Virus record (IMG/VR): IMGVR_UViG_2897352509_000001 | DNA length: 25,804 nucleotides | Reading direction: 5' to 3' (one strand) | DNA from: a virus | Lineage: Duplodnaviria > Heunggongvirae > Uroviricota > Caudoviricetes | Shown here: piece by piece, positions 1-25,804 of the stretch | Position numbering within the stretch: the first letter of the stretch is position 1 | Layout: every line of letters begins with the position of its first letter | Program-made: the position numbers and the translations under genes | Notes under the pieces: model-generated | Told to the model about the DNA's origin: nothing | Seen by the model: only the letters and a program-made list of their open reading frames with translations | The model's database searches: none

Positions 1-912
1 TTACACATCATTAGTACCTTCCTTATTTTTTGACTGGGACAAATTTGGGACCGATGGGTTCAGGATCGAGTCTATTTGCCGTGCGTGTTCGGTAAGGTGA
101 TTAGGTGCAAGGTGAGCATATCGACGAACCATTTCGATAGACTCCCAGCCTCCCATTTCCTGTAACACTGACAACGGGACTCCGGCTTGAACCAGCCAAC
201 TTGCCCAGGTGTGTCTCAAGTCGTGAAATCTGAAATCATCAATACCAGCCCGTCTCAGCGCCGCTTTCCAGGCTGTGTTTGCGTCATACCGCATCTTCCT
301 TACTGTTGGCGCTTTCGTTCCGTCTGGTTTGGTACAGCTTTCCTTGTACACAAATACCCAACGGTGATGATTCCCGATTTGTTTTTTCAATACGCGACAT
401 GCAGTATCATTCAGCGCAACGCCAATTGCGCGGTTTGATTTACTCTCTTCCGGGTTTATCCATGCCACCCGGCGCTGCATATCTATTTGTTGCCATTCAA
501 GGTTGATGATGTTCGAGCGTCTTAAACCTGTTGCCAGTGCAAATTCAACAACAGACTTTAATGGCTCCGGACATTCATCAATCAGCCTTTGTGCTTCATG
601 GGGCTCCAGCCAGCGGATCCGTTTATTCTTTGGTTGAGGCACTTTAAGGAAGGTGCGAATAAGCGGGGAAATTCTTCTCGGCTGACTCAGCTTAGCAGGG
701 CCTTTATAAATGAAAGATGCGTAGCCTTCGTTGCAACGGACGCTGGTTTTGGCGTGTATTCTGGAACAGGTTTCCCTTTTTTTCTGCATGCTTCTGCCCT
801 GAGTTTCCAGTTTTCCTCATGACGCCGGTTCGTCATTTTCTGCATTGCTGAATAAATTTTTGATTCAGTAATGTCTCTTAGTTGCATTCCTGCGAAATGT
901 TGAAGCCAGAAT
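1..912 (-). pseudogene. int: Tyrosine integrase remnant (phage-21/DLP12 IntD-like), N-terminally deleted and frameshifted
   Basis: ORF 1..789 encodes the catalytic C-terminal domain ([15 protein letters not shown] ... VRRYAHL). The upstream integrase segment (IGFWLQHFAGMQLRDITESKIYSAMQKMTNRR) lies in another frame in ORF 687..974, so there is a frameshift near 645-693. The first 20 codons of ORF 687..974 are lambda N DNA read out of frame, so the integrase N-terminal arm-binding part is deleted. Confidence 0.75.
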
Positions 913-977
913 CCGATCTGCTTTCCATTGAGCCTGTTTCTCTGCGCGACGTTCGCGGCGGCGTGTTTGTGCATCCA
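913..977 (-). pseudogene. N: Antiterminator N, N-terminal stub only (MDAQTRRRERRAEKQAQWKA) fused by deletion to the integrase remnant
   Basis: The minus-strand translation in ORF 865..1110 contains the lambda N N-terminus preceded by the lambda N ribosome-binding region; sequence diverges from N after about codon 20. Confidence 0.7.
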
Positions 978-1132
978 TCTGGATTCTCCTGTTAGTTAGC
1001 TTTGGTTGTGTGTGGGAGTCGTAGTCCTGAACGAAAACACCCCGCAATGGCACATTGGCTGCTAATCCGGATTCGCACTTCCGGCCAATGCTTCGTTTCG
1101 TATCACACACACCAAAGCCTTCTGCTTTGAAT

Positions 1133-1168
1133 GCTGCCCTTCTTCAGGGCTTAATTTTTAAGAGCATC
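1133..1168 (-). promoter_or_regulatory. nutL (boxA plus boxB hairpin GCCCTGAAGAAGGGC)
   Basis: Reverse complement of 1133-1168 reads GATGCTCTTAAAAATTAAGCCCTGAAGAAGGGCAGC, which matches lambda nutL boxA/boxB as recalled. Confidence 0.7.
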
Positions 1169-1204
1169 ACCTTCATGGTGGTTAGTGCGTCCTGCTGATG
1201 TGCT

Positions 1205-1268
1205 TAGTATCACCGCTAGTGGTATTTGTGTCAACACCGCCAGAGATAATTTATCACCGCAGATGGTT
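1205..1268 (-). promoter_or_regulatory. OL1-OL2-OL3 operators with leftward PL promoter
   Basis: Three 17-bp lambda-type operator sites: tatcaccgctagtggta (1208-1224), caacaccgccagagata (1232-1248), tatcaccgcagatggtt (1252-1268). A -35 TTGACA and -10 GATACT are present on the minus strand. Confidence 0.8.
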
Positions 1269-1436
1269 ATCTGTATGTTTTTTATATAGATTTATTTTTT
1301 GCAGGGTTGTGTGGCTTGGGAGGTGATCGAGAGATCAGAATTGCGTTGTTTAGTGAGTTGCACCTATTAATTTTAAAATAAATACAATTGGTTATGAACC
1401 GCCCCGGGTTTCCTGGAGAGTGTTTTATCTGTGAAC

Positions 1437-2327
1437 TCAGGCTGCCAGATCATCGTTTCCGATGGAAGCATAATAAGCTTTTTCTGCTTCTGCCGGAGGA
1501 GTATGGCCCAGCCTTCCCAGCAATCGTCGATTGTTATACCAGTCCACCCACGTTAGTGTGGCCAGTTCCACTTCTGCACGGTTTTTCCAGCTCTTACGGT
1601 GTATTACCTCCGCTTTGTAAAGACCATTGATGCTCTCAGCCATCGCGTTGTCATACGAGTCGCCTGTACTCCCTGTTGATGCCAGTAATCCGGCTTCTTT
1701 TAGTCGCTCCGTATAGGCCAGTGACACATACTGAGAGCCTTTATCGCTGTGATGGATGGTGCCAGACGGACGACGGGCCCACAACGCCTGCTCCAGCGCA
1801 TCCAGCACGAATGTCGTTTCCATAGACGATGAGACCCGCCACCCCACGATGTATCCGGCAAACACATCAATGATAAACGCCACATAGACGAAGCCCTGCC
1901 ATGTGCTGACGTAAGTAAAATCAGCCACCCACAGCTGGTCAGGTCGTTCTGCCACGAACTGACGGTTTACGCGGTCGCCTGCGGCAACGGCTTTCCGGCT
2001 GATGGTCGTACGGACCTTTTTACCCCGGAGAACACCGGCAAGTCCCATAACCGCCATGAGACGTGCCACTGTACATCTGGCCACCCTGATTCCTTCCCGT
2101 AACAACTGACGCCAGACTTTACGCACACCGTACACCTGATGATTTTCATCGTATACGCGCTGTATCTCTCTCTTCAGCCAGTCGTCGTGCTGCGCACGGG
2201 CACTGCGTTTATCCGGATGATGTCGCTGTTGCTGACAATGGTAATACGTTGACGGGGCAATATGCAGTTCGCTGCATACCGGTCCGACCCCGTACTGCTC
2301 ACGCAGCTTATCCAGCAGTGGCATCAT
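1437..2327 (-). CDS. IS3-family transposase OrfB (DDE catalytic domain), expressed as OrfAB by -1 frameshifting
   Basis: 296-aa ORF with an integrase-core DDE region (…WVADFTYV…HSDKGSQY…[15 protein letters not shown]…). It overlaps the OrfA end in the -1 frame. Confidence 0.85.
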
Positions 2328-2650
2328 TTTTTCCAGAGGCGGTCGAACTCCGCCTTCGCAAAATAAGCGGAAGCCTGGCGAAGGATATCGTTACTGCGGC
2401 GCAGTTCACGATTTTCACGTTCCAGCTCTTTCAGACGCTGACGTTCAGCGCTGGTGAGCCCACCATCACCGCCCCCGGTATCCCGCTCATGCTGGCGAAC
2501 CCAGACACGCAGAGTCTCCGGCGTACAGCCAATCTTTGGGGCAATGGAACAAATTGCCGCCCACTGTGAGTCATATTCATCCTGACTTTCCAGAACCATA
2601 CGAATCGCCCGCTGACGGACTTCGGGGGAAAAACGAGTATTTTTAGTCAT
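2324..2650 (-). CDS. IS3-family transposase OrfA (helix-turn-helix / leucine-zipper part)
   Basis: 108-aa [18 protein letters not shown]...RLWKK, matching IS629 OrfA as recalled. It ends in an A6 run where a -1 shift enters the OrfB frame. Confidence 0.85.
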
Positions 2651-2704
2651 CCTGTTTACCTCTTTCTCAGGGAGTTTAGTCTCCAGGATTTCCGGGGCGG
2701 TTCA

Positions 2705-3059
2705 TTATGGCTGTTTTTCGAGTTTTTCTTAACTCTTCATGCAGCTCCGTTCTCAGAATATATGATTTTTCGAGTTTGAAATTCTTGCGACCAGGCGTCT
2801 TATTGCCAGGCTCAGGAAGTGGAAGGCGTGTTTGAATGTCGAGTGGTGGACAGTCATAGAAGTAAATTCTATAAAGCTCAAGCGGTTCCCTACGTTCTTG
2901 TGATTGACGTTTTCCATTAAGATGGGAAAGAACCATTGACCATATTACTTTCATTATGCATTGCGCAGTCAGTTCATGCTCGGCGAAGTGTTTACGATGC
3001 GTAGCATGAACACGCTGCATGAAAAAACCCGCATCAATTAAAATTGCTGCTTTCTTCAT
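2705..3059 (-). pseudogene. Accessory gene at the rexAB position of the immunity region, 3' end cut by the IS629 insertion; possible PIN/NYN-like fold
   Basis: ORF 2676..3059 starts MKKAAILIDAGFF... and its last residues read into the IS terminus. Joining the flanks across the IS restores a roughly 150-codon ORF. It is not RexA or RexB. The PIN/NYN assignment rests only on the N-terminal strand and is weak. Confidence 0.5.
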
Positions 3060-3070
3060 AAGAGTCCCAA

Positions 3071-3135
3071 AAAAATAGCCCAGAGCCGTTATGCAGATAT
3101 TAACAATTGTCTGCGAACGGGGCTGGGCTTGGTTT
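3071..3135 (-). terminator. Candidate intrinsic terminator downstream of cI (imperfect hairpin followed by a T-run on the minus strand)
   Basis: Inverted repeat CCGTTATGCAGA...TCTGCGAACGG with flanking CCCAG/CTGGG; plus-strand A7 at 3071-3077 gives a U-run after the hairpin on the minus strand. Confidence 0.35.
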
Positions 3136-3186
3136 AATTAATCTATGCCAAGTTGACTGTGCCGTCAACATAAAACTTACTTCCTA

Positions 3187-3903
<717 letters not shown>

Positions 3904-3910
3904 TTAAATC

Positions 3911-3974
3911 TATCACCGCAAGGGATAAATATCTAACACCGCGCGTGTTGACTGCTTTACCTCTGGCGGTGATA
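3911..3974. promoter_or_regulatory. OR3-OR2-OR1 operators with divergent PRM and PR promoters
   Basis: tatcaccgcaagggata (3911-3927), taacaccgcgcgtgttg (3934-3950), tacctctggcggtgata (3958-3974). PR -35 TTGACT and -10 GATAAT lie upstream of cro. Confidence 0.9.
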
Positions 3975-3991
3975 ATGGTTGCATGTACTAA

Positions 3992-4201
<210 letters not shown>

Positions 4202-4209
4202 ATAACCCC

Positions 4210-4241
4210 GCTCTTACACATTCCAGCCCTGAAAAAGGGCA
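4210..4241 (+). promoter_or_regulatory. nutR (boxA CGCTCTTAC plus boxB hairpin AGCCCTGAAAAAGGGCA)
   Basis: Exact lambda nutR elements as recalled, between cro and cII. Confidence 0.8.
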
Positions 4242-4319
4242 TCCAATTAAACCACACCTATGGTGTATGCATTTATTTGCATACATTCAATCAATTGTTA
4301 TCTAAGGAAATACTTACAT

Positions 4320-4613
4320 ATGGTTCGTGCAAACAAACGCAACGAGGCTCTACGAATCGAGAGTGCGTTGCTTAACAAAATCGCAATGCTTGGAACTGAG
4401 AAGACAGCGGAAGCTGTGGGAGTTGATAAGTCGCAGATCAGCAGGTGGAAGAGAGACTGGATTCCAAAGTTCTCAATGCTGCTTGCTGTTCTTGAATGGG
4501 GGGTCGTTGACGACGACATGGCTCGATTGGCGCGACAAGTTGCTGCGATTCTCACCAATAAAAAACGCCCGGCGGCAACCGAGCGTTCTGAACAAATCCA
4601 GATGGAGTTCTGA
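4320..4613 (+). CDS. cII: CII transcriptional activator
   Basis: 97-aa ORF from ATG 4320: MVRANKRNEALRIESALLNK...EQIQMEF, lambda CII as recalled. The listed ORF 4260..4613 is an upstream extension. Confidence 0.9.
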   Translation: MVRANKRNEALRIESALLNKIAMLGTEKTAEAVGVDKSQISRWKRDWIPKFSMLLAVLEWGVVDDDMARLARQVAAILTNKKRPAATERSEQIQMEF

Positions 4614-4645
4614 GGTCATTACTGGATCTATCAACAGGAGTCATT

Positions 4646-5568
4646 ATGACAAATACAGCAAAAATACTCAACTTCGGCAGAGGTAACTTTGCCGGACAGG
4701 AGCGTAATGTGGCAGATCTCGATGATGGTTACGCCAGACTATCAAATATGCTGCTTGAGGCTTATTCGGGCGCAGATCTGACCAAGCGACAGTTTAAAGT
4801 GCTGCTTGCCATTCTGCGTAAAACCTATGGGTGGAATAAACCAATGGACAGAATCACCGATTCTCAACTTAGCGAGATTACAAAGTTACCTGTCAAACGG
4901 TGCAATGAAGCCAAGTTAGAACTCGTCAGAATGAATATTATCAAGCAGCAAGGCGGCATGTTTGGACCAAATAAAAACATCTCAGAATGGTGTATCCCTC
5001 AAAACGAGGGAAAATCCCCTAAAACGAGGGATAAAACATCCCTCAAATTGGGGGATTGCTATCCCTCAAATTGGGGGATTGCTATCCCTCAAAACAGGGG
5101 GACACAAAAGACACTATTACAAAAGAAAAAAGAAAAGATTATTCGTCCGAGAATTCTGGCGAATCCTCTGACCAGCCAGAAAACGATCTTTCTGTGGTTA
5201 AACCGGATGCTGCAATTCAGAGCGGCAGCAAGTGGGGAACAGCAGAAGACCTGACCGCCGCAGAGTGGATGTTTGACATGGTGAAGACCATCGCGCCATC
5301 AGCCAGAAAACCGAATTTTGCTGGGTGGGCTAACGATATCCGCCTGATGCGTGAACGTGACGGACGTAACCACCGCGATATGTGTGTGCTTTTCCGCTGG
5401 GCCTGCCAGGACAACTTCTGGTCCGGTAACGTGCTGAGTCCGGCCAAACTCCGCGACAAGTGGACCCAGCTCGAAATCAACCGTAACAAGCAACAGGCAG
5501 GCGTGACAGCCAGCAAACCAAAACTCGACCTGACAAACACTGACTGGATTTACGGGGTGGATTTATGA
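4646..5568 (+). pseudogene. O: Replication initiator O, frameshifted by a 23-bp duplication of one ori iteron
   Basis: The N-terminal part (ORF 4646..5254) and the C-terminal part (ORF 5056..5568, ...WIYGVDL) are in different frames. The switch falls exactly where the 23-bp unit atccctcaaattgggggattgct occurs twice in tandem (5038-5060 and 5061-5083). The total span is 23 bp longer than the 900-bp lambda O as recalled. Confidence 0.75.
4994..5100 (+). repeat. Lambda-type replication origin iterons, five copies instead of the four recalled for lambda, followed by an AT-rich stretch
   Basis: Direct repeats of ATCCCTCAAAAC/ATTG-GGGG type at 4994, 5014, 5038, 5061 and 5084; the third and fourth are identical 23-bp units. 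Confidence 0.8.
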
Positions 5569-5876
5569 AAAACATCGCCGCACAGATGGTTAACTTTGAC
5601 CGTGAGCAGATGCGTCGGATCGCCAACATCGATAACCAGGACATGACGATATCGGTCTGGGTCTTTCCTGATACTGATATTTCAGATGTATCGCGTGAGT
5701 TAATTGCGGCAATTAAACAGGGGTATCTAACAGTAAAAGCCGCCGGGGTATGGGCGGGGGGCATTGAAACACCTTCGGTGGAAACTCCATCGGAAGGCTC
5801 TAAATTTTTTGGTTTTGATATGGATAACGAATTCATCAGTGGTTTTGATGTAGGGGCATGGGGAGTATTACTCTGA
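5565..5876 (+). CDS. Chimeric ORF: first 21 codons of replication protein P fused by deletion to the C-terminal end of a tail/baseplate protein
   Basis: [21 protein letters not shown] is the lambda P N-terminus; the sequence diverges at about 5628 into unrelated tail-module coding sequence. Its stop overlaps the next start (TGATG). Confidence 0.6.
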
Positions 5877-6670
5877 TGGCGAAAAATGACTTTAAAGCGT
5901 TTGCAACTGATCGAAATGCCAATGTTATGTCGCAGGAGGAATGGGAAGCGTTGCCTGCGCTTATATCCGGATTTACAGCAGGGAAAGCATCCAGTGCGCA
6001 AGTCAATAAGGTTATTCGGCAGGCCAGCTTTATTGCTGCAGCTCTGGCCCAGTTTGTAAGTGATAAAACGCAACGGGATGTGCTTGATAATGGTGATCTG
6101 CCCGGTTGGCACGACCAGCTGCTTACCGCGCTTCGTGCGCTGCTGTTAAGCCGCAAGAATCCGTTTGGCGATATCAAATCGGATGGCACGGTGAAAACGG
6201 CTCTCGAAAACCTTGGTTTGGGAGAAGGTGCTCCAGCTATTGGCGTTCCGTTCTTCTGGCCGTCCGCTGCAATGCCAAATACTGTAATCGACAGCTGGTC
6301 CTGTATGGTGTTTTTGAAGTTCAACGGCGCGAAATTCTCTGCCACTGATTATCCTGTGCTGGCGAAAGTGTTTCCTTCGCTGGTATTACCTGAAGCCCGC
6401 GGTGATTTCATTCGTATCTGGGATGACGGGCGAGGTGCAGACGGTGGTCGCGAATTATTAAGCTGGCAGGCAGCTACAAACTTTTCTCAGTTTGCCGGGA
6501 ATATAGGCGAAGGTGCGGGACACGCAATTAACTTTCATGATGGCATCGCCGGAAATCAGCCAGGATTTTCACGATTTAATTTCACCAGTAACTCTGTGGG
6601 TGATGGTGTGAATTTTGTTGCAGTCAGACCGCGAAATATTGCATTTAACTTTCTGGTGAGGGCTAAATAA
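5858..6670 (+). CDS. stf: Side tail fibre protein (Mu S / P2 H / e14 StfE-like); the C-terminal part lies inside the invertible segment
   Basis: 270-aa ORF with tail-fibre hallmarks (...[28 protein letters not shown]...). The start may instead be the ATG at 5876, which is coupled to the upstream stop. The Pin crossover site sits inside the ORF at 6204-6226. Confidence 0.75.
6204..6226. repeat. Left recombination site of the Pin invertible segment (gix/pix-like)
   Basis: tcgaaaaccttggtttgggagaa matches the reverse complement of 8059-8084 at 20 of 23 positions, so the two form inverted repeats flanking a ~1.85 kb segment. Confidence 0.7.
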
Positions 6671-7263
6671 TGAAACCTGTTTTTGATGAAAATGGGCTGG
6701 CTACAGTGCCGGGCGATATGCGTTGTTTTTATTATGATGCTGAAACATCTGAGTATACGGGCTGGTCTGATGAATATATTAATACTGGCGTAAGTATGCC
6801 CGCCTGTTCCACTGGTATTGACCCTGGCGAAAACATTCCGGGAAGAGTGGCAGTATTTACAGGTAAGGGATGGAGCCATGAAGAAGACCATCGCAATGAG
6901 ACTGTTTACTCAATCGAAAATGGCGCAGCTGTTACAGTGGATTATATCGGTGCCATCAAAGACGGTTATGTCACGATTTCACCGTTAACGCCATACGATA
7001 AATGGGATGGTGAAAAATGGGTGACAGATACTGAGGCACAACACGGTGCCGCAGTAGAAGCGGCAGAAGCACAGCGCCAGTCACTGATTGATGCAGCAAT
7101 GGCTTCCATCAGTCTGATTCAACTGAAATTGCAGGCCGGACGTAAACTGACGCAGGCAGAAACAACCAGACTTAACGCTGTGCTGGATTACATTGACGCG
7201 GTGACGGCAACAGATACCAGCACCGCGCCGGATGTCATCTGGCCTGAACTGCCGGAGGCGTAG
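6670..7263 (+). CDS. tfa: Tail fibre assembly protein (Tfa / Mu U-like)
   Basis: 197-aa ORF whose start overlaps the stf stop (TAATG). Shares the conserved Tfa C-terminal motif (...LDYIDA...TSTAPDVIWPELPEA) with the inverted copy at 7235-7687. Confidence 0.8.
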   Translation: MKPVFDENGLATVPGDMRCFYYDAETSEYTGWSDEYINTGVSMPACSTGIDPGENIPGRVAVFTGKGWSHEEDHRNETVYSIENGAAVTVDYIGAIKDGYVTISPLTPYDKWDGEKWVTDTEAQHGAAVEAAEAQRQSLIDAAMASISLIQLKLQAGRKLTQAETTRLNAVLDYIDAVTATDTSTAPDVIWPELPEA

Positions 7264-7687
7264 GCCATTCAATATCTGGCGCACTGGAGGTATCAACCAG
7301 TTCCAGTGCGTCCAGATAATCCAGCCACAAATTATATTGCGCCAGTTCCTCACCTTTCAGACGACCAATAGCGGCTTTACCGGGCCATTGCTTACTGTTC
7401 ATGTATTCGTTGGCCTGGTTAATTAGTAGCTGTCTTTCTGATTCAGTAATTTCAATAAGCTCTTCATGCGTGGGTGGAGGAATATCTGCCCACGCAGGCA
7501 GCCCATCATCTCCGGCAATACGGATTTTTCCTTGTGGCGGTTCAGCCATAAACTCACTGATAATATTTTGATTTACTTCCTTAGCGTCTGATAAATCCCA
7601 TCCCTCTGATTTATATTTATCAATCATATCCACAGGGAAAAAAGCATTATGCCTTGCGCTATAAACATATTCGTCCATATAAATCAC
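7235..7687 (-). CDS. Alternative tail fibre assembly protein (Tfa') in inverted orientation
   Basis: 150-aa ORF ending ...LDYLDALELVDTSSAPDIEWPTPPAVQAR, paralogous to the Tfa C-terminus; convergent with tfa as in Mu G, P1 C and e14 P segments. Confidence 0.75.
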   Translation of the reverse strand: MIYMDEYVYSARHNAFFPVDMIDKYKSEGWDLSDAKEVNQNIISEFMAEPPQGKIRIAGDDGLPAWADIPPPTHEELIEITESERQLLINQANEYMNSKQWPGKAAIGRLKGEELAQYNLWLDYLDALELVDTSSAPDIEWPTPPAVQAR

Positions 7688-7698
7688 CCTGAATAAAA

Positions 7699-8058
7699 TT
7701 ACTCACCAACAGCCCACCAACTGTAATTCATCGATACCGTGTCGCTGGTTGATGACGTTCTGTAAGCAGAATTAAAGCCGGTTAACGTTGGGCCTTCTGC
7801 AGTCATCACGAACCCTCGCCCAGCGCCTAAAGGCGCACCGCCATCACCAGAATGAGTAAGCATGGCGCAGTCCGCTTTTTTGGGGAAAGGGATGCTGAAT
7901 GTAATTCTCATTGTTTGCGTCGATAATGTCGGCGTAACCGCACCACGACCATATTGCAGGATTTTCCCGTTGGGTAATTTCATCCATCCATCACCACTGG
8001 CAAAAGAGGCCATGTCCGGTATCTGATTTTCCCCTGTCCCCACATCCCGTTTTGCCGC
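7699..8058 (-). CDS. Alternative tail fibre variable C-terminal segment (Sv'), promoterless in this orientation
   Basis: Minus-strand ORF 7699..8112 encodes a tail-fibre tip-like sequence with no credible start. It would fuse to the constant stf part after inversion. The segment boundary is set at the right recombination site. Confidence 0.6.
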   Translation of the reverse strand, partial: AAKRDVGTGENQIPDMASFASGDGWMKLPNGKILQYGRGAVTPTLSTQTMRITFSIPFPKKADCAMLTHSGDGGAPLGAGRGFVMTAEGPTLTGFNSAYRTSSTSDTVSMNYSWWAVGE

Positions 8059-8084
8059 TTCTCCCAAACCAACGTTTATGAAAA
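8059..8084. repeat. Right recombination site of the Pin invertible segment
   Basis: ttctcccaaaccaacgtttatgaaaa, inverted relative to 6204-6226, lying immediately upstream of pin. Confidence 0.7.
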
Positions 8085-8138
8085 TGCAGAAATAACGAGC
8101 AAATGGCATCATTCCTGCTTTTGTCAGGGGGATCTACC

Positions 8139-9619
<1,481 letters not shown>

Positions 9620-9702
9620 CTAACCCTTTGAATTTACATAGCGCAAAAAGATACCTTTCCTCATAATGTGAGCTAATTTTATGTTTCGTTTGATGATCGG
9701 GT

Positions 9703-9764
9703 CGGTCTCGAAAACCGGAGTAGGGGCAACTCTACCGGGGGTTCAAATCCCCCTCTCTCCGCCA
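9703..9764 (+). other. tRNA-Ser(CGA) 3' fragment (serU-like, anticodon arm to CCA), probable prophage right attachment-site remnant
   Basis: CGGTCTCGAAAACCGGAGTAGGGGCAACTCTACCGGGGGTTCAAATCCCCCTCTCTCCGCCA matches the 3' ~62 nt of E. coli serU as recalled. No complementary 5' acceptor strand (GGAGAGA) occurs upstream, so this is not a complete tRNA. Confidence 0.75.
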
Positions 9765-10346
9765 CTTTATCAATGACTTATCTCCCGACTTCCCGTCTTG
9801 CTTTTCCTAAACAGAACAATCGTAGAATATTCTTGAAGGGTTAGATCGTCACTGTTTTCTGTTCGATACTGTGACATTCAGCACTTGATTCGCTATGGAT
9901 CTGACAGGAAGGTTTTGAGCGAAAATCTGCAGTTATTCAGTCGTTTTCTTATCGGTCACCATTATTCTTTTAGACATTGATCCTACAAAGCTGCCGCAAA
10001 GTTGGTGGTGGGAACTGAAGTTGCGTAGAGAAGGGGTCAATACCCGGAGGCAAACATGGGCTGGCAAAAGTGTAGCGGTATTAGGCGCAGCTATTTAGCC
10101 TAGTTATGTTTTATGAAAACTTGATATCATATAAGTGTCTTACTTATTGGCTGTAAATAAGTTTTTCCTAAGGAATTGTTTCTTGAGTATCATTTGTAAC
10201 TGTAACGGAATTTATAATCCTTTGCTTTATTGTTACGGTATTTTTTATCACACCCTATTTTTAGTGGTTTTTTATACTGAAGTTTGGCAAAGTGAACTTT
10301 ATATACATATACTTCATCCTGGTTTCAGTTAAATTGGGGGGATGAT

Positions 10347-11090
10347 ATGGCAACTACATGTTCAGTTATATTGATTTTGGAGTCCTTTGATGTTTATTTC
10401 GGAAAAGAGAGTGTGTTTCTGGAGAGAGGTTCATCTGTACTTGTCGACTCTAGCTCTAGAGATTTTTTCCTGACATATCCTGAAAGAGTGATAGTGGCGG
10501 ATTTTGGCGCTGAGTTTATTAGTCGCTATTTGAAAGCTAATAACTTAAGGGATATTTCTGATTGTAGGGAATATCCATCTTATTTAAAAATAAACTTTGC
10601 TGACTTCAGTTTAATTAAAGGATTAATTAGTTGGGCTAATCACTGTGCTGAATACATAGAAATTTTTGATGAGTCTATTGCTTTTACATGTCTCTCTGCA
10701 TTTTCTTCTGAAAAACAATTTGGAGTATTTCTGTTTGGATGTTTGAAAAGCACAGGGGCTAAAGTTAAAACGATTATTCATACGGATTTATCTGCACCAT
10801 GGCGTCTTAAGGATATATCATCAAGATTATATCTCAGCGAAAGTTTACTAAAGAGGAAATTGAAAGAAGAGGGGGTATCATTCAGTAAGATCATACTTGA
10901 TGAGAGGATGCAAATGGCTGAATATTTACTCAGCACTCGTTGTTATCCTATTAGTAAAGTAGCTAAGGTCTGTGGTTATGCCAGTGTCTCATACTTTACT
11001 TATGTATTTAGACGTTATTTTGGTGTTTCTCCAAGTCAATACTCTCAGAGGAGTTCAGAAAGTAAAATTCTTACTCACCAGGGAATCTGA
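10347..11090 (+). CDS. AraC-family transcriptional regulator (AppY/GadX-like), in an AT-rich island
   Basis: 247-aa ORF with a C-terminal AraC-type double HTH (...ISKVAKVCGYASVSYFTYVFRRYFGVSPSQY). Low GC and a long AT-rich upstream region point to horizontal acquisition. Confidence 0.8.
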   Translation: MATTCSVILILESFDVYFGKESVFLERGSSVLVDSSSRDFFLTYPERVIVADFGAEFISRYLKANNLRDISDCREYPSYLKINFADFSLIKGLISWANHCAEYIEIFDESIAFTCLSAFSSEKQFGVFLFGCLKSTGAKVKTIIHTDLSAPWRLKDISSRLYLSESLLKRKLKEEGVSFSKIILDERMQMAEYLLSTRCYPISKVAKVCGYASVSYFTYVFRRYFGVSPSQYSQRSSESKILTHQGI

Positions 11091-11092
11091 TC

Positions 11093-11560
11093 ATTGTTCT
11101 TGCCCCCTTATTTCCAGACAGGGGGGGTATCTTAAGTTAACGTTACCCGCTGACGTCGATATTCTCGCGGAGAGCGATAACCCAACGCACTGTGCGGATG
11201 GTTTTCATTGTAATGTTCGATCGCCACTGCAAGATTATGCAATGCCGTTCTTACATTCGGTTTCGGCATGAACGCGATGTAGTCTTCCTTCATCGTTTTC
11301 ACGAACCTTTCTGCAATTCCATTACTCTGAGGACTGCTGATTGCCGTTGTGCAGGGCTCCAGATTCAACTCTCTGGCGAACTGCCGTGTTTCATGCGCTC
11401 TATACGCTGAACCGTTATCTGTCAGCCACTGGATGGACTGTTCCGGTACTTTATCGCCAAAGCGTTTTTCTATCGCTCCTAACATGACATCCTGCACTGT
11501 CGCTTTATCGTAACCTCCCGTGCTTGCGGCCCAGTCTATGGCTTCACGATCGCAACAGGC
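11093..11560 (-). mobile_element. IS2-family (IS3 superfamily) remnant: outer end plus the 3' third of the transposase gene
   Basis: The terminus ttgcccccttatttccagaca resembles the IS2 end. The minus-strand translation matches the IS2 InsD C-terminus (...TVQDVMLGA...WLTDNGS.YRA.ETRQFAR...[12 protein letters not shown]) and extends back to CCDREA with no start codon. Homology breaks at about 11560. Confidence 0.75.
11132..11497 (-). pseudogene. Truncated IS2-like transposase OrfB (C-terminal part)
   Basis: 121-aa [51 protein letters not shown]..., equivalent to the last ~125 residues of InsD; the upstream part is interrupted by stops. Confidence 0.75.
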
Positions 11561-19848: not shown

Positions 19849-20057
19849 GTGTCTATGCCTCAGCGCATCCATTTTTAGGGCTGTGGTGTTTATGCTTACA
19901 CCATGGTTCTATCGAGATAATGGTAGTCCGGGCGGGGCAGCCTCACGAAGCGCCGGTTTCCAATGTTGCCGGTTACGCCAACCCCGTCTGGGCTACCACC
20001 AGTGAAATTGGCGTTTCCAGTGGTAGCAGTCACATGCAAACATTGGAGGTTGCCACT

Positions 20058-20252
20058 ATGGCTACGACCCTCACCCCGTCACACCCGCAGTTTGTCTTTG
20101 TGTTTGCCGCCGTTCGTCGCGCAGACCGTAAACCCCGTATTTGCATGCTTCGCACTGTCTCCTGCGATGAGCGTTCCGCGCGCCGTTTGCTAGTCCGAGA
20201 TTATGTACTCTCCCTTTCTGCACGGCTGCCTGCCGGGGAGGTGACGCTATGA
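20058..20252 (+). CDS. Small hypothetical protein, first gene of the replication operon
   Basis: ATG at 20058, 7 nt after GGAGG; about 64 aa ([25 protein letters not shown]...). Its stop overlaps the next start (ATGA). Confidence 0.45.
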
Positions 20253-20470
20253 ACCAGTTTGAGATTTCCTACGACGATGTTGTAAGGCTGAAACATTTAC
20301 GCAATGTGGGTGAGTATGTAACTGGCATGGCAGCCCTGCAGGACTGTTATGAAAAGCCAGCAGGTGCCCAATGCGAACAACTGGTTTCCCTCATTTATCT
20401 GATGACAGAGCAACTGGATGGAGTGGTGCAACGCTGCCATGACGACCTGATGAATGCGGAGGTGGCCTGA
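20249..20470 (+). CDS. Hypothetical protein (73 aa), translationally coupled
   Basis: Start overlaps the upstream stop and its stop overlaps the downstream start. Confidence 0.55.
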
Positions 20471-20793
20471 TGATATGCTGTGAATCTCTTCTGGCACTTC
20501 GTGCCGCTCTGTATCGCCGTGCCGTTGCCTGTGCCTGGCTGGCTCTAAGCAATCATCAGGAACGTTATTCCGGCCTGACGCTCGCTGAACTTGAAGATGC
20601 CATAGCCCGCGAGCTGGAAGGGTTCTATCTGCGCCAGCATGGGCAGCAAAGAGGGCTGGAAATTGCCTGCGCGTTGCTTTCGGATCTGATGGAGTCGGGG
20701 CCGCTTAAAGCCTGTCCGGTTCTCTCACTGCTCGGAATGACGGTCATGGATGAACTTTGTTCCCGTCACCTCAACAAACCAGCGCTGCACTAA
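20470..20793 (+). CDS. Hypothetical protein (107 aa), immediately upstream of the primase
   Basis: Coupled ORF (TGATG overlap); occupies the position of the small genes preceding alpha in P4. Confidence 0.55.
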
Positions 20794-20806
20794 GGAGGGC
20801 CGCACA

Positions 20807-23140
20807 ATGTCAGGAATGAAAGTTAGCCAGGCTGAGAAAGCAGCTCGGGGTCACTGGTCAAGAATTTTACCTGCGCTGGGCGTAAATGTACTGAAAAATC
20901 GGCACCAGCCCTGCCCGGTCTGTGCCGGGAAAGACCGCTTTCGATTTGATGACCAGGAAGGGCGGGGAACGTGGTTCTGTAACCAGTGCGGGGCAGGTGA
21001 TGGCCTGGCGCTTGTAAGTAAAGTACTGGATGTAGGCATTAGTGAAGCGGCAGACAGAATAAACGGCATTATCGGAAACCTGCTGCCAGTATCTCAGGGA
21101 ATGCTTGAATCTGGTTCTCCTGAAAAAGAGGACGGGAGAAAAGCTGCAGCAGTGCTGGCTGCCCGTTTGTTTGATAAGTCCCGCCAGACCACTGGCAATG
21201 CCTATCTGACGAGTAAAGGGTTTCCTGCACTGCCTTGCCGGGAATTAACCGCTATGCATAAAGTCGGTGGTGTGGCATTTCGCGCGGGAGATCTTGTCGT
21301 TCCATTGTATGCAGATGGAGAGCTGGTAAATCTGCAGTTAATCAACGCTAATGGGGGCAAATGCTTCCTTAAAGGCGGTCAGGTTAAGAATGCCTTTTAC
21401 CTGGTTGAAGGTACTGCCAAAGCAGCCAAACGGCTCTGGATAGCGGAAGGATATGCCACCGCACTTACTATCAACTATCTGACTGGCGATGCTGTCATGG
21501 TGGCCTTTTCGTCCGTCAATTTCCTTTCCCTGGCGAGCATTGCCTGCAGTGAGTACCCAACGCACCAGATAATTATTGCTGCTGACCGCGATCTCAACGG
21601 TGCGGGGCAAACAAGGGGCGCAGCTGTTACCGGGGCCTGCAATTGCACAATGGCGCTCCCGCCTGTGTTTGGTGACTGGAACGATGCATTCACGCAAAAC
21701 GGCGAAGAAGCCACCCGGCATGCAATTCATGAAGTAATAAAACCAGCTGTTGCCAGCCCCTTCGACACAATGAGCGAAGCTGAATTTACCGCGCTGAGCG
21801 TCAGCGAAAAAGCGCAGAGGGTAGTGGATCACTATAAAAATTCACTGGCAGTAGACCCGAACGGGCAGCTCCTTTCACGCTATGAGGCGGGGGCCTGGAA
21901 AGTTATCTATTACGCCGATTTTGCCCGTGATGTCGCTGCGCTGTTTCAGCGCCTCGACGCACCTTTTTCATCCGCGAAAATTGCGTCTCTCGTGGAAACC
22001 CTCAAACTGATCGTTCCGCAACAGCAGAATCCGGCGCGGCAACTTATCGGATTTCGCAACGGTGTGCTCGATACCCGGACAGGATTGTTCAGCCCGCACG
22101 ATAAGAAGCACTGGTTACGTACGCTGTGCGAGGTGGATTACACGCAGCCCGTTGACGGTGAGTCACTGGAAACCCATGCCCCGGCATTCTGGCGCTGGCT
22201 GGATCGTGCCGCAGGTTTTAATCCTGAAAAACGGGACATTATTCTGGCTGCATTGTTTATGGTGCTGGCTAACCGTTATGACTGGCAGCTGTTTCTGGAG
22301 GTCACTGGCCCTGGCGGAAGTGGAAAGAGTATTCTTGCTGAAATAGCAACCATGCTGGCGGGTGAAGATAACGCGACCTCGGCAACCATTGAAATGCTTG
22401 AGTCGCCAAGAGAACGAGCTGCGTTAATAGGTTTTTCACTGATTCGACTTCCCGACCAGGAAAAGTGGAGCGGTGACGGGGCCGGACTAAAAGCCATCAC
22501 TGGCGGCGATGCGGTATCCGTTGATCCCAAATATCAGAACGCCTATTCAACCCACATCCCGGCGGTCATCCTGGCTGTGAACAATAATCCGATGCGCTTC
22601 ACTGATCGTAGTGGTGGAGTTTCACGCCGAAGGGTGATCCTGCATTTCCCCGACCAGATAGCCCCGGAGGAACGCGATACCCAGCTCAAAGAGAAAATTG
22701 CCAGTGAGCTAGCGGTGATTGTTCGCCAGCTTATGCAGCGTTTCAGCGACCCAATGAGTGCCAGGACATTGCTTCAGTCACAGCAGAACTCCGATGAAGC
22801 GCTCACCATCAAACGTGATGCTGATTCAGCTTTTGATTTTTGCGGCTACCTTGAGGTCCTACCTGACACCACGGGCATGTTTATGGGGAACGCTAATATT
22901 GTTCCACGTCAGCCTCGAACTTACCTCTACCATGCCTATCTGGTCTACATGGAGGCTAACGGCTATAAAAATACGCTCAGTCTGACCATGTTTGGCAAGG
23001 GGCTACCGTTAATGCTCAAGGAATATGGGCTGCAGTATGAGAAACGACGGACCAATCAAGGAATGCAGACTAATCTGGCCCTAAGAGAGGAAAGCAATGC
23101 TGACTGGTTGCCAAAATGCGATGAGTTTGCAGCGAAATAA
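20807..23140 (+). CDS. P4 alpha-like primase-helicase (zinc-binding primase domain plus SF3/D5-type helicase)
   Basis: ATG at 20807 preceded by AAGGAGGG. Has a Cys-rich zinc motif (CPVCAGKDRFRF...WFCNQCGAGDG) and a P-loop (TGPGGSGKS). 777 aa. The listed ORF 20750..23140 is an upstream extension. Confidence 0.9.
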   Translation: MSGMKVSQAEKAARGHWSRILPALGVNVLKNRHQPCPVCAGKDRFRFDDQEGRGTWFCNQCGAGDGLALVSKVLDVGISEAADRINGIIGNLLPVSQGMLESGSPEKEDGRKAAAVLAARLFDKSRQTTGNAYLTSKGFPALPCRELTAMHKVGGVAFRAGDLVVPLYADGELVNLQLINANGGKCFLKGGQVKNAFYLVEGTAKAAKRLWIAEGYATALTINYLTGDAVMVAFSSVNFLSLASIACSEYPTHQIIIAADRDLNGAGQTRGAAVTGACNCTMALPPVFGDWNDAFTQNGEEATRHAIHEVIKPAVASPFDTMSEAEFTALSVSEKAQRVVDHYKNSLAVDPNGQLLSRYEAGAWKVIYYADFARDVAALFQRLDAPFSSAKIASLVETLKLIVPQQQNPARQLIGFRNGVLDTRTGLFSPHDKKHWLRTLCEVDYTQPVDGESLETHAPAFWRWLDRAAGFNPEKRDIILAALFMVLANRYDWQLFLEVTGPGGSGKSILAEIATMLAGEDNATSATIEMLESPRERAALIGFSLIRLPDQEKWSGDGAGLKAITGGDAVSVDPKYQNAYSTHIPAVILAVNNNPMRFTDRSGGVSRRRVILHFPDQIAPEERDTQLKEKIASELAVIVRQLMQRFSDPMSARTLLQSQQNSDEALTIKRDADSAFDFCGYLEVLPDTTGMFMGNANIVPRQPRTYLYHAYLVYMEANGYKNTLSLTMFGKGLPLMLKEYGLQYEKRRTNQGMQTNLALREESNADWLPKCDEFAAK

Positions 23141-23147
23141 CTGACCT

Positions 23148-23168
23148 AAGACCGGCTGTGCCGGTCTT
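23148..23168. terminator. Strong hairpin between the convergent primase and 23273..24229 genes (AAGACCGGctgtgCCGGTCTT)
   Basis: 8-bp perfect stem, 8 nt after the primase stop. It lacks a clear U-run on either strand, so it may be a bidirectional terminator or an RNA-stability element. Confidence 0.45.
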
Positions 23169-23272
23169 AAATCCGCTACAGGAAATTATCTCAAAATATA
23201 TATCGATAAAATTTAAAAGTTATATGCTAAGGCGTCAGCGGAAAATGCATCTAATTCATTGTTAGATGATGT

Positions 23273-24229
23273 TTATTTTTGAATTGATTTAAACATCCCA
23301 TCGAGTTGTAATTTATTTATGTCGGTTTTCTTTATGGCTTTAATTAAGTTTTCAATAACTTCCAAAGAAAAAATTACATCTTTCTTTTCAATTCTAACCC
23401 CCCCGTGGTGGCTGCAAGCATTAAGGATGTCCTTTGTAATTTCAACATCATTTTTCATTAATGGTTCATAGTCCAGAGCCTCAATAACAGAAACTAAACT
23501 ACCTAGCATTTGCTCTTGGTATTGAACGTTGTTTAAATGCATTATACGAATATTAACAAGCATGAGAATATATTCTAAATATCTCCTGGCAGTATTTCCT
23601 TTCTCTTGTAAAGAATCACGATCATATTCCTCAATACTCATGACTTCATTATGTAAAGAGGCTATTTTGTGCTCTGCTAATGAAATATTTATCGCATCCA
23701 TGAGGTTTCGTGAGAAGCCTGTAGATGTAACATGACCATTTGCGGGCCTTGTTAAAATACATGTAGTATAGCAATTTATATTTGGGGTCTGGATTGTCTC
23801 ATTTACTCTTTTAACCGTTCTATAAACGTCTACCATATAAGAACCTGAGTTTTCAAATGAACATGAAGAGCATTTTGTATTATATATTCTATTTAGAGAT
23901 AACTGATTGTGATAGTATCCCTTTAAGAAAGCATATATAGTGTCATTAAACTCGACAAACACAACGGACTCAATATATATATGGAATTTATCATTGGGGT
24001 GCCACTCTAATTCAAGTCTTCTTGTAGAGTCATCAAAGGAAAAGTTTGAAATAAAATCCCAGTTACCTAAATCTATAAAATCAACGATATTTCTACCTGC
24101 ACCATGGATATTTTTATTTATTAAAGTTGTGATTGAGTTTTTTATAATGTCCCAATCATGAATTTCATGATCGAATTTATTATTGATGGTTTCTTTTATT
24201 TGATTGGAAAAGTTTGAATAACTAGTCAC
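23273..24229 (-). CDS. AT-rich hypothetical protein (318 aa) between the primase and the right attachment repeat; candidate second cargo gene
   Basis: Long clean ORF with low GC like the int-side cargo. I recognise no motif in it. Confidence 0.6.
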   Translation of the reverse strand: MTSYSNFSNQIKETINNKFDHEIHDWDIIKNSITTLINKNIHGAGRNIVDFIDLGNWDFISNFSFDDSTRRLELEWHPNDKFHIYIESVVFVEFNDTIYAFLKGYYHNQLSLNRIYNTKCSSCSFENSGSYMVDVYRTVKRVNETIQTPNINCYTTCILTRPANGHVTSTGFSRNLMDAINISLAEHKIASLHNEVMSIEEYDRDSLQEKGNTARRYLEYILMLVNIRIMHLNNVQYQEQMLGSLVSVIEALDYEPLMKNDVEITKDILNACSHHGGVRIEKKDVIFSLEVIENLIKAIKKTDINKLQLDGMFKSIQK

Positions 24230-24758
24230 TTGTTAGCCTCAAAATTAATAATGAGTATTAAAATTTAATTGATATTGTCTATAAAATGTAGCGATGCAAT
24301 TTTATTGCAACGAAATGATTTTTACAACATACCATTATCGCTAAACAAAATCGCACCCATCAAATCAACTTACGTTACAATCACTACAAAGCGATTGCAT
24401 TTAAATTCAAAACAGTTTTCTGTTGGGCGCATTTTTTGTTGTACTGGACTAAAGAGAAAAAATGGGGTAAGGAACAAATACCTTCCGTGCTCAAAAATTA
24501 GGTTTTTATGCACTTATTAATCAGTCAAGGTGAACAGTAAAGTGTTCACTTCTTATCAATCGTTAATTTCATATCTTTTTGAATATTAATGAAAAAAAAC
24601 ACAATGAGTAGTATGAACAGTTATCCCCCAAAAAAAGTTTTTTCTGCCTTGAGAATGCGCGGAAAGCGAACGCCTTCACCAATGTGTATAGGGGTGTGTG
24701 TAGTTTAAATCTTCTATTTTAATTTATGTATTAAAATCATTGTGTTGGTGGCGATTAT

Positions 24759-24778
24759 TGGTTCCTATTATCGCACCA
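24759..24778 (+). repeat. Right attachment repeat of the P4-like satellite (degenerate copy of the tRNA-Thr 3' end)
   Basis: tggttcctattatcgcacca versus ggttcgactcctattatcggcacca at 11869-11893; the shared core is cctattatcg(g)cacca. Confidence 0.65.
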
Positions 24779-24904
24779 TTTAAATCAAGTAGTTACCCCA
24801 TATTCAAATACACCACGTTTCCTCCTGTGCCGTATTTATGCCATTGTAACCCTGGCAATTAATCAAAATACTGTTCTGACATCAGGCAATGCAGGTGCAG
24901 ACAT

Positions 24905-25804
24905 TTAAGCCAATTGCTGCCGCCATTCCTTGACGTGGTCAATCAGGGCGCGGAGCTTTGGTGCAATATTGCGACGCTGTGGGAAATACAGATAGAAGCC
25001 CGGAAATTGTGGAAGAAAGTCATCAAGCAGAGATACAAGCTTACCGCTTTCAATATACGGCCTGAAAGTTTCCTGAGTGGCAATTGTTATTCCTCCGCCG
25101 GCAAGAGCCAGCCTCAACATCAGACGCAGATCATTAGTCGTAATCTGCGGTTCAATCGCAAGGTCGAAAGCTCTCCCGTTTTCTTCAAATGGCCAGCGAT
25201 AAGGCGCAACCTCCGGGGACTGACGCCAGCCGATACACTTATGATTCACAAGTTCACGCGGATGAACAGGTGTGCTGTTGGCTGCGAGATAGGAGGGAGA
25301 GGCAACGACCATTTCACGCTGCCTGCCGGTAAGGGGCACAGCAATCATGTCTTTTTCAATGACCTCTCCGAGCCTTACGCCAGCATCGTAACCTGCGGCC
25401 ACGATATCGAATTCCTCATCCGTTACAACAATATCAAGCGTAACGGCTGGATTGGCAGCTGCAAACGAAGCGATTAGCGGACCTGAAAGAAATTCTTCTG
25501 CTATCGACGTCACCGCGATTCTGAGATGTCCACGTGGTACATGGTCAGAGACCATCTCTTCGAACGCTGCCTCAATACCGGATAAAGGTAATGACAACGA
25601 TTTATGCAGCCGTTCTCCCGCTTCCGTCAAATTAACTGAGCGCGTGGTCCGCATTACAAGCATTGTCCCGAATGCATCTTCAAGACGTCTTATTCCCTGA
25701 CTGACCGCTGAACGGGTAACGCCCAGTCGTGCGGCGGCTTTACTGAAATTACTCTCTTCTGCTACCGCGATAAAAATGGGTAAAAGATTAAGATCGATTT
25801 TCAT
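24905..25804 (-). CDS. LysR-family transcriptional regulator
   Basis: 299-aa ORF with an N-terminal LysR HTH (MKIDLNLLPIFIAVAEESNFSKAAARLGVTRSAVSQGIRRLE) and a C-terminal substrate-binding domain; normal GC, so probably chromosomal backbone. Confidence 0.9.
   Translation of the reverse strand: MKIDLNLLPIFIAVAEESNFSKAAARLGVTRSAVSQGIRRLEDAFGTMLVMRTTRSVNLTEAGERLHKSLSLPLSGIEAAFEEMVSDHVPRGHLRIAVTSIAEEFLSGPLIASFAAANPAVTLDIVVTDEEFDIVAAGYDAGVRLGEVIEKDMIAVPLTGRQREMVVASPSYLAANSTPVHPRELVNHKCIGWRQSPEVAPYRWPFEENGRAFDLAIEPQITTNDLRLMLRLALAGGGITIATQETFRPYIESGKLVSLLDDFLPQFPGFYLYFPQRRNIAPKLRALIDHVKEWRQQLA

Follow-up and report, generated by a model that had tools for sequence, protein, structure and literature searches.

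Evidence for a deletion-truncated NYN gene beside cI in a cryptic O157:H7 prophage, and the promoter and leader RNA that accompany its intact relatives

Described systems closest to the locus

In phage lambda, the genes rexA-rexB follow cI immediately in the same orientation, upstream of OL/PL. The locus described here shares this slot and, like Rex, represents accessory cargo that is dispensable for phage growth. The two are nevertheless not related in sequence or fold, since Rex is a two-gene membrane-channel system whereas the NYN system consists of one gene for a predicted soluble nuclease with its own promoter and RNA leader. No RexA or RexB homologue was recognised in the ORF, which matches PHROG 5783 and NYN instead; in lambda lysogens, rexB is annotated at the point where DNA similarity resumes. 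The repressor-adjacent slot is an established site of exclusion or defence cargo, another example being BstA of Salmonella phage BTP1 (PMC8585504).

The type III toxin-antitoxin systems ToxIN and AbiQ/antiQ are built in the order promoter, structured RNA, intrinsic terminator and endoribonuclease gene. The same order of promoter, hairpin, U-run and ORF was found here and is conserved across loci, and in both cases mobile elements carry the unit, which includes only one protein gene. Two defining features of type III systems are absent. The nuclease adopts the ToxN/AbiQ fold there and the NYN fold here. Tandem repeats typical of type III antitoxins were absent from positions 2700-3300, where a single hairpin is present.

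The only tested NYN defence candidate that we found is HEC-09 (Hma-embedded NYN candidate), which was proposed as an antiviral RNase and did not protect when tested (Payne et al. 2024, bioRxiv 10.1101/2024.01.29.577857). HEC-09 is a bacterial NYN protein with MARF1-like aspartates, as are the proteins considered here, but its architecture differs by an N-terminal HTH-like domain and the match to it is only local (46 residues, E = 2e-4). NYN/LabA-like (DUF88) PIN-like nucleases, for example the NYN domain of MARF1, have motifs and fold in common with the intact proteins, which differ from them by about 90 extra residues between strand 2 and the VD motif.

The truncated gene in prophage Sp1

The window, i.e. 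the whole stretch of 25,804 nucleotides that was analysed, matches genomes of E. coli O157:H7, among them EC4115 and TW14359, with 100% identity at ~303 kb. It represents the cryptic lambda-like prophage Sp1 (CP-933H), which is located at tRNA-Thr (thrW) and followed by the P4-like prophage Sp2. Fifty-nine complete genomes share the IS-containing allele of the window. Beyond cI follow PR, cro, cII and a frameshifted O gene; N, O and P are all broken. The features around the rex slot are as follows.

1-789, minus strand: integrase remnant at the left end of the window
978 (start), minus strand: stump of lambda N, 20 codons, at the left end of the window
1136-1150: nutL boxB hairpin, at the left end of the window
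About 1200-1275: lambda-type PL/OL region on the far side of the rex slot
1206-1234, minus strand: PL promoter (TTGACA, 17 nt, GATACT) inside the OL operators, bounding the rex slot distally
1282-1391, minus strand: non-coding DNA, homologous to the ev099 region starting 63 bp past the NYN stop codon, which had been joined as codons 118-154 in the first-pass annotation
1392-1394: left copy of the TTA target-site duplication (empty-site allele known)
1395-2704, minus strand: IS629/IS1203 (IS3 family), 1310 bp, with TGAACCGCCCCGG terminal inverted repeats, orfA at 2324-2650 and orfB at 1437-2327
2253-2369: IS3 frameshift pseudoknot within IS629 (Rfam ALIL, 121.5 bits)
2705-2707: right copy of the TTA target-site duplication (empty-site allele known)
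2676-3059, minus strand: present ORF of 127 codons with ATG start, beginning MKKAAILIDAGFF, between cI and PL/OL
2709-3059, minus strand: native 5' part of the NYN gene, codons 1-117, with D9 and D69 kept and nothing from residue 118 on
3187-3900, minus strand: lambda-type cI repressor gene, directly upstream of the NYN unit and on the same strand

The first-pass annotation had placed an ORF unrelated to rexAB between cI and PL/OL, which is confirmed by the minus-strand ORF at 2676-3059 and its lack of Rex kinship. The 127 codons are composed of 117 native NYN codons, one codon at a deletion joint and nine codons of the IS629 end, followed by TAA. The first sign that this ORF is a fragment was its match to PHROG 5783, as residues 1-118 cover only the front (positions 1-109) of the 246-position profile. 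Intact homologues in lambdoid phages, which the annotation had proposed to look for, were found by tblastn in ev099 and 2B8. Both phages have a lambda-type cI, and their gene (858 bp, 285 amino acids; NYN domain-containing protein in RefSeq) comes immediately after cI and precedes N. Stx2a-converting phages possess an identical 285-residue copy downstream of a different cI and one extra ORF.

A BLAST comparison with ev099 (L001) divided the region into two blocks. Positions 3950-2705 of the window, which include cI, the leader and the native part of the ORF (1246 nt aligned), correspond to L001 3110-4355 at 99.8% identity, and positions 1396-1100 correspond to L001 4921-5217 at 98.3%. The intervening 565 bp of ev099 (L001 4356-4920) are missing from the window and represent the last 503 bp of the gene together with 62 bp downstream. 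Residues 118-285 are thereby gone, including the invariant D164, D170, D189 and D191 and the motifs QKxVDxKLGxD and GDxDF. The joint lies between 2708 and 2709, 4 nt outside IS629 and its duplication, and reads in gene sense ...ACAGCC/ATAA[IS629]TAACCAATTG... (joints are marked by a slash), while intact phages read ...ACAGCCTTAAGA... at the left and ...ACACATAACCAATTG... at the right breakpoint. IS629 itself only exchanged a junk tail of 37 codons for one of ten codons. As the alignments with intact phages show, the deletion and not IS629 destroyed the gene, whichever of the two events came first; the proposed truncation and inactivation by IS629 was thus not borne out. We regard it as close to certain that the ORF of the window is a deletion-truncated NYN gene. 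The stump ends at residue 117 and retains D9 as the sole member of the active-site set D9, D164, D170, D189 and D191. It cannot be an NYN nuclease because every residue from 118 onward is missing, and the locus is therefore a decaying remnant, in which promoter and leader RNA remain intact.

According to the first-pass annotation, an exclusion gene of about 150 codons had been intact until IS629 entered its 3' end, and removal of the IS would restore it. The element and its duplication, also noted there, are real: size, matching inverted repeats, orfA and orfB, the ALIL pseudoknot and the 3-bp TTA duplication are those of the IS3 family, and RefSeq labels the transposase 'IS3-like element IS1203 family transposase'. 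Elements of this kind measure about 1.3 kb, have imperfect TG...CA inverted repeats and link orfA to orfB by a -1 frameshift. Joining the flanks without the IS and one TTA yields an ORF of 154 codons. Precisely this arrangement, with a single TTA, occurs in five O157 genomes (AR-0427, strains 147, 148 and 149, and CEC13091), each 100% identical to the 200-nt query. TTA is therefore a true target duplication or, what amounts to the same, marks where a precise excision took place. The joined ORF thus exists, but it is not the ancestral gene, which has 285 codons and of which only codons 1-117 are native here. Codons 118-154 are read-through of DNA that is non-coding in intact phages and lies at least 63 bp beyond their stop codon, and the joined product lacks any motif from residue 118 on. 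In a profile search, the joined 154-residue sequence, all 117 native codons included, matched 0 Pfam families even at E<=10; the region that matches Pfam NYN falls in the deleted half, and only the full-length homologue revealed it. The alignments to ev099, the Stx2a phages and strain DEC4E refute the reading of about 150 codons, to which we give hardly any credence.

The same locus exists in further alleles:

Sakai and PA20: junction ...ACA/CCAATTG, without IS; the ORF is ECs_0273, 129 amino acids
PNUSAE151637: junction ...ACAGCC/AATTG, without IS
Al Ain: junction ...AAAAAC/AATTG, without IS
Z1504: inverted IS629 without duplication
DEC4E: 156-bp deletion only, with residues 1-256 retained and fused to the same junk tail

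Across the junction alleles, all right-hand breakpoints fall within ~8 nt of the IS site, and several IS-free scars at this site show 0-2 nt of microhomology. Imprecise, microhomology-mediated excisions and deletions of IS629 that are promoted by the IEE protein of O157 have been described (PMC9943667), and the breakpoint pattern at the Sp1 junction fits such events. A 1310-bp IS3-family element, a 3-bp duplication and microhomology scars are shared with IS629/IEE events of O157:H7, and nothing is unusual here in this respect. Two other routes to the window allele were rejected. Recombination between two IS629 copies predicts ...ACAGCCTTA[IS] where the window shows ...ACAGCCATAA[IS], and a simple IS-adjacent deletion was ruled out since 4 nt of the distal flank and the intact duplication still adjoin the IS. 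At this site, the cryptic O157 prophage has an IS629 hotspot with multiple alleles.

One may ask whether the stump was retained for a function, either because its first 117 residues work as a fragment with a regulatory or dominant-negative effect or because promoter and leader form a stand-alone small RNA. Promoter, leader and codons 1-117 are nearly unchanged relative to ev099, the leader of the window scores as well as intact copies, and the stump ORF with at most 117 native codons is open in three Sp1 deletion alleles that were translated or are annotated as CDS (127, 129 and 154 amino acids). Near-identity to ev099, however, reflects recency and not constraint. The C-terminal tails vary by allele (10, 12 or 37 junk residues), some strains lose a few more native codons, and the remaining prophage is decaying. 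A retained function is very improbable on these grounds. For the window itself, the outcome is a corrected annotation, namely a pseudogene stump disabled by a deletion and not by the IS in an otherwise ordinary remnant.

The intact NYN protein and its leader RNA

The 285-residue protein of ev099 (gp48) matched Pfam NYN (PF01936) with 36.8 bits at residues 158-205 (cutoff 24.2). Pfam NYN also matched 48 of 48 aligned family members. A protein database search returned 7035 relatives at E<=1e-3, nearly all of 250-300 amino acids. The invariant residues in an alignment of 48 diverse members include D9, D69, R114, K115, R119, W129 and Q160-K161-x-V-D164-x-K166-x-G168-x-D170, and further G188-D189-x-D191-F192, H222 and D224. 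An N-terminal Asp, VDxxLxxD and GDxDF are the signature motifs of NYN/LabA proteins, and all active-site acidic residues (D9, D164, D170, D189 and D191) are present in the intact homologues. The insertion of ~90 residues relative to minimal NYN domains has invariants of its own (P71, P72, R114, K115, R119 and W129), and the C-terminal tail is basic and disordered.

An AlphaFold2 model of the intact protein, built on the 48-member alignment, reached a pLDDT of 87.4 and a pTM of 0.80. Foldseek returned the NYN domain of MARF1 (5yaa) as the best solved match, with probability 1.0 and a TM of 0.67 on target, and the best viral structural matches were LabA-like/DUF88 and NYN proteins. Neither sequence nor profile searches of the PDB led to a meaningful match. 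The PIN-like alpha/beta fold, assessed on the intact homologue only, was found in this model. The guess of a PIN/NYN-like fold made in the first-pass annotation has thus proved apt, with the Pfam match of the intact homologues and the structural match to MARF1 pointing the same way. The intact copies are members of the NYN/LabA superfamily and constitute a distinct subfamily with a large insertion. The protein is a predicted LabA-like, PIN-like, metal-dependent ribonuclease.

What is new here is that a sigma-70 promoter, a 5'-terminal hairpin of ~51 nt with U-run, and the NYN ORF travel together as one unit. In the window, promoter and leader are intact at 3069-3168, between the end of cI (3187) and the start of the ORF (3059):

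3140-3168, minus strand: sigma-70-like promoter of the NYN unit (TTGACG, 17 nt, TAGATT), with a predicted start ~5 nt before the hairpin
3069-3132, minus strand: structured RNA leader with hairpin at 3128-3078 (51 nt) and U-run at 3077-3069, ending 9 nt short of the ATG at 3059

The stems of this leader are P1 (GCCCAG/CUGGGC), P2a (CCGUU/AACGG) and P2b (GCAGA/UCUGC), the loop has 13 nt and the fold energy amounts to -25 to -26.5 kcal/mol. The covariance model R2 recognised positions 3070-3132 of the minus strand with 79.8 bits and the opposite strand with 28.6 bits. In leaders of both types described below, the sense strand scored far higher than the antisense strand, as expected for an RNA. 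The promoter overlaps a palindrome, TTGACggcacaGTCAA; as a general operator, TTGAC-N6-9-GTCAA was discarded after it had been found in only 8 of 19 loci with a leader of the gamma type described below.

The arrangement of promoter, hairpin and NYN gene also occurs in the unrelated contexts of Pantoea, Edwardsiella, E. albertii, P. syringae and P. aeruginosa. We fetched 80 loci from species-level genomes of Proteobacteria, Bacteroidota, Acidobacteriota, Elusimicrobia, Spirochaetes, Bacillota and Verrucomicrobia, and most of them showed a hairpin and U-run whose end lies 10-60 nt ahead of the start codon. In a crude scan, a few doubtful calls included, the motif was found at 73 of 86 loci. The leader is directly upstream of the NYN gene in at least 70 of the 86, from many phyla, and about 15 have no recognisable motif. 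Since the stems were out of register in a plain MAFFT alignment, RNAalifold recovered only seven pairs, after which the structure was specified by hand and by covariance models.

Two subtypes of the leader were distinguished, a gamma type, to which the window belongs, and a general type. The gamma-type set comprised 16 distinct sequences from Enterobacterales, Pseudomonas, Acinetobacter and Pasteurella. In this set, 95.7% of cells were paired versus 85.4% in shuffles (none of 500 shuffles reached the observed value), slid controls gave at most 41%, and compensatory two-sided changes were present at 12 of 16 pairs. The support for covariation thus consists of shuffles and slid controls and not of formal tests such as R-scape. 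In 16 of 19 gamma-type loci, the hairpin is preceded by a TTGAC box at a fixed offset.

The general type has a P1 stem of 8 bp, an internal loop of 5'-CAGUA(A/C) opposite 5'-CGA-N-C and a P2 stem. A covariance model of this type (R1) was built from 29 sequences and searched against both strands of 594 kb. It yielded 39 matches with E<1e-10, every one on the coding strand just upstream of an NYN start and ten at loci outside the seed. In the model-based alignment, P1 was paired to 91.7%, and 13 of 15 pairs of the whole structure showed two-sided changes. The unpaired CAGUA and CGA-N-C are near-invariant while the stems co-vary: on the 5' side C is conserved in 33, A in 34, G in 38, U in 40 and A in 40 of 41 sequences, and on the 3' side C in 38, G in 37, A in 41 and, after N, C in 36 of 41. 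The bulged-G (sarcin-ricin or loop E) module, a common protein-recognition element, is characterised by AGUA opposite GA(N), and by this analogy the internal loop resembles such a module. Searches of Rfam 15 returned no match at E<=1 in window positions 1100-4300 apart from ALIL in the IS, and no match at the motif in ten general-type loci. The conserved structured leader, absent from Rfam, represents a new RNA motif whose protein partner is clear.

A test independent of the protein was performed with a degenerate DNA pattern over viral contigs, whose matches were then scored by the model. Ten true motif matches resulted, and an NYN ORF followed directly downstream in six; two others end too soon to tell, one precedes an ORF with a RelA_SpoT domain and one a small Zn-ribbon-like ORF. 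None of 70 chance pattern matches was accompanied by an NYN gene. Because of the copy ahead of the RelA_SpoT-domain gene, the leader RNA is not strictly NYN-specific.

This copy, the GC-rich stem followed by a U-run and the fact that no alternative anti-terminator fold was seen would all agree with an intrinsic terminator or insulator of the usual kind, carried along with the gene and not specifically linked to the protein. Such an element does not account well for unpaired bases of internal and hairpin loop that are near-invariant across phyla next to co-varying stems, for the fixed distance between promoter and hairpin, for members that keep the motif without a good U-run, or for an RNA subtype that changes in step with the protein subfamily. 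We therefore judge a mere terminator improbable, and the leader is likely a functional RNA element tied to the NYN family. The shift of RNA subtype with protein subfamily, together with the conserved loop bases, suggests that the NYN protein may recognise the leader RNA directly.

Genomic contexts and possible role of the intact unit

The NYN unit was solo everywhere it was found, with no conserved neighbour or protein partner. Its locations are:

ev099, 2B8, Stx2a phages and Sp1: rex slot
Edwardsiella and E. albertii: Q-holin slot, on the strand opposite to the neighbours
P. syringae: prophage end
P. aeruginosa: plasmid-like element bearing KfrA, adjoining HigBA
Pantoea and Proteus: small chromosomal islets, near toxin-antitoxin genes in Pantoea and next to glmS in Proteus

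These are typical sites of morons or conflict genes, and the role of the intact unit is probably conflict-related. That it is specifically a defence or exclusion system is a tentative proposal, which we put at somewhat below even chances. The slots and the solo arrangement speak for it, while the purely local matches to defence families and the negative tests of HEC-09, a protein of other architecture, speak against it. PADLOC-DB 2.0 contained no full-length defence match, and the local matches extended over 41-46 residues; besides HEC-09, the ev099 protein matched 'NYN' at E = 1.4e-3, the best 'NYN' value among family members being 5.3e-6. NCBIfam likewise gave only weak local NYN matches. 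As the PADLOC and NCBIfam matches are weak and local, the NYN gene was assigned to no named defence system. The literature searched on NYN proteins in connection with prophages, repressors, rex, Shiga toxin, phage defence or RNA antitoxins contained no study of the family, and ECs0273 is mentioned there only as a hypothetical protein in a CGH table.

A non-conflict role is conceivable as well, in which the intact protein would be a housekeeping or regulatory RNase of the phage that tunes lysogeny versus lysis via the phage's own transcripts. The gene adjoins cI in several phages, in others its place is between Q and the lysis genes, and lambda biology offers a general precedent in the use of host RNase III for processing phage transcripts. 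Against such a role, the promoter-leader-NYN unit is also present outside prophages (on the Proteus chromosome by glmS, in the Pantoea islet and on the Pseudomonas plasmid-like element) and in phyla without lambdoid phages. Its position moreover varies among phages, and in the Q-holin slot its strand is opposite to that of the neighbours. We consider this role about as improbable as that of a mere terminator.

With moderate confidence, we favour the reading that the stump derives from a 285-codon NYN RNase gene whose intact unit is a harmful RNase under leader-RNA control, serving a mobile element in conflict. Transcription would start a few nucleotides ahead of the hairpin. The majority of transcripts would stop at the U-run and give a short RNA, while read-through transcripts would provide the NYN mRNA, and the NYN protein, if unchecked, would act as a harmful RNase. 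Enzymes that regulate their own mRNA include RNase III, RNase E and, among eukaryotic NYN enzymes, Regnase-1. In one version of the proposed mechanism, the leader would act in cis as a terminator or attenuator recognised by the protein, so that the RNase might bind or cleave its own leader in an autoregulatory manner. In another version, the abundant short leader RNA would bind the protein as an RNA antitoxin, following the logic of type III toxin-antitoxin systems. The intact unit might thereby serve superinfection exclusion, abortive infection or maintenance of the element.

A more far-reaching proposal, which we regard as rather unlikely though less so than a housekeeping role, is that of an undescribed, phylum-spanning, RNA-controlled RNase toxin or defence module on phages, plasmids and islets. 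The single 5'-terminal hairpin would either neutralise the LabA-type RNase or be its autoregulatory target, the module would be triggered by a failing RNA supply under phage attack, and the copy in Sp1 would be a disarmed relic.

The wider value of the locus lies in the intact family, a solo NYN RNase that occupies the two best-known cargo slots of lambdoid phages, Stx2a phages included. The promoter-leader-NYN unit is a candidate for a new RNA-regulated nuclease module with a function in defence, exclusion or addiction.

As a side observation, hairpin and U-run could serve mainly as a terminator or mRNA stabiliser, and in this phage they would also end the transcripts of cI.

Alleles of the Sp1 junction

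Comparison of window positions 1392-2708 with the O157 loci L003, L004, L015, L016, L018 and L019 shows that O157 genomes differ at the joint between the NYN-gene stump (2676-3059, minus strand) and IS629 (1395-2704), where at least seven states occur.

States of the Sp1 junction
156-bp deletion, gene near-intact (DEC4E)
Empty site
IS629 present, both orientations found
IS-free scars, three distinct ones
Two IS copies (one strain, RM19259)

In the O157 alleles compared, all right-hand breakpoints fall inside about 8 nt. Judged from these sequences, the alleles look like the outcome of an IS629 hotspot at which IEE-type excision and deletion have recurred.

The NYN unit and its leader RNA in other contexts

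The NYN unit of Stx2a phages, its promoter and leader included, matches the copy of Sp1 and phage ev099 exactly. This identical unit lies downstream of different cI genes and is thus a cassette which moves between immunity regions. In the Stx2a phage locus L013, a 113-aa ORF (3012-3353) separates the unit from a cI different from that of Sp1.

In the NYN promoter, the -35 box is overlapped by the palindrome TTGACggcacaGTCAA (window 3153-3168, minus strand). A similar arrangement, TTGAC-N6-9-GTCAA, was identified in eight enteric-type loci and was not found in the Pseudomonas loci of the NYN unit. This palindrome may represent an operator.

One viral contig (L135) carries the general-type RNA motif (9216-9278, plus strand; 47.8 bits) about 250 nt upstream of an ORF which stands in place of the NYN gene (9531-10181, plus strand; 216 aa). 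The encoded protein contains a RelA_SpoT domain (Pfam, 35.1 bits) and resembles a small alarmone synthetase. This arrangement hints that the general-type RNA may serve toxin-like effectors other than NYN.

Decay of Sp1 and gene content of Sp2

In the PL operon of Sp1, the entire stretch from N to xis is deleted, and two elements survive, fused to an integrase remnant (window 865-1165).

Surviving elements of the Sp1 PL operon
1136-1150, nutL boxB hairpin, GCCCTGAAGAAGGGC
Start 978, minus strand, codons 1-20 of lambda N, MDAQTRRRERRAEKQAQWKA

Within window ~4646-9700, the O gene is frameshifted and the truncated P gene abuts tail-fibre genes, which together with the pinE invertase form an invertible tail-fibre segment followed by a gene with a LEM-3-like GIY-YIG domain. 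By its sequence, this O, P and tail-fibre region is further prophage decay.

The P4-like satellite Sp2 (window ~12050-17200) carries genes named 'ABC-three component system' in RefSeq and an AAA ATPase gene, flanked by the Sp2 integrase and the delta/psu/sid genes, an interval that corresponds to the known P4 defence hotspot.

Follow-up and report, generated by a model that had tools for sequence, protein, structure and literature searches.

The window analysed here, a stretch of 25,804 nucleotides, was identified as Sp1, a cryptic lambda-like prophage that E. coli O157:H7 carries at thrW, and its replication gene O was found to be split by a 23-bp tandem duplication that adds a fifth iteron to a lambda-type origin. 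The lesion is real and makes O a pseudogene, but it is of an ordinary kind and in essence known, the defect of O and P being already present in the reference annotation and in the literature on the Sakai prophages. The account given below, comprising the identity of the element as Sp1, the duplication of iteron 3, the lesions of O and P and the instability of the repeat, is considered very probable as a whole.

The O-P region of the window was found to be 100 % identical to a locus present in many complete O157:H7 genomes, including those of Sakai, EDL933, TW14359 and EC4115. The Sakai record describes this locus as 'prophage Sp1, lambda-like phage', a 10.6-kb remnant adjoining tRNA-Thr thrW, with annotation of an integrase pseudogene, intact cI, cro and cII, tail-fibre genes with the Pin invertase, and pseudogenes for 'phage replication protein O' (ECs_0277) and 'phage replication protein P' (ECs_0279). 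The same O gene is labelled 'frameshifted' by PGAP (NCBI) in EDL933, TW14359, SS17 and others. The window is distinct from Sakai in possessing a copy of IS629/IS1203 at positions 1393-2707, as in TW14359, and its positions 2708-6100 were identical to those of TW14359, F7386 and SS17.

Reading of the sequence with direct string comparison identified the identical 23-mer ATCCCTCAAATTGGGGGATTGCT at positions 5038-5060 and 5061-5083, arranged head to tail, in agreement with the tandem unit claimed in the earlier note. Tandem Repeats Finder reported the same element at 5038-5093 (period 23, 2.4 copies, 100 % matches), with the extra 0.4 copy accounted for by the opening 10 nt of iteron 4. A search of the window for the 23-mer gave exactly two occurrences with up to three mismatches permitted, against an expectation of 0.00 from 100 shuffles. 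A direct repeat of 10 nt, ATCCCTCAAA, opens each of the 23-bp copies as well as iteron 4.

The five iterons proposed in the earlier note were also recovered, with a pattern search of the window returning exactly five sites, at 4994, 5014, 5038, 5061 and 5084 (0.00 expected). All lie on the plus strand, and each is a hyphenated palindrome. Iteron 1, ATCCCTCAAAACGAGGGA, occupies positions 4994-5011 and is the counterpart of the lambda annotation at 39034-39051, while iteron 2, ATCCCCTAAAACGAGGGA, occupies positions 5014-5031 and was identified from the pattern search, the lambda annotation and alignment. The first 23-bp unit (5038-5060) consists of iteron 3 (5038-5055) followed by the spacer TTGCT, and the second unit (5061-5083) consists of the duplicated iteron 3 (5061-5078) and its spacer, as determined by alignment and with a one-copy query. 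Iteron 4, ATCCCTCAAAACAGGGGGA, was located by the pattern search at 5084-5102. Alignment with lambda showed the fifth iteron to be an exact copy of iteron 3 plus the 5-bp spacer, and alignment with lambda and phage 21 showed a clean insertion of 23 bp with no other change in the iteron block. The second 23-bp unit was found to be missing in lambda, phage 21, BP-4795 and 13 O157:H7 genomes (alignment and a synthetic one-copy query).

The iteron array (4994-5102) lies inside the O reading frames (4646-5568) and is made up of iterons of 18-19 bp with hyphenated dyad symmetry, four of them identical to ITN1-4 of lambda, the count being five in the window and four in lambda. The last iteron is followed immediately by the A+T-rich part of the lambda-type origin (5103-5143, plus strand), which shows no difference from lambda up to window position 5143. 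In this part, O first departs from lambda at lambda position 39165, corresponding to 5148 of the window; the limits of the lambda origin have been given as 39034-39160 (PMC3349717). The lambda record annotates four iterons inside O, as had been presumed when the arrangement was first noted, and the possibility that lambda itself possesses five was thus rejected, the alignment showing an insertion of 23 bp. Nothing on five iterons in lambdoid phages, or on the iterons of CP-933H, was found in the literature searched.

Two overlapping reading frames were identified for O on the plus strand, confirming that the duplication splits the gene into an N-terminal and a C-terminal frame. The N-terminal frame (4646-5254) encodes 202 amino acids and was defined from the ORF list and by comparison with the repaired frame. 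The C-terminal frame (5056-5568) is -1 relative to it, with codon starts at 1 mod 3 as opposed to 2 mod 3 for the N-terminal frame, and stops at the native O stop codon, overlapping the start of P (ATGA). Deletion of one copy in silico (4646-5060 joined to 5084-5568) restored an ORF of 900 nt with 299 codons, the protein product of which was identical at 299 of 299 residues to the O proteins of lambda and phage 21. The repaired gene differs from that of lambda by 15 nt, one upstream of the repeat and 14 downstream. All of these differences are synonymous, which means that purifying selection acted on O throughout its divergence from lambda. No other lesion besides the 23-bp duplication was found in O.

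The 202-aa product was found to be identical to lambda O over its first 141 residues, which are native, and to end in 61 residues read out of frame. A match to the Pfam family Phage_rep_O (PF04492) covers residues 22-115 of this product (124.9 bits, E 1.9e-36), well above the curated cut-off of 28.7 bits, and the domain is complete and lies wholly upstream of the frameshift. The initiator as such is not intact, as its frame is lost after residue 141 and its C-terminal half is missing. In lambda O the N-terminal part binds the origin and the C-terminal part binds P, with a flexible linker between the two (PMC6022878). On the basis of these domain limits, taken from Pfam and PMC6022878, the truncated O should still recognise the iterons, yet fail to recruit P and DnaB, and the gene is probably null for initiation. 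No solved structures of O were found by a sequence search, and an AlphaFold2 prediction for the 202-aa product, run without an alignment, gave an unusable model with a mean pLDDT of 39.8.

A shift of -1 anywhere in the overlap of the two frames (5056-5254) would rejoin the O frames, and this overlap contains the A-rich tract AAG AAA AAA GAA at 5123-5134. Compensation of the frameshift by a -1 ribosomal or transcriptional slip in this tract, yielding an O protein with an altered linker, would be in keeping with the linker of O tolerating a 13-aa insertion in Stx phages (PMC7466680), and with in-frame deletions of 12 and 15 bp in the A+T-rich part that still complement, while removal of iteron 4 does not (PMC6022878). 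Against this, the run of A residues is not an in-phase A_AAA_AAG heptamer, six A residues are short for transcriptional slippage, and no replication of Sp1 was seen in Sakai (PMC2669165). Such recoding was judged to be hardly credible, and loss of O function is the reading retained here.

The neighbouring gene P (5565-5876, plus strand) was found to be truncated. Its codons 1-21 are identical to those of lambda up to position 5628, and from there the frame continues into the 3' portion of a tail baseplate gene, with the deletion junction at 5628/5629. The helicase loader gene expected beside O is thus reduced to 21 codons fused to unrelated sequence, and the ORF gave a weak match to DUF2612 (E 6e-4) that fell below the cut-off. 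The cI repressor (3187-3900, minus strand) is intact at 237 aa, with 20 nt different from lambda. The pR operon leading into O (4001-4613, plus strand), comprising cro (4001-4201), nutR/tR1 and cII (4320-4613), was assigned from the ORF list, the Sakai annotation and comparison with lambda, and cro is identical to that of lambda. The oop RNA sequence (4559-4635, minus strand) and the pO region up to position 4680 are both 100 % identical to lambda. An Rfam scan of positions 2700-6200 gave no match at E <= 0.01. A 44-nt divergent block of the int pseudogene was considered as a small inversion and found not to be one.

The loss of P beyond codon 21, together with the int pseudogene, leaves an element incapable of replication and of excision. 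This agrees with work on Sakai, in which replication of Sp1 was scored as defective (Asadulghani et al. 2009, PMC2669165), with no circularisation, replication or packaging of the prophage and no amplification after mitomycin C treatment (PMC2669165). The earlier note had regarded the duplication as consistent with a replication-dead prophage. The dead state is upheld by the O and P pseudogenes and by the defective score of Sp1 in Sakai, but the frameshift of O is not its cause, because a deletion has removed P past codon 21 and little of the phage genome is left; the replication module of Sp1 is dead whatever the state of O. Mitomycin C does clearly induce the remaining early genes of Sp1 in Sakai (PMC2669165), and synthesis of the truncated O in the SOS response is for this reason probable. 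The state of O would be of consequence only if P were to come from other lambda-type prophages of O157:H7. Lambda-type helicase loaders are encoded by six other Sakai prophages (PMC2669165), and the O protein of Sp15 was found to differ from that of Sp1 by two substitutions and a 13-residue insert and by nothing else, making a supply of P in trans conceivable.

The repeat was then considered as a possible sequencing or assembly artefact, that is, an expansion in this record, an alternative that the earlier note had left standing. The array is a cluster of near-identical repeats, a kind of region prone to error, and 13 assemblies carry one copy, two of which (JEONG-1266 and Rafaela_II) appear indel-prone, with many of their neighbouring genes frameshifted. 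However, the two-copy window matched at 100 % across positions 4900-6100, and likewise across 4646-5640, in all the full-length complete genomes listed. The arrangement of Sp1, in which O is succeeded by the truncated P and the tail fibre, was identified in 204 of 5426 complete E. coli genomes, and the 13 one-copy genomes among them leave about 191, by subtraction, with two copies, including Sakai and EDL933 and representing many laboratories and technologies. The duplication is present as well in six IMG/VR contigs that come from other O157 assemblies, and the array of 46 bp is far below any read length. Assembly collapse or expansion was rejected on account of the about 191 independently assembled complete genomes with two copies, and an artefact in this record is regarded as very improbable. 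The duplication is taken as genuine in what follows.

Copy number was determined with a synthetic one-copy query, which matched 13 genomes at 100 % or 99.7 % and all others at 98.1 %, the latter being the value expected for a 23-bp gap. The annotation of the 13 one-copy strains gives O as an intact 'replication protein' gene of 900 nt, and some of these one-copy assignments, though at most a few, may be assembly errors. No three-copy allele was found in the 5426 genomes, the best match to a synthetic three-copy query being 98.1 %. Among deposited phage genomes the duplication was found in none of 50,697 records, the best matches spanning 128 bases for 151 query bases. The exact 46-mer was present in seven IMG/VR contigs, the six mentioned above being Sp1 itself. 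The seventh (L007) resembles Sp15 in its O-P-ren region but has Sp1 sequence, including the duplication, in the middle of it, and its alignment with the window stops at position 5628. This arrangement was not found in complete genomes, where the best match was 97.8 %. The contig was given no weight as an independent occurrence in another prophage, as it is a mosaic unmatched in complete genomes, and it may be a draft-assembly chimera or the result of rare gene conversion between co-resident prophages.

A local haplotype table of about 5 kb was compiled for 23 strains, consisting of all 13 one-copy strains, nine two-copy strains and the window. Both copy numbers were found on each major local haplotype. 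With the pR allele AC and no IS, two copies are present in Sakai, EDL933 and ECP19-198 and one in ECP19-798, Al Ain and UTME-4. With the pR allele GC and an IS at site A, two copies are present in the window, TW14359, F7386 and SS17 and one in SS52, 3-5-1 and 08-3918. With an IS at site B, two copies are present in Z1813 and strain 155 and one in Z1812. Because the one-copy strains are scattered over several local haplotypes in this way, the copy number would have changed at least three times under any scenario. The table makes this homoplasy visible while containing too few sites to polarise the change, and among the 5426 complete genomes Sp1 was found in O157-type genomes only, so that there is no outgroup. 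An ancestral duplication with recurrent precise loss is favoured, since contraction of a perfect repeat is far easier than repeated identical duplication and the two-copy majority is large.

The same distribution would also fit a contingency locus, a reversible slippage switch that turns lambda O on or off with the two states selected by setting. The repeat number differs among close relatives on shared haplotypes (pR AC or GC; IS absent, at site A or at site B), as for Z1812 with one copy and Z1813 and strain 155 with two, all with the same IS insertion, and the one-copy allele is in frame, with O otherwise unlesioned and encoding exactly lambda O. However, two states only were observed, with no allele of three copies among the genomes searched, and two copies of a 23-mer are atypical for a high-frequency switch. 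O is also without obvious use when P is absent, the scatter could arise from neutral recurrent contraction or a few assembly errors, and a lack of further decay of O would be expected in any case, given that O157:H7 is a young clone. A selected switch is therefore considered quite improbable, and ancestral duplication with recurrent loss remains the preferred explanation of the scatter.

Regarding the origin of the lesion, slipped-strand misalignment or unequal exchange between the copies of ATCCCTCAAA at the starts of iterons 3 and 4 would have duplicated the intervening 23 bp. The replication slippage proposed in the earlier note is supported in this respect, as it fits the 10-nt repeat that opens both copies as well as iteron 4; we infer it because iterons 3 and 4 begin with the same ten bases and are spaced, start to start, by exactly the duplicated length. 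The region was also predicted to fold as a single strand at -16.5 kcal/mol (z = -4.3 against shuffled controls), and such strong folding would favour slippage. The duplication added a fifth O-binding site together with 23 nt of coding sequence, such that translation exits the O frame after residue 141 and stops at 5254. The resulting product retains the N-terminal origin-binding domain without the C-terminal part that recruits P, probably leaving O null for initiation. Independently of this, P was destroyed by the deletion after codon 21, and int is a pseudogene. The repeat itself is unstable on an evolutionary scale, as one or two copies occur on several local haplotypes.

The persistence of the defect may be related to a phenomenon described for lambda. 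A lambda fragment that can be derepressed but not excised kills its host by firing of the origin in place, termed 'replicative killing', and the cells that survive have O, P or the origin altered by deletion or insertion (PMC6022878). Sp1 is such a trapped fragment, as it combines an integrase pseudogene with an SOS-responsive repressor, and selection against initiation in situ could keep the defect in place. Selection by replicative killing as the reason for persistence is uncertain, since the P gene of Sp1 is also missing.

A further reading is that the five-iteron remnant now serves to exclude phages with lambda-type replication. The iterons and oop would act as a decoy, and the SOS-induced 202-aa O, which has the DNA-binding domain but no P-binding domain, would be a dominant negative that occupies incoming origins. 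The oop-pO-iteron segment of Sp1 is identical to that of lambda. Plasmid-borne oop and iterons block lambda-type replication, with iterons 3-4 and oop being needed (PMC3349717), so that the duplicated iteron belongs to the required pair. Ectopic copies of the origin arrest lambda (PMC4488673), and induced cryptic lambda fragments with inactivated P have been described to cause nonimmune exclusion of phages with lambda-type replication. The frameshift leaves the O domain upstream of it intact, and induction of Sp1 early genes by mitomycin C would provide for expression. Nevertheless, the published effects were obtained from multicopy plasmids or de-repressed fragments, while Sp1 is present as a single copy and is normally repressed by its own cI. 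The extra copy has also been dropped in 13 strains, and stability and DNA binding of the out-of-frame product are assumed in this reading, which is accordingly considered unlikely. Taken jointly, exclusion, a selected switch and recoding carry a small but appreciable probability.

These ideas can also be combined, with the repeat acting as a switch that slips time and again within a lambda remnant that has been domesticated. Two-copy cells would, under SOS conditions, make an O fragment that binds origins but lacks the half that binds P, and this fragment and the oop-iteron decoy would jointly damp or exclude lambda-type phages, including co-resident Stx prophages with the same iterons. One-copy cells would make authentic lambda O able to work with the P of those prophages. 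The combined reading is considered unlikely, and the account of a slippage lesion in a prophage unable to replicate is preferred over it.

These findings change little in general terms, as they add one more inactivating lesion to a well-studied cryptic prophage in which the pseudogene had already been flagged. They do explain in exact molecular terms why O of Sp1 is a pseudogene, namely through duplication of iteron 3 between microhomologies of 10 nt. The one-copy minority (13/204), the repeated change of copy number across haplotypes and the identity of repaired O to lambda O appear to be new details, and no description of the iteron-3 duplication as the cause of the Sp1 O defect, or of a one-/two-copy polymorphism, was found in the literature searched. 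A natural lambda origin with five iterons and an isogenic counterpart with four may be useful for studies of O-some geometry. The copy-number polymorphism can be scored by PCR as a marker, and being homoplastic in O157:H7 it is not suited to naive typing use. If the remnant interferes with Stx phages sharing its iterons, this would bear on prophage-prophage interactions and on induction of toxin phages in O157:H7.

Comparison of Sp1 to lambda and phage 21 showed that the origin lies inside O in each case and that iterons 1-4 are identical in sequence, the 23-mer being present as one copy in the two phages. Sp1 and lambda further share the oop RNA, the pO region, the O protein once repaired and the A+T-rich tract up to 5143. 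Sp1 differs in possessing an extra iteron 3 and spacer, which at 23 bp is not a multiple of three and shifts the frame of O, in having iterons 1-3 separated by an additional 23 bp from iteron 4 and the A+T-rich tract, and in having P cut at codon 21.

Laboratory ori-minus and RK-minus (ilr) mutants are similar to Sp1 in that small deletions or insertions in the iterons or O abolish initiation (PMC6022878), and the trapped lambda prophages resemble Sp1 in being non-excisable and inducible, in the case of Sp1 by the SOS response. The laboratory lesions differ, being deletions of iterons or of the A+T-rich tract (r93, r96, r98, r99) and insertions or deletions in O, and no description of an iteron-3 duplication was found among the ori-minus and RK-minus mutants described. 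P is also gone in Sp1, and the selective logic would need P in trans. Cryptic lambda fragments and oop-ori plasmids with the NIE and IP phenotypes share with Sp1 the segment cI-cro-cII-oop-O with iterons and an inactivated P, and the oop and iteron 3-4 sequences required for the plasmid phenotype are present and identical in Sp1. Those phenotypes were measured on multicopy plasmids or on thermally de-repressed engineered prophages.

The Stx phages (933W, P27, BP-4795 and Sakai Sp15) have, like Sp1, gained iterons by tandem duplication inside O. Their six-iteron origins result from a 39-bp duplication of iterons 1-2, on the far side of the array, which is in frame and encodes 13 extra residues. 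This duplication was found in BP-4795 and Sp15 and is missing in the window. The extra iterons of Stx phages are needed for replication (PMC7466680), whereas the duplication of Sp1 is one of 23 bp that is internal to the array, comprises iteron 3, shifts the reading frame and occurs in a dead remnant only.

A fusion ORF was identified at window 5565-5876, in which codons 1-21 of lambda P are joined in frame with the C-terminal portion of a DUF2612-like gene of the tail baseplate. This ORF is the mark of a deletion extending from P through the tail genes in Sp1, the cryptic lambda-like prophage carried in the window. N-terminal pieces of P, of 36 or 63 codons, have been described to block O complementation when co-expressed (PMC6022878). 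Adjoining the pinE invertase, tail fibre and tail fibre assembly genes were found as opposed pairs (approx. 5858-8100). The segment is an invertible host-range segment, with both orientations occurring among O157:H7 genomes, and its annotation switches between 'tail fiber protein' and 'gp53-like'.

The 23-bp duplication that frameshifts O in the window is also present on the IMG/VR contig L007 (UViG_2541047164_000016), where the O-P-ren region (L007 11347-13112) resembles that of Sp15, the Sakai prophage with a six-iteron origin, and is of the Stx1-phage type. Within this region the ori segment is exchanged for Sp1 sequence that includes the duplication, and an additional 1-nt insertion is located near the start of O. 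The O-P-ren region of L007 is a mosaic, having arisen either by gene conversion between resident prophages or by chimerism of the draft assembly.

Comparison of the integrase pseudogene region with 5426 complete E. coli genomes gave a best match of 98.2%. Two single bases (373 and 526) and a 44-nt block (647-690) of the pseudogene were unlike all of these genomes. The block was examined as a possible inversion, which was ruled out; it may be a gene-conversion patch derived from a paralogous integrase, or may be an error of the source record.

A copy of IS629/IS1203 (1393-2707) separates the integrase pseudogene from the gene that follows it. The element is placed identically in strains TW14359 and SS52, is found in the opposite orientation and at a different site in the UK strains 155, Z1812 and Z1813, and is missing from Sakai and EDL933. 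The small gene adjoining cI (2676-3059) has homologues at three loci of other strains (L018, L020 and L021). Its start was observed to vary between strains in 3-nt steps, resulting in lengths of 390, 387 and 384 nt; it is tagged as frameshifted in some strains, and one annotation describes it as PIN-domain-containing.

Two adjacent bases located immediately 3' of the pR -35 hexamer TTGACT, between OR2 and OR1 (3954-3955), are AT in lambda. Sakai and EDL933 have AC here, the window shares GC with TW14359, and strain 272 carries GT. Three alleles of these neighbouring sites therefore occur inside one very clonal lineage. Both cro (4001-4201) and the oop RNA with its promoter region (4559-4680) share 100% identity with lambda; cI is intact and differs from its lambda counterpart at 20 of 714 bases. 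Sp1, which is SOS-inducible, probably still confers lambda-type immunity.

What the first reader, a model, noticed from the sequence alone, without database searches (positions are those of the whole stretch)
23273..24229. Orphan AT-rich 318-aa gene between the primase and the right att repeat: possible second cargo gene
Seen in sequence: a long uninterrupted minus-strand ORF with cargo-like low GC, convergent with the primase and separated from it by a strong hairpin; no recognisable motifs. Inference: its position at the far end of the satellite and its composition suggest an accessory gene (abortive infection or anti-phage single-gene system, or a toxin) rather than satellite core machinery.
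Basis: inference. Interest (0 to 1): 0.5.

Follow-up and report, generated by a model that had tools for sequence, protein, structure and literature searches.

The report
Orphan HEPN-fold cargo gene in P4-like satellite
The 318-codon AT-rich gene is real: it is a 1.36-kb cargo cassette in a known variable slot of the E. coli O157:H7 P4-like satellite Sp2, and it encodes an unnamed two-domain protein with a predicted RNase-type (HEPN) domain, most likely a single-gene anti-phage or toxin module that nobody has tested.

Summary
**Observation: confirmed.** The ORF at 23273-24229 (-) is real. The chance of an open frame this long at this composition is about 2e-12, and dN/dS is 0.06-0.13. It has GC 0.31 against 0.52 for the primase, and it is convergent with alpha across the P4 t-alpha hairpin. 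It is ECs_0304 / WP_000205213.1 of Sakai prophage Sp2.

**Cargo status: shown.**
- An empty-slot sibling satellite defines a 1,358-bp insertion (23169-24526) between t-alpha and crr.
- Other siblings carry a type IV restriction HNH enzyme or a SIR2 protein in the same slot.
- Homologues at 45-80% identity sit in a conjugative element, a prophage, integrase islands and beside R-M genes, with no constant partner gene.

**Best reading (inferred, about 0.5).** A self-contained sensor-plus-HEPN RNase abortive-infection or toxin protein.

**Novelty.** A new variant of a known kind. Moderate interest.

The parts
23273..24229 (-). Target gene: 318 aa, GTG start, TAA stop. Equivalent to ECs_0304 / WP_000205213.1, annotated 'hypothetical protein'.
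   Evidence: purifying selection with dN/dS 0.06-0.13; family alignments
23735..24229 (-). Codons 1-165: N-terminal domain of two helices plus about 10 beta strands. D50, D58 and W76 are nearly invariant (motif VDFIDxGxWD). Presumed sensor or regulatory domain.
23276..23722 (-). Codons 170-318: C-terminal HEPN-fold helical domain.
23561..23587 (-). Codons 215-223, R-R-Y-L-E-Y-I-L-M. R215 is invariant (136/136) and E219 is in 134/136. Position 223 is K in 99/136 members, giving the E-x3-[KR] HEPN motif.
   Evidence: motif definition from PMC3710099
23399..23422 (-). Codons 270-277, N-A-C-S-H-H-G-G. N270, S273, H274 and G277 are invariant or nearly so. This is where Rx4-6H would lie, but the residue in the R position (269) is L or A and never R.
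23169..24526 (.). 1,358-bp cargo insertion relative to the empty-slot sibling satellite (strain TOE3): the ORF plus 104 bp of 3' flank and 297 bp of 5' flank.
   Evidence: blastn breakpoints; P4 homology stops at about 23168; GC 0.313 across the ORF and the gap up to attR
23143..23173 (.). Hairpin (14-bp stem) between the convergent genes. Homologue of the P4 t-alpha terminator.
24237..24240 (-). GAGG Shine-Dalgarno, 7 nt spacer before the GTG start codon.
24254..24363 (-). Three sigma-70-like promoter matches upstream of the gene. Their number is not above chance in this AT-rich DNA.
   Evidence: 7 sites found; shuffles give a mean of 10.0
24527..24625 (.). crr-like region holding P4-type iteron copies (GGTGAACA, TGTTCACT, TGTTCAT). 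Homologous to the iteron-rich region that directly follows t-alpha in strain TOE3.
   Evidence: P4 crr annotation
24681..24702 (+). Probable integrase arm-type repeat (TGTGTATAGG). Its partner is at 12004-12025.
   Evidence: P4 'attP arm sequence repeat' features; conserved in TOE3
24760..24778 (+). attR core: a decayed copy of the thrW 3' end (GGTTC..CTATTATCG-CACCA).
11849..11893 (+). attL: a 45-nt copy of the 3' half of tRNA-Thr (thrW).
20807..23140 (+). P4 alpha-type primase-helicase, the core gene on the left of the slot.

Best explanation
The gene is a self-contained cargo cassette in the minor defence hotspot (alpha primase to att) of the P4-like satellite Sp2.

Its product has two domains. 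The N-terminal domain is beta-rich and previously undescribed. The C-terminal domain has a HEPN fold.

Proposed mechanism:
- The protein is made at a low level from its own AT-rich upstream region.
- The N-terminal domain keeps the HEPN domain silent until it senses an infection cue.
- The HEPN domain, probably as a dimer, then cleaves cellular and/or phage RNA (tRNA, mRNA or rRNA) without a metal ion.
- Catalysis would use an unusual site built from R215, E219, N270, S273 and H274 instead of the canonical Rx4-6H.
- Translation stops and the infection is aborted. This protects sibling cells, the satellite and its helper prophage.

Shown: the gene is real and under selection; it is cargo; the slot is variable; the fold is HEPN; the residue conservation pattern.

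Inferred: RNase activity, autoinhibition by the N-domain, and the anti-phage phenotype.
For: **Real and selected.** dN/dS is 0.06-0.13 against homologues from three different elements, and the chance of such an ORF is 1.7e-12.

**Cargo.**
- P4 homology ends at the t-alpha terminator.
- The empty-slot sibling TOE3 defines the 23169-24526 insertion.
- Sibling satellites carry an mREase_IV-type HNH enzyme (E 1e-10) or a SIR2 protein (E 4e-9) in the same slot.
- PMC13586616 reports that 7% of P4 defence systems lie between the primase and att.

**Mobile single-gene unit.**
- The 80%-identical Citrobacter copy shares nucleotide homology over the ORF only, and sits among T4SS, methylase, ArdC and type I R-M genes.
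- Other copies are in a lambdoid prophage, beside integrases, in a Providencia satellite-like element and next to an MmeI-type R-M gene.
- No neighbouring gene recurs.

**Candidate active site.**
- R215 is invariant and E219, N270, S273 and H274 are in at least 94% of 136 members spanning 15-80% identity.
- E219-x3-K223 matches the HEPN E-x3-[KR] motif.
- An upstream Arg/Glu pair plus a downstream His is catalytic in PrrC (R320, E324, H356) and in RnlA (R255, E258, H323).
Against: The defining HEPN arginine of Rx4-6H is missing in every member (L or A at position 269). Several HEPN families that lose the motif are non-catalytic (PMC3710099).

No member reaches significance against any curated HEPN, Abi or defence model in Pfam, NCBIfam or PADLOC, even across 75 diverse members.

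The N-domain has no informative structural match, so its sensor role is a guess.

The defence neighbourhoods are anecdotal (about 10 contexts), not a statistical enrichment.

No experimental data or literature exist for this gene. It is absent from the held DefensePredictor supplement tables.
Confidence: 0.5

Rival explanations
1. The HEPN domain is non-catalytic. It serves as an RNA-, nucleotide- or protein-binding module, as in MtlR or the C-terminal domains of nucleotidyltransferases. The protein would then be a regulator or adaptor, for example modulating helper-phage or host gene expression for whichever mobile element carries it.
Against: Invariance of a polar and charged set (R215, E219, N270, S273, H274) across members only 15-20% identical is what an active site looks like. 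Families described as 'conserved H but lacks R' are known among Abi-linked HEPNs (c2405). A regulator would not be expected to move alone between satellites, prophages, conjugative elements and R-M neighbourhoods.
Confidence: 0.15
2. It is a selfish toxin or addiction module that stabilises the mobile element, with no immune role. The N-terminal domain would act as a fused cis-antitoxin.
Against: No antitoxin gene is conserved with it, and homology in the Citrobacter element is limited to the ORF. There is no MNT neighbour. The ORFs in the 5' flank are not conserved in the diverged P4-like copy. A fused, co-stable antitoxin gives no post-segregational killing. The slot's alternative occupants are defence genes.
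Confidence: 0.15
3. It is an anti-defence (counter-defence) factor that helps the mobile element establish itself in new hosts.
For: In the Citrobacter conjugative element it lies between an orphan N6/N4 methyltransferase and the anti-restriction gene ArdC.
Against: This rests on a single context. The other contexts are integrase-proximal islets, a prophage accessory region and the neighbourhood of R-M genes. The P4 primase-att slot is described as a defence hotspot, and its other occupants are mREase_IV and SIR2. No known anti-defence family has this architecture.
Confidence: 0.08
4. It is a satellite core or replication accessory gene, for example one linked to crr or alpha function.
For: It is adjacent to alpha and crr. 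A diverged P4-like lineage carries the homologue in the same slot (L017, about 75% nucleotide identity).
Against: It is absent from P4 and from siblings TOE3, A30 and PC-NDM34. It is present in elements that are not satellites. Its composition is foreign to the element.
Confidence: 0.02

Closest known systems
RnlA / LsoA (RNase LS) anti-T4 HEPN toxins
   Same: They have a similar size (about 350 aa) and the same layout: alpha/beta N-terminal domain(s) followed by a C-terminal HEPN domain. Their active site uses an upstream Arg/Glu pair (R255, E258) plus a His (H323) (PMC8266594). They are encoded on mobile elements. Foldseek lists full-length RnlA among its weak top hits (E 0.04).
c2405 family: AbiTii N-domain fused to a DUF4145-like HEPN (Anantharaman et al. 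2013, PMC3710099)
   Same: The layout is the same: an alpha+beta N-terminal domain of about 180 aa plus a C-terminal HEPN described as 'conserved H but lacks R'. The probable c2405 protein of CFT073 has the same motif pair, TCRRLLE ... LTNKGVH, against TARRYLE ... LNACSH here.
   Different: The profile-profile comparison is not significant (hhalign Prob 1.1%, E 0.049, 30 columns at the RRxLE motif only). None of 75 members hits the Pfam AbiTii or HEPN models. [quoted passage not shown]
PrrC / RloC anticodon nucleases
   Same: Their catalytic triad is R320-x3-E324 ... H356 (PMC1484252). It has the same R-x3-E spacing as R215-x3-E219 ... H274. Their HEPN RNase is held latent by an N-terminal regulatory domain in the same polypeptide and is fired by phage infection. 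Three family members weakly hit Pfam AAA_13 (best E 7.8e-4).
   Different: The N-terminal regulator of PrrC/RloC is an ABC-type NTPase, and no P-loop is present here. PrrC is embedded in a type Ic R-M operon. I did not determine which part of the AAA_13 model the weak hits fall on.
MNT-HEPN toxin-antitoxin toxins and HEPN-T proteins (1wwp, 2hsb, 7ae2, 5yep)
   Different: They are stand-alone proteins of about 120-140 aa with a canonical Rx4-6H, paired with a nucleotidyltransferase antitoxin gene. Neither feature is present here.
Defence cargo of the P4-like 'primase to att' minor hotspot (PMC13586616)
   Same: The position between alpha and att is the same, and the content is variable. Sibling elements carry type IV restriction or SIR2 genes there.
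   Different: This occupant matches no defence model. It is not among the systems named in that paper (Crouga, Bandua, Aernus, Toga, Reve, Hailong).

Membership tests
HEPN superfamily | Four-helix up-and-down HEPN fold | tested here: met
HEPN superfamily | Rx4-6H catalytic motif | tested here: not met
   N270-x3-H274 is conserved, but the residue where R should be (269) is L or A in all 136 members.
HEPN superfamily | Second conserved acidic residue within an E-x3-[KR] motif | tested here: met
   E219 is in 134/136 members and K223 in 99/136. Motif defined in PMC3710099.
HEPN superfamily | Metal-independent endoRNase activity | not testable with these tools
   Requires biochemistry.
c2405 / AbiTii-HEPN family | HEPN with conserved H but lacking R | tested here: met
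c2405 / AbiTii-HEPN family | N-terminal AbiTii domain | tested here: not met
   None of the 75 members hits the Pfam AbiTii model. hhalign aligns nothing in the N-terminal halves.
c2405 / AbiTii-HEPN family | Detectable profile-level homology | tested here: not met
   hhalign Prob 1.1%, E 0.049. Caveat: the c2405 profile was shallow (Neff 2.5).
RnlA/LsoA toxin-antitoxin | Cognate antitoxin gene (rnlB-like) adjacent | tested here: not met
   No conserved neighbouring gene in about 10 contexts. Homology is limited to the ORF in the Citrobacter element.
RnlA/LsoA toxin-antitoxin | TBP-like N-terminal domains | tested here: inconclusive
PrrC/RloC anticodon nucleases | N-terminal ABC-type NTPase domain | tested here: not met
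   No P-loop domain is detected. The N-domain is a beta-rich fold.
PrrC/RloC anticodon nucleases | R-x3-E ... H catalytic triad | tested here: met
   R215-x3-E219 ... H274 is invariant, against R320, E324 and H356 in PrrC. This is a motif-level match only.
MNT-HEPN type II toxin-antitoxin | Adjacent minimal nucleotidyltransferase antitoxin | tested here: not met
   No such gene lies in the 1,358-bp cassette or in the other contexts.
Known anti-phage defence families (PADLOC v2) | Significant match to a defence-protein model | tested here: not met
   0 hits for the query. There are no consistent hits across 75 members.
P4-like satellite accessory (hotspot) cargo | Located in a slot whose content varies among otherwise syntenic satellites, and absent from P4 | tested here: met
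   hotspot described in PMC13586616
P4 core genes | Present at this position in P4 and in most P4-like satellites | tested here: not met
   The gene is absent from P4, TOE3, A30 and PC-NDM34. Only 306 of 5,426 complete E. coli genomes carry it, essentially the O157:H7 lineage.

The most novel reading that the evidence does not exclude
ECs_0304 founds a new single-protein RNA-targeting immune family. In it, a previously undescribed beta-rich sensor domain licenses a HEPN nuclease whose catalytic centre has been rebuilt without the hallmark Rx4-6H arginine, with R215 and E219 supplied from helix 2 and N270, S273 and H274 from the helix 3-4 junction. That would be a distinct solution to HEPN catalysis and regulation, and possibly one with a new trigger or RNA target.
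Probability: 0.25. Interest if true: 0.6.

Novelty: new variant of a known kind. Interest (0 to 1): 0.45.

Why it matters
The gene is present in essentially every complete O157:H7-lineage genome sampled (306 genomes). In 25 years of annotation it has never been given a function.

If it is an active defence or toxin gene, three things follow:
- It adds an uncatalogued single-gene system to the immune repertoire of a major pathogen.
- It adds a concrete, clonable 1.36-kb example for the little-studied primase-att hotspot of P4-like satellites.
- It offers a natural case for asking how a HEPN nuclease can work, or what else it does, without its signature arginine.

If it is inactive, it shows that fold-plus-position arguments for defence genes can mislead.

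Tried and rejected
**Curated libraries.**
- Pfam, PADLOC and NCBIfam on the query found nothing significant; PHROGs gave only a marginal hit to a family of unknown function (phrog_4000, E 0.0039).
- Pfam, PADLOC and NCBIfam on 75 diverse members found nothing consistent.
- Pfam on 10 long variants that carry N- or C-terminal extensions found nothing. Searching those extensions against PDB sequences also found nothing.

**Solved structures and fold searches.**
- A profile search against PDB sequences found no relatives.
- Foldseek of the full model against the PDB found nothing significant.
- The afdb50 library was unavailable.

**N-terminal domain hypotheses.**

**P4 iterons.** The octamer TGTTCACC occurs only once exactly in the window, which is not above chance. 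The crr was identified instead by homology to strain TOE3.

**att site.** The D7 repeat was first taken for the att site. I now read it as integrase arm-type sites, and the real core is the thrW fragment.

**c2405 family membership.** Tested by hhalign and not supported. The 320-aa neighbour of c2405 is unrelated.

**DefensePredictor.** Candidate WP_097419291.1 (311 aa) is unrelated. A signature-peptide search of those supplements found no hits.

**Literature.** Searches for WP_000205213, CP-933I and ECs0304 returned nothing.

**Wider sampling.**
- The search for related loci in species-representative genomes gave only one extra locus.
- A second profile search of the 5.8-billion-protein set found no new annotated relatives.

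**RNA.** Rfam finds no RNA family in or near the cassette.

Full report
**1. The observation.**

The ORF listing returns a minus-strand ORF at exactly 23273..24229: 318 aa with a GTG start.
- A GAGG Shine-Dalgarno lies 8 nt upstream.
- Homologues from other genera start at the same residue, M-T/S-x-Y-x-x-F.
- Given the ORF's base composition, 318 codons without a stop has probability 1.7e-12.
- GC is 0.313. The alpha primase has 0.522, the flanking LysR gene 0.50, and the satellite's main cargo hotspot (13241-16516) 0.309.
- The gene is convergent with the primase, whose stop is at 23140.
- A 14-bp-stem hairpin at 23143-23173 lies between the two genes.

**2. Where the window comes from, and the element's limits.**

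The region is 99.8% identical to E. coli O157:H7 genomes. 306 of 5,426 complete E. coli genomes carry at least 80% of 23100-24900.

In strain Sakai the element is annotated 'prophage Sp2, P4-like phage' (310,628-323,514). This maps to window 11877-24762. The gene is ECs_0304, a hypothetical protein. In EC4115 it is WP_000205213.1.

The gene order is: int, a cargo hotspot that RefSeq names an ABC-three-component system, then delta-psu-sid, the C4/isrK immunity RNAs (Rfam), the alpha primase, the target gene, and att.

The att sites are as follows.
- attL is a 45-nt copy of the thrW 3' half, at 11849-11893.
- attR is a decayed core at 24760-24778.
- Genomes with an empty site align only from about 24757 rightwards, and those matches overlap tRNA-Thr.
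- The 22-nt repeats at 12004-12025 and 24681-24702 lie inside both ends. They resemble the annotated 'attP arm sequence repeats' of P4.

**3. Cargo or core?**

P4 DNA homology covers only the alpha 3' end and the annotated t-alpha terminator, and stops at window ~23168. In P4, t-alpha is followed directly by crr, then the arm repeats, then attP.

Three sibling satellites sit at the same thrW/pao locus, with alpha genes 78-92% identical. They differ in the slot:
- A30 carries a 285-aa HNH protein. It matches the PADLOC type IV methyl-directed restriction model at E 1e-10.
- PC-NDM34 carries a 365-aa protein that matches PADLOC SIR2 models at E 4e-9.
- TOE3 carries nothing.

blastn against TOE3 gives two blocks:
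- window 22904-23168, which is the alpha 3' end plus the terminator;
- window 24527-24900, which is the iteron-rich crr, the arm repeats, the att core and the flank.

These blocks are only 20 bp apart in TOE3. Sp2 therefore carries a 1,358-bp insertion, 23169-24526. It consists of the ORF, 104 bp of 3' flank and 297 bp of 5' flank.

**4. A mobile single-gene unit.**

Homologues are few: 36 clusters in a 5.8-billion-protein set. All are 'hypothetical', none has a Pfam domain, and all come from Enterobacterales plus Aeromonas. An exhaustive profile search of 1.84 billion cluster representatives finds 152 hits, 36 of them below 1e-30.

Their contexts differ:

| Homologue | Identity to target | Context |
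|---|---|---|
| Diverged E. coli P4-like lineage (P0004) | 77% aa, ~75% nt through the alpha end and terminator | Same slot |
| Citrobacter (P0002) | 80% | Conjugative element, between an orphan N6/N4 methylase and ArdC, near type I R-M and an AAA_15/21 ATPase. Homology covers the ORF only |
| Pantoea (P0012) | 58% | Lambdoid prophage; in a second contig, beside a methylase/HATPase cluster |
| Providencia (P0009) | 71% | Satellite-like element: Ogr/Delta immediately upstream, Toprim primase and dCTP deaminase a few kb away |
| E. coli (P0032) | 45% | Island directly after a P4-type integrase |
| Proteus, Serratia, Aeromonas | 44-49% | Small chromosomal islets |
| Distant member (P0036) | 27% | Beside an MmeI-type R-M gene |

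No neighbouring gene recurs. The small ORFs in the 5' flank are not conserved in the diverged P4-like copy. dN/dS is 0.06-0.13.

**5. The protein.**

Pfam, PADLOC and NCBIfam give nothing significant for the query, and PHROGs only a marginal hit to a family of unknown function (phrog_4000, E 0.0039). Pfam, PADLOC and NCBIfam give nothing consistent for 75 diverse members either. There is no sequence relative in the PDB.

AlphaFold2 with the family alignment gives pLDDT 88.6 and pTM 0.84. The model has two parts:
- residues 1-165, two helices plus about ten strands;
- residues 170-317, a helical bundle.

**6. The candidate active site.**

Conservation across 136 family members:

| Position | Conservation (of 136) |
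|---|---|
| R215 | 136 |
| E219 | 134 |
| H274 | 134 |
| N270 | 130 |
| S273 | 128 |
| G277 | 122 |
| K223 | 99 |
| D50 (N-domain) | 131 |
| D58 (N-domain) | 129 |
| W76 (N-domain) | 120 |

These residues remain invariant or nearly so in an alignment that goes down to 15% identity.

The stretch L-N-A-C-S-H occupies the place of the HEPN 'R-[NDH]-x3-H' motif. However, the arginine position is L or A in every member.

E219-x3-K223 matches the E-x3-[KR] motif that accompanies many HEPN active sites (PMC3710099).

An upstream Arg/Glu pair plus a downstream His is experimentally catalytic in two anti-phage HEPN RNases:
- PrrC, with R320, E324 and H356 (PMC1484252);
- RnlA, with R255, E258 and H323, alongside R318 (PMC8266594).

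HEPN families described as 'conserved H but lacks R' are already on record, for example c2405, which is fused to the Abi-associated AbiTii domain.

I located the probable c2405 protein in CFT073. [quoted passage not shown] LTNKGVH. Even so, the profile-profile comparison with this family is not significant: Prob 1.1%, E 0.049, 30 columns. The resemblance is at the level of architecture and motif. It is not demonstrable homology.

**7. Most likely mechanism.**

Shown:
- the gene is a selected, mobile, partner-less cargo gene in a variable defence slot;
- the protein has a confident HEPN fold;
- an invariant polar constellation sits where HEPN active sites lie.

Inferred:
- the HEPN domain is a metal-independent RNase, probably acting as a dimer like other HEPNs;
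- the N-terminal domain holds it latent and responds to an infection cue;
- activation arrests translation and aborts infection, which is the logic of RloC, PrrC and HEPN-type Abi proteins.

My confidence is about 0.5 for this full chain, about 0.9 for 'cargo gene with a HEPN-fold domain', and about 0.65 for 'defence or toxin function of some kind'.

**8. Rivals.**
- A non-catalytic HEPN regulator or adaptor. The missing arginine is the main argument for it. The invariant polar set and the gene's mobility argue against it.
- A pure addiction toxin with a fused cis-antitoxin. No partner gene exists, and a fused antitoxin gives no post-segregational killing.
- An anti-defence factor. This rests on the single ArdC/methylase context.
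- A satellite core function. This is refuted.

**9. Novelty and score.**

The location is a described minor hotspot, and HEPN effectors are common in defence. A specialist would not be very surprised.

What is new:
- an uncurated family of about 150 representative clusters;
- an N-terminal domain without a clear structural relative;
- a family-wide HEPN site that lacks the signature arginine;
- presence throughout the O157:H7 lineage with no function ever assigned, and no literature.

I rate it a new variant of a known kind, with interest 0.45.

Noticed in passing
window 24350-24368 (compare 24770-24788): A second, decayed att-core-plus-flank-like copy lies inside the cargo cassette, 120 bp upstream of the gene start. 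ATCGCACCCATCAAATCAA matches ATCGCACCATTTAAATCAA at 84%. It may be a scar of the integrase-mediated or tandem-element recombination event that delivered the cassette.
   Followed up: partly
window 24527-24625 versus L024 (TOE3) 5867-5960: Sp2's crr-like region keeps only about 3 P4-type iteron copies. The empty-slot sibling TOE3 has about 6 in the homologous stretch. Sp2 replication may be impaired.
   Followed up: partly
window 13241-16516: The main int-to-psu hotspot carries genes that RefSeq names an 'ABC-three component system' plus an AAA ATPase. In Sakai the ATPase (ECs_0293) is annotated as a pseudogene spanning what appear here as three separate ORFs (14671-15330, 15361-15750, 15950-16516). 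This first cargo system may be broken.
   Followed up: no
L022 5948-6805; L023 5931-7028: Sibling P4-like satellites at the same thrW/pao site carry different genes in the alpha-att slot. One has an HNH protein matching PADLOC mREase_IV (E 1e-10). The other has a 365-aa protein matching PADLOC SIR2 models (E 4e-9), which RefSeq calls merely 'hypothetical'.
   Followed up: partly
window 19757-20003: Rfam finds P4-type immunity RNAs here: C4 antisense RNA, its a1/b1 targets, and isrK. They overlap the 185-aa ORF that RefSeq annotates as 'host cell division inhibitor Icd-like protein' (19695-20252).
   Followed up: no
window 12004-12025, about 12050, and 24681-24702: TGTGTATAGG repeats lie just inside both element ends. 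They are conserved in TOE3 and resemble P4's annotated attP arm repeats, so they are probably integrase arm-type binding sites.
   Followed up: partly
window 1-11500: Upstream of Sp2 lies the decayed lambda-like prophage Sp1: CI/Cro/CII, frameshifted O/P replication genes, tail-fibre genes, the pinE invertase and a GIY-YIG protein. It also holds an IS3-family element whose ALIL frameshifting pseudoknot is at 2253-2369, and a partial IS at about 11132-11497. Together with Sp2 this forms a tandem array at thrW.
   Followed up: no
L031 (IMG/VR UViG_2923272612_000005): This is an Sp2 variant, 98-99% identical, with an internal deletion of window 16761-20677. It has lost delta-psu-sid and the immunity region but retains int, the first hotspot, alpha and the target gene.
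   Followed up: no
L021 2573-4768 (E. coli CFT073, island at tRNA-Ser): The probable 'c2405' HEPN protein (390 aa, C-terminal helix-hairpin-helix, named 'ComEA family DNA-binding protein' by RefSeq) sits next to a 320-aa hypothetical protein with no Pfam domain. The RefSeq name hides its predicted HEPN/Abi nature.
   Followed up: partly
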